A stretch of 64,000 nucleotides of DNA from an uncultured Planctomycetales bacterium (GCA_964618455.1 CAZUAQ010000010.1:1-64000); one strand, 5' to 3'. Numbered from the stretch's first letter, positions 1-64,000 are shown. The notes: a model not told the origin generated them from the letters alone. A program made the numbers and translations.

Positions 1-335
1 GCCTTTGTAACTCCTCTCGGCTCCCACAACCCCGGTCCGAAGACCGGTTTGGGCTAGATCCGCTTTCGCTCGCCGCTACTCACGGAGTCTCGGTTGATTT
101 CCTTTCCTCCAGGTACTGAGATGTGTCAGTTCCCTGGGTCGGCCCGACAGGCCTATGCATTCAGCCTGTCGCAATGCCATCTACTTGCGTAGTGACATTA
201 GGTTGCCCTATTCGGAGATCCCCGGATCTATCGCTTGTTTGACAGCTCCCCGGGGCTTATCGCAGCCTACCACGTCCTTCATCGCCTCTCGACACCTAGG
301 CATCCACCATGCACTCTTAGTAACTTGATCGCATG
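1..335 (-). rRNA. rrl: 23S ribosomal RNA, 5' part (continues beyond the window start)
   Basis: Reverse complement of 277-335 reads gatcaagttactaagagtgcatggtggatgcctagg...ggcgatgaaggacgtggtaggctgcgataagcc, the conserved 5' end of bacterial 23S rRNA. Confidence 0.85.
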
Positions 336-884
336 TATGACGGGCTGTCGACGTGAATCGACAAACCGCACCATCCACACTTTCAAGGCACCTTGACGCA
401 TCAAGGCGGTCTGCTCCGCCACGGCCGAAGCCGCAACGGCATCCACCGCCGGTCGCGTCATTCAACGATATCATTACGCCAAAACGTAAACACTCGAAGA
501 ATTGAACCTGTTGGTTGTGATGCTCACTACCTGCTGATGATCACGCACCTGCTCGCGCAGGTTCTGCGATCATCGATCTCACCTATCCAGTTGTCAAAGA
601 GCACGCGTCCCCATGGACGCATATCGTCACATCGTCCGAGGGCGAATTCCGCCGAAACGGCCGAAATCCCAAATCACCTCGGAGCCTAGCAAGTATACTC
701 GTCAATCGGCCGCTGTAAAGCCCACTGCGGCCGAAATCTTTACTTTTTTCGCGGCCTTTTTCGGGCTCGTCTCCACCGCAACGCGGTCGCCGAAACCGCC
801 GATCATGCACCCCCCGACGGGGGTCGTGATCAGGCCTTTCCGTGCCGTCCGCCGGGCTCGGGCGACGGTCCCACCCGAGTCACG

Positions 885-957
885 TGGAGCCGAGCGGGCT
901 CGAACCGCCAACCTCCTGGTTGCAAACCAGGCGCTCTCCCAGTTGAGCTACGGCCCC
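885..957 (-). tRNA. tRNA-Ala (anticodon TGC)
   Basis: Reverse complement ggggccgtagctcaactgggagagcgcctggtTTGCAAccagg...ggttcgagcccgctcggctcca; cloverleaf with anticodon loop tt-TGC-aa; sits in the ITS upstream of 23S. Confidence 0.9.
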
Positions 958-1006
958 GTATCCATCGACCGGGCTCACTACCGCCCGCGGCCGACGAAGA
1001 ATGCCA

Positions 1007-1080
1007 TGGGCCCGCGAGGATTCGAACCTCGGACCTCGTCGTTATCAGCGACGCGCTCTAACCAACTGAGCTACGAGCCC
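1007..1080 (-). tRNA. tRNA-Ile (anticodon GAT)
   Basis: Reverse complement gggctcgtagctcagttggttagagcgcgtcgCTGATAAcgacg...ggttcgaatcctcgcgggccca; anticodon loop ct-GAT-aa. Confidence 0.9.
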
Positions 1081-1158
1081 TCTTCAGTTGTCAGCCGCCT
1101 CCCGACGATCCTGCCTGCCCAGCCGACAATTTCCAAAAAACCGACTTTTCGTGAGGCG

Positions 1159-1187
1159 AAAAAAAAACCACCGACCCGAGTCGGCGG
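1159..1187 (-). terminator. Rho-independent terminator after the GATase/lipoprotein genes, upstream of the tRNA-23S unit
   Basis: On the minus strand ccgccgac-tcgg-gtcggtgg hairpin followed by a run of 9 T (plus strand has the A-run at 1159-1167). Confidence 0.5.
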
Positions 1188-1589
1188 TTCATCGCAGCAG
1201 GCGATAAACTTCGGCCTTCCGTCTAGGTCATCCCACGATCCCGGCTTGCCGGAACTCGGAATCCGTTGTCGGCTGGCATACGCAAAAGGCAGGATCCTCC
1301 GTTGGAGACCTCAAGACCGCTCATTCGCGGACCCACGCTCGTGAATCCACGGTTAAGTGTACATGCGTGTCGCGTTTTGTCAACCACGCGAAATCCACAC
1401 TCATGTCGACCTGTCCCCCGACAGGACTGCACCCAAAATGGCTGGATTCGATAGAATAATCGCCAATATTCCAGGAAATACATTCTCACTTTAATTGGCC
1501 TAGTTCACCCGTCTCGGGGCTATCTTGCAGCGTGAGCTTCGACCATTCGACGGCATCGCCTGCAGAACATGCTCCGGCTCCGCCCGATT

Positions 1590-1901
1590 TCATTCTTCGT
1601 ACCAAGTGAAATCGGTAAGCCGAGCGATGGGTACCACGTCTCCCCCGCCACCCTTCCGATACAGCACGATGTAATTCTCATGAAAGTCGATCCCCGTATA
1701 CTCCTGTAGAGAGTCGCTGCTGTGGTAGCCTTCGCCATGTGCTCTTGGGGTCCTGAAGGAGACCCTCAGTTTTCCCCTGACCCGTTTGGCGACGGCCGGG
1801 GCCTCTTCACTTCGGCCCGCTTGATCTGCTCCGCAGGCCAGATTTGTCAGGAAGCAGGCGCCCGCCACGAAACCGACCCACAACAGTGATGACTTACGCA
1901 T
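1590..1901 (-). CDS. Small secreted/lipoprotein-like protein (103 aa), hypothetical
   Basis: Internal Met of the 1590..2348 ORF (MRKSSLLWVGFVAGACFLTNLAC...) gives a signal peptide with a Cys after the h-region; an ATG reverse complement is at 1899-1901; the longer ORF's N-terminal part overlaps the GATase gene. Confidence 0.5.
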   Translation of the reverse strand: MRKSSLLWVGFVAGACFLTNLACGADQAGRSEEAPAVAKRVRGKLRVSFRTPRAHGEGYHSSDSLQEYTGIDFHENYIVLYRKGGGGDVVPIARLTDFTWYEE

Positions 1902-1932
1902 GTCTTGTACCCCTGCAAGGAATCCCGTGAAC

Positions 1933-2649
1933 TCAAATGTCGTCGTTCTGAAAAAGAGTGTTCCAACGCTGAACCAGTTCTCGCGCCTGCTGGTTCTGTC
2001 GTGCCAGTGCCGGTTCCAGACGATTTCGGTACTGCTCGAAACGATCCTCTTCCGGCAGCGCCGCCAGCTCATCCGCGCAGACGTGAACGAGGTTCTGCAC
2101 GATGTCCATCGTGCATTCGAGGTGGAACTGCAGGCCGTAGACACGGCGGCCGAGGCGAAAGGCCTGTTGCTCGTAGCGATGTGATCGGGCGAGCTGCACC
2201 GCCCCTTCCGGCATGTCGTATGTGTCGCCATGCCACTGGAACACTTCCAACTCCCGGGGAAGCGCGGCGAAGAGTGGATCGCTGTCCGAGCCGAGCGTCC
2301 GCTCGATCGGGAACAGACCGATCTCCTTCGGGCGTTGGGCATAGACACGGGCGCCGGCGGCGCGGGCGAGCAACTGACACCCCAGGCAGATGCCGAGGAC
2401 CGGCGCGTCGCGCCGAATCAATTCCACCAGCAGCGCGCGTTCGGGCGTGAGGTACGCATGCTTGTCCGTGTCATCCACGTTCATCGGGCCGCCCATCACC
2501 AGCCAGGCCTCGTAGTCGTCCGGGCCAGGCACGGGCGCGCCGCCATACAACGGCACACGCGTCAGCGCATGCCCCGCCTCCCGCAACGCTGCGCCGAAGA
2601 TTCCCTCGTTTTCACATTCGAAATGCTGCAATACCGCGATGCGCGCCAC
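1933..2649 (-). CDS. Class I glutamine amidotransferase-like protein
   Basis: 238 aa; GATase1 core motif GICLGCQLL with downstream His/Glu; compact single-domain protein. Confidence 0.7.
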   Translation of the reverse strand: MARIAVLQHFECENEGIFGAALREAGHALTRVPLYGGAPVPGPDDYEAWLVMGGPMNVDDTDKHAYLTPERALLVELIRRDAPVLGICLGCQLLARAAGARVYAQRPKEIGLFPIERTLGSDSDPLFAALPRELEVFQWHGDTYDMPEGAVQLARSHRYEQQAFRLGRRVYGLQFHLECTMDIVQNLVHVCADELAALPEEDRFEQYRNRLEPALARQNQQARELVQRWNTLFQNDDI

Positions 2650-2953
2650 AATCGGACCTCCGTGGGTGAGTCACAGGCAACTGCCATGGCTGGATCCGCG
2701 CATTGTAACGCACGTGAACACGCGTGACAGCGTCGCCGGGGCGTAAATGGAGGCTGAGAAAGTGTGTGAGAAGCTCTTCCAGAGAAAAGGACAGTCCCTG
2801 AGCTTGACACACACGTTCTGAGGCTTGCGAAGATGGGCACTGCCGCTTTCATCTTGTTTCGCCTCCTGCCGATGAATAAGATGATAGGTTGTGATTCAGG
2901 GCCCATCCGGCAAGTCTTTGCCGACTCCAGAACATCCGAGGTCAACGAATTCC

Positions 2954-5900
2954 ATGTCGCGGTTCAGACATGCTTGTGCAGTCCTCCTCTGGATGCTGAT
3001 CGTTCCGATGATGACGGAGCGCCTTTCGGCGGCGGAATCGCTTCCGGCTGATCGCTTGACGACCGATGCGCCGACTCCCGTCATTTACAGCCGGGACATC
3101 AAACCGATCCTCTCCGAAAACTGCTACACCTGCCACGGCCCTGACGCGAACCAGCGTAAAGCCAAGCTGCGGCTCGACACGCATGAAGGCGCCACGGGGG
3201 AATACCGCTCCGACCGCTACGCCGTGGTGCCCGGCGATCTGACGGCCAGCACGCTGATCCAGCGGATCACGACCGACGACGAATTTGATCGCATGCCGCC
3301 GGTGGACAGCGGGAAGGATCTCTCCGCGCGCGAGATCGATCTGCTCCAGCGCTGGGTGGCCGATGGCGCCCCGTTCGATCGGCACTGGTCGTACCAGCCT
3401 CCCGTCCGACCGGAGGTGCCCACACCGGCCGCCCATGCCGAACGCGTGCGTAATCCCATCGACGCCTACGTGTTTTCGAGGCTGGAATCAGAGGGCCTCG
3501 CGCCTTCTCCGGAGGCGGACCGGCGGACGCTGCTTCGGCGTCTCTCCTTCGACCTGACCGGGCTTCCGCCCCAACCGGACGACGTCGAGGCCTTTGAAGC
3601 CGCCACCTCACCGGAAGCTTACACACATGCCGTGGATCGCCTGCTCGCCTCTCCCCATTTCGGCGAACGCATGGCCATCTACTGGCTCGACCTCGTGCGC
3701 TACGCGGACACGACGGGCATCCATGGGGACAACCACCGCGAGGTTTCGGCGTACCGCGACTACGTCATCGATGCGTTCAACCACAACAAGCCGTTCGACT
3801 GGTTCACGGTGGAACAACTCGCGGGCGACCTTCTTCCGGACCCGACGACCGAACAACTTGTCGCCTCCGGTTACAACCGGCTTCTGATGACCACGGAGGA
3901 AGGCGGAGCGCAGCCCAAGGAGTACCGGGCGAAGTACGACGCGGATCGCGTGCGCAATGTGTCCTCGGTGTGGCTGGGTTCGACGATGGCCTGCGCGCAG
4001 TGCCACGACCATAAGTACGACCCGTTCACGATGAAGGATTTCTATAGCCTCGCCTCCTACTTCGCGGACATCAAGGAGACGGAGGTCGGGACGCAGCCGC
4101 CGAATCTCCGCCTGCCCACCGATGCCCAGCGCGAGCAACTGCGCCGGCTGGACAAGAGGATCGCGCAGGCACAGCGCCGGCTCGACACGCAGACGCCCGA
4201 ACTCGACGAGGCCTTGGCGGCCTGGGAATCGAAGGTCCGCGAATCGCAATCGATCTGGACCGCGCTCACTCCGCATGTGGCGGCTTCTCCGGGGGGATCG
4301 AATCTGCATGTTCAGGATGACGATTCGCTCTTCGTGGACGGCACTTCGGCCCAACAGGAACGGTATGTCATCGCGACCTTCACACCCTTGACCGGGATCA
4401 CCGGCCTCCGCCTGGAGGTGATGGCGGACGATCGCCTTCCCGCCAAGGGGCCGGGTCGGGCGCCGAATGGGAACTTCGTTCTCAACGAGTTGTCCGTCTA
4501 CGCCGCGGCGGCGGAACGACCGGGCGAGCAGCAACGCCTGGTTCTGCAGAACGCGACGGCGGACTTCAACCAGGACGGCTTTTCGGTCGAACGGGCCATT
4601 GACAGCGACCTGGCGACGGGCTGGGCGATCATGCCCTCCTCCGGTCGATCGCACCAGGCGGTGTTTGAAACGGACGTGGACGCCGGCTTCGCCGGGGGCA
4701 CCGTGCTCACCTTCGTGCTGGATCAGCACTACGGCAGCATGCATGCGATCGGACGGCTCCGCTTCTCCGTGACCACCGAGCAGCGTCCACTCACGGCGAC
4801 GGACCACATCGCGCCGCCGGCAGAGATCCGCGAGCTGGTCATGATCGCCCCGGAGGCGCGCACACCAGAGCAGCAGGCATCCATTGCCGCGCATTTCCGA
4901 AGCGTCACCCCCCTGCTTCAGCCGGCGCGCGATCGACTGGCTTCGTTGCAGCAACGGCATCAGGAGATAAACGCGGCGGTCCGCACGATGCTGATCAGCG
5001 AATCGATCGAGGAACCGCGGACGGTGCGCGTGCTGCCGCGTGGTAACTGGCTGGATGAGTCGGGCGAGGAAGTCGCGCCCGAGGTCCCCGCCGTGCTGGC
5101 CTCTTACGAACCCACCGATATTCCGAAGGATCCGCCCGCCCGGCCGACGCGACTGGATCTGGCGCGCTGGTTGACGGATCCCGAGAATCCGCTGGTGGCA
5201 CGGGTCCTCGTGAACCGGTTGTGGAAGATCATGTACGGCCGCGGCCTGGTGAGCACGCTGGAAGACTTCGGCTCGCAGGGCGATTGGCCGACGCATCCGG
5301 AGCTGCTCGACTGGCTGGCGGTGGAGTTCATCGACAGCGGGTGGGACGTCAAGCACATGCTCCGGCTGATGGCCCATTCGGAAACGTACCGCCAGACATC
5401 GGAAGTCACGACGGCTGCGATCGAGCGGGATCCGCTGAATCGTTTGCTGAGCCGACAGAACACGTTCCGCCTTCCGGCTGAATGCGTTCGCGACAATGCC
5501 CTGGCGGTCAGCGGCCTTCTGAATCGTGAGATCGGCGGGCGCAGCGTCAAGCCCTACCAGCCGGCGGGCTACTGGCAGCATCTGAACTATCCCAAGCGGA
5601 CGTACGAGGCGGACCAGGGCCACGCGCTGTATCGGCGCGGCCTCTACACGTACTGGTGCCGGACCTTCCTGCATCCGAGTCTGCTGGCGTTCGACGCGCC
5701 TACGCGTGAGGAGTGCACGGTGGAGCGGACTCGATCCAATACGCCGCTTCAGGCGCTGGTGCTGCTGAACGATCCGGCCTATGTGGAGGCGGCGCGGGCC
5801 CTGGCGGCACGCGTGCTGACGGAGGGCGGTGCGACCTTCGATGAGAGGTTGGGCCATGCGTACCACCTGGTGCTTCACCGGATAGCCCGGCCCTCGGAAA

Positions 5901-6088
5901 TGGAAACGCTGCGGACGCTCCTCGAGAAGCACATGTCGGATTACGCCGAGAATCCGGACCTGGCCGAGGCCCTGCTCGGTGTCGGCCATTATTCGGCGCC
6001 GGCGAATCTGGATCCCGTGGAACTGGCGGCCTGGACCTCGGTGACGCGGACGATTCTCAATCTGCACGAAACGATCACGCGGTACTGA
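2954..6088 (+). CDS. PSCyt1/PSCyt2/PSD1 (planctomycete cytochrome-c domain + DUF1549 + DUF1553) protein
   Basis: Signal peptide from the Met at 2954 (MSRFRHACAVLLWMLIVPMM); heme-binding-like CYTCHGPDANQRKAKLRLD motif; about 1040 aa; immediately followed by a DUF1501 partner, the typical planctomycete pair. Confidence 0.8.
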   Translation: MSRFRHACAVLLWMLIVPMMTERLSAAESLPADRLTTDAPTPVIYSRDIKPILSENCYTCHGPDANQRKAKLRLDTHEGATGEYRSDRYAVVPGDLTASTLIQRITTDDEFDRMPPVDSGKDLSAREIDLLQRWVADGAPFDRHWSYQPPVRPEVPTPAAHAERVRNPIDAYVFSRLESEGLAPSPEADRRTLLRRLSFDLTGLPPQPDDVEAFEAATSPEAYTHAVDRLLASPHFGERMAIYWLDLVRYADTTGIHGDNHREVSAYRDYVIDAFNHNKPFDWFTVEQLAGDLLPDPTTEQLVASGYNRLLMTTEEGGAQPKEYRAKYDADRVRNVSSVWLGSTMACAQCHDHKYDPFTMKDFYSLASYFADIKETEVGTQPPNLRLPTDAQREQLRRLDKRIAQAQRRLDTQTPELDEALAAWESKVRESQSIWTALTPHVAASPGGSNLHVQDDDSLFVDGTSAQQERYVIATFTPLTGITGLRLEVMADDRLPAKGPGRAPNGNFVLNELSVYAAAAERPGEQQRLVLQNATADFNQDGFSVERAIDSDLATGWAIMPSSGRSHQAVFETDVDAGFAGGTVLTFVLDQHYGSMHAIGRLRFSVTTEQRPLTATDHIAPPAEIRELVMIAPEARTPEQQASIAAHFRSVTPLLQPARDRLASLQQRHQEINAAVRTMLISESIEEPRTVRVLPRGNWLDESGEEVAPEVPAVLASYEPTDIPKDPPARPTRLDLARWLTDPENPLVARVLVNRLWKIMYGRGLVSTLEDFGSQGDWPTHPELLDWLAVEFIDSGWDVKHMLRLMAHSETYRQTSEVTTAAIERDPLNRLLSRQNTFRLPAECVRDNALAVSGLLNREIGGRSVKPYQPAGYWQHLNYPKRTYEADQGHALYRRGLYTYWCRTFLHPSLLAFDAPTREECTVERTRSNTPLQALVLLNDPAYVEAARALAARVLTEGGATFDERLGHAYHLVLHRIARPSEMETLRTLLEKHMSDYAENPDLAEALLGVGHYSAPANLDPVELAAWTSVTRTILNLHETITRY

Positions 6089-6109
6089 CGCGCGTGGGAC
6101 GGGACAGTC

Positions 6110-7546
6110 ATGAATCTTGAAGATCGCATCGGCATCAAAGAGACTCGGCGAACGTTCCTGGGGCGGGCGACGCACAGCATCGGCGCGATCGCGCTGGCTT
6201 CGCTGATGAACCCGGCGCGGCTCCTGTCCGCGGCCCCCCCCGCCGCCCTGGGGTCGCGCGGGATCGTGAACCCCCTGCACTTTGCCCCGAAGGCCAAGCG
6301 CATCATCCATCTGTACATGGCGGGCGGGCCGTCGCACCTGGAGACTTTCGATCCCAAGCCGAAGCTGGCGGAGATGCACGGCAAACCGATGCCCGACAGC
6401 TACACCAAGGGTCAGCCGATCGCGCAGCTCCAGGGGAAGCAGCTCAACTGCTTTGCCCCGCAATACCCGTTCCGAAAGTACGGCGAGAGCGGGCAGGAGA
6501 TCTGCGAACTGTTCCCGCACATCGGGTCCGTGGCGGATGACATCTGCATCCTGCGTTCGCTGCACACGGAAGCGATCAACCACGACCCGGCGCACACGTT
6601 CATGAACACGGGCACGACGATCTCCGGCCGTCCGGCGATGGGCGCGTGGCTGCTCTACGGCCTCGGGGCCGAAAGCGAGAACCTGCCCGGCTTCGTCGTG
6701 CTGACCTCCGAAGGCAAGTTCGGCCAGGCCCAGCCGATCGCCGCGCGGCAGTGGCACAGCGGTTTCCTGCCGAGCAAGTACCAGGGCGTCCAGTTCCAGT
6801 CGCAGGGGGACCCGGTGCTGTACGTGCGCAACCCGGACGGAGTCCTGCCCGACCAGCAGCGTGACATCGTCGAGGCGGTCAATACGCTGAACCGCGAACA
6901 CGGCGAAACGATCGAGGATCCGGAGATCGCCACGCGGATCGCGCAGTACGAGATGGCGTTCAGGATGCAGACCAGCGTGCCGGAACTGATGGACCTGGCT
7001 GACGAGCCGGAGTCGGTCAAGGCGATGTACGGTACGGAGGGGGCGGACGGCACTTTCGCGGCGAACTGCCTGCTGGCCCGGCGACTGGCGGAGCGCGGCG
7101 TGCGTTTCATCCAGGTGTATCACCGCGGCTGGGATCACCACGACGGCATCAAGAAGAACATCAAGGGCACGGCGAGCGAAGTCGACCAGGCGTCGGCGGC
7201 ACTGATCCGGGATCTCAAGCAGCGCGGCATGCTCGAGGAGACACTGGTGCTCTGGGGCGGTGAGTTCGGGCGGACGCCCATGGCCCAAGGTAACGGGCGC
7301 GATCATCACATCAAGGGCTACTCCATGTGGATGGCCGGTGGCGGGATTCAGGGCGGTGTCGCGTACGGGGCGACGGACGAACTGGGGTACAACGCCGAGG
7401 AGAACAAGGTTCACATGCACGACCTGCACGCCACGATGCTGCATCTGCTCGGCGTCGATCACGAACGGCTGACCTACCGCTTCCAGGGACGCGACTTCCG
7501 CCTGACGGATGTGGCGGGGCATGTCGTCAGCGATATTCTGGCGTGA
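6110..7546 (+). CDS. DUF1501 (sulfatase-like fold) protein with Tat-type signal
   Basis: N-terminus TRRTFLGRATHSIGAIALA (twin-arginine); 478 aa; HTEAINHDPAHTFMNTG and GGEFGRTP motifs typical of DUF1501. Confidence 0.8.
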   Translation: MNLEDRIGIKETRRTFLGRATHSIGAIALASLMNPARLLSAAPPAALGSRGIVNPLHFAPKAKRIIHLYMAGGPSHLETFDPKPKLAEMHGKPMPDSYTKGQPIAQLQGKQLNCFAPQYPFRKYGESGQEICELFPHIGSVADDICILRSLHTEAINHDPAHTFMNTGTTISGRPAMGAWLLYGLGAESENLPGFVVLTSEGKFGQAQPIAARQWHSGFLPSKYQGVQFQSQGDPVLYVRNPDGVLPDQQRDIVEAVNTLNREHGETIEDPEIATRIAQYEMAFRMQTSVPELMDLADEPESVKAMYGTEGADGTFAANCLLARRLAERGVRFIQVYHRGWDHHDGIKKNIKGTASEVDQASAALIRDLKQRGMLEETLVLWGGEFGRTPMAQGNGRDHHIKGYSMWMAGGGIQGGVAYGATDELGYNAEENKVHMHDLHATMLHLLGVDHERLTYRFQGRDFRLTDVAGHVVSDILA

Positions 7547-7633
7547 TGCCTCACCATCAAAGAAGGGCCCCACTCGTTTGATGAATGGGACCCTGTTGAA
7601 CTCACTTGTGATCTGCGAGCTATTCCCAACGAT

Positions 7634-9007
7634 TCACGCCCGGGGCTTCTTCTCTCCCGCTTCTGATGCCAGTGTCTGCGGTACCTCGGGGTTGCCGTTG
7701 GTCTTGCCGAGATCGCCGGCGAGCTTCTGCGTCAATGTCCGCAGGTCGATGCCGAGCACCGACTCGAGCGTGCCGAGTGACTCGGCCAGCATGCGGGCGC
7801 GCCCGAGGGCCGCCCCATTGATGGCAGTGCCCTGACCGCCGTCGATGACGGTCACGTCGCCGAGATCGACGTTGGCGATGGTCTTGGTCAAGTCACTGAC
7901 GACGTCCGGCAGCATCTCCGCCAGCATGACCTTGAGTGCCTCGGGATGGTTCTGGATAGCCTTGCCGATGGTCTCGATGGCGGCGGCGCGGGCCTTGCCC
8001 TCTTCAAGAATCGTGGCGGCGGCACCTTCCGCCTTCGCCTTGGCGACGTCACGTTCGGCGTCGGCCTGCTTGACCTCCGTCGCCAGCAGACGGGCCTCTT
8101 GCGCTTCGGCGGCGGCCTTCTGCGTCTCGGCTTCCATGAGTTCCGCTTCCCGCGCGAGTTCGGCCTTGCGAATACGCAGCTCGTTTTCCGACACGGCGAT
8201 CTCCGTGTCCGCCTTGAGTCGGGCGTTCTCGGCGTGCTGGCGGCTGGCGGCTTCGGCGGCTCGGGCCTCGGCATCGCGTTCGGCCTGGGCTCGACGGGAA
8301 ATCGCAAGGGCTTCGGCTTCCTTGACGTCGGCCTGCGACTTCTTCTCCGCCTCGTACTGGCGGGCCCCGGCGAGTACCTCCGCCGACGCCTTGCGGGCAA
8401 TCGACTCGAGGTACTGCTCGTCGTCATGCACGTTCTGAATGTTCACGCTGTCGATGGTGATGCCGAGCTTACGGAAGTCGTCGCTCACCTCGTTCATGAC
8501 GGTCGCCACGAACTTGTCGCGGTCTTCGACGATTTCCTCCGGGGTCATCTTGCCGATGACGGCACGAAGCCCGCCCTCGAGCGTCTCGCGCGAGACGCGT
8601 TGCATCTCCTGCAATGGCTGACCGAGAAATCGCTCGATGGCGTTGCCGCGCGTCTCGGGTTCGGACGAGATTTTGACGTTGGCGACACCGGTGACATAGA
8701 CGGGAATCATCTTGCCGCCACCGGATTGCGCCTTGACCTCCAGGCCGACCTGAATGTTGCGCAGCGAGATCCGGTTCACGCTTTCAAAAACGGGAATGAC
8801 GAGGGTGCGGCCACCGATGAGCACGCGATAACCTTCGCCGGCGCGGTTGCGCTTTCCGCTGATAACAATCATCTCGCTGGGGTTGCCGACCACCACCAGT
8901 TTGGCGGCGATAAAGACGGCGGCAATGATGATGAAGAGTATCCCGCCGCCCAGGATGAACGGCCATAATTCACTGACGCCTTGCGCGAGCATGGTCATGT
9001 GTTCCAT
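7634..9007 (-). CDS. floT: Flotillin-like SPFH/band-7 protein
   Basis: N-terminal TM, then an SPFH domain, then a long E/A/K-rich coiled-coil (AEAEKKSQADVKEAEALAISRRAQAERDAEARAAEAA...); paired with an NfeD gene upstream. Confidence 0.8.
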   Translation of the reverse strand: MEHMTMLAQGVSELWPFILGGGILFIIIAAVFIAAKLVVVGNPSEMIVISGKRNRAGEGYRVLIGGRTLVIPVFESVNRISLRNIQVGLEVKAQSGGGKMIPVYVTGVANVKISSEPETRGNAIERFLGQPLQEMQRVSRETLEGGLRAVIGKMTPEEIVEDRDKFVATVMNEVSDDFRKLGITIDSVNIQNVHDDEQYLESIARKASAEVLAGARQYEAEKKSQADVKEAEALAISRRAQAERDAEARAAEAASRQHAENARLKADTEIAVSENELRIRKAELAREAELMEAETQKAAAEAQEARLLATEVKQADAERDVAKAKAEGAAATILEEGKARAAAIETIGKAIQNHPEALKVMLAEMLPDVVSDLTKTIANVDLGDVTVIDGGQGTAINGAALGRARMLAESLGTLESVLGIDLRTLTQKLAGDLGKTNGNPEVPQTLASEAGEKKPRA

Positions 9008-9055
9008 CTCCAGAGTCCTCCTGCGTTTGCTGTGGTGTCCCTTGTCATGTCAGGC

Positions 9056-9796
9056 TTATTCCGGATCGGTCTCGGTAACCTGCACGAATTCCTTGCGCGA
9101 GATCACTTCGGCAGTCCCGTTCTTCATGCCGACGATGGCGACCGGCTGCCCGGCCGGGAAGGTGTCGTCCGCGCGTTTGCTTCGTGCGGGCACGTATCGC
9201 GTGCGCCCACGCACATGCGTCGCCACTTCGCCACGCTCGGGTGGCGCGATGGCGATGGTGACCCGTGCCGCCTTGCGCAGGTATTCCGTGGCGTTGATGG
9301 CGTCGTTGCCGCCCGAGCTGTGCAGGTAGCGCACCGCCTGGTGGACCGACTGACCGATCATGAGTCCGCCGATGAACGCCACCGCGAAGACCACACCCGT
9401 ACCGTATCCGCTGAGCGTGCCCATCACCGTGCCGATGAAGCCGAACGTGGCGGCGAAGAACACGAAGAATCGCATGGAAAGCCATTCGGCCACGGAGAAG
9501 CCCGATCCGTGCGCTCCGGCATGCGCGGCATCCAGTCCGTCCAGATCGACATCGCCCGCGTCGAAGTCGACGCCGTCGGCGGGCATCTCCATGTCGAAAT
9601 CCGCATCGAACTCGGCGTCCAGATCGAGATCCAGATCGGCATCGGCTTCGAAATCCCCCCCGTCATCGCCGCCCGACGCGAGCGAGATGAGGATCATGCC
9701 GCCGCCGACCACCAGGCAGATCACGTACAGGGCCGAAAGCCCGGTCCAGACGACCGCAACACACTGCATCAACACTAGGCCATCACTCGTGGACAT
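9056..9796 (-). CDS. NfeD-family membrane protein (flotillin partner) with an Asp-rich insert
   Basis: Start at MSTSDGLV; several TM helices; C-terminal OB-fold-like segment (PAGQPVAIVGMKNGTAEVISRKEFV); immediately upstream of flotillin. Confidence 0.65.
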   Translation of the reverse strand: MSTSDGLVLMQCVAVVWTGLSALYVICLVVGGGMILISLASGGDDGGDFEADADLDLDLDAEFDADFDMEMPADGVDFDAGDVDLDGLDAAHAGAHGSGFSVAEWLSMRFFVFFAATFGFIGTVMGTLSGYGTGVVFAVAFIGGLMIGQSVHQAVRYLHSSGGNDAINATEYLRKAARVTIAIAPPERGEVATHVRGRTRYVPARSKRADDTFPAGQPVAIVGMKNGTAEVISRKEFVQVTETDPE

Positions 9797-9970
9797 GAGG
9801 GTTGCTCCTCTCACGGAGGAACCCGGGGCGCACTTCACTCGACCCCGGTGCTTCTCCCGCAAGTGAAGTGTACCCCAACCTCGATTTGCGTGCCATTAGA
9901 AGAATGGCGTTTGTTTCAACCCTGGATCAAAGCAATCCTATCGCGTGATGCCGGAAACCGGGATTTCCGC

Positions 9971-11461
9971 TCATGGGTTGCCTTCGAAAGCCTGGGCATC
10001 GTGGCGATCCACATCGCCGTCCTGATCGAGATCGGCCGCCACGCACGCTTCGTCGATTCCGGCCTCGCTCAAGGTCTTCATGCATTGTTTCAGGAGGTCG
10101 CGATCGTTGTGATCCACGCGTCCATCCCCGTTGAGGTCCTTCCGGCTCTGGGTCAGCCCGTAGTCGTTCGTGTATTCGACGATGGACATGGCCAGGTCCG
10201 CCTTTTCATGCGGCTTACCGTTCACGTAGGCATGGCCCGGGACATCTTCGTTCATCTGCCACGTGTTGACGTCGGGGGAGGTCCATTCGAGGTAGTACAT
10301 TCGGCCCGGCTCGAGTCGGACCTCGTCGCGCTCCCACACTGCCACGGCGCGCGCCTGGGCAACCAGCGCCACACCGTGACCGGTCTTTTTCGGGCCGATC
10401 GGCTGACCGCCGGGCTGGTCGTACAGCTGGAACGTCACGGGATGCGCCGGTGGATGAAACTCGCCGGTCGCAAAGACCGCTTCGACCGCCGCCAGGCTTG
10501 TTCCGCTCGCCTTGAACGTCTGTCCGTGCGAGGTACCGGTGCCGATCAGCGTGCTGAACTGCTGCGTGGTGACCGGCGCGTAGTTGCACAGCGTGCCCGG
10601 CGCGCCGCCGCTGACGTAACCGTACGCGTCGAGATCCTTCCGCTCCATGCCGTCTACCCAGAGGTGGCCATGGGCGTAGCCATCCCCGGTATCCTGACGT
10701 ACCACCATTGAGAACGTTTTCGACTGTGAACTCGGGTCGCGCCAGAAGCGCATGGCGTAAGTCTTGCCGGGGGCAAGCTTCACTTCCTCGCTGCGATACG
10801 CCACCCAGAAGATGTGGATGATCGGGTCCGTGCCCTGCGACAGAAACCGCGACCGTACCGGCGAGATACGACGCCACGATTCCGGCGGCCCCTCATTCGG
10901 TTCATGAATCGCGTAGTTAAGCGTCAGGAAGTAGTGATCACCGGACTTACCCGCGAGCTTGGTGGCGACGCGCGTGACGTCGTTGCCCTCCGCGCGGAAG
11001 GTCTGGTAGAAATCGCTGCCCCACAGCCACGGCGAATCGCTCCACTCGGTATGGGCCTTATCGAATATGACGGAGTAGTGCGCGGGCGTGTTCAACCGCG
11101 CGCCGTCGAGTTTTTTCTCACCGCCGGGGATCTCGAGGTTCATGTGACAGGCGAAGGCAGGGATGTTGTCGTAGCTCAGCGCGGCCAGGGCGTACTCGCC
11201 CTTCGGGAAGCCTTGCTCGACGAAGGCGGGTTTGATCCCGAACCAGCCTGGCGGATTGTCGATGGTCGGCGCGCCGAATCCGAAACCCGGGCCGAGCGGG
11301 CAGACGTAGATATTCTGCTTGGACCAGTGATGAGGCGTCGCGTCGCGACCGGTCAGGCCGTCGGTCGTCAGCATGCCCTGCACCGCCTCGGCGGCGTGAA
11401 GGGTCGGCGTTATGCCATTGCATAAGAACACGATCAACGTCAGACGAAATGCAATTCTCAT
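9971..11461 (-). CDS. Secreted protein with C-terminal dockerin-like Ca-binding repeats
   Basis: Signal peptide MRIAFRLTLIVFLCNGITPTLHA; C-terminus DLNGDGRVDHNDRDLL...ADLDQDGDVDRHDAQAF resembles dockerin type I / EF-hand-like repeats. Confidence 0.6.
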   Translation of the reverse strand: MRIAFRLTLIVFLCNGITPTLHAAEAVQGMLTTDGLTGRDATPHHWSKQNIYVCPLGPGFGFGAPTIDNPPGWFGIKPAFVEQGFPKGEYALAALSYDNIPAFACHMNLEIPGGEKKLDGARLNTPAHYSVIFDKAHTEWSDSPWLWGSDFYQTFRAEGNDVTRVATKLAGKSGDHYFLTLNYAIHEPNEGPPESWRRISPVRSRFLSQGTDPIIHIFWVAYRSEEVKLAPGKTYAMRFWRDPSSQSKTFSMVVRQDTGDGYAHGHLWVDGMERKDLDAYGYVSGGAPGTLCNYAPVTTQQFSTLIGTGTSHGQTFKASGTSLAAVEAVFATGEFHPPAHPVTFQLYDQPGGQPIGPKKTGHGVALVAQARAVAVWERDEVRLEPGRMYYLEWTSPDVNTWQMNEDVPGHAYVNGKPHEKADLAMSIVEYTNDYGLTQSRKDLNGDGRVDHNDRDLLKQCMKTLSEAGIDEACVAADLDQDGDVDRHDAQAFEGNP

Positions 11462-11543
11462 CGAAGGTTATCCTCCCGGAAGGCGACGAAACTCACTACA
11501 GCAGAGATACAGGATACCCGTGTTCGTACCACACCGCCTGCTT

Positions 11544-11972
11544 TCAGTCGGGATCAAATTCCAACTCCATTTCGCTCCACGCACACGATGTCTCATCCAA
11601 GAACCAGCCGCGGATCGGTCGATCCTGCGTGGGCTCTAAAGAGACGATCACATAGAGCACGTCGGGCCACGCGCGGGAGGTGTCGAATTTGGAGGGGACG
11701 GCGGACGCGTCGGGATGCGAATGGTAGTAGCCCACGATGTCGATCTCTCGCCCGCGGGCGTCGCGCTGCAGACGGAGTTGCGCGCGGGCGTCGAGTTCGT
11801 AGCGGTGCGATCGATCGCCTTCCCAGGCGTTGGGCACGGCATGCACCTCGTGAATCTCGATCCGACCGACCGCGCTCACCCCCATCAGCACGCCGCAGCA
11901 CTCCTCGGGCGCCGCCGCGCGGGCGTGATCGAGCAGGACTTCACGATGCGCGTGGGACAGCACGACTTTCAT
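11544..11972 (-). CDS. JAMM/MPN+ metalloprotease (Mec+-like)
   Basis: 142 aa; motifs EECCG...HSHP...S..D (JAB/MPN catalytic signature); clustered with ThiS-like and E1 genes. Confidence 0.8.
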   Translation of the reverse strand: MKVVLSHAHREVLLDHARAAAPEECCGVLMGVSAVGRIEIHEVHAVPNAWEGDRSHRYELDARAQLRLQRDARGREIDIVGYYHSHPDASAVPSKFDTSRAWPDVLYVIVSLEPTQDRPIRGWFLDETSCAWSEMELEFDPD

Positions 11973-11981
11973 GGGCAGCGC

Positions 11982-13139
11982 CTAAAGGACCACCTGGTTC
12001 AGGGCATCAATGAGGACATCGATCTCCTCGGCAGTATTGAAATGCCCCGGGCTGACGCGGACCGCCCCGTCGGGGAAAGTGCCGAGTTCCTCGTGAATGT
12101 ACGGCGAACAGTGCAGGCCCGGCCGCACGGCCACCTGGAAGGAATCGTCCAGGATGGTGCCCAGCTCCGCCGGGGCAAGTCCCTCGGCGGTGAAGGCGAC
12201 GACGCCGCATCGGCGTGAGGCATCCTGGCTGCCCAGCAGCGTGAACCGATCGTCATCTTCCAGGGCCTGCGTGATCCTGGCGGCCAGGGTGCGCTCATGC
12301 TCAAGGGCGTTCTCAAACCCGAAGTCGTTCACGAATCCGATCGACGCCCCGAGCCCTGCCACACCGACGGTGTTCGGCGTTCCGCCCTCGAGCCAGTACG
12401 GATACAGGTGCGGCTGCGTGGGCGATGAGGAATCGCCACCCGTACCACCCTCGCGGAACGGTTTCGGATCCACACGCTCGCCGACGTAGAGCGCGCCGGT
12501 GCCCGTCGGCCCCAGCAAGGCCTTGTGACCGGGGAACGCCAGCAGATCGACGTTCATCTTTCGCACCGAGATCGGTACGAGTCCGATCGATTGCGCCGCA
12601 TCCAGCAGAAACAGCACGTCTGCTTCCCGCGCGATGCGTCCGATCTCCTCGGCGGGCTGAATCGTGCTCAGCACGTTGCTGCAATGCGTGCACGCGATCA
12701 ACCGCGTCTTCGGCGTGAGGGCCTGGCGGATCGCATCGGGGTCGATGAACCCGCCCTCGCTCATCGGCAAACGCGTGAGCGTGATGAAACCATTATCGGC
12801 CATCGCCTGCAGCGGGCGCGACACACTGTTGTGCTCGAGCGTGGTGGTGATGACATGATCGCCCTCGCAGACGACACCCTTGATGGCGATATTCAGCGCG
12901 TCGGTGCCGTTCATCGTCAGCACCATGCGGTGGGCATCGGTCCCGTCGATGATTTGTGTGAGCTTGGCGCGGACGTTGTCGAGCATGTTCTCGGCGGCGA
13001 CGGCCATGCGATGCCCGGATCGTCCGGGGTTGGCGGCATCTTCCGCGAGAAAGCGCGCCATCTCCCCCGCCACGTTGGGGGGCTTCGGCCAACTTGTTGC
13101 CCCGTTGTCCAGGTAAATCATATCGAACGTTTGCCTCAA
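11982..13139 (-). CDS. Cysteine desulfurase (aminotransferase class V, NifS/IscS/SufS-like)
   Basis: 385 aa; fold-type I PLP enzyme; motifs YLDNGATSWPKP, FPGHKALLGPTGTGALY (PLP-Lys), catalytic-loop Cys. Confidence 0.75.
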   Translation of the reverse strand: MRQTFDMIYLDNGATSWPKPPNVAGEMARFLAEDAANPGRSGHRMAVAAENMLDNVRAKLTQIIDGTDAHRMVLTMNGTDALNIAIKGVVCEGDHVITTTLEHNSVSRPLQAMADNGFITLTRLPMSEGGFIDPDAIRQALTPKTRLIACTHCSNVLSTIQPAEEIGRIAREADVLFLLDAAQSIGLVPISVRKMNVDLLAFPGHKALLGPTGTGALYVGERVDPKPFREGGTGGDSSSPTQPHLYPYWLEGGTPNTVGVAGLGASIGFVNDFGFENALEHERTLAARITQALEDDDRFTLLGSQDASRRCGVVAFTAEGLAPAELGTILDDSFQVAVRPGLHCSPYIHEELGTFPDGAVRVSPGHFNTAEEIDVLIDALNQVVL

Positions 13140-13163
13140 TGTTGGGTATCGCCGTTTCCGGCG

Positions 13164-14237
13164 TCAAGATCCGATGTACCGCGCGTAGATCGTTCGCGCG
13201 ACTTCCGGCTTGTCCGTCCCTTTGACGATGGCGCGGCCGTCGGCAAAGACGGTCAGTTCGTACTCGGGCAACTGGGCCTTGAGCATGAACGCGTTGAAGC
13301 GCGGCGTACCGCCCTCGGCATCCTTGACCTTCTGGGCGATGGTCGGAAAGTCGATGCGAATCCCTTCCGGCGGCGTGACCTGTACGGCATTGCGGCCGCA
13401 CAGCGTGGTCGCGCTGCTGCCGAACTTGCCCTCGAGGAATTCGAAGTTCTTCTGCTTGCAGCAGGGGCAGTTGCCCATCTGGTAAGCCTTCTGCACCTTG
13501 AGCATCGAGAACCGCCCATCCCACGCATCGAAGTAGAGCAACCGCCGGTTCAGGGCATCCATCCGGCCCATGAGGATCTTCATCGCCTCGAGCGCCTGGT
13601 GACTGGCCACCATGTTGACGACCGGCCCAAGCACACCGGCGGTATCGCACGTCGGATTCATCTCCGGCGGCGGGGCCTGCTCGAAGATGCATCGCAGGCA
13701 CGGCGTCTCGTTCGGCAGAATCGGCATGGCCAGCCCCGTCGCGCCGATGCACGCCCCGTACACCCACGGCCGCTCCGTCTTGACCGCCACATCGTTGATC
13801 AGAAAGCGCGTCTCGAAGTTGTCGGTGCCGTCCATTAGCAGGTCGACATCCTCGCAGATGCTCTCGATGTTGCGATGGTTCACGTCCTTCACGACCGCCT
13901 CGACGGTGATGTTGGAGTTGATCCGCTGAATCTTCCGCTTGGCGGCCTCGGACTTCGGCAGGTTGCTGGCGATATCGTCCTCGTCGAAGAGCACCTGGCG
14001 CTGGAGGTTGTTGAACTCGATGAAGTCGCGATCGACGATGCGCAGGTAGCCGACGCCCGCGCGGGCCAGCGTGTTGGCCAGCACCGTCCCGAGCGCGCCG
14101 CAGCCGATCATCACGACCTTGGACTGCAGGAGCTTGCGCTGCCCTTCCTCGCCCACCGGTTCGTAGAGCATCTGCCGGGAGTACCGGGCCAGCTCGGCAT
14201 CCTGTTCAATCTTCGCCGCTTCTTTACTGATTGCCAT
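13164..14237 (-). CDS. ThiF/MoeB/HesA-family E1-like adenylyltransferase with C-terminal extension
   Basis: ARYSRQ...GQRKLLQSKVVMIGCGALG Rossmann/ATP motif; CLRC...CPCC zinc motif; extra ~100 aa at the C-terminus. Confidence 0.8.
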   Translation of the reverse strand: MAISKEAAKIEQDAELARYSRQMLYEPVGEEGQRKLLQSKVVMIGCGALGTVLANTLARAGVGYLRIVDRDFIEFNNLQRQVLFDEDDIASNLPKSEAAKRKIQRINSNITVEAVVKDVNHRNIESICEDVDLLMDGTDNFETRFLINDVAVKTERPWVYGACIGATGLAMPILPNETPCLRCIFEQAPPPEMNPTCDTAGVLGPVVNMVASHQALEAMKILMGRMDALNRRLLYFDAWDGRFSMLKVQKAYQMGNCPCCKQKNFEFLEGKFGSSATTLCGRNAVQVTPPEGIRIDFPTIAQKVKDAEGGTPRFNAFMLKAQLPEYELTVFADGRAIVKGTDKPEVARTIYARYIGS

Positions 14238-14313
14238 GTTCCATCATTCCCAATGCGTGTGTTCCGTCTTCGCGATGCGTCCGGCGCACATTCAACCGGC
14301 GCCGGCATCGCGA

Positions 14314-15042
14314 TCAGCCGTCATCTTTGCCGAAATCCGCCAGAAAGCCGTCCGGCGGTGGTTCTTTTTCTTCTCTCACCTTGCTCACGTCGACGTTCAT
14401 CGGCGGCGGTGTGACGCCCTTCCGGCGTGCGGGATCCTGCGCCTGCTGCTGCCCTGATGGATTCGTCGTCCGTCCATCTTCCTTCTGCGACACCACCCGC
14501 CGCAACGCCTCCGCCCGCGCTGCCGCCTGATCGGCATCCACGCGTTGCATCTCTCCATAGGATTCGGAGCCGATCGACCGCGCCATCATGACGGGATCAT
14601 TGCCGATCTTCAGAACACTCCGATGCGCGATGAGGTTATTCCTGGCCATGTAGATGAAGTAAGCGCCAATCGCAATGAACAGGATATCGTTCATGAAACC
14701 GTATCCCAGCATGACGAGGAGTCCACTGCTGGTTATCCAGGCGGCTCCGATGATCGCCGTGATGATGGCATCGATGACCAGCGCATACGGCACAGCCAGA
14801 AAGCAGAGTGCCGCGGCGATCAACAATGCAAAGCCGCCATATTGAATCGACCAGTTGTAGGTCACTGCAGCAAACGACAATAAAGCCGCCTCCTGCTTGG
14901 GTTCGTACAGCGCAATGACGCGCGAGACCAGAACCAGGAGAACTCCACCGATCAGCGCCGACATCGCCGCGTTGGACATCACCTGCTTCGCATACGGCGT
15001 CTTCCAGACCGAACCCGATTGTTCCTGCGGTGCTTCCTGCAT
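14314..15042 (-). CDS. Integral membrane protein, function unknown (in the sulfur-carrier operon)
   Basis: About 4 predicted TM helices; start chosen at MQEAPQEQ (ATG reverse complement at 15040-15042); C-terminal polar tail. Confidence 0.45.
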   Translation of the reverse strand: MQEAPQEQSGSVWKTPYAKQVMSNAAMSALIGGVLLVLVSRVIALYEPKQEAALLSFAAVTYNWSIQYGGFALLIAAALCFLAVPYALVIDAIITAIIGAAWITSSGLLVMLGYGFMNDILFIAIGAYFIYMARNNLIAHRSVLKIGNDPVMMARSIGSESYGEMQRVDADQAAARAEALRRVVSQKEDGRTTNPSGQQQAQDPARRKGVTPPPMNVDVSKVREEKEPPPDGFLADFGKDDG

Positions 15043-15112
15043 GCCGATCCCTCGATTCTTTGCGTGTCGGTGCCCCGTGGTGATCGCGCCGCGGGCGTCC
15101 GCGGCGACCAAC

Positions 15113-15646
15113 TCACCCCTCCACGATGCTCTTCTCGATCGGTTCGACCTCCGCGCCGGTCTGCTCCAGGAAAGCGACCGCCTGGTCGACCTGGCTTTCC
15201 GGCCCTTCCAGCATCAACGCCATGATGCCGACCGTCTCGCCGGTACTCGACTGCCGCAGGTCGAACGCGACATCGAACCGGTGGGCCATCTCCCAGAGGA
15301 TCGGTGCGCGGTAATGTTCGAGCTGCCACGTTACCCAGAGTTTCCGCCCGACGCGCGGCTCGTCCTGGGAGCCGAAGGCCTTCTTCGGCCGTGGCGGAAC
15401 GTCGCCCTCGTGCGGATCGCTCTTGAGCACGTTCACGCCGACGCCATTCTTGCGAAAGAACGCCTCGGCATCCTCGACCGCCTCGCGCGAGCCCCACAGC
15501 GACAGCACGACATGCCCTTCGCGATGAGACACGTTCGCCTTGTCGAAGTTGTAGACCACGTCATGCGCCTGCCCCATCTGCCAGAGCAGGTTGCCGGTCA
15601 CCAGGTCCGTCGGGAACGTCAATTCCAATGTGTGTTCAATCGCCAC
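15113..15646 (-). CDS. Tandem NIL-domain-like small protein
   Basis: 177 aa with two repeated about 80-aa modules (GNLLWQMGQAHDVVYNF.../APILWEMAHRFDVAFDL...) resembling the NIL domain of MetN C-termini and sulfur-metabolism proteins. Confidence 0.45.
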   Translation of the reverse strand: MAIEHTLELTFPTDLVTGNLLWQMGQAHDVVYNFDKANVSHREGHVVLSLWGSREAVEDAEAFFRKNGVGVNVLKSDPHEGDVPPRPKKAFGSQDEPRVGRKLWVTWQLEHYRAPILWEMAHRFDVAFDLRQSSTGETVGIMALMLEGPESQVDQAVAFLEQTGAEVEPIEKSIVEG

Positions 15647-15690
15647 GCGACTCGTCCTTCATGTATCGGCACGCTTCACGCACCTTCCCA

Positions 15691-15966
15691 TTAACCGCCC
15701 GCCACCGCCTGGATAATGCTCACGTCGTCGCCTTCCTTGACCGGTGTTTCTAGGTTCTCCTGAAAGCGGATGTCCTCGTCGTTGACGAAGATATTCACGA
15801 AGCGGTTCAGTGAGCCGTCCTCCTTGAAGAGCCGCGGTTTGAACTCGGCGTACTTCCCGCAGAGCCCGTCGAGCACCTCGCCGACCGTGCCGCCCGACGC
15901 CTCGACCACGTCGTTGCCCTCGGTGAACTTGCGCAACGGTGAGGGTATTCTTACTTCAATCGCCAT
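15691..15966 (-). CDS. ThiS/MoaD/CysO-like sulfur-carrier protein (ends -AGG)
   Basis: 91 aa MAIEVRIPSPLRKFTEGNDVVEASGGTVGEVLDGL...DDVSIIQAVAGG* with terminal Gly-Gly; found as the C-terminal part of the spurious 447-aa ORF 15691..17034; ATG at 15964-15966 (reverse complement). Confidence 0.75.
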   Translation of the reverse strand: MAIEVRIPSPLRKFTEGNDVVEASGGTVGEVLDGLCGKYAEFKPRLFKEDGSLNRFVNIFVNDEDIRFQENLETPVKEGDDVSIIQAVAGG

Positions 15967-16049
15967 GTCTGTCGTCTCCTCCACATGCCGTCTCGCGATT
16001 CCGAGTCGCGACGCTATTGCCATTCTCCTGTCCTCGATGCCCGTCGATT

Positions 16050-17300
16050 TCAACCCACGCCGGCCGTCTCGCGCCGGGCGCGGATGATCTCGTCGAACGC
16101 GCTGAGCTTCGGCGGAATCACCGGCGGTTCCTCGAGCCGGTCCACGACTGCCTCGATGGTCTTGAGTCCCTGGCCGGTCACGCTGATGACGATGGACTCG
16201 TCGCGCGGGATGCGGCCCTGCTCGATGAGCTTCTTCGTCACCGCCACGGTCGTTCCACCGGCGGGCTCGGTCCAGAGCCCTTCGCACTCGGCCAGTTCCT
16301 TGATGCCGTCCACGATCTCGTCGTCGGTGACGCTCTCGGCCCAGCCGCCGGATTCCTGCACCGCCTGGACCACGTAGTAGCCGTCGGCGGGGTTGCCGAT
16401 GGCGATCGACTTGGCCAGCGTGTTCGGTTTCTGCGGGGCGATGAGATCGGTGCCCTCGTGAACGGCCTTGACCACCGGATTGCAGCCGCCCGCCTGCGCG
16501 GAATACACCTTGCACGGCGTATCCTCGACCAGTCCGATCTTCACGAACTCGCGGAACGCCTTGTGCACCTTGGGCAGGATCGTTCCCCCGGCGGTCGGCA
16601 CCACGATATGCTGCGGCAGACGCCACCCGAGCTGTTCCGCCACCTCGTAACCATAGGTCTTCGCGCCCTCGGTGTAGTACGGCCGAAGGTTCACGTTGAC
16701 GATCGCCCAGCCGTACTTGTCGGCGATTTCCGCGCAGAGGCGGTTCACGTCGTCGTAGTTGCCCTCGATCTTGACCATGTGGGGCTTGTAGATCAACGAG
16801 CCGACGACTTTGCCCAGCTCGAGATCGTGGGGAATCATGACGTAGGCGGGCTTGCCGACGTGGGCGGAGTGGGCAGCGACGCTGTTGGCCAGGTTGCCCG
16901 TGCTCGCACAGCCGAAGGTGTCGAAGCCGAACTCCAGCCCCTTGCTGATGGCCACGCTGACCACGCGCTCCTTGTAGGACAGCGTGGGCACGTTGACCGA
17001 GTCGTCCTTGATGTACAACTCGCGGCAGCCCCACCGCGCGCCAAGGTTCTTCGCCCGACGAAGCGGCGTCCAGCCGGAATGTTCTCCCGTGGCAGGCTCG
17101 CCTTCGACGGGCAGCAGATCACGGTAACGCCACAACGAGGCCGGGCCGGCCGCGATCGACTCGCGCGTCACCTTGCCCTTCATGGCCTCGTAATCGTATT
17201 CCACCTCGACCGGTCCGAAACACATGTCGCAGACGTGAATCGGCTCGATGGGATATCGTTGACCGCACTCCCGGCACTTCAGCCCGATGACATAACTCAT
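16050..17300 (-). CDS. Threonine-synthase-like PLP enzyme with N-terminal Cys4 zinc ribbon
   Basis: Start at MSYVIGLKCRECGQRYPIEPIHVCDMCFG (ATG reverse complement at 17298-17300, RBS aggaag); fold-type II PLP motifs (TLSYKERV... Lys, GCASTGN, PTAGGT); ThrC-like length. Confidence 0.75.
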   Translation of the reverse strand: MSYVIGLKCRECGQRYPIEPIHVCDMCFGPVEVEYDYEAMKGKVTRESIAAGPASLWRYRDLLPVEGEPATGEHSGWTPLRRAKNLGARWGCRELYIKDDSVNVPTLSYKERVVSVAISKGLEFGFDTFGCASTGNLANSVAAHSAHVGKPAYVMIPHDLELGKVVGSLIYKPHMVKIEGNYDDVNRLCAEIADKYGWAIVNVNLRPYYTEGAKTYGYEVAEQLGWRLPQHIVVPTAGGTILPKVHKAFREFVKIGLVEDTPCKVYSAQAGGCNPVVKAVHEGTDLIAPQKPNTLAKSIAIGNPADGYYVVQAVQESGGWAESVTDDEIVDGIKELAECEGLWTEPAGGTTVAVTKKLIEQGRIPRDESIVISVTGQGLKTIEAVVDRLEEPPVIPPKLSAFDEIIRARRETAGVG

Positions 17301-17455
17301 GCCTGACTTCCTGCTTTCGTGGCCCATGCTCCCGGGCGGTATGCCGAGAGACAGGATTGGACACCGACCCGCTGCAATCCCGAACGAAAGACCCCAGGCA
17401 TCTTGTCGAAAGGGGAGGTCTGGGCAAGGCCGGCAAGGTTCCGAAGGCATGCCGC

Positions 17456-17500
17456 CACAAAAAAACCTCTTTCCACCCGGTGGGAGAAAGAGGTCCGATT
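17456..17500 (-). terminator. Intrinsic terminator (expression platform of the SAM riboswitch)
   Basis: Minus strand cctctttctcccaccgggtggaaagagg hairpin followed by ttttttt; lies between the aptamer and the start codon at 17300. Confidence 0.7.
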
Positions 17501-17520
17501 CGCTGAAAGGAATGGGCCCC

Positions 17521-17652
17521 CTTATCTTCCCCGCGCCGATTCGGGCCGGGTTGGAGTTAGCACCCTACTGCGGATCAGCCGATCGGGCCTTTCCCAGCGG
17601 GTTGCTGTGGCTTCACAGGGCCAATCCCTCCGCCACTCTCGATAAGAGACCT
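17521..17652 (-). ncRNA. SAM-I (S-box) riboswitch aptamer
   Basis: Minus strand: cucuuaucGAGAGuGGcGGAGGGAuUGGCCCugUGAAgccacaGCAACCc...GGUGCUAAcUCCaac...GAAGAUAAG; matches the S-box consensus (P1 cuuauc/gauaag, AGAG.GG, GGAGGGA, UGGCCC, GCAACC, GGUGCUAA). Confidence 0.8.
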
Positions 17653-18051
17653 GCAATGTCTAATGCCCGCATTGTAGTCATGCCCGTCGGCGGCGTCAAA
17701 CGAGGAGGGCCACCACCGCCGATCCGGCGTCCTCGGGCTCCCCACCCGCGGGAGGACGGTCCCCGCGCCCGCTCCACTGCAGAAAATGGCGTTTTTATAG
17801 GCGCGTGATCTCGCAGACAGCTATAATGACAGGTGTATCGGCGGAAGGAACGACTCGCGTTCCCCGCACGCGTCCGACGCCTGTCACCTTTCGGTGAATG
17901 CATATCGACGGCGTCCGATGCTTGCCCTGTCCGCCGCCTGTCGCGGAAGCCTGTGACGCGAAAATGGGATGTCTCGGTACACGTCGCTTGGACGTGGCGC
18001 TTTGGTTTTGCCGCGAAGGCAGATCCATCCCCCATCGACGGGAGGTCTTAC

Positions 18052-18909
18052 ATGTCCGGTCGAGTTCCTCAAGCAATCCTACGCCATCGATCTTCGCGCG
18101 CATTCACCTTGATCGAGATGCTCGTGGTGGTGGCCATCATCGCACTGCTCGTGGCGATTCTGCTCCCATCACTCAGCAAGGCGCGCCAGGCCGCACGGGT
18201 GACGCTGTGCCTGTCAAACCTGCGATCCATCGGATCCGCGTCCACCATGTACATGAGCGATAACCGGGACTGGCTCCCCGTCGGCCCCCCGGACAAACTC
18301 TACTGGCGCTACCAGAAGAACGGTCGCACGTTTACGTCGCGGAGCTTCGTCTCCAATGCCCGGCCCTATCCCTACTCCAACTGCCATTGGGGCGGACGCC
18401 GGGCCGAGCAGGTTCACGGCAACGATCCGGAAACATTCAACCGCCCGCTGACGCGCTACCTCTATCCGAAGTCGAGCCTCGACAACGAGATGCCGCTCTT
18501 CCAGTGCCCGGGCGACACCGAACTGACGAATGACAACTTCACCAAGCTGAAACGCTCGTTCAGTGACATCCGAAAGGACCAGAGCATCTACGAGATCTGC
18601 GGCAACAGCTATTACAACAATCCCTGGTTGGATTCCACCATGGAAGAGAAACGTCACGCCCTGGTCACCAGCCGTGTCGTGCTCTATGAAGACGCGGTCT
18701 TCTTCATCGACAAGCGCCGTTACGGCAACGAGGGATCGGAATTCTATCTGCCGGCCGTGCAGAGCATGGGATGGCACGGCTCCTTCTCGAAGCACAACCT
18801 GCTCTTCCTCGACTTCCACGGCGAGTTCAAGTACGCGGACACGCGTGCCGACAGCGGCCCGGGTTGGATCGTCGAGAACTACTTCGACATCATGGACTAC
18901 TACTATTGA
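18052..18909 (+). CDS. Prepilin-type N-terminal cleavage/methylation + H-X9-DG (DUF1559) protein
   Basis: Start MSGRVPQ.. with RBS gggagg; RAFTLIEMLVVVAIIALLVAILLPSL prepilin leader/TM; typical planctomycete DUF1559 C-terminus. Confidence 0.8.
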   Translation: MSGRVPQAILRHRSSRAFTLIEMLVVVAIIALLVAILLPSLSKARQAARVTLCLSNLRSIGSASTMYMSDNRDWLPVGPPDKLYWRYQKNGRTFTSRSFVSNARPYPYSNCHWGGRRAEQVHGNDPETFNRPLTRYLYPKSSLDNEMPLFQCPGDTELTNDNFTKLKRSFSDIRKDQSIYEICGNSYYNNPWLDSTMEEKRHALVTSRVVLYEDAVFFIDKRRYGNEGSEFYLPAVQSMGWHGSFSKHNLLFLDFHGEFKYADTRADSGPGWIVENYFDIMDYYY

Positions 18910-18992
18910 CGAGTGGACGCGAGCGTCCGGATTCAACCTGAGATCACTCCTCGTCCTGATCACGCACCGGTTCGACAGAATCAAGCCAAAGG

Positions 18993-19034
18993 AAAAAGCC
19001 CGGATGAAGGTATCTTCATCCGGGCCTGGGTTTT
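18993..19034. terminator. Bidirectional intrinsic terminator between convergent genes
   Basis: aaaaag-cccggatgaag-gtat-cttcatccggg-cctgggtttt: perfect 11-bp stem flanked by an A-run (left) and a T-run (right). Confidence 0.7.
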
Positions 19035-19062
19035 CAGTCTCTCAGGATATCGCCCGTCGGGC

Positions 19063-20517
19063 TTATCCCTGCAGCAGCGACAGCACGCTCTGCGAGGTGG
19101 TGTTCGCGATGGCCAGCACCGAGGTGCCCGCATTGACCAGAATCTGGTTTCGGGTCAATCGGGAGGTTTCGGCCGCGAAGTCCGTATCGCGAATGGCAGA
19201 CTCGCTGGACATCAGGTTTTCCATCGTAATGGTCAACGAGTTGATGTTGGTCTGCAGCGTGTTCCGCTCAAAGGCGCCCAGCCGTCCTCGGAGCACCGCC
19301 ACCTGGCGGATCGCTTCGTTGACGATGAGTGACGATTGCGCGGCGTTCGTGACGTTGCGAATCACTTCAAAATCACCGCCTTCCTTGATCTGACTCAGGA
19401 ACCCGACGTTGGCGTTTCCGAGCCGGGAAGCCGCGATCGACTGCACGCCGATGTTCACCTGCTGGTTCGGACTGACGTCCGGACCGAGCTGGAACAGGGC
19501 GCCACCGCCGGTGACCGCGAACGCGGTCGACCCGATCCCGAAGCTTTCCTCGAGGGTCAGCGAGAGATCGAGATTGCGTGTGTTCAGGACGAGGTCGAGA
19601 CCGCGACCGATGCTCTTCGCACCGTTGATGGTCGCGACCGCGTCGCGCCCGTCGTCGCGCTTGAAACCGTCGCCCAGCGTCACCCCGTTCTCGTTCACGA
19701 GATCGAAGTTGCCGCTCCCGGGCAGAAGTGAGACTTCCACGAACTCGTCACTTCCGTAGCCGACGCTCTGCAGCGTCATCCCGCTGGCGGGATTGGCGCT
19801 GTTGATGAGCTGGGCCTCGATACCGCTGCCTTCGGTCTCCCGGTTGATCGCGGCCACGATGTCCGAAGCCGTGGTCCCCGAGACGAACTCGATGACCGTC
19901 GTTCCCAGCACACCGCGCACCTCGATCGAGATGCTGCTGGCAATGGACGAGGTCTGGAACTGCAGCATCGCCTTCTGCGCCGACGTCGTTACGGCGACGT
20001 CCACGGGGATGAAGCTGGCGTTCCCGAACTTCGCGGAATGGACCGCGAGTGTGGCGATGGCGGAACTCTGCACACCGCTGGTGATGTAGCCGAGATCTCC
20101 GTTCAGCAGAGGTCTCCCGGCAAAGGTTGTCGAATTGGCGATACGCGTGATGGACTCGATGGCCGAGTCGATCTGCAATTGATTGGCACGCTTCTCATCG
20201 TCGGACAAGGCGGCATCGTTGGCAATTTCAACGATCAGACCCTGAATATCGATGAGCAAGGCGGCCGCTTCGTCGAGGGCGCCTTCGGTCGTGGCGATGA
20301 TGTTGATCGCTCTTTGCGAGTTGCTGATGGCCTTCTGGACACCCGCAATCTCGGCCCGCAGACTCTCGGAATTGATGAGACCTGCCGGATCATCGGCACC
20401 ACGATTGATACGAAGACCACTCGAGAGGCGTTCCAACGAGACTTGAAGATCACGTTGCGTGCGACTCAACGTGCGTTGCGCGACTATCGCCGGTACGTTT
20501 GTGTTGATCCTAGCCAT
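19063..20517 (-). CDS. fliC: Flagellin
   Basis: N-terminal MARINTNVPAIVAQRTLSRTQRDLQVSLERLSSGLRINRGADDPAG and C-terminal LTRNQILVNAGTSVLAIANTTSQSVLSLLQG flagellin D0/D1 helices. Confidence 0.9.
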   Translation of the reverse strand: MARINTNVPAIVAQRTLSRTQRDLQVSLERLSSGLRINRGADDPAGLINSESLRAEIAGVQKAISNSQRAINIIATTEGALDEAAALLIDIQGLIVEIANDAALSDDEKRANQLQIDSAIESITRIANSTTFAGRPLLNGDLGYITSGVQSSAIATLAVHSAKFGNASFIPVDVAVTTSAQKAMLQFQTSSIASSISIEVRGVLGTTVIEFVSGTTASDIVAAINRETEGSGIEAQLINSANPASGMTLQSVGYGSDEFVEVSLLPGSGNFDLVNENGVTLGDGFKRDDGRDAVATINGAKSIGRGLDLVLNTRNLDLSLTLEESFGIGSTAFAVTGGGALFQLGPDVSPNQQVNIGVQSIAASRLGNANVGFLSQIKEGGDFEVIRNVTNAAQSSLIVNEAIRQVAVLRGRLGAFERNTLQTNINSLTITMENLMSSESAIRDTDFAAETSRLTRNQILVNAGTSVLAIANTTSQSVLSLLQG

Positions 20518-20599
20518 TTTGCAATCCTCCTTGATTGATGCCTGGCTACGAATCCGTCATCTTGACGGATGGACCCGCGTTTCTCCGCGGGCGGGCAGG

Positions 20600-20851
20600 C
20601 TACCCCTTGTCTGGACTCCCGGCGTTGCCCTTGGGAGCACCTGCCACGTTTGCAATGTCATCCGGCTTTACATTAGCCGCCGCACGATTTTCCCGTTTGA
20701 TCGCTTCGTATACTTCTTTTCGATGGACGGGGATGTCCTGTGGGGCGTTGATCCCCAGTCGGACTTTATCACCGCGAATGTCGACAACCGTGATCTCGAT
20801 ATGATCGCCGATCATGATTGTCTGGTCGCGTTGTCTGGATAGCACCAACAT
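20600..20851 (-). CDS. csrA: Carbon storage regulator CsrA
   Basis: MLVLSRQRDQTIMIGDHIEITVVDIRGDKVRLGINAPQDIPVHRKEVY matches the CsrA consensus; next to fliW and flagellin. Confidence 0.9.
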   Translation of the reverse strand: MLVLSRQRDQTIMIGDHIEITVVDIRGDKVRLGINAPQDIPVHRKEVYEAIKRENRAAANVKPDDIANVAGAPKGNAGSPDKG

Positions 20852-21104
20852 CCTCGGCTCCTTCCTTGGCCATGCCGATGCTTGTGAAGAATCCCTGCTT
20901 GACGTTGCCGGACTCCGATCCCCTTTTCGGCATGGGGACGTTTGATCGGAGGGGCGGGAGGTCGGCGTATGACCCGCCCTCGGACAACCTGTGATGTCAA
21001 GCAGCCGTTTGAGTGCATCCGCTCAAGCCAGAGCATTCATTATACCGTCCGGCCATCCTTGACCAAAATAACAGTATAATCTTCCTGGCGGCACGGATCG
21101 CACC

Positions 21105-21557
21105 TTATGCCGTCTTGCTGACGGCAGCCTCCCGTTGATTGAGATTCATCAACGGATGCCGCGTCGAATAACGGCGATCGCTCAGCACGAGCTGCTTGGC
21201 TTCACGCGTGTCCACGTTGACCACGATCGGCCCCTGCAGGTTCCCGGTCAGCATGTCGTCCACCTTGTTGACGATGGTGAAGACCTGCGCGTCGGACGGA
21301 TCCGACAAGCCGATCTGCGACAGCTCTTCCAGCTTGACCGGGACGACGTAGTCCGGCACGAAGAGCCTCGGGTCACAGACCACGAAGGCCAGGTCCGCGC
21401 GTCCGACCGCCTGCAGCCAATAGAACCCACTGCTCTCCGCTGTTTGAATCAGCGCGTACTCCTGTTGATCCGGAAACCCGAGGACGCCTTTCGGGAACCG
21501 GATCAGTCGAGTCTCATCGACCTCCAAAGGTCCAAAGCGCGACGTTTCGATGATCAT
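21105..21557 (-). CDS. fliW: Flagellar assembly factor FliW
   Basis: Start MIIETSRFGPLEVDETRLIRFPKGVLGFPDQQEYALI (ATG reverse complement at 21555-21557); FliW/DUF180 signature; the longer upstream extension is G/R-rich and not credible. Confidence 0.8.
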   Translation of the reverse strand: MIIETSRFGPLEVDETRLIRFPKGVLGFPDQQEYALIQTAESSGFYWLQAVGRADLAFVVCDPRLFVPDYVVPVKLEELSQIGLSDPSDAQVFTIVNKVDDMLTGNLQGPIVVNVDTREAKQLVLSDRRYSTRHPLMNLNQREAAVSKTA

Positions 21558-21856
21558 CGCGACTCTCCTGATTGACCCATCCCAGGAACGATCAATCGCA
21601 CACGTGCTCACCTGGACTTCGGCCCCGCCATCCTTAGCGTGGAAACCACCGTCGTCCCGGCCACCTCCATTCGCACATCTGCGACCCGCGTGATCCTCAT
21701 CGCTACCCGGCATAACCCATCCGGGCAATCGTCAGCGCGACGTCGCTGGGTCAACGGACGACGCCTCGCACTTCTTTCTCCTCCACCCTTCTTTCCCGTC
21801 TCCTGCGTTCGTTCTTTTCCCTCATCCCACCCGGCTCAACCCGGTGGGCGTTCGTC

Positions 21857-23812
21857 TCAGATAAAGTCCAGCAGCGATAACTGCAGAATCCGCGAACCGG
21901 TCAGCAGGTTCGCCTGCAACGCCGTCTGGGCCTGTTGAAATCGGGTCACCGCCTCGGTGTAGTCCAGGTCCTGAACCTCGCTCAGCAGCGCGGTCGAGGA
22001 CACCACCGCGTCTTCCGTCAGTTCCAGTCGCGTGTTCATCGCGCGGGAGCGGGCACCCATCACGCCCTGCAGCCGGTTCGTCTGATCGATGAACGCGTTG
22101 ATCCGTTCGCCTGCGTCGGTGATCGCCTGCACGTCACCGGCCTTGAGAGAATCGAAGAGATCGATCAGCGCCGTGAAGACACTGTCCACCCGAACGGTGC
22201 CCGGATCGTTGCTGAACAGTTCCGTGTCTCCGGCATTGGTCACCGTCGTGTTCAAACCGAGATCGTCGATCGCCGACGAGAAGTTTTGTCGCTCGATCCG
22301 CAGCGTGCCCGTCCCGCCGGTCGCGTCGGTGATGAGAATGCCGTTGCCCGTGGGCGGGAGCGATGCCGTCACCGACACGCCGGCAGCGCCCGCCGCCGCG
22401 TTGATCGTGTCGAGGACGTCCTGAAGCGTGGTCGCCCCGTCGAGATTGACGTTTACGATCTGACCGTCCTTGGCGATGATCCGGAAGTCGTCCTGACCGT
22501 CCTTGAACGACACGCCTTTGCCGTCGTTCAGCGTGCTCAGTTCCGTGCCACCGTAGAGCGTGCGGATGCCGAGTTGCGTGGCGGTGTCGCCGCCCGCTTC
22601 GCCGATGCTCATCCGCGTGCCCGACGAGATGTTCACGACGTCGAGGCTGCCGTTTTCCTGATCGATCCGCACGCGCACCTGGAGGCCCGTCGACTCGATG
22701 GCGTTGATGACATCGCCGATCGTTTCCGCCGCGCTGAGATCGACCGTCGCACTCTGGCCGCCGTTGGTCACCTGCAACGAACCCAGCACGAGGCCGGTAC
22801 CGCCCAGCAGGCTGTCCAGCGTGGTGCGCGGAGTCAGTTTCGGATTGAGATCGTCGCCGCTGATCGTGGCGGCCCCGGTGCCGAGGATACCGAGGTCGCG
22901 TGCGGTCGTGGTCTGACCGACTTCTTCGACGGTCAGGTCGCTGCCGCTGATGCTCAGGTCGATCCCCGTTCCGGCGGCGTTGATCTCAGCGAAGAAGTCG
23001 CTGCCCGCCCCGACGGTCAGGCCGGCGTTCTTCGCCGCCTGGTTGATCAGGTCGACGACGTCACCCACCGTATCCGCCGATCGCAAGTCCACCGTGAACG
23101 AGAGGTCCGGCGAATCGAGCGTGAACTTCACGTACGATTTCTGGATGCCCGTCCCCGCCGCGCCGTGGAGATCGGCCAATCGCGTATCGGCGGTCAGGAT
23201 CGGATCGAGATCCACGTAACCTTCATGAATACCCGTCAGCGATCCGAAGAGTTCCGCCCCGTCGAGATTGATCTTGGGATCGAGAGTCTCGTCGACGGAA
23301 GTCGTCAGGCTGTTCGTATCCCCGACATACTCGACGCCGCCGAAGATCTGGGTGAACGGCGGCGACTGTGTCTGCTGCCCGCCGAAGAGATAGATGCCCT
23401 TGTATTGGCGGTTCCCGATGGTCACCATCTGGTCGATCATCGCGCGGATGAGTTCCGCCTGAGACTCCCGCTGATCCTGGTCCGCGTGGCTGTTCACCAT
23501 TTCCAGGGCGATGGCGTGGGCGTCGATCAGCAGATCGTTGACGTCCTGGATACCAACGTCGGTGGCGGTGAGCACGCCGTCGGCATGACGGATGTTGGCG
23601 AGAATCTGCTCCTGCCGCTCGAGGATCTGTGAGAGCTGAACCGCCTTGGCCGCCCCGACCGGATCCTCGCTCGGCGCGTTCAGCTTCCGCCCCGACGACA
23701 GTCGGTTCTGCTCGAGGAACATATCCAGCGTGTTGTTCCGCAGTGAACTCAGCAAGGAGAGCGTCTGCAGGCTCGAACTCACGCGTGCGATATTGATCGG
23801 TGTGATAGCCAT
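21857..23812 (-). CDS. flgL: Flagellar hook-associated protein 3
   Basis: Flagellin-like N-terminus (NRLSSGRKLNAPSEDPVGAAKAV) and C-terminal helix; 651 aa; downstream of flgK. Confidence 0.75.
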   Translation of the reverse strand: MAITPINIARVSSSLQTLSLLSSLRNNTLDMFLEQNRLSSGRKLNAPSEDPVGAAKAVQLSQILERQEQILANIRHADGVLTATDVGIQDVNDLLIDAHAIALEMVNSHADQDQRESQAELIRAMIDQMVTIGNRQYKGIYLFGGQQTQSPPFTQIFGGVEYVGDTNSLTTSVDETLDPKINLDGAELFGSLTGIHEGYVDLDPILTADTRLADLHGAAGTGIQKSYVKFTLDSPDLSFTVDLRSADTVGDVVDLINQAAKNAGLTVGAGSDFFAEINAAGTGIDLSISGSDLTVEEVGQTTTARDLGILGTGAATISGDDLNPKLTPRTTLDSLLGGTGLVLGSLQVTNGGQSATVDLSAAETIGDVINAIESTGLQVRVRIDQENGSLDVVNISSGTRMSIGEAGGDTATQLGIRTLYGGTELSTLNDGKGVSFKDGQDDFRIIAKDGQIVNVNLDGATTLQDVLDTINAAAGAAGVSVTASLPPTGNGILITDATGGTGTLRIERQNFSSAIDDLGLNTTVTNAGDTELFSNDPGTVRVDSVFTALIDLFDSLKAGDVQAITDAGERINAFIDQTNRLQGVMGARSRAMNTRLELTEDAVVSSTALLSEVQDLDYTEAVTRFQQAQTALQANLLTGSRILQLSLLDFI

Positions 23813-23881
23813 TGCGTTTCACCCGGGGTTACCCGGTCCGTTTTAACCTTGTATCGATCGCGTTTCGGCGACCGTTCTCTT

Positions 23882-25591
23882 TCAGCCCACCAGTGCCAGC
23901 ATCTCCTGCAGCAACCGGTCCACGGTGGTGGTGTACCGGGCCGCACCTTGAAACGCGCGTTCGTAGCGGATGAGGTGGATGGCTTCTTCATCCAGGCTCA
24001 CGCCGCTGACCGATTCGCGTTGTGCCGTCAGGGAAAGCACGATCGCGTCGATGGACTCGGCTTTGTCGAGTGCCGAGGCTGCCGTCGTGGCGACCTGTGT
24101 CGCGATCGAGGTATAGAACTCGTTGAGACTCTGCCCGCCGAGGCCTTCCTGGGGATCGAGCCCCAGCCGGGCGATGGCGGCGGCGTTCGAGCCGTCACCG
24201 GGCGTATTCTGCGTGGCGGCGGCGATCAGGAACGGGTTCTCGACCACGAAGCTGTTCAGCCCGATGTCCCGCGCGTCCGTACCCGTGAAGAGCGTGTTCA
24301 CGCCCAGCGCCGCCAGCACGTTCGACGTGTCTTCGGCGAACGTAAACTCGTATCCATCGTCGGCGGTGATGCTCAACCGCCCGTCGGCGGTCACTTCCGC
24401 CGTGATGTTCGAGGCCACCGCGTTGATCTGATCCACGATCGACTGCAGCGAATCGTCCGTGCCGATGCCGTCGAGATCCACGTTGATCTGGTACGAACGC
24501 TGCTGTGCCGTTTCCGAATCATGAACATGGATCAGGAACGAACCGTTCTTCGGCGTCAGGGCCAGTCCGTGCGCGGGGTCGTTCAATGCCAGCGTCGGGT
24601 CGTCCAGCGTGTATGTTCCGCGAACCAAGGTGAATTGCTCGTAACCTTGACCGCGGGCGTGGACCTGGTTGATCTCGCGTATCAGCGCCGTGGCCATGCC
24701 GTTGAGCGCATCGACCTGGCCTTGAATGTAGGTGTCGCGGGCGGTGACCAGCCCGGCGATCTGCCCGCCGCGAAGATCGATCGGCGAGTTGTTGTCGGCG
24801 AACCGGACGACCACGCGCGGTTGTTCATTCGTCGTCTCGAGCGTGGTGGTCAGGCCCCGGTTCAGCCCGCCCTGGATCAGCAGTTCGTTACCGATGTAGA
24901 CGTTGACGCTCCCGCCGGGCTGTTCGCGGATCTGAACCTGGATCAAGGCACTGAGTTCCTTCAGCAGGCCGTCGCGGCGATCGCGGAGATTGCTCGCGCC
25001 CGCGCCGCCGGTACTTTCCAGGTCGGTGATCTGCACGTTGATGTCGGCGATGGCCTCGGCCAGGCGATTGGCCTCGCCGACCACACCGGTCAACTCATCA
25101 TTGAGTTCGTCCCGCAGTTCGAGCAACTCGACGCGCTGGCGTTGAAGTTCCCGAATGATTGTCGAAGCGGACGAGACGACCACCTGCCGGCTGCCGAGAT
25201 CGTGCGGCTGGTTCTGAAGCTCGCTGAAGGAGTTGAAGAAGTCCTGCATGAGGCTCGACAGGTCGCTTTCGGAAAGTTCGTTGAAGATGCCTTCGATCCG
25301 GGCGAGCAGTTGCCGCTCGATCTGGGCGCCCGCCTGATCGCCGAGGGCGATGCGGATGCGGTTTTCCAGCGACTCATCGACGTTGCGCTTGAGCGCGGAC
25401 AGGGCAACGCCTCCGCCGGGCGCGAATCCCTCGGGCAGGACGACGCCGCCGGCGGGGTTGAGCACGGGCGTCTGGCGCGTGTAGTTCTCGTTCCCTGCGT
25501 TGGTCACGTTGTTACCGACGACCTGCAGGGCGCTCTGATACGCGAGCAACGCGCTCTTGCCGATTTGTAATGCGCCTGTCATCAAGCCCAT
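23882..25591 (-). CDS. flgK: Flagellar hook-associated protein 1
   Basis: N-terminal MGLMTGALQIGKSALLAYQSALQVVGNNVTNAGNENYTRQ, the rod/hook FlgK family motif; 569 aa. Confidence 0.8.
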   Translation of the reverse strand: MGLMTGALQIGKSALLAYQSALQVVGNNVTNAGNENYTRQTPVLNPAGGVVLPEGFAPGGGVALSALKRNVDESLENRIRIALGDQAGAQIERQLLARIEGIFNELSESDLSSLMQDFFNSFSELQNQPHDLGSRQVVVSSASTIIRELQRQRVELLELRDELNDELTGVVGEANRLAEAIADINVQITDLESTGGAGASNLRDRRDGLLKELSALIQVQIREQPGGSVNVYIGNELLIQGGLNRGLTTTLETTNEQPRVVVRFADNNSPIDLRGGQIAGLVTARDTYIQGQVDALNGMATALIREINQVHARGQGYEQFTLVRGTYTLDDPTLALNDPAHGLALTPKNGSFLIHVHDSETAQQRSYQINVDLDGIGTDDSLQSIVDQINAVASNITAEVTADGRLSITADDGYEFTFAEDTSNVLAALGVNTLFTGTDARDIGLNSFVVENPFLIAAATQNTPGDGSNAAAIARLGLDPQEGLGGQSLNEFYTSIATQVATTAASALDKAESIDAIVLSLTAQRESVSGVSLDEEAIHLIRYERAFQGAARYTTTVDRLLQEMLALVG

Positions 25592-25594
25592 GAC

Positions 25595-26110
25595 TTAGCC
25601 CACCGCCTCGAAAACGTTGGCCGAAGAATCATCCGCGCGCCGGCCGTTCGGCGCGTACGTCTCTGGATCCGAATGCCCACGCGTCATCACGTGAAGCACG
25701 TCGTGCAGATGCGACAGCATCGATTCGGTCACCAGCGTGGATTTCAGGCGGGCCCGCTCCAGCGTCTTCAGCTTCGCCTTCAGCCCCGACGACGCCACCA
25801 GCAGGCGGCTCCGCATCGGCTCGCGGAAATAGCCCGCCAACTCGCTCAGCCGCATCGTCCGGTTCTCGTCCACGCCCAGTCCTTCGTGAATCCGTTTCAT
25901 CATCTGCCGGCGAAGACCGTCGCGCTCGGCGATGTGATTGATCAACGCCAGTTCTTTCGCGTTCAGCTCTTCGAGGGCATCGACGTCGGCTTTCTTGACC
26001 ACCTCGATCTTCTGCTGCATCAGCGCGGTCAGCTCGCCCTGAAGCTCCGCCAGGTGGTTCAGCAAACGCACCAGGTTGTCCACCAGGATGTCCACGCTCA
26101 CTTTAGCCAA
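25595..26110 (-). CDS. FlgN-like flagellar export chaperone (start uncertain; TTG at 26110 or GTG at 26101)
   Basis: About 170-aa coiled-coil protein immediately upstream of flgK; the listed ORF's first 26 aa (R/K-rich) overlap the upstream gene and are probably not translated. Confidence 0.45.
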   Translation of the reverse strand: MAKVSVDILVDNLVRLLNHLAELQGELTALMQQKIEVVKKADVDALEELNAKELALINHIAERDGLRRQMMKRIHEGLGVDENRTMRLSELAGYFREPMRSRLLVASSGLKAKLKTLERARLKSTLVTESMLSHLHDVLHVMTRGHSDPETYAPNGRRADDSSANVFEAVG

Positions 26111-26498
26111 CGCCGTTCTCCTTCTGTCCCGTTTCTTCCGCCTCGTTCGGATCCGTGTATGGTTCCGTCGCATCCGAGGAGGTCGCATCGATCCGATCCG
26201 CGTAGCGCTCCGCCATCCGGTCGTACATGGTGTTGAGGAAGCCCACCTGCGACGACTGGCTGATCCGCGTCACGAGTTCCTCATCCAACTGGCCGCGAAA
26301 CATCTCCTCGCCGCGGCCGCCATGACCGAATTCGCTCTTGAACGTCGACTCCCTTGCCATCTTCAGCATCGATCCGAAGAACGTCTGGCCGACCACCTCG
26401 TTCACCGCCACGCGCAGCGCCGCGCGCTTCTGCGTTGCCGTGGCATCCGGATGGACCCCCTGGCGGAGAACATGAGACAGGCCGCCCGTCGTACTCAT
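26103..26498 (-). CDS. flgJ: Flagellar rod-binding protein (FlgJ N-terminal-domain-like, no hydrolase domain)
   Basis: FFGSMLKMARES...MFRGQLDEELVTRI...VGFLNTMY resembles the Rod_binding domain; located directly after flgI. Confidence 0.6.
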   Translation of the reverse strand: MSTTGGLSHVLRQGVHPDATATQKRAALRVAVNEVVGQTFFGSMLKMARESTFKSEFGHGGRGEEMFRGQLDEELVTRISQSSQVGFLNTMYDRMAERYADRIDATSSDATEPYTDPNEAEETGQKENGVG

Positions 26499-26535
26499 CG
26501 TTTCGACTCCCTATCGTTGCCGTGCATGACTCGAC

Positions 26536-27681
26536 TTACTCTTCCACACGCAACGTCGCGTGCAACTTTCCGATCTTGTGCAGGTGCTCGACGATGGCGA
26601 TGCGGTCCTCGATCGGGACGCGAAGCTGGACCAGCGCCGCCACGAGATCCTCGAGGTTCGTGCCGCTCTTCCAGGCCGCCTCGTCCTGCGGCGCGTCACC
26701 CTGCTGCTGCTCGGGATTCCGCTCGGGATCGGTGATCGTGATCGTCAATCCGCCCTGGTTGACAATTGCCGGGTACACCTCGACGTCACCCGAGATGGCG
26801 ATCGTCTTGGTCTTGCGATTGATCGTGACCCGCGCCTCGGTGTATGGCATCATGAGTTGCTGGTTTTCCAGCCGGGCCAGGAACGGCGCGGGGTTCATCA
26901 ACTCCTGCCGCGGGACGCGAATCAACACCGTCCGCGGATCGATCGCCATGGCGATCTGGTTGCGGACATCGCCCGAGGCCAGGTCGGGGTTCGATTCCTC
27001 GCGGTTGATCGCATCGGCGATGTTGTCGGCGATGGCCCATTCGGCATGGGGTTCGTCGATGACCAGCGTGACGTAGCGCTCGTCGGGGCGGATCCAGGCG
27101 CGGTTGCGGATTTCGATCGGCAGTGATCGTCCGTCAATCATGTACGTATGCACCCAGTTGCGTTCGAGTGTCGCGCCCTGCGGAATGCGTCCCGTCGTGG
27201 AAATATCCTCTTCTTCGAGCTTGACCGGACCCGCCGCCGTCGCCCAGATCTGGCCGTCCTCGGGGTTCGGGCCGGTCAGCGGCGTCATCAGCAAACGCCC
27301 GCCGCGAAGGCTCTTCGCCGGGCCGACACTGCTCACGTGCACGTCCACGCGCTCACCTTCACGCACACCGTTGTCCGGCAGGACGATATCGACTGCGACA
27401 ATCGCGACATTGTCGACATCCTTGAACTCCTCGGGGCTCGCCACCGGCATCGCCATGCGCTTGTAGAACTGCATCAACGGGCGCATCACCGGCAGGTATT
27501 GTCCGCCATCACCGGTCCCGTTGAGACCGACGACCAGTCCCATCCCCGTGAGCCGGTTGGTGCGCGTGCCCTGGTAGTGCGTGATGTCGCTGATCTTCAC
27601 TGCCGACGCGCCGGAACACAGCGCCAGGCTCAGCCCGACCATCAGCATCAGGACATTCGAGTTGTTGCGATTCGTCGTCAT
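26536..27681 (-). CDS. flgI: Flagellar P-ring protein
   Basis: Signal peptide, then ISDITHYQGTRTNRLTGMGLVVGLNGTGD (FlgI hallmark); 381 aa. Confidence 0.9.
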   Translation of the reverse strand: MTTNRNNSNVLMLMVGLSLALCSGASAVKISDITHYQGTRTNRLTGMGLVVGLNGTGDGGQYLPVMRPLMQFYKRMAMPVASPEEFKDVDNVAIVAVDIVLPDNGVREGERVDVHVSSVGPAKSLRGGRLLMTPLTGPNPEDGQIWATAAGPVKLEEEDISTTGRIPQGATLERNWVHTYMIDGRSLPIEIRNRAWIRPDERYVTLVIDEPHAEWAIADNIADAINREESNPDLASGDVRNQIAMAIDPRTVLIRVPRQELMNPAPFLARLENQQLMMPYTEARVTINRKTKTIAISGDVEVYPAIVNQGGLTITITDPERNPEQQQGDAPQDEAAWKSGTNLEDLVAALVQLRVPIEDRIAIVEHLHKIGKLHATLRVEE

Positions 27682-27717
27682 GCGAAACTCCTGGAGACGC
27701 CTCGATCACCCACTCGG

Positions 27718-28473
27718 TCAGAACGGCTTGGTGAAGTCCAGAATCCGGGGAACCCATCCACGCTGTTCGGCATCGCGCACCGCGCCCTTGTTTTTCTCCG
27801 TCACGACAATCTCCGCCAGTTGCGTGCTCAGCACGGTGTTGGCGGGGGTGACATCCTCGCTCCGGCAGATGCCGGTCAGCGTGACTTCCATGACTTCCTC
27901 GTCATGCATCTGGCGCGACCGCGCCTCGATCACCAGGTTCCCGTTGGGCTTCACGTCGATGACGGTGGCCTGGATGCTGGTCGTGAACTTGTCCTCGCGA
28001 TCCTTCTCGCCCTCGGTCTCGTACTTGTCGCTGTACTGAAAAGCGAAGCCCGGCTGGCCGTTCGTGAGTTGATCCGTCCCGAGATGCTTGAGATCACCGT
28101 GGAAGCGGAACCACTCGGAAAGCTTGCCGTCGATGTCCCAGGATTTCTCCTTGTCATACTCCGCCTGCCCCTCGTAGCGCTTGTGCTGGCGGACGATCAC
28201 GTTGATCAGGTCGTTGACCTTGAATTTGCGCGGTTCCGCCGGCGAGATCGCGAACATGGAGACCTGCTCCAGCGTGCGCGTCGCCGGGGCGGACTGGCCC
28301 TTCGGGGGCATGGTGGTGAACCGATCCTCACCTGCCACCTTGGCCGGGTCGGGTTCCTCCTGCTGATCCACCGGTAGCGGCGCCGAGCGGAACAGCAGCG
28401 ATGAGGACTGGGCCGCGACCGTATTGGCCGCGAGTCCGGTCATTGCCATCATGAGCAGGGCTTTTTGCATCAC
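27718..28473 (-). CDS. flgH: Flagellar L-ring protein
   Basis: Signal peptide; FlgH-like central region (NDLINVIVRQ...) and C-terminus; ATGA overlap with flgA. Confidence 0.8.
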   Translation of the reverse strand: MMQKALLMMAMTGLAANTVAAQSSSLLFRSAPLPVDQQEEPDPAKVAGEDRFTTMPPKGQSAPATRTLEQVSMFAISPAEPRKFKVNDLINVIVRQHKRYEGQAEYDKEKSWDIDGKLSEWFRFHGDLKHLGTDQLTNGQPGFAFQYSDKYETEGEKDREDKFTTSIQATVIDVKPNGNLVIEARSRQMHDEEVMEVTLTGICRSEDVTPANTVLSTQLAEIVVTEKNKGAVRDAEQRGWVPRILDFTKPF

Positions 28474-29642
28474 TTCTTCTCCTTCGATGTCACGAGCGTG
28501 AGCGTCTCCTCAGGCGGAGCGCCCGGCAGTTCCACCGTCTCATGCCCGGTCACGACACCCGTGAAGTACTTGCGTGTCTGAAGATTCTTGAGTTCCACCG
28601 TCTCGCCGTAGCCTCCGCTTTCCAGCGCCTTGGCGGTGTACTTGATGACCAGCCCTCCGCGCCGCACCCACACCACGACCAGGTCATTCCGCTTGACCAG
28701 CGGGACCGGTTCGATGTCGCGCGGGGTGATGCGCTCGCCTTCCTTGATCAGCTTCTTGGCCTGCTGGCCGATGAGCGGTTGGGTTTCGGTGAGAGTGACG
28801 TCGTTGAGATTCTTGAACGGGAAGGTGCGCAGGGTCACGTCGCTTTCCTGGATGACGTGCCCGCGGTTCATCGGACGTGTCGCGACCACGACCTCTTTCT
28901 CGAGGATCACCTCGGCCAGGATCGACAGTGTCTGGCGGACCAGGTCGCCTTCGCTGACGGTCACGCGCATGGACACCATCCCCACGAGGCGGTCGGTTTC
29001 GTCGACGATCTTGAAGTCGTAGGTCGGCTTGGTGAGTTTCAGGTAGCGCTCGGCCATGGCGCTGAAGCGAATGACCGGTGTTCCGCCGAGTCGCGCCATC
29101 CTTTGGGCGAGATGCCGGCGCAGGTCGGCTTCGAGGCTGTTCGGCTCGACACCCCGCAGGTACGCCGGGACACCCGGCATCTGCGACGCGAGCGACTCGC
29201 CGATCAGAATGGGGCCATCCTGCGTGGAATCCTTGCCGTCGGCAGCCTGCCCCGCCCGTTGAACGGTGCACTGGCTGTGGCCCCGAAAGACCCACAGGCC
29301 CAGGTTCACGCCGTGACGTCGCAGGGCCTGCTCCAACGCGTCGACCGTCACCACGTACGATCCCTCGGGCTTCAGGCCGGAGACGATCACCCATTCCGCG
29401 GCGCGCGACGATCGCGGCCCCTCGATCGTTCCGATGTCACCCAGACGGATGACCTCGGACGTCACGACGGCCGATGGATGAACCTGCACGGTGGTCTCGC
29501 CGATCTCCAGATCGTGCTGCGATGCCTCTTCCGCATGCAACACCATCGGGCTGCCCGCCAGCGCGACCAGGACGACAAGCGTCCATGTCTGACGGGGATC
29601 GGTGATCCGCCCTGCTCGAATTGTCAGTTGTGCATCCTGCAT
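28470..29642 (-). CDS. flgA: Flagellar basal-body P-ring formation chaperone FlgA (long form)
   Basis: Signal peptide; C-terminal SAF/FlgA domain (ITPRDIEPVPLVKRNDLVVVWVRRGGLVIKYTAKALESGGYGETVELKNLQTRKYFTGVV). Confidence 0.65.
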   Translation of the reverse strand: MQDAQLTIRAGRITDPRQTWTLVVLVALAGSPMVLHAEEASQHDLEIGETTVQVHPSAVVTSEVIRLGDIGTIEGPRSSRAAEWVIVSGLKPEGSYVVTVDALEQALRRHGVNLGLWVFRGHSQCTVQRAGQAADGKDSTQDGPILIGESLASQMPGVPAYLRGVEPNSLEADLRRHLAQRMARLGGTPVIRFSAMAERYLKLTKPTYDFKIVDETDRLVGMVSMRVTVSEGDLVRQTLSILAEVILEKEVVVATRPMNRGHVIQESDVTLRTFPFKNLNDVTLTETQPLIGQQAKKLIKEGERITPRDIEPVPLVKRNDLVVVWVRRGGLVIKYTAKALESGGYGETVELKNLQTRKYFTGVVTGHETVELPGAPPEETLTLVTSKEKK

Positions 29643-29822
29643 GTCGACGACCTCCGCGCCGATGATCCGTTTGGCGAACCGCTGTCACTCCTCCAGGTTC
29701 GCTTGCTTCTCTCCGTCTCCCGGTCATCCTGCCGAACGCGTGCCTTCACGAAGCCCGGCGGAATTCTGCGTCCGCTCATGTCCCGCGATCAGGATTCCAC
29801 CTCATCGCCCGTCAATTGCCTC

Positions 29823-30629
29823 TTACCGTCTCAGGTTCGAGACGATCCGCAGCGACTCATCCGCGCTCTGGATCGTCTGGGAGTTCAATTCAAAGCCGCG
29901 CTGCGTCAGGATCAGCCCGACGAGTTCCATCACCGGATCGACGTTGCTCATTTCCAGACTCGCCTGCCGGAGACTGCCCAGGCCCTCTTCCTGCGGAAAA
30001 CCCTCGATGGGCGCGCCGGACGCGTCCGTCTCCAGGTAAAGGTTCTTGCCGATCTGCTGCAGCCCCTCGTTGTTCACGAACCGCGCGAGCTCGATCTGCC
30101 CGAGCTGGGCGATCTCGCCGCCGGTGCGCACCCCGACCTGGCCGTCCTGGCTGATCACGATGTTCTCTTCGGGCACGTTCTCCGGAATATTGATGGGCGG
30201 ATCGAGCAGCGTGCCGGGCGTATTGGCGAGCACCAGGTCGCCGTTGGCGTTGCGGACGAAGTTGCCCGCCCGCGTGTAGGCGGTGACCTCTTCCCCGTTG
30301 AAGAAGGTCTGCACCTTGAAGAAGCCCTCACCCTCGATCGCCATGTCCAGGTTGCGGCTGGTCAGCTCGCTCGCGCCCTGGTTGAAATCGAGCTGCGTGC
30401 CCGACAGCGCCACGCCGAGACCGACCTGAATCCCGTGCGGGTTGGGATTGTCGTTCGCGTCGCGGACGCCGGGTTCTCGCTTGACCTGGTACATCAGATC
30501 CTCGAAGTTCACGCGGCTCTTCTTGAAGCCGACGGTGTTGACGTTCGCCAGGTTGTTGGCGATGACGTTCAGCTTCGTGTCGAGCGCCGCCATGCCCGTG
30601 GCGGCCGCATGAAACGCGTTAATACCCAT
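29823..30629 (-). CDS. flgG: Flagellar basal-body rod protein FlgG
   Basis: N-terminal LDTKLNVIANNLANVNTVGFKKSR and C-terminal ...VSNLRR rod protein motifs; 268 aa. Confidence 0.85.
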   Translation of the reverse strand: MGINAFHAAATGMAALDTKLNVIANNLANVNTVGFKKSRVNFEDLMYQVKREPGVRDANDNPNPHGIQVGLGVALSGTQLDFNQGASELTSRNLDMAIEGEGFFKVQTFFNGEEVTAYTRAGNFVRNANGDLVLANTPGTLLDPPINIPENVPEENIVISQDGQVGVRTGGEIAQLGQIELARFVNNEGLQQIGKNLYLETDASGAPIEGFPQEEGLGSLRQASLEMSNVDPVMELVGLILTQRGFELNSQTIQSADESLRIVSNLRR

Positions 30630-30650
30630 GACAAACCTCTACCTCTTCAC

Positions 30651-31424
30651 CTACCGGAGCCGCGCGATGTCGTTCACGGCGCGATTCAACGTCGCGTCCG
30701 CCAGGCCGATCATCTGCGCGTTCATCTCGTACAACCGGGTGGCCTGCATCATGGCCACCATCTCCCGCGTCGGGTCCACCGTGGAACGCTCGATGGAACC
30801 CACCTCCAACTGGACGTCCATGCGTTGCGGCGTCGCGCCCATGGCGCGATAGACGTTGCCGCCGACCTTGCGCAAGAGGCTGCGGTCCTCGAATCTCACC
30901 GTGCCCAGCCGCGCCAGCACCGCATCCTTCGCGCGGACGTATCCATTGCCGTCGATCGAGATCTCGCCTTCGGTCTCCGGCGGAATCACGATCGCATTGC
31001 CCGATGCGTCGAGCACGTTGTGATCCGTGACCGTCACCAGCTCGCCGGCCCGGTTGGTCGTGAACCGGCCGTCGCGCGTGTAGTGTTCCTGCCCGTCTTT
31101 CTCGACGGTGAAGAATCCATCACCCTTCAGGGCGACGTCGAGCGGGTTGCCCGTCTTTTCGATCATGCCCTGCTCGTGCGCGGTATAGGTCGGCGCGACC
31201 AGCGATCCGCCGGTCATGGGATCGAGGAGTTCCTGCGACAGCGCGGGATCCCCGGGATTCTCCCGGCTCTCGATCGCGCGCTCGCGGATGACGGCCAGGT
31301 CCTTCTTGAAGCCTGCCGTATCCAGGTTGGCTAGATTGTTGGCGAGGATCTCCTGCCGGTACTGGTTGGTCTGTAGACCCGTGGCCGACATGTAGATGCC
31401 ATAAACCATCGCCTGACTCCTCAA
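30651..31424 (-). CDS. flgF: Flagellar basal-body rod protein FlgF
   Basis: GIYMSATGLQTNQYRQEILANNLANLDTAGFKKD N-terminus and C-terminal rod domain; true start may be the Met at 31409. Confidence 0.8.
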   Translation of the reverse strand: MRSQAMVYGIYMSATGLQTNQYRQEILANNLANLDTAGFKKDLAVIRERAIESRENPGDPALSQELLDPMTGGSLVAPTYTAHEQGMIEKTGNPLDVALKGDGFFTVEKDGQEHYTRDGRFTTNRAGELVTVTDHNVLDASGNAIVIPPETEGEISIDGNGYVRAKDAVLARLGTVRFEDRSLLRKVGGNVYRAMGATPQRMDVQLEVGSIERSTVDPTREMVAMMQATRLYEMNAQMIGLADATLNRAVNDIARLR

Positions 31425-31794
31425 TCACCGGCAGCCGGATGCGCGACCGCCACGAAGTACTTCACCGTCGGTAGTGCATCGCCGCCCGATCTTCATGGGG
31501 GGTGTGATCCGGGCGAATCCGATCGTCTCCGACAGATTCACTGCAATGCAGCCGAGCGACTTCCACCATGTGGACGGCGCTGGCGGCTGCGGCCAATCGC
31601 CTGATTCGCGCGCCGAGGGTGGCCCAGTCCATGGCCACTGTGTCGCAATCCGTTGCTCGGTCCGATGACCGTGTCCTCATCGACGCGCTCCTTAGGCTCT
31701 GCATGACCCCGCGGGGCCACTGAATGCATACACCGATGGACTCCGAGCCCATCTCGTCGCCACCGCATTACGCAACCCCTGTGCCAGTTCCGCT

Positions 31795-31810
31795 TGGCAC
31801 GCCAATTGCC
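31795..31810 (+). promoter_or_regulatory. Sigma-54-type -24/-12 element (TGGCAC-N5-TTGC), orientation puzzling
   Basis: cttTGGCACgccaaTTGCc at 31795-31809 with exact GG-N10-GC spacing; in the AT-richer intergenic region between murD and the flg operon; points away from flgF (plus direction). Confidence 0.3.
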
Positions 31811-32004
31811 TGCTTCGAGAGATTTCATTTTCTGATGTAATTCACTTCTGAATAAGGACTTACGAAAAATGTAAATCTGGGCAAGTCGATGGCGACTCGG
31901 ATATGGCAGGGCGGGACCGGCCGCGCAACTCTTGCCGCGGTTCGGCAACTCTTGCCGATCGCGCGAGGGGAAAGGGAGAGGGTTTCACGCCCGGAAAGGT
32001 GGGT

Positions 32005-33357
32005 TCAGGAGGAGGGCTCGAGGGACTCGACAAGCTCGCGGAACCGCGCGCCGCGCTGCTCGTAGTTGTCGAACATGTCGTAGCTCGTGCAGGCGGGCGA
32101 TAGCAACACCACGTCCCCCGGCGCGGCCAACGCGGCGGCCCGCATGACCGCGTCATCGAATCGGGAAGCCTTTTCCAGAATAAGATCCCGCGCGTCCGAT
32201 TGATGGGCCGAGACCGCCGCATGAAGCGCCTCCCCCGTCGCGCCGTACGTCACCACGCCTTTGGCCCGCTGTGCGAGCAGTTCGCCCAGCCCGTCGAACG
32301 GAATCCCCTTGTCCGCGCCGCCGACCAATACGATCACGTTGCCGTCGAAGGCGTTCAGCGCGATCTGCGTGGCGTCAGGCGTGGTGGATTTCGAGTCGTT
32401 GTAATAGACCACGCCCCCTGCCTCCGCGACGCGCTCCAGGCGATGCGGCAATCCCTTGAATTCCACCAGTCCGCGCCCGATCGTTTCATCCGGAATCTTC
32501 AGCGCACGCGCGACGGCGATGGCGGCCGATGCGTTGATCTCATTGTGCACGCCGGGCACCTGGAGAGCGGTGCGAAATGCGGGATCGAAACCGTATCGAA
32601 TCATCGTTCGTTCCCCGGGCACCGCCTGAATGCATCGACACAACTCATCCTGCGCGCTGTGAATGAAAACCTGCTGAATCCCCTTGAAAAAGCGCACAAT
32701 ATTGAGCTTGGCATCGAGGTAGACGTCGAACGTGCCGTGCCGGTCGAGATGGTTCGGCTGCACGTTGGTCAGGATGGCATGCGACGGACTCCAGCGCAGC
32801 GCCGCCAGGTCCTCCAGTTGGAAGCTCGACAACTCCAACACCACGACGTGCTCTTCGGCGATGCGATCCAGATCGAACAGCAGCGACTTGCCGATGTTTC
32901 CCCCGGTCCACGCGCCCGGAAGCGCGCCGTCGACAACGGCCTTCCGGAGCACCGCATCCAGCATGGCGGTGGTCGTGCTCTTGCCTGCCGTTCCAGTGAT
33001 GCCCACGACCCGCCGCGCGCGGAGCCGCTCGATGAACAGGTTCATCTCACTCGTCAGGGGAATGCCGCGACGCCGCGCTTCGTGAACGAACGGGCTGCGA
33101 TCCTTCGGCACCGCCGGGCTGACCACCAGCACATCGCACGCGTCGAGATCCACACCGTCATGCCCGCCGAGGCGATACTCCACGTCCAGCCCGCGAAGCT
33201 GATCGAGACTGGCGGCGAGCTTCTCCGCCGGAGCGGCATCGGTCACCGTCACCCGCGCATTCTTCTCGGCCAGCCAGCGCGTCACGGCGATGCCCCCCCC
33301 GAAACGCCCGAGACCCATGACCACCACTCGCTTGTCGGCAACATCCGTGTAGCTCAT
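32005..33357 (-). CDS. murD: UDP-N-acetylmuramoyl-L-alanine--D-glutamate ligase
   Basis: VVVMGLGRFGGGIAVTRWLAEKNARVTVTD N-terminal Rossmann; GITGTAGKSTTTAM P-loop; Mur ligase middle and C-terminal domains; 450 aa. Confidence 0.85.
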   Translation of the reverse strand: MSYTDVADKRVVVMGLGRFGGGIAVTRWLAEKNARVTVTDAAPAEKLAASLDQLRGLDVEYRLGGHDGVDLDACDVLVVSPAVPKDRSPFVHEARRRGIPLTSEMNLFIERLRARRVVGITGTAGKSTTTAMLDAVLRKAVVDGALPGAWTGGNIGKSLLFDLDRIAEEHVVVLELSSFQLEDLAALRWSPSHAILTNVQPNHLDRHGTFDVYLDAKLNIVRFFKGIQQVFIHSAQDELCRCIQAVPGERTMIRYGFDPAFRTALQVPGVHNEINASAAIAVARALKIPDETIGRGLVEFKGLPHRLERVAEAGGVVYYNDSKSTTPDATQIALNAFDGNVIVLVGGADKGIPFDGLGELLAQRAKGVVTYGATGEALHAAVSAHQSDARDLILEKASRFDDAVMRAAALAAPGDVVLLSPACTSYDMFDNYEQRGARFRELVESLEPSS

Positions 33358-33527
33358 GCCCCCATTCTAGCCCCGCCACGCAGAACCATCGACCAACCTT
33401 GACCGCATCCTCACACAACCTTGATGCGCGCCGAACACGGCTTCGCTTAGGATGACCCCTCCAACTGCCTCGTGTACCATTATGCCGTGCTTCCCATCGA
33501 TCCGATTCAGAATCATCGGAGGATCCC

Positions 33528-35981
33528 ATGACCGACACCCGCCAACCGCGTGCGTGCCTCATTGCCTTGCTCGTGCTGCTGCTCATCTCCGCCGCCGATG
33601 CCGCGCCCGAAGCTTTCGAGATCGGCCCCGGCAACGTGGACCAGCTCCCCGGCGGCGAGGAAGCCGACGGCATCATCGGCGACTTCGTCATCCGCAACGA
33701 TCTCATCGAAGCGGTCGTCGCCGGCAATCAGCACAACCGCAAGGCCAACATGCTGGTCAACTGGGACTCGACCACGCAGGGATGTCTCTATGACCTCACG
33801 CTCCGCGGGCAGGACAACGATCAACTTACCGCTCTCCGCCCGGGCCACCAGCAGGGCCAGCTGTCCCGTGTCTCCGTCATCAAGGACGGCGGCGACGGTG
33901 AAGCGATCATCCGCGCGGAACTCAACCTCACCGCCGGCAACGGATTCGCCCGGGCGCACGAATACATCCTGGTCGATGGCTGGCAGCATCTTCTGATCGT
34001 CTCGACGTACACCAACCACACCGGTAAGCCGGTGAAGGTGAACGTCGGGCCGGACATCAAGGGTCTCGTCGGCGGGCCGACGATCGACGATATCCGCACC
34101 GGTACCTGCCAGGACCCCGCTTATCGTGTTGGTTACGCCGTGAAGCCCATGCAGGTGAAGTCCGCCGAGCCGGCAACCGGTGAAGTCGAGATTGCGCCCG
34201 GAACCTCGCGAAGCTATGCCCTCGCCGTCGCCATCGGGGATGGCCCGGCGGAAGCGTTCTTCCATTTGAAGAACATGTTCGGCGAGCAGCGCCGTTGCCA
34301 GGGACGTGTGCTCGATGCCGCCGGCAATCCGGCAACCGATATCGAGCTGATCTTCCCGATCGGGGACCAGTCGCTCGTGGCTTATGTCGACGAGGATGGC
34401 CGGTTCGACCTGATTCTTCCCACGATGAAGTTCGACGTGACCCTCCGCAGCCTGGGACGGGCGGACACTGCGGTCACATTGATCGCCGGAGAGACCTTCA
34501 AGCTGACGGTCCCCGTTGCCGCCGGCGCGCATGTCGTCGTCAAGGACAACCACGGCAAGCCCCTGCCCTGCCGCGTGCAGTTCATCGGCATCGACGGTAC
34601 GGCCATGCCCTTCCTCGGCCCGCACATTCGTGCCCACGGTTGCGCGAACGAGTATCACACCGAGCGCGGTGCATTCTTCCAGCCGTTGCCGCCGGGCAAG
34701 TATCGCATCGTGATCACGCGCGGCATCGAGTACGACCACGCCGAGCGCACCATCGAGATCAAACCCGAAACCACGACCGAGGTTGAAGCCACGCTCACGC
34801 GCATCGTCGACACCACCGGCTGGATCAGCTCCGACTTCCACAACCACACGACCAAGAGCGGCGACAACTACTGCGTGACCGATTCGCGCATCATCGATCT
34901 CGTGGCGGAGCACATCGAGTTCGCCCCCGCCACCGAACACAACCGTGTCTATCCGTGGATGCCGCACATTGAGAAGCTCGGCGTGACCGAACACCTCAAG
35001 TCGATCCCCGGCATCGAACTGACCGGCGGTGGACCGCACCTGAACGCCTTCCCGCTGATTCCCGTCTTTCACACACAGGACAACGGCGCACCCCAATGGG
35101 ACCCCGACCCGCGCATCAACGCCCTTGCCCTGCACAACATGCCCGGCGACCGCAATGCCCGATGGATCCAACTCAACCACCCGGACGTGGCCCGCTACTT
35201 CCGCCACTTCCGCAGCGACGCCAAGCCCGGCGAGGGCTACCCCGGCCTCGAGGGATTCATCAACGGCGCGGAACTCTGGGGCGAGCAGTTCCTCAACCCC
35301 AGCCCGAAGGTGCAGGTCGAGTGGAAGGGCAAGATGCACACGCGCCAGAACTGGCCGTTCTACTGGATGCAGATGATCAATGCCGGGCACCGCATCTGGG
35401 CCATCGCCGTCAGCGACGCCCATGAAGTGACTCAGGGCGGCGTGGGCGGATGGCGGACGTACCTGCCGAGCTCCACCGATGCCCCGGCGGAAATTGACCC
35501 GAACGAAGTGATCGCCCACGCCAAGGCCGGCCATGCCTACATGACCAACGGCCCGTTCCTTCAGGTGCATACCGTCGAGGGGGGGCACGGCCCGGGGGAA
35601 ACGATCTCCGCCACCGGCGAAGTCGCGCTCCAGGTCAGCGTGCAGTGCAACACCTGGGTCGATATCGATCGTGTGGTCGTCTACGCCAACGGGCGCCCGC
35701 ACCCGAAGGCCGACTTCCGCCGCGACACCCACCCCGACATGTTCCACAAGGACGTGACGCGCTTCGACGAAACCATCCGCGTCCCGCTCGACGGAGACGC
35801 CCATCTCATCGTCGTCGCCGGCGCCGAAGACGACGCCCTCAAGCTCACCACCGGCTACGGACTGAGCTGGCAGAAACGCATGCACCCGCTGGCGTATCAC
35901 AACCCCATCTTCGTCGATACCGACGGCGATGGCTTTACACCCAACGGCGACATGCTCGACCAGGAGTTCCTGCCTGAATAA
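33528..35981 (+). CDS. Secreted large protein with C-terminal PHP-like (CehA/McbA-type metallohydrolase) domain
   Basis: Signal peptide MTDTRQPRACLIALLVLLLISAADA; DFHNHTTKSGD...ATEHN motifs resemble PHP-domain metal-binding His clusters. Confidence 0.55.
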   Translation: MTDTRQPRACLIALLVLLLISAADAAPEAFEIGPGNVDQLPGGEEADGIIGDFVIRNDLIEAVVAGNQHNRKANMLVNWDSTTQGCLYDLTLRGQDNDQLTALRPGHQQGQLSRVSVIKDGGDGEAIIRAELNLTAGNGFARAHEYILVDGWQHLLIVSTYTNHTGKPVKVNVGPDIKGLVGGPTIDDIRTGTCQDPAYRVGYAVKPMQVKSAEPATGEVEIAPGTSRSYALAVAIGDGPAEAFFHLKNMFGEQRRCQGRVLDAAGNPATDIELIFPIGDQSLVAYVDEDGRFDLILPTMKFDVTLRSLGRADTAVTLIAGETFKLTVPVAAGAHVVVKDNHGKPLPCRVQFIGIDGTAMPFLGPHIRAHGCANEYHTERGAFFQPLPPGKYRIVITRGIEYDHAERTIEIKPETTTEVEATLTRIVDTTGWISSDFHNHTTKSGDNYCVTDSRIIDLVAEHIEFAPATEHNRVYPWMPHIEKLGVTEHLKSIPGIELTGGGPHLNAFPLIPVFHTQDNGAPQWDPDPRINALALHNMPGDRNARWIQLNHPDVARYFRHFRSDAKPGEGYPGLEGFINGAELWGEQFLNPSPKVQVEWKGKMHTRQNWPFYWMQMINAGHRIWAIAVSDAHEVTQGGVGGWRTYLPSSTDAPAEIDPNEVIAHAKAGHAYMTNGPFLQVHTVEGGHGPGETISATGEVALQVSVQCNTWVDIDRVVVYANGRPHPKADFRRDTHPDMFHKDVTRFDETIRVPLDGDAHLIVVAGAEDDALKLTTGYGLSWQKRMHPLAYHNPIFVDTDGDGFTPNGDMLDQEFLPE

Positions 35982-36024
35982 ACGTGTTGGATGTCATCGC
36001 ACTTTCCCTTGATAATCCGAAAAC

Positions 36025-37770
36025 GTGGTGTTGGAACTTCAGCTATACGGGGGTATCTTGCTCATGGACCTGCCATCTTTTCGCGGATCGGAAGCACCTT
36101 TCCGCGCGGAGTTTGCCAAATTTATTCAGTCCAGGGAATTCAAGTCTTTTTACAACCGCACACACCGAAGGCCCCGATTTCATTGGATCCTCATGATTCT
36201 CTTCAGCCTCACCGGCGTGGGTATCGCGATCGCGATTGGGCTGTTTCTCAGAACACTTCGGCAACGTCATCTCCATCAAACCGCGTTTCAGAAATTCGCC
36301 GCACGCGCACAACGCACCGTGCCCATCTGGACGTACGTCGCCATGGCCAACACCCAGCTCATGGAACGCCCGCATACGATTGCGCCGGCATTGGTCATTG
36401 GGACATTTGATCCCGTTGTCGGAGCCGATGGGAAGGCCATGCTCGACATGTCGATCGCGCTTTCGGTGTCCGATGACCCGGCATTAGAGGCGATCATGGC
36501 CGACGAAGCCTTCAACGAACATCGCCGCCGGTTGCTCCCCGCTTCGTTGACTGGCACTACAGAAGTGTTCGCCTTCGATCTGATGATCAACAGCGACTGG
36601 TTGCCCGGAGGCGACATGAATGTGGCCATACCTTGCATGGCGGAGCCGGGAAGTCAGGGCATCATCACCATGCTGCCGATAGCCTTACTGAAGGAAGTCT
36701 TCAGTCGCTACGAAGAGGAGGATGATTCGCTCATACCTGAGGAGGGTTGGGGAGAAGGCCCATCTATTTACGACCATCTCCGACGTCATCTGCCGGAGGA
36801 CGAGGCGGAAAGCCCCCTCTCTTCGATGACCTTGCCTGATGAAGACCGCTTTCGTGAGGGATCTTCTCAGCGCTATGCCCCCGGAGCACACGACGAGATT
36901 ATGGCCCAGTTCGGCATGCCCGTTCCCGAGGACTACGCGGCAGCCGTAGCCGCTCGGCTGAATGCGTTTTGCCACAAACCTGGCGAGGAAACCCAGAAAG
37001 CCCTGTATGAGGTTCTCTGCGCGGATCCCCTGCCTCCGGCAATTGGTGATATCTTTGAGATGATGGCCGCGGATCATCCGGACCCGACACGGGCTGTCCA
37101 CCTTGCTCGAATGCTGACCACGCGTTCCGCTGATCGTAACCCGGTCAAGTTCGGGATCGCACTTCTCAGTTCATTTCGGGATCTGGATCATCTTGAGATA
37201 CTCAAGACACTGGCCCGCCACGACGAATTCACCCGATATTGCATCGTCGGCCTGAGACATCAGACGGATCACGTCGAGCGCGAACTCGCCTGGATTGCCA
37301 GGCGTGTGAAGGGCTGGGGCAGAATACATGCCATTCGTCAGATGAAGAATGTGACCGATCCCGAGCTCAGAAACTGGCTCCTCCGCGAAGGCTGCAGGAA
37401 CGAAGTCATGTACGAGTACACGGCGTATCCTTGCGCTATGGAGGGCGATCTCGTCTCAGCTCTTGCCGCGCCGGAGATAGACGGTCAATTGTTCTCTTCC
37501 GCCGCTATCCTATTGAATGCGCTGCTGCAGGGTGGGCCGGCCGAGGAGATCCGGGACTACGAACATGCCCCTCAAGCCATTTCCCACTTCATGCGACACG
37601 CGCAAGAGCAGCCGCTTGACTCGGATCACATTCAGATGATTCAGAATCTACAAGCCTACCTCACTGACGATGATGGAGAGTGGTGGAAGCGACGCGGCGA
37701 AGGCTGGAGCGAAGAACTTCGCATGGATGTGCTGGCGCAATGTCAATCGCTACTCGACTCGAATCCGTAG
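36025..37770 (+). CDS. Hypothetical membrane-anchored protein (lower-G+C segment); start possibly the Met at 36067
   Basis: 581-aa ORF; N-terminal TM (WILMILFSLTGVGIAIAIGLFL); no family recognised; codon usage and G+C differ from neighbours. Confidence 0.5.
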   Translation: MVLELQLYGGILLMDLPSFRGSEAPFRAEFAKFIQSREFKSFYNRTHRRPRFHWILMILFSLTGVGIAIAIGLFLRTLRQRHLHQTAFQKFAARAQRTVPIWTYVAMANTQLMERPHTIAPALVIGTFDPVVGADGKAMLDMSIALSVSDDPALEAIMADEAFNEHRRRLLPASLTGTTEVFAFDLMINSDWLPGGDMNVAIPCMAEPGSQGIITMLPIALLKEVFSRYEEEDDSLIPEEGWGEGPSIYDHLRRHLPEDEAESPLSSMTLPDEDRFREGSSQRYAPGAHDEIMAQFGMPVPEDYAAAVAARLNAFCHKPGEETQKALYEVLCADPLPPAIGDIFEMMAADHPDPTRAVHLARMLTTRSADRNPVKFGIALLSSFRDLDHLEILKTLARHDEFTRYCIVGLRHQTDHVERELAWIARRVKGWGRIHAIRQMKNVTDPELRNWLLREGCRNEVMYEYTAYPCAMEGDLVSALAAPEIDGQLFSSAAILLNALLQGGPAEEIRDYEHAPQAISHFMRHAQEQPLDSDHIQMIQNLQAYLTDDDGEWWKRRGEGWSEELRMDVLAQCQSLLDSNP

Positions 37771-38051
37771 TCGCCCCGACCGGTGGGGCCGTGCCTTCTG
37801 CCCCAACTGCGAGGGAGTGCCCCCATCCCAGCCGCGAGAAAACTTTCTTCCGCCCCTTAAGACCAATCGGCACGTTACTTTAAATGGTTTCTTTATCTAC
37901 AGTTACCAAAGACACGGGCAGTGGTATCAATATCAGGCCTCAGAATTCTTGGAAACCGGGAATGCCTTATTGAGAATCCCCGCCTCCGCCATACACTATA
38001 AAGAGATCGTCACATCCATAGCATTTTCTGGACGAGACAGGAGTTCAAAAC

Positions 38052-38270
38052 ATGGTCTGCAAGATTCTGGGCGGCGGCATTGCGCTGATGGGGCTGTTCT
38101 GGCTGGTGATGCCGACACTGGGCTACCGCGGAGGCATGGAAAACTGGATCAGCGGCTTCGGTTCGATCACACCGATCCTGCTCAAGGTGCTCATGATCGC
38201 GTTCGGCCTGCTGGTCGTCAAAGTCGGCTGCGACAAGACGATGCCCCGGCACAGCCTGGCCCGCAAGTGA
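38052..38270 (+). CDS. Small two-TM membrane protein, hypothetical
   Basis: 72 aa with two hydrophobic helices; RBS aggag 8 nt upstream of the ATG; lies in an AT-richer segment. Confidence 0.4.
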   Translation: MVCKILGGGIALMGLFWLVMPTLGYRGGMENWISGFGSITPILLKVLMIAFGLLVVKVGCDKTMPRHSLARK

Positions 38271-38335
38271 CCCGGCACACATCTCGATCGGAAACAGCGA
38301 GCTGCTTGTTGCAACACTGAGGATCGCGGCGTCGA

Positions 38336-38788
38336 CTATCGCGTGCGCGGGAAGTCCCGGTCGAAGCGGTTGAGAACCACCTCCGCCGCGCGGACGTTTT
38401 CGCGCACACTGACCGCGTCGCGCAGATCGACCGCCTGCCGGATGTTCAGCGCGATGGCATAGAATTCATCGCAGTACGCTTCGAAGGTACCCGGATCGCG
38501 CGATGTGGCGGCGTAGGAGCGCAGCTCCTGGATATCCTCGATCCAGTCGCCGGTTTCATCCTGCGCTTCCTCCCAATCCCGCTTGTTGACCTCTTCAATG
38601 ATCACGTACCGCTGCTTGTCCACGTCGTGAAGTGCTTCACCATGCGTTGACCATGCCCCGCCGTCCGGCGGCGATGAGGAGCGCGACACATCCACGCGGA
38701 CGTCAGGTGTATCGACGTTGACGCAGCCGCTGAGGATAAGTATGCCGAGAAAAGCTCCTGCTACTGGGATAAATGTCGCACGGTTCAT
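38336..38788 (-). CDS. Hypothetical lipoprotein
   Basis: MNRATFIPVAGAFLGILILSGC lipoprotein signal (LSGC lipobox); 150 aa. Confidence 0.55.
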   Translation of the reverse strand: MNRATFIPVAGAFLGILILSGCVNVDTPDVRVDVSRSSSPPDGGAWSTHGEALHDVDKQRYVIIEEVNKRDWEEAQDETGDWIEDIQELRSYAATSRDPGTFEAYCDEFYAIALNIRQAVDLRDAVSVRENVRAAEVVLNRFDRDFPRTR

Positions 38789-39018
38789 GATTCACCTCGC
38801 CATGGATGGGTTCCGGTCCAGAGTGCTCCTGAACGATTATCGGCGAAGCCCCACTCAAGTTGCCAGAAAAATCTGCGAGAGCGTCACTGCACGCGGAAGA
38901 AGCAAGCCCGATCCAGGCCTGGACGCCCTTCGGAAACAAGACATCCGGCATCCGAACCGCGGTCCGGATGCCGGATGGGATCACCTTCTCCACCGGCGAT
39001 GTGCTGGGGGGGGCGCGC

Positions 39019-39561
39019 TTACTCGAGCCCATCCTCGGGGAGATCGTCCTCGTCCATCTCGGTGAAGTCCACGCCGACCGCATCCGAGATCTCCTGCACC
39101 GCTGTCTTGGCAGACGTCCTGATCAGATCCAGGGCGGTCTCGCACACCGCTTCAACGTCGGCGATCAACGCTTCGTCGGCCTCCAGGCGGTTAAGCAGGT
39201 GGACACAGCGCCGGCAGTGGTGGGCCACGCGATGGGCACAGCGGCGCGAACCCTTGTGGACATACCCCACGGTACGCTCGGCCAGGGCAATCGCTTCCTC
39301 CTCTTCACCGGCCTCAAGCAGTTCATTGATCCTGGCCACCGCCATGGCGCCGAGATCCTCATTGCGCTGGGCACAGTACTCGGACACGCGGGTAACCCGC
39401 TCGATGCAGTTGGCGGCGACCTCCTCGGGCGTGACATCCGACGGGGGCTGGTGGCGCGGGCCGTTGCCACGTGGGCCGGGCTGCGCGATGGCGGGCGACA
39501 GGGTGAACAGGGCGGCGATGCCGGCGAACAACGCGAATCGCGTAACGGTTAATTGACGCAT
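39019..39561 (-). CDS. Hypothetical secreted protein (180 aa)
   Basis: Start at MRQLTVTRFALFAGIAALFTLSPAIA (signal peptide; ATG reverse complement at 39559-39561); the longer listed ORF extends into prmC and is not credible. Confidence 0.5.
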   Translation of the reverse strand: MRQLTVTRFALFAGIAALFTLSPAIAQPGPRGNGPRHQPPSDVTPEEVAANCIERVTRVSEYCAQRNEDLGAMAVARINELLEAGEEEEAIALAERTVGYVHKGSRRCAHRVAHHCRRCVHLLNRLEADEALIADVEAVCETALDLIRTSAKTAVQEISDAVGVDFTEMDEDDLPEDGLE

Positions 39562-39717
39562 GGGTCCATTCTCCTTTGAGTCGAAACAGAAACTGACCAG
39601 TACACCAGGAGCGAAAGGCCGGCACTTCCGCGGTTTGTCGCGACGACAGGGAACCCAACGCGACGCGTTCGGTCTTATTGCGGGAAAATCACATCCTTCG
39701 TTATAGTTGGCCCGATC

Positions 39718-40620
39718 ATGAGTGGATCCCCCGCCGCGGACGAGAAATGGACGGTCGGCAAACTGCTGACCTGGACGGTGCAGTTCTTCCAGGACAAGCA
39801 GGTCGAAGGCGGACGCCTCGCCGCCGAGCTGCTGCTGGCCCGGGCGCTGGGATGCCGCAAGATCGAACTCTACACCCGTTATGAGACCGAACCGTCCGCG
39901 GCGCAGCGCGACGCCTTCCGCGACCTGGTCCGCAAGGCCGCCGACCACTCGCCGATCGCTTATCTTCTTGGGTACCGTGAATTCTTCTCGCTGGATTTCG
40001 AGGTCACCCCGGCGGTGCTCATCCCCCGCCCGGAGACCGAAGTGCTCGTGCAGCGCGCGATCGAGATCTGCCGCGATGCACCGGAGCGGAGGTGGCAGGT
40101 GCTCGACGTCGGCACCGGCAGCGGATGCATCGCCGTGTCACTGGCGAAGCTGGTTGGCAACGTCCGCATCGTGGCGTCGGATGTCTCCCCCGAGGCGCTC
40201 GACGTCGCCCGCCGCAACGCGGAGAAGCACGAGGTGGGTGAGCGGGTCATCTGCGTCGAAGCCGACGCCGTCGATCTCCCGCGCGAAGTCATGCCCGACG
40301 GCGGATTCGACGTCATCGTCTCGAATCCGCCGTACATCAGCGAGGCCCACTGGGCGACGCTACCGCCGCACATCCGCGAACACGAGCCCGCCATTGCATT
40401 GACCGGCCCCGGCGGCGATGGATTGGCCCTGTATCGCGTGCTGGCCGAGCGGGCGGGCGAGGTCCTCACGCCGAACGGAACCATCCTCGTGGAGTTCGGT
40501 TTCGATCAGCGGGATGCCGTGCGTGGCATCTTCGAGAACGCCGGTGGCTGGACGTACGTGAACACGCACCGCGATCCGACCGATCCCCACGACCGCGCGA
40601 TGGAGTTCCAACGCGCGTAA
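39718..40620 (+). CDS. prmC: Release factor glutamine N5-methyltransferase PrmC (HemK)
   Basis: VLDVGTGSGCIAVSLA SAM-binding motif and VSNPPY catalytic motif; 300 aa. Confidence 0.85.
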   Translation: MSGSPAADEKWTVGKLLTWTVQFFQDKQVEGGRLAAELLLARALGCRKIELYTRYETEPSAAQRDAFRDLVRKAADHSPIAYLLGYREFFSLDFEVTPAVLIPRPETEVLVQRAIEICRDAPERRWQVLDVGTGSGCIAVSLAKLVGNVRIVASDVSPEALDVARRNAEKHEVGERVICVEADAVDLPREVMPDGGFDVIVSNPPYISEAHWATLPPHIREHEPAIALTGPGGDGLALYRVLAERAGEVLTPNGTILVEFGFDQRDAVRGIFENAGGWTYVNTHRDPTDPHDRAMEFQRA

Positions 40621-40640
40621 ACGTAAGGCTTCCGGCTGCG

Positions 40641-41738
40641 TTAAGACGACTTGGATTTCGCTTTGGAAACGCCGCCCTTTTTCCCGCCCTTGGGCTGCCC
40701 CTTTTCATCCAGCCAGGGCGGATCGAACGGTACCGCACGCGGCGAGCGCAACGGCTGAAACTGGAGCCCGATGATCCACGCCAGCGCCCCGAGGAACAGC
40801 ACCACGCTGACAAATTGCGAGATGGTCATCCCGGCGGTATCTAGAGGATTGTCCGCGCGGATCGCCTCCTCGAAGTAACGCATGATCGGATACAGCAGGA
40901 AACACAGCCCCGCCACCATACCGTGCCGCTTTCGCTGATAGAAATACGCGTTCAACATGAGGCCCAGCAGGATACCTCCCGTCGAGGCGTACAATTGTGA
41001 GGGATGTACTGGAAGTGTGTGCAGGCGTTCCACGATGTCCTCGAACTCGCGATGCGTGAGATCGAATTTCTTCTCGAGCGCCATGCGCACACCGAAACCC
41101 CCGGGCGGACTCTTCTCGATCTTCGCCCGTTCCGAATCCGACAGGAAAACGAAATCCCGGTAGACCAGCGTCGCGCCTCCATCGTTCCGCACGTAGATGG
41201 CTTCCTGGGGCAGTGTCAGCTTGCGTTCCTCCCATTGGCGGTGCATCGCCGGGCTGGCGTATGGAAACTCCACGGCCCAGGGAAATTCATGCTGACACAC
41301 GCCGCCCCAGCAACAGCCGTTCAGGAAGCACCCGATCCGCGCCATGCACATCCCGAACATCAGCGACGGCGTCACGATGTCCAGGTACCAGCGTAGTGAA
41401 CGCCCGGTGAACGCGAGATAGCCGAGAATCGCGAGCGTTCCGCCAATGAATCCGCCGTAGAACTCAAGTCCGCCGTTCGTCAGGTTCACGATCTTCCACA
41501 AGCCCTGACCGGCAAAATCGCGCTCCCAGTAATGCAGCACGAAGAAGATCCGCGCCCCCAGGATGCTGAAGATCAGCGCGAGGAAACCCATGTTGACGAT
41601 GACATCGGGGTCGCCCTTGGTGCGGATCGCCCGGCGCGTCGCCCACCACGTCCCACCGACGAAACCGATCATCAGCATCAGTCCGTAGCTTCGCAGCGGA
41701 ATATCCAGGCCGGGAATGGTAAAGATCGTGGGAAACAT
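40641..41738 (-). CDS. lgt: Prolipoprotein diacylglyceryl transferase with Lys-rich C-terminal tail
   Basis: Lgt signature region (HPSQLYASTGGILLGLML, multi-TM); C-terminal extension DEKGQPKGGKKGGVSKAKSKSS. Confidence 0.8.
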   Translation of the reverse strand: MFPTIFTIPGLDIPLRSYGLMLMIGFVGGTWWATRRAIRTKGDPDVIVNMGFLALIFSILGARIFFVLHYWERDFAGQGLWKIVNLTNGGLEFYGGFIGGTLAILGYLAFTGRSLRWYLDIVTPSLMFGMCMARIGCFLNGCCWGGVCQHEFPWAVEFPYASPAMHRQWEERKLTLPQEAIYVRNDGGATLVYRDFVFLSDSERAKIEKSPPGGFGVRMALEKKFDLTHREFEDIVERLHTLPVHPSQLYASTGGILLGLMLNAYFYQRKRHGMVAGLCFLLYPIMRYFEEAIRADNPLDTAGMTISQFVSVVLFLGALAWIIGLQFQPLRSPRAVPFDPPWLDEKGQPKGGKKGGVSKAKSKSS

Positions 41739-41819
41739 GCAGGCTCGTCTCGTTGGAGTCGATCCGTAATCGCGGGATCGACGCGTGTTCTGGCTCTATT
41801 CGTTGCGCGAGGGTGAATC

Positions 41820-42701
41820 CTAATCCTGCAGCCGGTCAGCGTCCACCATCACGTTGTCGATCAGCCGGGTTGATCCGATGCGGACCGCCACCGCGATCAG
41901 GACGCGCCCTTGCACTTGATCCACAGGTTGCAGCTCATCCGCATCCACGACCTCTACGTAATCGATGGAGCATGGCCCGGCCGATTCGATCCTCGCGCGG
42001 ATGCTCGACGCCACCGTGACCGCGTCCCGCTCGCCCTGATTGATTGCCTCGCTCGCCGCGAACAACGCCTGTGACAGGCTCCGCGCCTGCTCACGTTCGG
42101 CGGGCGACAGATAAACGTTGCGGCTCGACATCGCCAGGCCGTCCGGCTCTCGGACCGTCGGGCAGATCACAATCTCGATCGGCCAGGAGAGATCGCGGGT
42201 CATCTTGCGGATCACCGCCGCCTGCTGGGCGTCCTTCTGCCCGAAGTAGGCGGCGTCCGGCTGCACGATGTTGAAGAGTTTACTGACCACGGTCGTGACC
42301 CCGTCAAAATGCCACGGCCGCGACGCCCCGCAAAGCCCTTGGGTCAACCGATCCACGTGAACGGTCGTGGAGGCACTGGCGTCATACATTTCCGACACGA
42401 CAGGGCAGAAAACCGCGTCCGCTCGCTCCGCCGCGCAGGCGTTCAGATCCGCCTCGATCGGCCGCGGGTACTCATCGAAATCCTCGTTGGGGCCGAATTG
42501 TGTCGGATTCACGAAAATCGACACGATCACGATTTCACAATCTCGCCGCGCCGCCCGGATCAACGAGCGATGGCCTTCGTGCAGCGCGCCCATCGTCGGC
42601 ACCAGCCCGATGCGACGTCCTGCCGCCCGATGCGGCCCGGTAAACGCCCGGACCTCATCCACTGTTTCCAACTTCTTCAATGGAAGTGACTTGCGTTCCA
42701 T
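41820..42701 (-). CDS. panC: Pantoate--beta-alanine ligase
   Basis: Start MERKSL..; LVPTMGALHEGHRSLI (HIGH-type) and FGQKDAQQ motifs; 293 aa. Confidence 0.85.
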   Translation of the reverse strand: MERKSLPLKKLETVDEVRAFTGPHRAAGRRIGLVPTMGALHEGHRSLIRAARRDCEIVIVSIFVNPTQFGPNEDFDEYPRPIEADLNACAAERADAVFCPVVSEMYDASASTTVHVDRLTQGLCGASRPWHFDGVTTVVSKLFNIVQPDAAYFGQKDAQQAAVIRKMTRDLSWPIEIVICPTVREPDGLAMSSRNVYLSPAEREQARSLSQALFAASEAINQGERDAVTVASSIRARIESAGPCSIDYVEVVDADELQPVDQVQGRVLIAVAVRIGSTRLIDNVMVDADRLQD

Positions 42702-42886
42702 CCCTGCGATTATCCACAGCGAACCGGCATTCCACAAGCCGCCCCGGCCCGTTTGACACCCCGCCACGCGGCTTGATAATCACAGGCGGTTATCGGGAAT
42801 GGGGAAGCGTTGCGTCGAAAAACCCCTTCAGAGCCCCTCGAAAGGGGATTTTCTCTAACCCTGCGACCGGGGGCGTGTCTATACCC

Positions 42887-43504
42887 ATGACGTCTGCGGA
42901 TGAATCGGCATTCGGCGAATCGACCGGTCAGCGGGATGCCGCCTGGGTCCGAGAGGCCATTGCGGGTGACACGGAGGCCTTCGGACGGCTGGTCACGGAA
43001 TACCAGCGACGCGCCGTGGCGGTGGCGTATCGGATCCTGGGCAATCGCGACGATGCCGTGGACGTGGCCCAGGAGGCTTTTCTCCGGGCGTACCGGTCGC
43101 TTGACAAGTTGAAGGAACAGGCGCGATTCGGCCCCTGGCTGATGCGAATCGTGAGCAACCAGGCGCTTAACGCCCGGCGCTCGCGCAAGACCGGAGCCAC
43201 GGTCGAACTCGACGAATCGCAGGGGTCCGAAGGTCTGGACTCCGGCGAAGGAAGCCCGACGGTCTCCCGCACGTTCACGCCGGATACCCGGCTGGAACAT
43301 CGGGAGATGCAGGAAGCGCTGGAGGAAGCCTTGAATACGCTGCCTGAGAAACAACGCCTGTCGCTGGTTTTATTCACGATTGAAGGGTGGGCACAGAAAG
43401 ACATTGCCGAGCTGCTCGAATGCAGTCTGGAGAACGTCAAGTGGAACGTCTTCCAGGCGCGCAAGCGATTGCGGGAGCAACTGGGCGACGCCATCCACCT
43501 TTAA
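42887..43504 (+). CDS. ECF-family RNA polymerase sigma factor
   Basis: Start MTSADES (ATG at 42887); sigma-70 region 2 (EAFGRLVTEYQRRAVAVAYRILGNRDDAVDVAQEAFLRAY) and region 4 (LPEKQRLSLVLFTIEGWAQKDIAELLECSLENVKWNVFQARKRLR). Confidence 0.85.
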   Translation: MTSADESAFGESTGQRDAAWVREAIAGDTEAFGRLVTEYQRRAVAVAYRILGNRDDAVDVAQEAFLRAYRSLDKLKEQARFGPWLMRIVSNQALNARRSRKTGATVELDESQGSEGLDSGEGSPTVSRTFTPDTRLEHREMQEALEEALNTLPEKQRLSLVLFTIEGWAQKDIAELLECSLENVKWNVFQARKRLREQLGDAIHL

Positions 43505-43513
43505 CGGAAGTGT

Positions 43514-44290
43514 GTGATGCAAGCACGGATCAATGAACATGACGAGTTCCTGCTGAGCCGGTTGTTGGACGGGGATCTGGCGGCGGAGGAAGCCGATGCG
43601 CTTCGCGCGCGACTGGAACGCGAACCGGAGCTGCAAGCCGCTTACGACGCCCTGCGCCGCATTGATGAGGCGCTGGAGTCGCGCCGCAAGGATCAGCCGG
43701 ACGTCGACTTCCGCGCGTTTCATGCGAACGTGATGCAGGCGGTCGAGGCGGAAGCCGGCGCGACCGTTTCCGGGAAGGATCGCGAGACCGGCGGCGTGCT
43801 GCTCAAGTTCCCGTCGTGGTTCAAGGTGGCTACGCCGCTTGCCGCCGCGGCGGCCCTCGCGCTCGTTCTGCTGCTGAATTCCGGGAAACCGACGATCGAC
43901 ACGCCCACCGCGCAACCGGGCCAGGGTGATTCGGGAACGTCATCGATCGCCATGACCGAGGGGCCGACTGCAAAGCCCGCGCTACTGGACCCCACGACGC
44001 ACGGCGGACGCCTTGTCCTGGCCCAGGTGAGCCGCCCCGTCTCGGATTCCAGCGGCAAGATCGTGGTGCGCGTCGGTCAACCCGCCGAAGCGGCTCCCGC
44101 GGAACGATCCATGGTCCAGGTCAGCTTCCGCCATTGCGACGAGTTGGCCCGGCTGGTCGAATACAAGGATCAATCGACGGAGAACGAATCGAAGCTGGTA
44201 GAAATCTGGCCGTCGCAGCCCGAAAACAAGAATCGTGAGCCGGAACCAGCGTGGGGCATCGATCTGGAGATCGACGCCACACCTTTGTGA
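43514..44290 (+). CDS. Putative anti-sigma factor (single TM)
   Basis: Immediately downstream of the ECF sigma; N-terminal cytoplasmic helix region, one TM (VATPLAAAAALALVLLL), periplasmic C-terminus. Confidence 0.55.
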   Translation: MMQARINEHDEFLLSRLLDGDLAAEEADALRARLEREPELQAAYDALRRIDEALESRRKDQPDVDFRAFHANVMQAVEAEAGATVSGKDRETGGVLLKFPSWFKVATPLAAAAALALVLLLNSGKPTIDTPTAQPGQGDSGTSSIAMTEGPTAKPALLDPTTHGGRLVLAQVSRPVSDSSGKIVVRVGQPAEAAPAERSMVQVSFRHCDELARLVEYKDQSTENESKLVEIWPSQPENKNREPEPAWGIDLEIDATPL

Positions 44291-44366
44291 TGAGGATGAC
44301 TGGACGGGTAAGTTCCTGAAAGCGAGCGTTGCCCAACCGTGTGCGTCACAGGCCGCGCGGATAAGG

Positions 44367-45626
44367 ATGAGCACCATGAAACGACAGAGTCACATGTACG
44401 CCGGGGCACTCGTACTGGTCGCCGCGTGGATGTTCACACTTTCGACCCACGCTCAGACCTCCACGGGTGAACGTGCGGTCGCCACGGAGAAGGCCAAGCC
44501 TGCCGATGGCATGAAGTTCTTCAGCTCGCCGAATGAACCGCGCGGCGATACCCAGGAAGTCGAGATTATCCAGGCTCTCGACCGGAAGACGGACCTCGTC
44601 GTCAACGACGCCCCGATCCAGGAAGCGCTCGCCCAACTGGCGGAGGGTACGGACATTCCGCTGGTGGTGAAGGCGGGCACGATGGACCTGCTGCCGTACG
44701 GCTCGAAGACGGCGCTGACCGCCACCATCGAGGATCTTCCCCTGCGCGACAGCCTGGCGGGGTTGCTCTGGCCGGTCGGGCTGACGTTCGAGGTCAAGAA
44801 CGCGCGTGTCGTCGTGATCCCGACCGAGGGACTCGCGCGGCTCGGCCGCCGGGCGACCTGGGATGAACTGGCCACGCTGAAAACGCTCTACACGCAGCCC
44901 TGGACGAACGATCTGACCGAAAAGCTCTCGTTCCGGTTCCGCGAAATCTCCGGGACCGGCGCGAACACCAATCGCGACCTGCTGCAGAAGTCGGCGCAGA
45001 ACGTCGGCGAAGGCTCGGCGGCGGACGTGCTCACGCTGGCGTGCGAGCGTTACGGCTGGACGTGGTACCCCGAGCGCAACCAGGTCGTCATCCTTCCCAA
45101 GACCAAGCAGGTCGAGCGACAGTTGGAGAAGCGCGTGTCGCTGCAGTATTCGCAGATCGGGCTACGCGAGGCGCTGCTCGACCTGGCGGACCGGGCGGGT
45201 GTGCTGCTGGAGATGGACCCCGGTGTGTTCGCCGAGCTTCCGCCGCAGACCGCCGAGCGGTTCTCGCTTCGTATCGAGAACGCCACCGTGCGCCAGGCGC
45301 TCGAGGTCGTGGCGGGGCAGACGGGATTGAAATACACCGTCGAACCGGAGGGCATCCGGCTGACCGGCAACGCGCTGCCCGTGCACGGTACGCTTGCCAC
45401 AACCCATGCCGCCTCGACGCAGGTCGTACGTCCCGAGGCCACCGACATCCGCACCAACCCCATCGTCGGTCAGATCACCAAGACCGGCGCGGACGGCACG
45501 CAGTACTCCTTCTTCATCCGCCTGGAAGACCTCCCGCCGGAGATGGCCCGCCTCCGCCAGATCGCCATCGAGAAGGAAGTCGTCAACTTCCGCAAACTCC
45601 TCGAAGCCGAACAACCGCAGGATTGA
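44367..45626 (+). CDS. Secreted protein with two STN (secretin/TonB N-terminal)-like domains
   Basis: Signal peptide MSTMKRQSHMYAGALVLVAAWMFTLSTHA; two repeats resembling STN domains (EALAQLAEGTDIPLVV... and EALLDLADRAGVLLEM...ATVRQALEVVAGQTGLKYTVEPEGIRLT). Confidence 0.5.
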   Translation: MSTMKRQSHMYAGALVLVAAWMFTLSTHAQTSTGERAVATEKAKPADGMKFFSSPNEPRGDTQEVEIIQALDRKTDLVVNDAPIQEALAQLAEGTDIPLVVKAGTMDLLPYGSKTALTATIEDLPLRDSLAGLLWPVGLTFEVKNARVVVIPTEGLARLGRRATWDELATLKTLYTQPWTNDLTEKLSFRFREISGTGANTNRDLLQKSAQNVGEGSAADVLTLACERYGWTWYPERNQVVILPKTKQVERQLEKRVSLQYSQIGLREALLDLADRAGVLLEMDPGVFAELPPQTAERFSLRIENATVRQALEVVAGQTGLKYTVEPEGIRLTGNALPVHGTLATTHAASTQVVRPEATDIRTNPIVGQITKTGADGTQYSFFIRLEDLPPEMARLRQIAIEKEVVNFRKLLEAEQPQD

Positions 45627-46121
45627 GCGCGCCCCCACTCTTCGTTTGGCGAAGAATGGGCCACGCCACCTTCCGTGAATCCCTCAGAGTCCCACCCTCT
45701 CCACGCACGTCGGTTGATCACCCACAACGATGAAGCCCCCACACGCAAGGTGCAAGGCACACACGCGAGGGACCAGGCACCACCCTCTGATAAGCAAGGT
45801 GTAGGGCTTCGCCCGCAACGCGGGAGCAAGCGGTCTATCGCCCTTTGCAGGGCTAGAAATGATCGCGCGGTCTTCGGTTCCAGGGGCTCGCGCCACTGAC
45901 TAACGACTGTCGGCCCTTCAGGCCTGAGAATCAGATTCGCATGCCATGCCGCGGATCGCGAGCGTTGCCCGTACCGCAGAATCATCGTCACATGCACGCG
46001 GCAACTTCGCCAAGTTATAAATACCACATCCCCAAAACGTGGACACAAGTTTATTGTCGAAACACGCTCACAGGAGGAAGTACCTAGAAAATGCCTTGCC
46101 GGTTCAACCGTTTCACTCATT

Positions 46122-47066
46122 TCAACCGTAGATCGCCCGCAGCGCGTCGGGCAGCTTGGGATAGGTGAATTCAAACCCCTCCTCGCGCAATCGTCGCGAT
46201 ACGCAGTACCGTCCGTATAACGCCAGTTCGGGATCGGTGCGCATGACCAGCGGCGCGCCGAGGCGAACCATCCACGCGGCGGCGGGCAGACTGATCGGTA
46301 CGCGCAGCGCGCGGCGCAGTTCGCGCATGAACTCCGCGTTGGACACCGGATGCGGGGCGGTGGCGACGTACGTACCCTGCATGGATGTGTCGGTGATGGC
46401 CCGATGCAGCAGGCGGTTCAAGTCGTGCTCGTGGATCCAACTGATGCCCTGCCGGCCGTGGCCGACCTTGCCGCCGAGGCCGACGCGGGCCAGCTTCGCC
46501 AGGCGCGGCAGCGCGCCGCCCTCGCGCCCCAGCACGAACGACGTGCGCAGGATCACCTGCCGCATGCCGGGCAGAACGCCCTGCCCGAACGCCTCCTCCC
46601 ACGCCTGGCCGATCTCCGGCGCCAGGCCGAGCCCGAAGGCGGCATCCTCGTCGCAGATCGCCTCGGGCGGATCGCCGTAGATGTGCGCGGTGGACATCTG
46701 CACCCACACCGGCGGCGGGTCACGCAGCTCACGCACCGCCAGCCCCAGCACCCGCGTCGATTCCACGCGCGACCGCAGGATCTCGTCGCAGTGATCGGGC
46801 GTCTTGATGCAATCCACCGACCGCCCCGCCAGATTCACCAGCGCCCCCGCCCCCTCCAGGCATGACACCCACTTTCCCCACGTGCGGCCATCCCAGGCGA
46901 CATGTGTCCACGGCCCGGCGACCCGCGGCGCGTGGCGGCTGAGCAGGACGACTTCATGCCCCCGCTCCGCCGCGTACCGCGCCAGGTTCCTCCCGAGGAA
47001 CCCGGATCCCCCGGCGATGACGATGCTGCCCGGTGAAGCGGAATGTGATGATGTCGCCTCGGTCAT
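46122..47066 (-). CDS. TIGR01777/YfcH-family NAD-dependent epimerase/dehydratase (DUF1731)
   Basis: Start MTEATSSH; [30 protein letters not shown] Rossmann motif; C-terminal DUF1731-like region. Confidence 0.75.
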
Positions 47067-47278
47067 GGTCCGCCTTTCTGAAAACCCGCCAACGGCCCAG
47101 AACGCCCCCTCGACCGGCACCGCCCTGACATCCGGTCGCGCCCGGCGCATTCTAGACCCGAGCCACCACTGGACCAGCGTTGAGAAGTTTTTTGAAACTC
47201 CGCCAACTCACGCCGCCATTCCCGCTTCGATCCGCCATCCGACCCTCTTGAGCCGGCGGGGCCGTCCGCGTACAGTGC

Positions 47279-49096
47279 ATGAAGCAACGACCCGACGTGA
47301 CGCTCCCCTACCTCCGAGTCGACCGCATGCCCTTCGAAGAATTCGATGAACCGAAAACCAGGCCACTGGACGCCGCCATCATGGGGCGCATGTGGGAGCG
47401 GACCCGCCGTTACCGGCGCGGCATCTGGATCAACCTCGGCATCACGGTCGTGCTGGTGAGCCTGGAACTGGTGCCCCCGCGCCTGACCAAGTACATCATC
47501 GACGTCAACATTCCGCAGAACGATCCGTGGGGCCTGTCGCTGTCGGTCGGCATCCTGCTCGCGACGGTGCTCATCATGCTCGTGCTGATCCGCCTTCATA
47601 TCGGCCGCGTAGTGTCCATCGGCGAGCGGATGGTCTTCGACCTGCGCGAGGAGATCTTCCGCCACCTCCAGTTGCTTTCACTGAGCTACTACGACAAGGT
47701 CAAGGTCGGCCGCATCATCGCCCGGGGCACCTCCGACCTCGCCGCCATGCGCAACACCATCGTCTGGGGTCTGCCGCGCATCCTTCACGCCATACTGATG
47801 ATGGCGGGCACGCTGGTGATGATGGTCCTGCTGAGCTGGAAGCTGTTCGTGGCGGTGTGCGTGATCGTTCCGCTGCTGTGGGCGGCCAACACCTGGTTCC
47901 GCAGGCACATCAGCCAGGCGTGGCGGAACGTGCGCGAAACGCAATCGCGCATCGTCGCGACGCTGGCGGAGAACATCAACGGCATGCGCGTGGTGCAGGC
48001 GTACGCACGCGAGCAGCACAACCTCGGCGTGTTTCACGATCTGCAGAGTGAGAGCTACAACCGTCATCTTGTGGCGGCGAAAATTGTCGGGACGTACCTG
48101 CCATCGCTCGGGCTGATCAACGCCGTGGGGATGGGCATCATCCTGATTTACGGCGGATGGCTCGTGTGGCAGGGTCAGGTGCCGATCGGCACGCTGGTGG
48201 CGTTCGCGATGTACCAGGAGCTGCTGCTCGGGCCGATTCACGAAATGGGTGACATCTACAACGAGGCGCTGCACGCCATGGCAGGTGGCGAGCGCATCTT
48301 TACGCTGCTCGACGAGAAACCCGAGGTGCACGACCAGGCCGACGCCTATGCCCTGCCGCCGATCGAAGGGCGCGTCGTCTTCGATCACGTCACCTTCGGT
48401 TACAACCCCGAGCATCCTGTCTTGCACGACATCACGTTCGAAGCGATTCCAGGGCAGACGATCGCCCTGGTCGGCCCGACCGGCGCGGGCAAGAGCACCG
48501 TCGTCAAGCTGGTGACGCGTTTCTACGACATTCAGCAGGGCGACATCCGCATCGACGACCACTCCATCCGAAACGTGACGCTGGAGAGCCTGCACCGCCA
48601 GATGGGCATCGTGTCGCAGCGCAACTTCATCTTCTCCGGCACGATCATGGACAACATGCGTTACGCGCGACCCGACGCCGCCGACGCGGAAGTGATCGAG
48701 GCGGCCCGGGCCCTCGGCGCCGACGAAGTGATCGAGCGGTTGCCCGACGGCTACTACACGAAGGTCAGCGAGCGCGGCGAGTCGCTCTCGCTCGGGCAGC
48801 GGCAACTGGTCTGCTTCACGCGGGCGATGGTGGCCGACCCGCGCATCTTCATCCTCGACGAAGCGACAAGTTCCATCGATCCGCAGACCGAGCTGCGCAT
48901 CCAGCACGCCCTGGACCGCCTGCTGAGCCACCGGACCTCGTTCGTGATTGCCCACCGGCTGAGCACCATCCGCCACGCCGACCAGGTGCTCTTCATCGAT
49001 GGCGGACGGCTCATCGAACGCGGCACGCACGACGAACTGCTTGCTTTCGGCGGACGATATCGGGCACTGTATGAAGAGTTCGTCCGCACAGTGTAG
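47279..49096 (+). CDS. ABC transporter permease/ATP-binding fusion protein (exporter type)
   Basis: Six-TM N-terminal domain; Walker A GPTGAGKST, signature LSLGQRQ, Walker B IFILDEATS; 605 aa. Confidence 0.85.
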   Translation: MKQRPDVTLPYLRVDRMPFEEFDEPKTRPLDAAIMGRMWERTRRYRRGIWINLGITVVLVSLELVPPRLTKYIIDVNIPQNDPWGLSLSVGILLATVLIMLVLIRLHIGRVVSIGERMVFDLREEIFRHLQLLSLSYYDKVKVGRIIARGTSDLAAMRNTIVWGLPRILHAILMMAGTLVMMVLLSWKLFVAVCVIVPLLWAANTWFRRHISQAWRNVRETQSRIVATLAENINGMRVVQAYAREQHNLGVFHDLQSESYNRHLVAAKIVGTYLPSLGLINAVGMGIILIYGGWLVWQGQVPIGTLVAFAMYQELLLGPIHEMGDIYNEALHAMAGGERIFTLLDEKPEVHDQADAYALPPIEGRVVFDHVTFGYNPEHPVLHDITFEAIPGQTIALVGPTGAGKSTVVKLVTRFYDIQQGDIRIDDHSIRNVTLESLHRQMGIVSQRNFIFSGTIMDNMRYARPDAADAEVIEAARALGADEVIERLPDGYYTKVSERGESLSLGQRQLVCFTRAMVADPRIFILDEATSSIDPQTELRIQHALDRLLSHRTSFVIAHRLSTIRHADQVLFIDGGRLIERGTHDELLAFGGRYRALYEEFVRTV

Positions 49097-49349
49097 CCAC
49101 CTTCGCACGGATTCCGCTCCACCCTCGCCTGCTTTCCCCTGCTGTTGGTAGCGAAAGGGCTCACCCGAAGACGCGAAACCGCGAGACGTTGCTCTGCAAT
49201 CTTCGCGACTTCGCGTGTCATACAAGTCGGGCGTGGTCAATTCGCCCGGCAGGGATTAGCATAATCGAGTTCGGCCCGCGGCTTCGTTTGCCGCCGTTCA
49301 TGGCTGATCGATGATGCCACAACAGGACTGCCGCACGGAGAAGCGATCG

Positions 49350-51065
49350 ATGAGTACCGCCGTCACTGAAAAATCCTACCCCCGCAAGTTCGTCCCCGCC
49401 GACGCCGACATGGGCGACTGGGCCCAGATCGAGCCGCTCTTCGACCAGCTCGACCAGGTGCCCCTCACCTCGACCGAGGACCTCGAGGGCTGGCTCGGCT
49501 ACGTCAGCGAACTGGCGAGCTGCCTCAGCGAGGAAAACAGCAAGCGGTACGTGGCGATGACGTGCCAGACCGACGACCCCGAACGCGAGAAGGCGTACAT
49601 GCACTTCGTCGAGAATATCGAGCCGAAGTGCGAGCCGCGCTGGCACAAGCTCAAGGAACGCTACGTGGCGGCGCCCGCGCGGACGGACCTGTCCAAGGAA
49701 CGCTACACCGTCTACGACCGCAGCGTCCGCAACGATGTCGAGCTCTTCCGCGAGGAGAACATCCCGCTGAAGACGGAGGACACCAAGCTCGACCAGAAGT
49801 ACATGAAGACCTGCGGCGTTATGACCGTCACGTACGAGGGCGAGAAGCGCACGCTCCAGCAGATGGCCCGCTACCAGCAGGAGCCCGACCGTGCCGTTCG
49901 CGAGAAGACCTGGACGATGGTCGCCAGGCGCCGCCTCGAGGATCGCGAAGCCATCGACGAGATCTTCGATCAGATGATCACGATTCGCACCCAGATTGCC
50001 GAGAACGCGGGCTTCGAGAACTTTCGCGACTACCAGTTCCGCCGGTACGAGCGCTTCGACTACACACCCGACGACTGCTTCGCCTTTCACGAGGCGATCG
50101 AGGAGCTCATCGTCCCCGCCATGCGGATCATCCAGGGCGAGCGGCGGCAGAGCCTGGGTGTCGAGAAGCTGCGCCCGTGGGACCTGGCGGTGGACGTGAA
50201 GAACCGCGCCCCCCTGCGCCCCTTCGACAAGGCGGAAGACCTTCGCGACAAGTGTGAGACGATTTTCGCAAAGATCGATCCGGAACTCGGCACGCAGTTT
50301 CACGCCATGGTCGAAGCCGGCTGGCTGGATCTCGAAAGCCGCGAGGGCAAGGCCCCCGGCGGCTACCAGGCCACCTTCGACGAGACGCGGCATCCGTTCA
50401 TCTTCATGAACGCCGTCGGGCTGCATCGCGATGTGGAGACGCTTCTGCACGAGGGTGGGCACGCGTTTCATGCCGTGGCCTGCCGCGACGAGCCGCTCGT
50501 GTCTTACCGCCACTGTGGGATGGAGATGGCCGAGGTGGCGTCGATGGGCATGGAACTGCTGGCCTACGATCATCTCGACGTCTTCTACGACGGCGAGGAT
50601 CTCCACCGGGCCCGGCGCGAGCAACTCGAGGGGATCGTCAACGTCTTCCCCTGGATCGCGACCATCGATGCCTACCAGCACTGGCTGTACCTGCATCCCA
50701 CGCATACGCGCGAGGCACGAACCGCGCACTGGCTGTCACTGAACGAGCGGTTCGGCGGCATTGTCGATTACGAAGGGCACGAGGATGCGCGGCGGGCGAT
50801 GTGGCAGCGGCAACTGCACCTGTTCGGCGTGCCGTTTTATTACATCGAGTACGGGATCGCCCAGATCGGCGCACTGCAGTTGTGGCGCAACGCGCGGCAG
50901 GACAAGGCCCAGGCGCTGAAGCAGTACCGCGAGGCACTGGCTCTCGGCGGCAGCCGGCCCCTGCCCGAACTCTGGTCCGCCGCCGGGCTGACGTTCGACT
51001 TCAGCAAAGCCACGCTCGCCCCCCTCATCGAGGACCTCATGGCGGAGCTGGACAAGCTGAACTGA
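49350..51065 (+). CDS. M3-family oligoendopeptidase F-like zinc metallopeptidase
   Basis: HEGGHAFH zincin motif with a downstream Glu; about 570 aa; PepF-like architecture. Confidence 0.75.
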   Translation: MSTAVTEKSYPRKFVPADADMGDWAQIEPLFDQLDQVPLTSTEDLEGWLGYVSELASCLSEENSKRYVAMTCQTDDPEREKAYMHFVENIEPKCEPRWHKLKERYVAAPARTDLSKERYTVYDRSVRNDVELFREENIPLKTEDTKLDQKYMKTCGVMTVTYEGEKRTLQQMARYQQEPDRAVREKTWTMVARRRLEDREAIDEIFDQMITIRTQIAENAGFENFRDYQFRRYERFDYTPDDCFAFHEAIEELIVPAMRIIQGERRQSLGVEKLRPWDLAVDVKNRAPLRPFDKAEDLRDKCETIFAKIDPELGTQFHAMVEAGWLDLESREGKAPGGYQATFDETRHPFIFMNAVGLHRDVETLLHEGGHAFHAVACRDEPLVSYRHCGMEMAEVASMGMELLAYDHLDVFYDGEDLHRARREQLEGIVNVFPWIATIDAYQHWLYLHPTHTREARTAHWLSLNERFGGIVDYEGHEDARRAMWQRQLHLFGVPFYYIEYGIAQIGALQLWRNARQDKAQALKQYREALALGGSRPLPELWSAAGLTFDFSKATLAPLIEDLMAELDKLN

Positions 51066-51277
51066 GTTGCGGCGCGATGGTTGAGGATCCGAGTTCCGCG
51101 AGCGAACTCGGCAGCATCAATGACCGGTCGGGACAGATGGGCTCAGCGCATCGCAACCAGTCAGTACCGCGACCGTGAGGGAGTGGATTCCAGGGACACG
51201 TTGCCCTTGTGGGATGCCCATCGCTTCACCTTTTCATCGATGTAAGGCTCACCCCTGGCCCATGTCGGGGTCACTGA

Positions 51278-52576
51278 TCACACCACCGGTCGACCTTGGC
51301 GCCAATCCTTGTCGCGCCACTTGCCGCCTGTGAAGTCCGGCATCTCCACCGAACCACCGTTCGCGTCGATCGACTGCTTCGAGCAGTGGTAGATCACGCT
51401 CCAGCTGGCAGCGTCGTACACGTCAATCCATGGCTCGCGATCCTCGCGCACCATGTTCACGAACGCGCGGACCACGAAATAATCACCGCCACCATGGCCG
51501 GCATGCTTCGCCTGCTCCCCTTCCTGCTTCCAGACCGGGTGTTCGTACTTGCTGTAGTACTCCTCGCGATCCTCCCACAGCTTCATCGACTGATCGAAGA
51601 AGAGCCCCACGCGCGAATCGTAACACCCCCGCACGCCCTGCAGCAGGTAGTAGTTCGACATCGGCCGCGGGGAGTTCACGTCGTAGTCGTTGCGGATCAG
51701 CCTCCCGTGCTCGGTGGTCATCATGACCGACGTGAAGTCCCCGTTGGCCCACTCGATCTTCGCCTGCTGGCTGTCGGGGCCGTACTCGCGCGTCGCGTAT
51801 CGCTCGAGCACGCGCGGCGTGGACATCATCGCCGACAGGTGCGTCACGCGATCGCCGTCGTTGATGCCCATCCACTTGCTCACCGGCCCCATGGCGTGCG
51901 TCGGGTAATCGTGGCCGTAGTACTTGCCCGCCCAATCGCCCCACCAGTCCAGCGAACCGTCGTCCTTGAAGAGCATGAAACGGCAGTCGTGAATGTACGC
52001 GCACTCGGCGTAGTAGGGATCGCCGAAGATCCCCTGCATGGCCATGTTGTAGACCGCCATCGCCTCCCGGGCGTAGAGGTAGTTCTCCAGGAGGATGTAG
52101 CGCTTGCCGGTCGCTTCTTTCGTCCGGACAAGTTCCCACAGTTCGTCGAGGTGAAACCCGGCAGGTACTTCGCTGGCGACGTGCTTGCCCGCCTTCATCG
52201 CCGCCACCGCCATCGGGCAGTGCCACTTCGTCGGTGTGGCAACCAGGATGGCGTCGAGGTCGTCGCGCTGGAGCATCCTGCCGTACGCGTCAGGGCCGTC
52301 ACCGTAGCCGGCGGGCGGATCGCCCTGCTTGCCAGCGACAAGATCCCGCGCCTTCTGAAGATTCTCCGCGTCCAGATCACACAGAGCGTTGACCTTCACC
52401 CCCGGCACGCCGAGAAGGATCCGCAGCAGGTGCGTGCCCCGATTGCCCACGCCCACGATGCCGATCCGCACCGGGCGCTCCGATGTACTGTCGGCGGCTT
52501 GAGCCCGGTGACTCGATACGGATGCTGCCAGGGCAGCCGCCCCCAGGCTGTTTCGTAAAAACTCACGACGTTTCAT
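51278..52576 (-). CDS. Gfo/Idh/MocA-family oxidoreductase with Tat signal
   Basis: MKRREFLRNSLGAAALAASVSSHRAQA twin-arginine signal; VRIGIVGVGNRG Rossmann motif; 432 aa. Confidence 0.8.
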   Translation of the reverse strand: MKRREFLRNSLGAAALAASVSSHRAQAADSTSERPVRIGIVGVGNRGTHLLRILLGVPGVKVNALCDLDAENLQKARDLVAGKQGDPPAGYGDGPDAYGRMLQRDDLDAILVATPTKWHCPMAVAAMKAGKHVASEVPAGFHLDELWELVRTKEATGKRYILLENYLYAREAMAVYNMAMQGIFGDPYYAECAYIHDCRFMLFKDDGSLDWWGDWAGKYYGHDYPTHAMGPVSKWMGINDGDRVTHLSAMMSTPRVLERYATREYGPDSQQAKIEWANGDFTSVMMTTEHGRLIRNDYDVNSPRPMSNYYLLQGVRGCYDSRVGLFFDQSMKLWEDREEYYSKYEHPVWKQEGEQAKHAGHGGGDYFVVRAFVNMVREDREPWIDVYDAASWSVIYHCSKQSIDANGGSVEMPDFTGGKWRDKDWRQGRPVV

Positions 52577-52620
52577 GGAAGACCTCGCATTCAGGACTCA
52601 TGGATTGACTACCCATCATC

Positions 52621-53997
52621 CTAAGCGCGGGGGTCCCCGGGGTGAAGCCCGGTCGCCTCTTCCAGCCGCGCGATGAGCCAGGCGGCATCCTCCTTGCTCG
52701 GGATCATGTTCGCCAGGTGAAACGTGTCGCCCGATTCATCCTCGGCATAGAGCCGGTACGTGGTGCGACCGCCACCACGCATGAACTGGTCATAGTCGAA
52801 CTTGGACAGTCCCTCCCGGTGTTTTGATCCGCTCAGCAGCGGCAGTCCACACACCGTCCACCTGCGTCGCACGGCATCGGGGGTGATCGTCACGCGCCAT
52901 CGGCCGCTGCACGACACCAGCAGCGCCAGGAACAGCAAGGCCAGAAGGCTGACGATCAATGCGAAAGGCCAGGCCATCAGCGTCTCCGTGAAGCTCCAGT
53001 ATGCCAGGAGGCCTGCCAATGTACCGAAGCCCCCCGCCGTGATCGTGAAGAAAATCTTCCCACCGCGGTCGAGCTTCGCGCGCACCACATATTCCGAGCC
53101 ACCGTGTGCATTGGCGCGAGGCATGATCAGATCGGGACGAGGCGGTTCGAATGCGTCCGCCGCCGCCTGAAGATCCGCCGTGAACGGAGCGCGTTTCGCC
53201 GGCTCGAACTCTCCGGTCCGCACTTCTTCGGCGGGCACGTCGAACACAGGCACGATGTATTTCAGATCCAGGTTCGCCCCCGGCAGCGACGCACGGGCCC
53301 GCATCCGCCACTGGATCTTGTACGTGCGATCGGATCGCCCTCGGTCCACCGGACCCGTCGGGTCGACGTCCAGCGGGATGCTGAACGCCACCGGCACCTC
53401 CACCTCATGCGTGTCGAAGGCCACACCTGAGACTTCGACCTCCTCACGATCCGCGTAGATGATCTTCGAGCCTTTGCGCTTACTGGTGTTCTGGGAGGAC
53501 CGCCTTTCGGTAGACTCCCAGAACTCCTTGCACTGCAGGTCGACCCGGACCTTCCGCAAGCCGGACAGCCGTCCCCGAATGACCAGCCTGACACGAAGAT
53601 CACCGCCGATCCGCCCCGGCAACGTCTCCAGGATCAGATCACTCTTGCCGAAGCGTCGGTAGCGTAGTGTGGATCGAATCGCGACGTACAAGAGAAAGAT
53701 CCCAATCCCCAGGATCACGCCGTACGTCAGCGACCCCACCGTCCGCACCCAACCCTCGGCATAGGGCGCACTTTCCCGAATCGCCAGGACAAAGGGGATC
53801 ACCAGCGCGATGTACAAGGCCAGGCCACCCCAGTACAGCAAACACTCGAACAGGCTCGCCGGCGCCAGGCGCTGCCGGCGCCAATCCATGCGCTTCAGCC
53901 ATGGCCGATCGGACCTGGGTTCCGACTCAGCCGAACGTGTTTTGCGAGCGGAGACCGCTTCCGCTGTTGACCGTTGATCGAGTGGCGTCATCGCCAT
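52621..53997 (-). CDS. Hypothetical membrane protein
   Basis: 458 aa; N-terminal polar region, two TM helices early and a further TM pair near residue 330; no recognisable catalytic motif. Confidence 0.45.
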   Translation of the reverse strand: MAMTPLDQRSTAEAVSARKTRSAESEPRSDRPWLKRMDWRRQRLAPASLFECLLYWGGLALYIALVIPFVLAIRESAPYAEGWVRTVGSLTYGVILGIGIFLLYVAIRSTLRYRRFGKSDLILETLPGRIGGDLRVRLVIRGRLSGLRKVRVDLQCKEFWESTERRSSQNTSKRKGSKIIYADREEVEVSGVAFDTHEVEVPVAFSIPLDVDPTGPVDRGRSDRTYKIQWRMRARASLPGANLDLKYIVPVFDVPAEEVRTGEFEPAKRAPFTADLQAAADAFEPPRPDLIMPRANAHGGSEYVVRAKLDRGGKIFFTITAGGFGTLAGLLAYWSFTETLMAWPFALIVSLLALLFLALLVSCSGRWRVTITPDAVRRRWTVCGLPLLSGSKHREGLSKFDYDQFMRGGGRTTYRLYAEDESGDTFHLANMIPSKEDAAWLIARLEEATGLHPGDPRA

Positions 53998-54384
53998 GGC
54001 CCCCTGGATCAGAAATCATGCTTGGTTCGAGGATACCCCCCTTGGAGAAATCGGCAGAAAGGGGCCTCCATCGTGCGGTAATTCAGAGCCAGACGGCTCA
54101 TTCGGATCAATCCACACGGCGACCAGTCATCTGCAACCGAGCGTGTAACGTAAAAACGAAAAACAGACGCCTTCCCACGCGGGGAGGGCGTCTGTAGTCG
54201 TATCTTGGCTACTCCTGATCACCACAACGTGACACTCGCCGGTAACCCGACTGGAGCCTCGCTGCATGATCAGCCAAGCGACGAGAGCACAGCCCGAAGG
54301 CTGCCTCAATGCTTGGATATCCTTGGCCTCTCGGACGCGCAGATCGCGCGGTACGAGAGTCCGTCGGAAAAAAGGCCTGCCAAC

Positions 54385-54570
54385 TTACGTGGTGAGGCCG
54401 CCGAGGAGACCACCGAGAAGGTTCGTGCCGACCAGCGTCGCCACGAGCGAGATCCCGAAGTCCCACACGTTGAACAGACGGTTCACCGTGAGGTCACCAA
54501 TGCAGCCACTGCCGAGCAGCGTCGCGCCAGTCACCGTGCTTGCGAGAAGCATAGTCTTGAACTTAGTCAT
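54385..54570 (-). CDS. Small secreted/lipid-anchored glycine-rich peptide (61 aa), paralog A
   Basis: MTKFKTMLLASTVTGATLLGSGC signal; C-terminus NVWDFGISLVATLVGTNLLGGLLGGLTT; RBS aggag 9 nt upstream; a paralog lies 230 bp away. Confidence 0.5.
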   Translation of the reverse strand: MTKFKTMLLASTVTGATLLGSGCIGDLTVNRLFNVWDFGISLVATLVGTNLLGGLLGGLTT

Positions 54571-54798
54571 TAGAATTCGCTCCTAATTTTTCCTTTAGCG
54601 CCCGGGGCGACTTGTTCCACACGTCGCCTGCCAGGCATTTCCTTGCTTGTCATCCAATCTTACCGAGTGCTGCCGACCAACCACCGGAATGCTGCGTCAA
54701 TACAACTCGACGTCACCACATGCAAGGTCGGCCAATGTCACCTGGTCATTTCTCAAATCAAAATGCCAGGCCATCCAAGCCAGCAAATGCCCGTCGCC

Positions 54799-54990
54799 TT
54801 AGGTGGCCAGATTGAGGCCCGCGCCCTGCAGCAGGGTACCGGCAATGACACCAAGACCAATGTCGAACAGCTCAATGGCGGTAATCGCGATTGTGGAATT
54901 GCCGAGGTTGCCCCAGTTACCCCAACCACAGCCACCGCCGAAGAGCATCGCCGCACTCAGGATCAGGGCCCACTTTTTCATCCTATGCAT
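54799..54990 (-). CDS. Small secreted/lipid-anchored glycine-rich peptide (63 aa), paralog B
   Basis: MHRMKKWALILSAAMLFGGGCGWGNWGNLGN...ELFDIGLGVIAGTLLQGAGLNLAT; same architecture and shared F-D-x-G...GT-LL-G motif with paralog A; RBS aggagag. Confidence 0.5.
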   Translation of the reverse strand: MHRMKKWALILSAAMLFGGGCGWGNWGNLGNSTIAITAIELFDIGLGVIAGTLLQGAGLNLAT

Positions 54991-55345
54991 GGGAAGTCTC
55001 TCCTATGGAAATAACCCGGACTCCAAACTCTTGAAGCCTTTTCGAAACTCTATGACTTCGGCCCACGCGGCCGCGCCAATTTCATACGTTCACACGAACG
55101 ATACATTTATTCACTCTATGGCCCAGCATCATGGGCCTGAACATTGATTCAGGATCCGCCCTTCCGACTTACCGCTTTTGATCAGCCGGCCTGCGAATTC
55201 CGTGTCTCTTCGATTGTCGTGAAACCGAAATACTGCTCGCTCGGCAAGGCACCCTGAAGCGTGATTGCTGCTTCGGCCCTGTAGACTGGCCGCGCTTCCA
55301 ATCTAAGGGGCAGGATCATACTGATTTTCATCCCGTTTGCAAGCC

Positions 55346-56389
55346 TCAATCTCGAAAAAATCCTTCGATCGAGGTCCGGCTCACCGGGCTGATGACGCCC
55401 TTTTCCGTGATGATGCCGCGAATCAACTCGGCCGGAGTGACATCAAAAGCCGGATTGTAACACGCCACGCCCTCCGGAACCGTCCGATGGCCCATGGCCT
55501 CACCGATCTCCGCCGGATCACGCTGCTCGATCGGAATCGAGGCTCCATCGGGCAAGCTCATGTCGAACGTCGATCGAGGCGCTGCCACGTAAAACGGCAC
55601 TTTATGATAGTCAGCCAAAACGGCCAAGCCATACGTCCCGATCTTGTTGGCGGCATCGCCGTTGGCCGCAACTCGATCCGCGCCGGTGATCACCAGGTCC
55701 ACACGACCTTCGCGCATCACCTGGGCCGCCATATTGTCGCAAATCACGGAGACATCTATACCTGCGCGTGACAATTCCCACGACGTCAGGCGCGCGCCCT
55801 GAAGCAACGGACGGGTCTCGTCCGCGAAGACGCGGAACTTCCGTCCCTGCTCATGAGCGACAAACATCACCGCAAGCGCCGTCCCGTACTCCGAGGTAGC
55901 CAGTCCGCCGGCATTGCAGTGCGTCAGCACGCCCGATCCCTCCGGGATCAGCATCTGACCGGCGTCTCCAATCGCCCGACACACGGCAGCATCCTCGACC
56001 CGGATCCTCCGAGCCTCGTCCAGAACGGCGTTCTGGAGCTCCCGTGTCGTCTTCCCGCGGTACGCCTCGGCGTGGCGGCGCATCCGATCCAGCGCCCAGA
56101 ACAGATTCACGGCGGTGGGCCGGCTGCTCGCCAGGTAGTCGCATACGCTTGCCAGCTTCTCAAAGAACGCGTCCTCGGTCTCCGCATCCCGGGTTCCGAG
56201 CACGACACCCATGGCCGCCGCCACCCCGATGGCCGGGGCGCCGCGAACCCGAAGGCTCTTGATCGCCTCCCATAACGTCTCCACGTCGGTGATGGCGATC
56301 ACCTTCTCCTCTTCGGGGAGCAGGGTCTGATCGATCATCTCGATCGCCCCATCGAGCCCGCCCACCCACTCTATGGTCTTGTAAGACAT
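55346..56389 (-). CDS. mtnA: S-methyl-5-thioribose-1-phosphate isomerase (eIF-2B alpha/beta/delta family)
   Basis: Start MSYKTIEW (ATG reverse complement at 56387-56389); RVRGAPAIGVAAAMG and GADRVAANGDAANKIGTY family motifs. Confidence 0.75.
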   Translation of the reverse strand: MSYKTIEWVGGLDGAIEMIDQTLLPEEEKVIAITDVETLWEAIKSLRVRGAPAIGVAAAMGVVLGTRDAETEDAFFEKLASVCDYLASSRPTAVNLFWALDRMRRHAEAYRGKTTRELQNAVLDEARRIRVEDAAVCRAIGDAGQMLIPEGSGVLTHCNAGGLATSEYGTALAVMFVAHEQGRKFRVFADETRPLLQGARLTSWELSRAGIDVSVICDNMAAQVMREGRVDLVITGADRVAANGDAANKIGTYGLAVLADYHKVPFYVAAPRSTFDMSLPDGASIPIEQRDPAEIGEAMGHRTVPEGVACYNPAFDVTPAELIRGIITEKGVISPVSRTSIEGFFRD

Positions 56390-56393
56390 GGGC

Positions 56394-56909
56394 TTAGACA
56401 AGGCCGATCCTCTCCCTGAGAGATTGGCGTTTCTTATCGACCGATTGTGCTTGAGAACTTTTGAAATTCTTGAGGGCCTCCTCCATTTTCGGATCCGATT
56501 CGGCGAGAATCTGTACCGCCAGCAGGGCCGCATTCCGGGCGCCCGCCGAGCCGACGGAGACCGTGGCTACGGGGATGCCCGGGGGCATCTGCACCATGCT
56601 CAGGAGGGCATCCACCCCCTGCAGGGCTCCGGAGACCAGCGGTACGCCGATGACCGGGCGGGTCGTATGTGCCGCCACGACGCCGGGCAGCGCGGCCGCC
56701 ATCCCGGCGGCAGCGATGAACACGCGAACCCCGTCCTTCTCCGCCTGGGTCACGTATTCAGTGACCGCCACGGGCGTCCGGTGAGCGGAACGCACCTGCA
56801 CATCCGTGGGCACGCCGAATTCCTTGAGCTGATCGTAGCAGCGCTGCATGACCTCCCAGTCCGAATCACTGCCCATCAGTATCGCCACACGATAGTTCGC
56901 GTCAGGCAT
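56394..56909 (-). CDS. purE: N5-carboxyaminoimidazole ribonucleotide mutase
   Basis: Start MPDANYRVAILMGSDSDW; PurE motifs (SAHRTP, AAGMAAALPGVVAAHT); 171 aa. Confidence 0.85.
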   Translation of the reverse strand: MPDANYRVAILMGSDSDWEVMQRCYDQLKEFGVPTDVQVRSAHRTPVAVTEYVTQAEKDGVRVFIAAAGMAAALPGVVAAHTTRPVIGVPLVSGALQGVDALLSMVQMPPGIPVATVSVGSAGARNAALLAVQILAESDPKMEEALKNFKSSQAQSVDKKRQSLRERIGLV

Positions 56910-57328
56910 GACACCTCGTCTCCTGAAGTTCCGGCAGAGGTAATCGGACGTCCGATCGTGGGGTCCGCCCGGCCGGTCGCTTTCGATCTCGCATGACCGC
57001 CGCAAGATCTCGAAAGAGAAATTGCCTCGCCGGAAATCGAATCGTACATGTAAGGGTAACGCTTGTCGGGGGAAATGAGAAGCAGACCGGGATGTCGTAC
57101 GGCGGCGATGGGGCGCCCGAGGGGGGCGCGCCTCATCGTGCCGCGCGCAGGATCATCGCCATCCAGATCCCGGACTGTAGCGGAGCTTCCCAGTACAGAT
57201 GGCATGACTTTCCGGTCTCGCGGGCTCGCCCGCGGGACACCGGCGACAAGGCCGATGCGATCGGGCAACGCCGGTGCGCGGACATCGTAACAGAAGTCGC
57301 GAGACACCCTCCGTCAGGAGCGATCGGC

Positions 57329-58129
57329 ATGACGAGCCAACAGGGTTGCCCGGAGAAGCTGTGGAAGCGTTATCACCGGAACCGCTCGACGAAGAATCGC
57401 AATCGGCTCGTGGAGTGCTACGTGTCGCTGGTTCGCGCCGAGGCGGTGCGGATCGCGCGGCGCCTGCCCGCCCAGATCAGCATGGATGAGATCGTCAGCG
57501 CCGGTTTCGATGGGCTGATGCGGGCGGTGGAAGCGTATGACCCGGAGAAGCCCGCCAAGTTCGAGACGTTCTGCCGGCAGCGGATCCAGGGCGCGGTCAT
57601 CGACTGGCTGCGCAGCCAGGACCATCAGTCCCGCACAATCCGCCTCTTCGAGAAGCAGCGTAACCGGGCATGGGAAGAGCTGGAGCGCGAGCTGCAACGT
57701 CCGCCGACGGATGAGGAACTCCGCACCCGGCTGGACATGAGCCCCAAACAGTACGCGAAGATGTCGCGCATCTCGCACGTCGGTCAGTCGGTGCCGTTCT
57801 CGTCGATGGACGCCAAGCTGGGCAGCCTGAACGCCTCTCCGCACGAAGAGCGGACTTGGGAGGCCGAAGACCCGGACGCCATCGACCCGTCGGAGCAGAT
57901 GGAGCAGAAGATGCTCGTGGACATCCTCAAGAGTGGCCTCTGCAGGCAGGAGCGGTTGCTGCTGGCCCTGTATTACGAAGAGAACCTGTCGATGGCGGAG
58001 GTGGGTCAGGCGCTGGAATTGTCGGAGTCCCGCGTCAGCCAGATCCACAAGCAGGTGCTGCAGCAACTCCGCGACCGGTATGACTCGCGCGTCGCTGTCC
58101 GGCAATACGGCGAGGCGGTACATATCTAA
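57329..58129 (+). CDS. fliA: Flagellar sigma factor sigma-28 (FliA/WhiG family)
   Basis: Start MTSQQG with RBS caggag; region 2 (LVECYVSLVRAEAVRIARR), region 3 and region 4 (LSMAEVGQALELSESRVSQIHKQVLQQLR); 266 aa. Confidence 0.8.
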   Translation: MTSQQGCPEKLWKRYHRNRSTKNRNRLVECYVSLVRAEAVRIARRLPAQISMDEIVSAGFDGLMRAVEAYDPEKPAKFETFCRQRIQGAVIDWLRSQDHQSRTIRLFEKQRNRAWEELERELQRPPTDEELRTRLDMSPKQYAKMSRISHVGQSVPFSSMDAKLGSLNASPHEERTWEAEDPDAIDPSEQMEQKMLVDILKSGLCRQERLLLALYYEENLSMAEVGQALELSESRVSQIHKQVLQQLRDRYDSRVAVRQYGEAVHI

Positions 58130-58441
58130 GCGCAGCATGCTTCGGGATCGGAAGCTCGCACAGAGGCGGCGGCGAATTGCAGTCAGAATCGCACAAGTGA
58201 GGAAGCAGGCCGAGAAAGAGAGGTCCGTTTCGTCATTGTCCGTGATAAAGGAGAGTCTTCATTCATCCGCATGAGGCATGGATCCTGTGTTCGCTTCTCC
58301 TTTTCACCCCTCCCTCACGGTCGGGGTACTGACTGATCGCGCGTTGGGCCGACTGAATCTCGAACTTGTGCGTCTCGTTAAGACGCCTTGATCACGCGAA
58401 TGAGCGGAGCCACGCGGTAAACACGGCGGTGGATCGCGAGA

Positions 58442-58960
58442 TCAAGAAGTCGTCGGTATGGCTTCCCCGCACTCCGAACACACGTCCGTGACGTTTCCCG
58501 TCAGATCGTAGCCGCACTTCCGGCAATGGCCGGGCGGGAAGGGTTTGCGTACGCGCCAGAAGAGGACGGCGGTCGGCACCGCCACGCCGACCAGGATGAA
58601 CCAGAAGGGCACACGCAGCCATCGATGAACGACCCGCCCGCTGCGGTTGGAGCCGAAATCATCCTCCATGGTGACGATTTTACCGTAACGGAACCCGCTC
58701 AAGCGAAACGCCGGCGAATTCAAGGGACCGTACTGAAACCCCGCGGGTACGCCGGTCTTGTCGTACTCATAGCGTTTGATGTCGCAGGCAATGCCTTCGG
58801 CTTCGAAGAGATGCAGGCCGTACTCAATCTGCAGATTCCGCCGGGGGCGGGAAGTAATATAGAATGAGACGTCGTAGAAACAGGCGACGGCCCACAGGAT
58901 CACCACCAGCAGGCACCCTGCCGCGCCGATCCAGCGCATGCACCTCGCCACGCGATTCAT
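58442..58960 (-). CDS. Membrane protein with C-terminal CxxC-x11-CxxC zinc ribbon (paralog 1 of 3)
   Basis: Start MNRVARCMRWIG (ATG overlaps the upstream stop as ATGA at 58957-58960); two TM helices flank a globular segment; ends HCRKCGYDLTGNVTDVCSECGEAI. Confidence 0.6.
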   Translation of the reverse strand: MNRVARCMRWIGAAGCLLVVILWAVACFYDVSFYITSRPRRNLQIEYGLHLFEAEGIACDIKRYEYDKTGVPAGFQYGPLNSPAFRLSGFRYGKIVTMEDDFGSNRSGRVVHRWLRVPFWFILVGVAVPTAVLFWRVRKPFPPGHCRKCGYDLTGNVTDVCSECGEAIPTTS

Positions 58961-59435
58961 ACCGTGCTCCCGCATTTCGGACAAATGCCGCTGGTGTTGC
59001 CGGTGAGGTTATAGCCGCACGAAATGCACAAGTTGCTGACTTTCGCTCCCAACGACGAAGCGGTCCACGTGCGGCCATCCACAGAAACATGGGGACTCCT
59101 GTCACGATAAGGGTAGTCATCCAGTGTGGTAGCGTGATTTGCCTGCAATGACCTCCTCTGTATAACCAGTACTGATACTCGATGAATTGATACTTCGGCA
59201 AAATCCAATTGAGATCACCCGATGCAGACGTGAATTCCCATCCATCCGCAAAGAGAAATGCACTACTGATACTGATATCCCAGGTGATTATCGTATTCCC
59301 GCCTTGGAACTGATACGCCCAGGTCCTTGCATGGAACCCTGCATCCCAGTGCATGGCGACGGCATATCCGGCAATCACCACGCCCACACTCAAAATCAGC
59401 CAAGAGATGAGGAGCAGTCTTACAAATCGGATCAT
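58957..59435 (-). pseudogene. Frameshifted paralog 2 of the TM + zinc-ribbon family
   Basis: Length 479 nt (not a multiple of 3). N-terminal frame: MIRFVRLLLISWLILSVGVV...TM2 (TTLIVTGVPMFLWMAA)...RRWERK. The -1 frame then continues ...VSNLCISCGYNLTGNTSGICPKCGSTV*. The frame change is near 59040-59050 (gcgaaagtcagc). Confidence 0.5.
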
Positions 59436-59692
59436 ATCCGCTCCCCGCATTCCGGGCAGCGCGGTTCGGTGATGCCGCGCAGGATATGGTTGCACTTGCG
59501 GCAGCGGGTTTCGCGAGCGGAACCCACTTTCATACCCATAAACCGAGTCAACAGCCTGTAGGTCGTCAGTGCAATCAATGCCAGCGGCACCCCATAGGCA
59601 ATCGCTCGGGAGAATTGGTATCGCCATTGCGGCTTGATGACCGGAACGCGACGCTTCCGGCGGGTGAAATTGCCGCGCGGTCGCGCCGTCAT
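59432..59692 (-). CDS. Short TM + zinc-ribbon protein (paralog 3)
   Basis: Start MTARPRG (ATGA overlap with the upstream PEP-CTERM stop at 59689-59692); basic N-terminus, one TM, ends CRKCNHILRGITEPRCPECGERI; stop overlaps the paralog-2 start (ATGA at 59432-59435). Confidence 0.6.
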   Translation of the reverse strand: MTARPRGNFTRRKRRVPVIKPQWRYQFSRAIAYGVPLALIALTTYRLLTRFMGMKVGSARETRCRKCNHILRGITEPRCPECGERI

Positions 59693-60315
59693 GCGAGTTT
59701 TCGCGAGCGCGTGAGTACGCTGATCATCCCGCACAGGACGAGTACCAGCGTGCCCGGCTCCGGCGGAGCAATGACGGTCGATTCCAGCGACCAGGTGAGA
59801 CTCTCACGTTCCCCCGTACCGCCGGAGGTTCCCGCATAGGCAGAGAGGCGGTACATGTGCGTCGGATCAACAGTGAGGGGTGGATAGTACGAAGCATAGT
59901 CCAACCCCTCGAACACCAGCACATTCGTGTCCAGATCGGTGATGGTGAAGCTGCCCCAGGCGTTGGCGTCATTCAGGTAGACATCCAGCGAAAGTTCGGT
60001 CCCATAGGGGCGGAACGTCAGTTCGGTGGTGGCCTCGGCGGTCATGTACGGACCGCAGCACGAGATGGGACTCGTATCGAGATAGACATCGATGCGATCG
60101 TTCGTACTCGTCGCGCTGACGGTGGCAACCTCTCCCGGGGCGTATTCTTCCTGAAGGAAAGCGTTCCCCACGCCGGCGTCGCTGCCGAAACCCTCCATGG
60201 TGACCTCGGCCCAATAGGATTGCGTCAGGATGTCGATGCCGATGAAATTGGCCGAGGCCGCCGGCGCCCACGCCGACATTCCCAGCAACACACCCCACAT
60301 GATTCGCGCATTCAT
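59689..60315 (-). CDS. PEP-CTERM sorting-domain protein
   Basis: Start MNARIMWGVLLGMSAWAPAASA (signal peptide; ATG reverse complement at 60313-60315); C-terminus ...PEPGTLVLVLCGMISVLTRSRKLA = PEP motif + TM + basic tail. Confidence 0.75.
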   Translation of the reverse strand: MNARIMWGVLLGMSAWAPAASANFIGIDILTQSYWAEVTMEGFGSDAGVGNAFLQEEYAPGEVATVSATSTNDRIDVYLDTSPISCCGPYMTAEATTELTFRPYGTELSLDVYLNDANAWGSFTITDLDTNVLVFEGLDYASYYPPLTVDPTHMYRLSAYAGTSGGTGERESLTWSLESTVIAPPEPGTLVLVLCGMISVLTRSRKLA

Positions 60316-60822
60316 TGGCGCTCTTCCTCCAGCCCGGCCAGTAGCGCCCCGGTAATCCCAGGTTTCCAGAGGGCGATGGCCCGAGAAACAGACCCAATCG
60401 ATCAATGCACAACCGATGGCTTGGTCGCCGCGCCATTCGAGCGGCTCAGAACTGCAAGACCTCGATCTCGAAGTGACATATCTATGATACTCCCATTGGA
60501 TCGATTTTGTCCAACGGCGCGGGGAGCGTGGACTCCCGTGTCACCTCGGAAATCTCCAGCCAGTGAATCAGGCGGCCTCTACGTGCCAGAGAAGGGGACG
60601 ACCGCCGCTCCCTTCCGATGAGGTCGGCCGATGGCGGTCGGTGATTGATTTTTCATCGGCGATCACCTAACTTTTCAATATTGTTCGAGCCGTCTCATGT
60701 AAAATGCCCTGATTCCTCGATGATCCGCCATCCCTCGGCAGTGGAAGTCTTCGCCGACTCACCGGGAGGATCGGAAAGCTGATCGTGCGGGGCAAACTGC
60801 AATTCCCACGGTACAAGCGCTC

Positions 60823-62370
60823 ATGATGAAGCGATATACAAGCAGACCATGGTATTATCTCCCTCTGAAGGCGACCGTCGCGCTGTTCTTTGCCGCGTCG
60901 GCGACCTTGGCCCAGCCCTCTAACCTTTTCCGGCCCACCGACAAGCCTCTGCCTGGGGCGGCGGCAAACGTGATGGATTCGCGCGCGGTCAACGTGGATC
61001 TCGATTTGCTCGCCTCGGTGCAGCCTGGTCATACCATGGCCTTGAACCTTTTTCGGGGTAAGCCGTTCATCGGCGACGTCGTTGAAGCCGAAGGGCCCGT
61101 GAACAGAGGTCGCCTGGTTCGCGGCACGATTCAGGGTCGGCCGGGTTCGTCGTTCACCTTCGTCCGTCGCAACAACGCCGTGGTCGGGATCGTTCGCTTC
61201 GCGGGGACGCCTCACATCTACGAGTTGCGTTCCATCGGCAATGGGACCTCGCGGCTCGCGCGAATCGATGCATCGAAATACGCGCCGGAGTTATGCTTCA
61301 CGAAGATGCCGGACGGCGACAACCTCGCGCCGGACGGCGATGCGAAAGCGGGCAAGGGTCAGGCACCTGTTCCGGCGCAATCGGCCGACGACACCGACAC
61401 CCCGAACAGCAATACGCAGAACACCGGGACGGAAGCGGATCCCGCCGCCGCGCCGGCGTGTGCGCCGCTACCGATCACGTTGGATGTCATGCTGGTTTAT
61501 ACACCGGCGGCACGCATGGCGATGGACGGCACGCACGACACGATCATCGCCCAATGCCAGCTTGCCTTGGCGGTCACCAACCAGGTCTACCAGAACAGCC
61601 AGATCATCCCGCGGGCGCGTCTTGTGCACTGCACCGAGATAAACCGCACCGAAGCCAACGACATGGAAAACGATCTCGGTTGGCTGGCCACCTCCCAGAC
61701 GATAAAGGATCTACGCGACACTTACGCGGCGGACTTTGTCAGTATGATCATTTCGTACGGCAGCGGCTATGGTTACTGCGGCGGCCCCGATTACCGGGCA
61801 TATTCCGTGGTGAAATGGGATCGCGCGGTCAATACCTGGTCGCTGGCTCACGAGATCGGCCACAATCAGGCGTGTGAACACAATCGGGAGGATGCCGGCT
61901 GCGGTGTGGCCGACGGGTACGGCTACGGCCATTATTTCAACGGCAACAGCGGTACCCAATGGGGCACGGTCATGTCCTACATCGGTACGCGCATCAGCAA
62001 CATTTCCAACCCGAACGTGCTGTTCGACGGCCAGCCCACCGGCGTACCCATCGGTCAATCGGGTGAGGCCTACAACGCGTATCGCATCAACGGGCTGGCT
62101 CCCTGGCATGAGAGCTACCGACTCACCCGCTACGATGTCTGGGCCGACTTCGATCGTCTCTGTTTTTTTTCGACGGTGTGCAACGGGGCGTACGATACGC
62201 CTTTCAACAACCTCGCCGATGCGGTCGACGGCGCCGTCAACGGCGAGAACACCACGGCCATCCCGACGGTATGGATCAAATCGAGCACCACAGACGAAAC
62301 AATGACGCTCGACAGGCCCATGGTGCTTCGCGTCTGCGACGGGCCGGCCACGATCGGCCTGACGCCGTAA
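60823..62370 (+). CDS. Secreted metzincin-type zinc metalloprotease (reprolysin/M12B-like)
   Basis: Signal peptide MMKRYTSRPWYYLPLKATVALFFAASATLA; HEIGHNQACEH (HExxHxxxxxH) zinc-binding motif; 515 aa. Confidence 0.7.
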   Translation: MMKRYTSRPWYYLPLKATVALFFAASATLAQPSNLFRPTDKPLPGAAANVMDSRAVNVDLDLLASVQPGHTMALNLFRGKPFIGDVVEAEGPVNRGRLVRGTIQGRPGSSFTFVRRNNAVVGIVRFAGTPHIYELRSIGNGTSRLARIDASKYAPELCFTKMPDGDNLAPDGDAKAGKGQAPVPAQSADDTDTPNSNTQNTGTEADPAAAPACAPLPITLDVMLVYTPAARMAMDGTHDTIIAQCQLALAVTNQVYQNSQIIPRARLVHCTEINRTEANDMENDLGWLATSQTIKDLRDTYAADFVSMIISYGSGYGYCGGPDYRAYSVVKWDRAVNTWSLAHEIGHNQACEHNREDAGCGVADGYGYGHYFNGNSGTQWGTVMSYIGTRISNISNPNVLFDGQPTGVPIGQSGEAYNAYRINGLAPWHESYRLTRYDVWADFDRLCFFSTVCNGAYDTPFNNLADAVDGAVNGENTTAIPTVWIKSSTTDETMTLDRPMVLRVCDGPATIGLTP

Positions 62371-62445
62371 CCAGAATCGATCACCACGGATAGCAAGGCA
62401 ACGGACTGCACACGCGGAAGCGCGTGTTATTGCGCTGGGATGCTC

Positions 62446-63540
62446 TCAGCCGGGCGGATGGCCCATGCTCGCCAAGGCCTGCAATTGGGCGGGCTCTGTG
62501 ATGACGGCGAGGCGGCACTGCAGTACGCGTTGCTGACAGGCTTCCAGCATGGAGAACCAGCCCCGTTCACGATCGCGCGCCCACCCTTCGACCCCGGCGG
62601 TCAACGGTTCGAGGGAGGCGATGTACGAGCCCCCCGGACCGAAATGCAGCCAGTGCCCCAACCTCGGGTAATGCGCTTTCCTGAACATCATGGCCAGGCC
62701 CACGCTTCGCCTGGAATTGACGATGCCGGCGGTCACCATGCCCTCTTCGTCGACATCGGGATCGATGTAGGCGAATTCCTCGCCCCCGCCGCGATGATGT
62801 TCGAGAGGGCGGGGAGCCACGCGTGCGTCGGCCCGCGCGAACCAATCGTCGCTGTCGAAGGCGGGCTCCACCTTACCCGCGTAGCAGAACGTGCTGCACT
62901 CCGGCTCCAGGAGGGGGTAGCCGAAATTGATATGCAGCATCCAGGCGAAGGGAGTCGCCGTGTTCCCGAGATTCGTGAACTCGTCGTGAATCTCGATCGA
63001 TGGAACACCCAGCGTGCTGCGCAGCGTGCGGCGCAGTTCGATGTTGGGCCCGAAGACGCGGGCGGATCGGACGATGCCCGTAATGCTCATGTCGCGCCGG
63101 CCTCTGGGGAGATCCGGATTGACGACGGACTCGAGCGTTGCTCGCGTGTTGGAGTGTGTACCGTGGAGTCCGTATTCCTCGCCGTTTTCCTCGAAGGGAT
63201 CGCCTACGTTGACGGGACCGCAACCGACGACGAGCCCCCCCGCAAAGCCGCGAAGCCATTCGAATCCGCGATGGCGCGCCTGCGAAGGCGCGGTGACGCC
63301 GGCATGAGAATGCCAGGTGAGGGACTGGCCCATGAACTCGGCATCGGCGATATCCATGCCGCGATCCGGCACGACCTTGTAACGCAGGCCCGCGCCGGTG
63401 TTGACCCAGGCGATCCGCGTGCCACGTCCCGGTCCGTTGTCGAGCACGGAAGTTTCGATACCGCCCCACTGTGCCGCATTCAGGAGCGGAGCATCGGCGG
63501 GAAAGTCCATCTGCATGTTCGGCTGCGTCTGGGTGTTCAT
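62446..63540 (-). CDS. Aldose-1-epimerase-like (DUF4432-type) protein
   Basis: 364 aa; His/Glu/Asp-containing beta-sandwich mutarotase-like motifs (LHGTHSNTRA, WMLHINFGYP); low-complexity antisense ORF on the plus strand rejected. Confidence 0.5.
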   Translation of the reverse strand: MNTQTQPNMQMDFPADAPLLNAAQWGGIETSVLDNGPGRGTRIAWVNTGAGLRYKVVPDRGMDIADAEFMGQSLTWHSHAGVTAPSQARHRGFEWLRGFAGGLVVGCGPVNVGDPFEENGEEYGLHGTHSNTRATLESVVNPDLPRGRRDMSITGIVRSARVFGPNIELRRTLRSTLGVPSIEIHDEFTNLGNTATPFAWMLHINFGYPLLEPECSTFCYAGKVEPAFDSDDWFARADARVAPRPLEHHRGGGEEFAYIDPDVDEEGMVTAGIVNSRRSVGLAMMFRKAHYPRLGHWLHFGPGGSYIASLEPLTAGVEGWARDRERGWFSMLEACQQRVLQCRLAVITEPAQLQALASMGHPPG

Positions 63541-63573
63541 GGTCGTCCTCGGATGATAACCAATGAGAGTCGA

Positions 63574-63984
63574 TCAGCGCTCTTTTCGCAACAGGACCGT
63601 CTTCGCTTCAGGATGAACGACGTTCCAGATTGTACTTTGAATGGAGGTCACGCTCAGCAGAGCCAGGATCTCTTCTTCGCCGATCGTGTCGACGATCCGG
63701 CAGGCCGCATCGCCCTGCAGCGTGACGCCGTCGCCGGTCTGGCTGCCCAGCAGCAGATCGAACGTACGATTCTCCCGCTTGAACGTGAGATTGAAGGTCT
63801 CCTCCCCCTCTGCATTGAGACCTGAGCGCGTGTCGACGATCGCAAGACGCGACCGGCCGTTTTCATGCGGATGCAGGAGGGTGATGAAATCCTGTTTCGT
63901 TTCGCGCTGTTTCAACGTGATCCATGACGGATGTGATTCGGCAACGAGCGTCGGTACAAAGTCCTTTTCGACGTGCAACTCCAC
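63574..63984 (-). CDS. Hypothetical protein (136 aa; N-terminal limit near the window end)
   Basis: Open frame with ordinary composition; no family recognised. Confidence 0.3.
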   Translation of the reverse strand: MELHVEKDFVPTLVAESHPSWITLKQRETKQDFITLLHPHENGRSRLAIVDTRSGLNAEGEETFNLTFKRENRTFDLLLGSQTGDGVTLQGDAACRIVDTIGEEEILALLSVTSIQSTIWNVVHPEAKTVLLRKER

Positions 63985-64000
63985 GGGATGCGGGTCGCGC

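What the first reader, a model, noticed from the sequence alone, without database searches (positions are those of the whole stretch)
58442..60315. Translationally coupled operon: PEP-CTERM protein followed by three paralogous TM + zinc-ribbon proteins
Four minus-strand genes are linked by ATGA stop/start overlaps at 59689-59692, 59432-59435 and 58957-58960. The first product is a signal-peptide protein ending in a PEP-CTERM sorting signal. The next three share a C-terminal C[RI][KS]CG[YH]xL[TR]Gx...C[PS][EK]CG zinc ribbon just after a TM helix. One is long with a globular segment between two TMs, one is frameshifted and one is a minimal TM + ribbon. This architecture is not a described system, no exosortase lies nearby, and the operon sits next to fliA (sigma-28).
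Basis: seen in the sequence. Interest (0 to 1): 0.75.

Follow-up and report, generated by a model that had tools for sequence, protein, structure and literature searches.

The report
Tandem membrane zinc-ribbon gene array
This is a small, partly decayed tandem array from a very large but unnamed Planctomycetota family of two-pass membrane proteins carrying a conserved cytoplasmic zinc ribbon; the PEP-CTERM-like gene and fliA beside it appear to be bystanders, not parts of a system.

Summary
The sequence observation holds. Four minus-strand ORFs (A 59689-60315, B 59432-59692, C 58957-59435, D 58442-58960) are joined by ATGA overlaps. B, C and D share a TM helix followed by a CxxC...CxxCG ribbon.

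The proposed "PEP-CTERM + ribbon system" does not hold:
- A is an orphan with a sub-threshold PEP-CTERM tail.
- A is absent from 80 related loci.
- A abuts the point where B lost its 5' end.
- fliA is convergent, and no sigma-28 promoter is present.

B, C and D belong to a huge unnamed family: 50,883 clusters at E<=1e-3, almost all from Planctomycetota and mainly Phycisphaerae. The module is a basic N-terminus, TM1, a hypervariable periplasmic beta domain (11-13% identity), TM2, a basic linker and a conserved ribbon (65-72%).

Family-wide features:
- tandem arrays of 2-7 genes
- 4-nt overlaps, often with a Shine-Dalgarno inside the ribbon codons
- natural multi-module fusions
- no conserved neighbours

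In this locus only D is intact.

My best guess, at about 0.3-0.4, is a miniature two-pass receptor or adaptor whose constant ribbon docks a shared cytoplasmic partner. The function is untested.

The parts
59689..60315 (-). Gene A, 208 aa. It is an orphan secreted or membrane protein with a signal-peptide-like N-terminus and a PEP-CTERM-like tail (PEP + TM + RSRK). It is adjacent to the array but probably not part of the array's ancestral unit.
   Evidence: ORF and translation. PEP-CTERM HMMs are below cut-off. Only a self-hit among 5.8e9 proteins. No homologue at 80 related loci. Unrelated to the ribbon family. Good coding statistics.
59432..59692 (-). Gene B, 86 aa. It is a 5'-truncated member of the 'B-type' subfamily, whose ribbon reads ETRCRKCxYILRGITEPRCPECGERI. 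It keeps one TM and the ribbon but lacks the subfamily's first ~50 residues, which carry MHWFWRAAIAV and TM1.
   Evidence: The subfamily has at least 531 members. Alignment. Homology begins at about 59668, just after A's stop, and no remnant lies upstream. Family HMM hit over profile positions 93-143.
59041..59435 (-). Gene C, N-terminal part (TM1, ectodomain, TM2) in the frame of ATG 59435. The frame breaks in the short stretch around the A-run at 59041-59043. The region is AT-rich compared with its surroundings.
   Evidence: Three-frame translation. Family HMM positions 12-117 at E=3e-4. GC 0.50 and GC3 0.56. The same sequence appears in an independent assembly.
58957..59049 (-). Gene C, ribbon part (…VSNLCISCGYNLTGNTSGICPKCGSTV*). 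It lies in the -1 frame relative to the N-terminal part, so the gene is a frameshifted, pseudogene-like copy.
   Evidence: HMM positions 120-143 at E=2e-7. Split-frame modules are rare (2 against 123 intact) and occur at different positions.
58442..58960 (-). Gene D, 172 aa, the only intact canonical member. Layout: basic N-terminus; TM1 (aa 3-28, nt 58877-58954); five-stranded periplasmic beta domain (aa 30-118); P-x-W motif and TM2 (aa 119-138, nt 58547-58606); basic linker and PPGH; C4 ribbon (nt 58466-58525).
   Evidence: Family HMM E=4e-40 over profile positions 4-146. Homologues. AF2 pLDDT 81.8. Charge distribution supports N-in/C-in topology.
59441..59446 (-). GGGGAG, a Shine-Dalgarno-like element for gene C. 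It is formed by the C-G-E codons of B's ribbon.
   Evidence: Family-wide, 37 of 68 overlapping starts have such an element within -18..-4, against a 10% background.
58967..58971 (-). GGGAG, a Shine-Dalgarno-like element for gene D. It lies inside the C-G-S codons of C's ribbon.
60316..60822 (-). Non-coding region between gene A and the divergent M12-type metallopeptidase gene. It is the only place a promoter for A-B-C-D can lie. No convincing promoter was found.
   Evidence: One sigma-70-like match at 60513-60484, which is at chance level. Best sigma-28 match 9/12, reached by 28% of shuffles. No Rfam family.

Best explanation
What it is (confidence about 0.9). B, C and D are a small tandem array of a very large, unnamed, Planctomycetota-specific family, mostly from Phycisphaerae.

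The family module runs: basic N-terminus (cytoplasm), TM1, a ~50-110-aa beta-sheet ectodomain (periplasm), a 'PLWxP…PT' TM2, an RRDRR-type linker, and a C4 zinc ribbon (cytoplasm). The canonical ribbon reads 'PPGHCxxCGY[DN]LTGNxSGxC[PS]ECG'.

Arrays are autonomous units:
- The first gene often has a -10 box abutting its start codon, which is the geometry of a leaderless transcript.
- Downstream genes start 4 nt inside the previous stop.
- The ribbon's own E-C-G-E codons often supply the Shine-Dalgarno sequence.

This particular array is decaying. B has lost its 5' end, including TM1 and presumably its native promoter. C carries a 1-nt frame break and has drifted to low GC. Only D is intact. 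Gene A (orphan, PEP-CTERM-like) was juxtaposed secondarily, and fliA is an unrelated convergent neighbour.

How it most likely works (inference, confidence about 0.3-0.4). Each module is a miniature two-pass receptor or adaptor with the topology of a chemoreceptor or an anti-sigma factor. A fast-evolving periplasmic domain provides diverse recognition. The near-invariant cytoplasmic ribbon is the common output: it docks one shared cytoplasmic partner, as the cytoplasmic zinc ribbons of ZitP and GltJ do.

Translational coupling and the natural multi-module fusions imply that neighbouring modules are made in fixed proportion and sit side by side in the membrane.

Shown versus inferred. Shown: family membership, architecture, predicted topology, array organisation, and the absence of conserved partner genes. 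Inferred: zinc binding, the docking function, and ligand recognition.
For: Family size and range:
- 54 word-indexed homologues.
- At least 434 genomic relatives, and 77 of the 80 loci kept are labelled Planctomycetota lineages.
- 50,883 clusters at 50% identity reach E<=1e-3, 12,818 reach E<=1e-10 and 612 reach E<=1e-30.
- The B-type subfamily has at least 531 members.

Architecture and topology:
- 121 of 167 ribbon ORFs have exactly two TM-like segments before the ribbon.
- AF2 models of D (pLDDT 81.8) and of a two-module fusion (pLDDT 78.9) both give TM, a 5-6-stranded beta sheet, TM, ribbon.
- K+R content is 41% in the N-terminus, 10% in the ectodomain and 33% in the post-TM2 linker. This supports N-in/C-in.

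Constant frame with a variable insert. Identity within arrays / between loci is 0.13 / 0.11 for the ectodomain, 0.72 / 0.65 for the ribbon and 0.43 / 0.38 for TM2. Only 19 of 80 modules have their closest relative in the same array.

Arrays:
- 47 of 80 loci have 2-7 co-oriented copies, and 47 of 101 consecutive pairs overlap by 4 nt.
- 68 of 174 ribbon genes overlap a downstream ORF by 4 nt. Of those, 37 have an SD-like element, usually GAG-TGC-GGG-GAG, against a 10% background.
- TA[GC]AAT lies at -12..-14 of the first start codon in 9 of 46 arrays, against 5 of 272 control ORFs (Fisher p=1.5e-5).

Fusions. Many proteins carry 2-4 modules head to tail.

No partner genes:
- No flanking family recurs in more than 6 of 81 loci.
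- No Pfam family occurs in more than 2 of the 96 nearest flanking genes.

Decay of this locus.

Precedent for cytoplasmic zinc ribbons of membrane proteins acting as docking modules. The GltJ ZnR binds MglB, and that paper reports that the ZitP ZnR binds PopZ directly (PMC11135422, read). PMC5182063 and PMC5182065 on ZitP were seen in abstract only.
Against: - There is no experimental evidence for expression, zinc binding, topology or any partner.
- No fusion to a known signalling domain was seen, and no conserved neighbour points to the partner.
- The ectodomain is so unconstrained (11-13% identity) that it might be a spacer rather than a ligand-binding domain.
- Sensors are not usually encoded as translationally coupled arrays or as tandem fusions.
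- dN/dS could be computed for only two close pairs. The ectodomain values were about 0.30 and 0.94, which is inconclusive.
- Fold searches gave no informative match, and afdb50 was unavailable.
- In this window two of the three copies are damaged, so the local 'operon' may be largely non-functional.
Confidence: 0.4

Rival explanations
1. Immunity or exclusion repertoire. The arrays are collections of membrane-anchored, periplasm-facing binding modules that neutralise periplasm-acting toxins (from bacteriocins or contact-dependent or type VI-like delivery) or block phage entry. The hypervariable ectodomain reflects an arms race.
For: - Ectodomain identity is at noise level while the fold is kept.
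- Arrays show birth-and-death evolution, with about 10% fragments or remnants.
- Copy number varies and there are no conserved neighbours, as with orphan immunity islands.
- One member lies next to terminase-like genes on an IMG/VR contig.
Against: - No toxin or effector gene recurs next to the arrays.
- No PADLOC or PHROG match.
- The family is absent from the phage and plasmid collections, and only 2 IMG/VR hits were found.
- A strictly conserved cytoplasmic zinc ribbon has no obvious role in immunity.
- Array members are old paralogues, not recent duplicates.
Confidence: 0.15
2. Structural hetero-oligomer. Neighbouring modules assemble side by side, through a TM-hairpin bundle and edge-to-edge beta sheets, into a membrane scaffold or 'picket'. 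The ribbons tether this scaffold to a cytoplasmic structure. The ectodomain is a spacer with no ligand.
For: - Natural 2-4-module fusions give Rosetta-stone evidence for physical association.
- Built-in translational coupling gives fixed stoichiometry.
- TM1 and TM2 are much more conserved than the ectodomain.
Against: - Single-copy loci are common: 29 of 80.
- Copy number and order are not conserved.
- Inter-module packing could not be evaluated. The fusion model has pTM of only 0.56 and no PAE was available.
Confidence: 0.15
3. The four genes form one functional operon in which the PEP-CTERM protein A is sorted, anchored or regulated with the help of the three zinc-ribbon membrane proteins. 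It would be a new exosortase-independent or accessory sorting system, possibly under FliA control.
For: - ATGA overlaps link all four ORFs.
- A has a PEP-CTERM-like tail.
- A co-oriented PEP-CTERM-tailed gene lies directly upstream of an array in 4 of about 62 cases, which gives p=0.004 if the background is 1%.
Against: - A is an orphan with a sub-threshold PEP-CTERM score.
- A is absent at 80 related arrays, and 58 of 62 arrays have no such neighbour.
- The enrichment disappears (p=0.12-0.38) at a 3-5% PEP-CTERM background.
- The arrays in L002 and L036 carry their own start-proximal -10 box.
- B is truncated exactly at the A/B junction.
- fliA is convergent and there is no sigma-28 promoter.
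- Two of the three ribbon genes here are damaged.
Confidence: 0.07
4. Novel C-terminal sorting or anchoring signal. The conserved block 'PLWxP, TM, RRDRR (+ ribbon)' is a tripartite sorting signal analogous to LPXTG, PEP-CTERM or GlyGly-CTERM. A dedicated enzyme encoded elsewhere recognises it, and the ectodomain is the cargo.
For: - The layout is the same: signature motif, TM, basic cluster, as in the PEP-CTERM definition (PMC1569441).
- The C-terminus is conserved while the 'cargo' is very diverse.
- There are many copies per genome and no linked partner gene, as in many-to-one sorting systems (PMC3237569).
Against: - Cargo size (50-113 aa) and predicted fold are uniform, and the N-terminal region is conserved too. 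The whole protein is therefore one homologous module, not a tag on diverse cargo.
- Internal modules in fusions keep the block in mid-protein.
- Known sorting signals carry no folded zinc domain after the basic cluster.
Confidence: 0.07
5. Gene C is expressed as a full-length protein by programmed -1 ribosomal frameshifting at the CGA-AAG (A-AAG) site, rather than being a pseudogene.
For: - The frame break is of the -1 type and coincides with an A-AAG sequence on which tRNA-Lys can slip (read directly from the sequence).
- The break is reproduced in an independent assembly.
Against: - There is no X-XXY-YYZ heptamer.
- Only 2 of about 125 modules are frame-split, and they break at different profile positions.
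- The N-part of C has degraded composition, with GC3 of 0.56.
- Neighbouring B is also damaged.
Confidence: 0.03

Closest known systems
ZitP (Caulobacter) and GltJ (Myxococcus): bitopic membrane proteins with a cytoplasmic zinc-ribbon (ZnR) domain
   Same: Both are membrane-anchored proteins with a small C4 zinc ribbon facing the cytoplasm and a periplasmic part. In them the ribbon is a protein-docking module. The GltJ ZnR binds MglB, and that paper reports that the ZitP ZnR binds PopZ (PMC11135422). PMC5182063 and PMC5182065 on ZitP were seen in abstract only.
   Different: - Their ribbon is N-terminal and precedes a single TM. Here it is C-terminal, after a two-TM hairpin.
- There is no detectable sequence relationship: a PDB-wide profile search found nothing relevant.
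- Those genes are single-copy parts of defined machines, not multi-copy, translationally coupled arrays with hypervariable ectodomains.
Generic zinc-ribbon / rubredoxin-like Pfam and NCBIfam models (Zn_Ribbon_1 PF13240, Zn_ribbon_3 PF13248, DZR PF12773, DUF7129, rubre_like_arch NF033497, Zn_ribbon_LapB PF18073)
   Same: They share the two CxxC knuckles with a CPxCG-type second knuckle. Between 19 and 27 of 33 family members give weak matches to the first five of these models; Zn_ribbon_LapB matches only 5.
   Different: - All matches are below the curated cut-offs (best E about 0.002-0.01).
- These models describe only the 20-25-aa knuckles. They do not cover the TM1-ectodomain-TM2 module or the family-specific PPGH…GY[DN]LTGN signature.
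PEP-CTERM / exosortase protein sorting (Haft et al. 2006, PMC1569441)
   Same: Protein A has a signal peptide and a C-terminal PEP motif, TM and basic cluster. The ribbon family's C-terminal block has a formally similar layout of motif, TM and basic cluster.
   Different: - A scores below both HMM cut-offs.
- No exosortase is visible in the 64-kb window.
- The ribbon proteins have no PEP motif, and they carry a folded zinc domain after the basic cluster.
- The association of arrays with PEP-CTERM genes is rare and statistically ambiguous.
Two-pass sensors with a variable periplasmic domain and a conserved cytoplasmic output (methyl-accepting chemotaxis proteins; membrane anti-sigma factors). 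This comparison rests on established knowledge of those families.
   Same: The topology is N-in, TM1, variable periplasmic domain, TM2, conserved cytoplasmic domain. Divergence among paralogues shows the same pattern.
   Different: - The output here is only a ~25-aa ribbon.
- There is no HAMP, signalling or anti-sigma domain, and no zf-HC2/ZAS match.
- The motif is HCxxC, not HxxxCxxC.
- No co-transcribed sigma factor recurs.

Membership tests
PEP-CTERM sorting-signal proteins (protein A) | N-terminal signal peptide | tested here: met
   Read from the sequence: MNARIMWGVLLGMSAWAPAASA|NF, with a basic n-region, a hydrophobic core and an A-x-A site. No dedicated predictor was available.
PEP-CTERM sorting-signal proteins (protein A) | C-terminal Pro-Glu-Pro motif, then a TM helix, then a basic cluster at the extreme C-terminus | tested here: met
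   The tail is PPEPGTLVLVLCGMISVLTRSRKLA*. A regex for this tripartite tail picks it up.
PEP-CTERM sorting-signal proteins (protein A) | Score at or above the curated cut-off of PF07589 / TIGR02595 | tested here: not met
   PF07589 scores 11.2 bits against 20.7. TIGR02595 scores 11.6 bits against 16.
PEP-CTERM sorting-signal proteins (protein A) | An exosortase (EpsH family) and multiple PEP-CTERM proteins in the same genome | not testable with these tools
   Only 64 kb of the genome is available. The window holds one PEP-like tail and no exosortase hit among the tested ORFs.
Unnamed canonical two-TM zinc-ribbon family (profile from alignment A2) | Full-length match to the family profile: basic N-terminus + TM1, ectodomain, P-x-W…PT TM2, basic linker, ribbon | tested here: met
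   D matches at E=4e-40 over profile positions 4-146. C matches in two frames (positions 12-117 and 120-143). B matches only positions 93-143.
Unnamed canonical two-TM zinc-ribbon family (profile from alignment A2) | Invariant ribbon residues C-x2-C-G-Y-x-L-T-G…C-x-E-C-G | tested here: met
   D has CRKCGYDLTGNVTDVCSECG. C has CISCGYNLTGNTSGICPKCG, with K in place of the nearly invariant E. B deviates (CRKCNHILRG), but this is within B-type variation.
Unnamed canonical two-TM zinc-ribbon family (profile from alignment A2) | Co-oriented tandem array with 4-nt stop/start overlaps | tested here: met
   The B/C and C/D junctions are ATGA. Family-wide, 47 of 101 consecutive pairs overlap this way.
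B-type subfamily (gene B) | C-terminal ETRCRKCxYILRGI(T/S)EPRCPECGERI | tested here: met
   B ends ARETRCRKCNHILRGITEPRCPECGERI. It is 47-55% identical to the 15 B-type proteins aligned with it (BLASTP identities to the same proteins run up to 67%).
B-type subfamily (gene B) | N-terminal MHWFWRAAIAV motif and first TM (typical length 100-125 aa) | tested here: not met
   B is 86 aa. Homology starts at subject residues ~44-60 (window ~59668), and no remnant lies upstream.
ZAS-type anti-sigma factors (zf-HC2) | N-terminal HxxxCxxC anti-sigma domain with a cognate sigma gene in the same operon | tested here: not met
   No zf-HC2 hit in any member. The motif is HCxxC and it is C-terminal. The only sigma gene nearby is convergent, and no sigma gene recurs near arrays.
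ZitP/GltJ-type ZnR membrane proteins | N-terminal ZnR followed by a single TM, with sequence or fold similarity to the solved ZnR structures | tested here: not met
Tat (twin-arginine) signal peptides | Match to TIGR01409 / PF10518, and an S/T-R-R-x-F-L-K motif | tested here: not met
   The family consensus R.RR..KW resembles the motif, but none of 33 members hit a Tat model at E<=1.
Known anti-phage defence systems / phage protein families | Match to a PADLOC or PHROG model | tested here: not met
   No PADLOC hit, and only chance-level PHROG hits. tblastn against phage and plasmid records found nothing.

The most novel reading that the evidence does not exclude
The family is a phylum-specific repertoire of miniature two-pass receptors, or of immunity/adaptor modules. 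Its near-invariant cytoplasmic zinc ribbon docks one shared partner. It is encoded by 'self-coupling' gene arrays: a leaderless head gene, 4-nt overlaps, and a Shine-Dalgarno embedded in the ribbon codons. That would be a previously undescribed kind of modular transmembrane recognition system in Planctomycetota, with tens of thousands of sequence clusters and no curated model.
Probability: 0.25. Interest if true: 0.75.

Novelty: new variant of a known kind. Interest (0 to 1): 0.45.

Why it matters
The specific claim, a PEP-CTERM-linked four-gene system next to fliA, would have been a new sorting system. The comparative data do not support it.

What remains is still useful. A family of at least 12,800 clusters at 50% identity (E<=1e-10), and about 50,900 at E<=1e-3, has no Pfam or NCBIfam model and no literature that I could find. 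It is confined almost entirely to Planctomycetota and has an unusually regular genetic organisation.

Defining it as a family would improve annotation of thousands of 'hypothetical proteins' in Phycisphaerae genomes. It would also give a concrete target for finding the ribbon's cytoplasmic partner.

The arrays are also a clean natural example of translational coupling built into a protein-coding repeat unit.

Tried and rejected
1. Curated libraries. Pfam, NCBIfam, PADLOC and PHROGs gave only sub-threshold generic zinc-ribbon hits for B, C, D and 33 homologues.

2. Fold and structure searches with the D model:
- Foldseek against PDB and BFVD found nothing at E<=1e-3.
- The afdb50 library was not available.
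- A profile search of PDB sequences gave only a spurious C2H2 'TGEKPYKCPECG' similarity.

3. Conserved partner genes. All-against-all clustering of flanking ORFs and Pfam on the 96 nearest flanking genes found none. Neighbourhoods of P0047, P0033, P0309, P0254 and P0277 show nothing consistent.

4. FliA control. No sigma-28 consensus lies upstream of A or of arrays elsewhere.

5. Tat signal hypothesis for the R.RR..KW motif. No Tat model hit.

6. Protein A as a diverged family member. hhalign probability 0.1%.

7. Programmed frameshift in C. It is not recurrent in the family.

8. Mobile-element origin. No plasmid or phage hits and only 2 IMG/VR hits.

9. Structured RNA in the flanks. Only a sub-threshold chance Rfam hit.

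10. dN/dS by region. Only two usable pairs, so inconclusive.

11. Literature. Searches for 'CGYDL' and for 'zinc ribbon' + Phycisphaerae found nothing relevant.

12. Source record. It could not be recovered through protein A, so the organism remains unidentified.

13. Reverse-transcriptase neighbours (2 of 96 flanks) as a possible DGR. My regex did not locate them, and I did not pursue this.


Full report
**1. The observation**

The minus strand of 58442-60315 carries four ORFs:
- A, 59689-60315, 208 aa
- B, 59432-59692, 86 aa
- C, 58957-59435, in two frames
- D, 58442-58960, 172 aa

Each junction is an ATGA in which the stop of one gene overlaps the start of the next.

A six-frame scan of the whole 64-kb window finds the motif C..C[GN][YH].[LIV]…C..CG exactly three times, all here.

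A begins with a signal-peptide-like segment and ends PPEPGTLVLVLCGMISVLTRSRKLA. It scores below the curated cut-offs of both PEP-CTERM models: 11.2 vs 20.7 bits and 11.6 vs 16 bits.

C is frame-split. TM1, ectodomain and TM2 lie in the frame of ATG 59435. The ribbon lies in the -1 frame, and the switch is around the A-run at 59041-59043. A Logan assembly of run SRR7048224 (L001) is identical over 58308-59621, so one assembler did not create the break.

Codon statistics look like real genes for A and D, are acceptable for B, and are degraded for the N-part of C, which has GC 0.50 and GC3 0.56.

**2. What B, C and D are**

No Pfam, NCBIfam, PADLOC or PHROG model covers them. They give only sub-threshold generic zinc-ribbon hits.

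D nevertheless has many homologues:
- 54 in the word-indexed search.
- At least 434 confirmed stretches in species-representative genomes. Of the 80 loci kept, 77 are labelled Phycisphaerae or other Planctomycetota.
- In the exhaustive profile search, 50,883 clusters at 50% identity reach E<=1e-3, 12,818 reach 1e-10 and 612 reach 1e-30.

All names given by sources are 'hypothetical protein' or obvious automatic misnomers.

The module is about 150 aa:
- a basic N-terminus (consensus R.RR..KW.G)
- TM1
- a 50-113-aa middle
- 'PLWxP…PT' TM2
- a basic linker (RRDRR.PPGH)
- the ribbon CxxCGY[DN]LTGNxSGxC[PS]ECG

Of 167 ribbon ORFs in 81 loci, 121 have exactly two TM-like segments before the ribbon.

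AlphaFold2 gives a confident model for D (pLDDT 81.8): helix 3-28, five strands, helix 119-138, ribbon. A natural two-module fusion (pLDDT 78.9) shows the same fold twice.

K+R content is 41% in the N-terminus, 10% in the middle and 33% after TM2. The predicted topology is therefore N-in/C-in, with a periplasmic beta domain and a cytoplasmic ribbon.

**3. Family-level organisation**

- Arrays. 47 of 80 loci carry 2-7 co-oriented copies spaced about 450-550 bp apart, and 47 of 101 consecutive pairs overlap by 4 nt.
- Built-in ribosome-binding site. 68 of 174 ribbon genes overlap a downstream ORF by ATGA, GTGA or TTGA. In 37 of these 68 an SD-like element lies 4-18 nt upstream, against a 10% background. 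It is usually the GAG-TGC-GGG-GAG that encodes E-C-G-E of the ribbon. The commonest tail after …CG is 3 aa. In the window, the GGGGAG before C and the GGGAG before D arise the same way.
- Leaderless-type head genes. Upstream of the first gene of arrays there is no sigma-28, sigma-54 or ECF consensus enrichment. A -10-like TA[GC]AAT starts exactly 12-14 nt before the start codon in 9 of 46 arrays. The control is 5 of 272 other ORFs (Fisher p=1.5e-5) and 0 of 47 on the opposite strand. This is the geometry of leaderless transcripts.
- Old, diverged copies. Identity within arrays / between loci is 0.37 / 0.28 for the N-terminus + TM1, 0.13 / 0.11 for the ectodomain, 0.43 / 0.38 for TM2 and 0.72 / 0.65 for the ribbon. 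Only 19 of 80 modules have their best match in their own array.
- Fusions and decay. Many proteins are head-to-tail fusions of 2-4 modules. About 10% of copies are fragments.
- No partners. All-against-all clustering of flanking ORFs finds no family in more than 6 of 81 loci. Pfam finds no family in more than 2 of the 96 nearest flanking genes. Annotated neighbourhoods of five further homologues are all different.
- Not mobile. The family is absent from the plasmid and phage collections and nearly absent from IMG/VR.

**4. The state of this particular array**

B belongs to a distinct, strongly conserved 'B-type' subfamily with at least 531 members, typically 100-125 aa. These proteins begin MHWFWRAAIAV (TM1) and end ETRCRKCxYILRGI(T/S)EPRCPECGERI. 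They occur inside arrays (L004, L005, L016, L029) or alone.

The window's B matches only from subject residues ~44-60 onward, starting at window ~59668. That is immediately downstream of A's stop at 59689. No remnant of the missing N-terminus lies upstream. B is therefore 5'-truncated, has lost TM1 and any native promoter, and now starts at an ATG that happens to overlap A's stop.

Frame-split modules are rare. There are 2 (L059 and the window's C) against 123 intact, and they break at different profile positions. C is thus an idiosyncratic lesion, probably a pseudogene, and its low GC fits relaxed constraint.

D is a full-length canonical member (E=4e-40).

**5. Gene A and fliA**

- A hits only itself among 5.8 billion proteins.
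- A is unrelated to the ribbon family (hhalign probability 0.1%).
- A has no counterpart near any related array.
- A co-oriented PEP-CTERM-tailed gene lies directly upstream of an array in 4 of about 62 cases: L002, L004, L036 and the window. This is significant only if PEP-CTERM genes make up 1.5% or less of genes (p=0.004-0.014). It is not significant at 3-5% (p=0.12-0.38).
- In L002 and L036 the array has its own start-proximal -10 box.
- The sigma factor at 57329-58129 is FliA/WhiG-like at 187.6 bits, just under the 189.6 cut-off. It is convergent with the cluster.
- The best sigma-28 match upstream of A is 9/12, reached by 28% of shuffles.
- No exosortase model hit any tested ORF of the window. 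The rest of the genome is not available.

**6. How it most likely works**

Shown:
- a constant frame of basic N-terminus, two TMs, basic linker and ribbon
- a sequence-unconstrained periplasmic beta domain
- stoichiometric co-expression devices
- natural fusions
- no linked partner genes

Inferred:
- The ribbon binds zinc in the cytoplasm.
- Because its non-cysteine residues (PPGH, GY[DN]LTGN) are nearly invariant across thousands of paralogues, it contacts one common partner.

This is how the cytoplasmic zinc ribbons of GltJ (MglB) and ZitP (PopZ) act (PMC11135422; PMC5182063 and PMC5182065 seen in abstract).

The topology and the divergence pattern are those of two-pass sensors such as chemoreceptors or anti-sigma factors. 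That comparison rests on established knowledge and is not a membership claim.

I therefore favour a miniature receptor/adaptor model, at about 0.3-0.4.

Rivals:
- an immunity or exclusion repertoire (0.15)
- a structural hetero-oligomer (0.15)
- a new C-terminal sorting signal (0.07)
- programmed frameshifting in C (0.03)

dN/dS could be computed on only two close pairs. The ectodomain values were about 0.30 and 0.94, so this does not discriminate between the models.

**7. Comparison with what is known, and novelty**

No defining feature of ZAS anti-sigma factors, ZitP/GltJ ZnR proteins, Tat signals or known defence systems was met (see the membership table).

The ribbon itself is a generic rubredoxin-like knuckle pair.

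The whole module, its B-type companion and its array grammar are not described in any library or paper I could search.

I rate this a new variant of a known kind: membrane proteins with a cytoplasmic zinc ribbon. It is undescribed as a family, but there is no functional evidence that would justify calling it categorically new.

**8. Verdict**

The cluster is an ordinary, partly decayed instance of an extraordinary-sized but uncharacterised family. The PEP-CTERM and fliA links are most likely incidental. Interest is 0.45.

Noticed in passing
L029 5630-5947; L005 926-1243; L004 6496-6798; L016 4568-5176; L086/L087/L090 5001-5348: There is a separate, highly conserved 'B-type' subfamily with at least 531 members. 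These proteins begin MHWFWRAAIAV and end ETRCRKCxYILRGITEPRCPECGERI. They occur inside canonical arrays or alone. This subfamily might be a constant subunit that partners the variable canonical members.
   Followed up: partly
L002 ~553; L010 ~2481; L022 ~5977; L025 ~5974; L036 ~3786; L044 ~521; L058 ~1021; L072 ~5973; L075 ~5609: A -10-like TA[GC]AAT (often GTAGAATG) starts exactly 12-14 nt upstream of the start codon of the first gene of arrays. This suggests leaderless transcripts. The count is 9 of 46 arrays against 5 of 272 control ORFs (p=1.5e-5).
   Followed up: partly
window 59441-59446 and 58967-58971; family-wide in L003, L004, L005, L008, L009, L012: The conserved E-C-G-E codons of the ribbon (GAG TGC GGG GAG) double as the Shine-Dalgarno sequence for the next gene, which starts 4 nt inside the stop. 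Translational coupling is therefore built into the repeat unit.
   Followed up: yes
window 59050-59430: An AT-rich patch coincides with the N-terminal part of the frameshifted gene C. GC is 0.50 against about 0.61 in the flanks, and GC3 is 0.56. The cause could be relaxed selection or foreign origin. This is unresolved.
   Followed up: partly
L082 126-611(+), 826-2448(-), 2417-2905(-): An IMG/VR contig carries a full-length family member next to ORFs that look like terminase large and small subunits. Those were identified by eye only and not scanned. It is the only phage-linked case seen.
   Followed up: partly
flanks of related arrays (alignment A3): Two of the 96 nearest flanking genes carry a reverse-transcriptase domain (RVT_1). 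I did not check whether these are group II introns, retrons or diversity-generating retroelements.
   Followed up: no
L087 5504-8072: IS66-family transposase genes (DDE_Tnp_IS66, TnpB_IS66) lie immediately downstream of a solitary B-type gene.
   Followed up: no
L004 4434-5639(+), 7945-8679(-); L029 1260-2387(-); L037 7102-8262(+): Paralogous FGE-sulfatase (SUMF1-like) proteins lie near several arrays, and some have PEP-CTERM tails. In L004 one of them is the gene directly upstream of the array.
   Followed up: partly
L008 4089-4577; P0010: Two variant architectures were seen. One array member has an extra N-terminal CxxC…CxxC ribbon. One 212-aa protein has four consecutive ribbon motifs.
   Followed up: no
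L083 1127-1183(-), 5007-5063(+): A looser ribbon variant, CxxCGYDLRAxxxxCPECG, occurs in other proteins. This suggests that the ~50,000 weak hits include a wider superfamily of CGYDL-type ribbons on other architectures.
   Followed up: no
window 60823-62370(+): The divergent neighbour is a secreted reprolysin/M12-like metallopeptidase (HEIGHNQACEH), weakly similar to the biofilm-associated metzincin Mep72. It shares the 507-bp intergenic region with gene A.
   Followed up: partly
window 52621-53997(-) and 14314-15111(-): A 458-aa ORF and a 265-aa ORF with about four TM segments have no Pfam or NCBIfam match.
   Followed up: no
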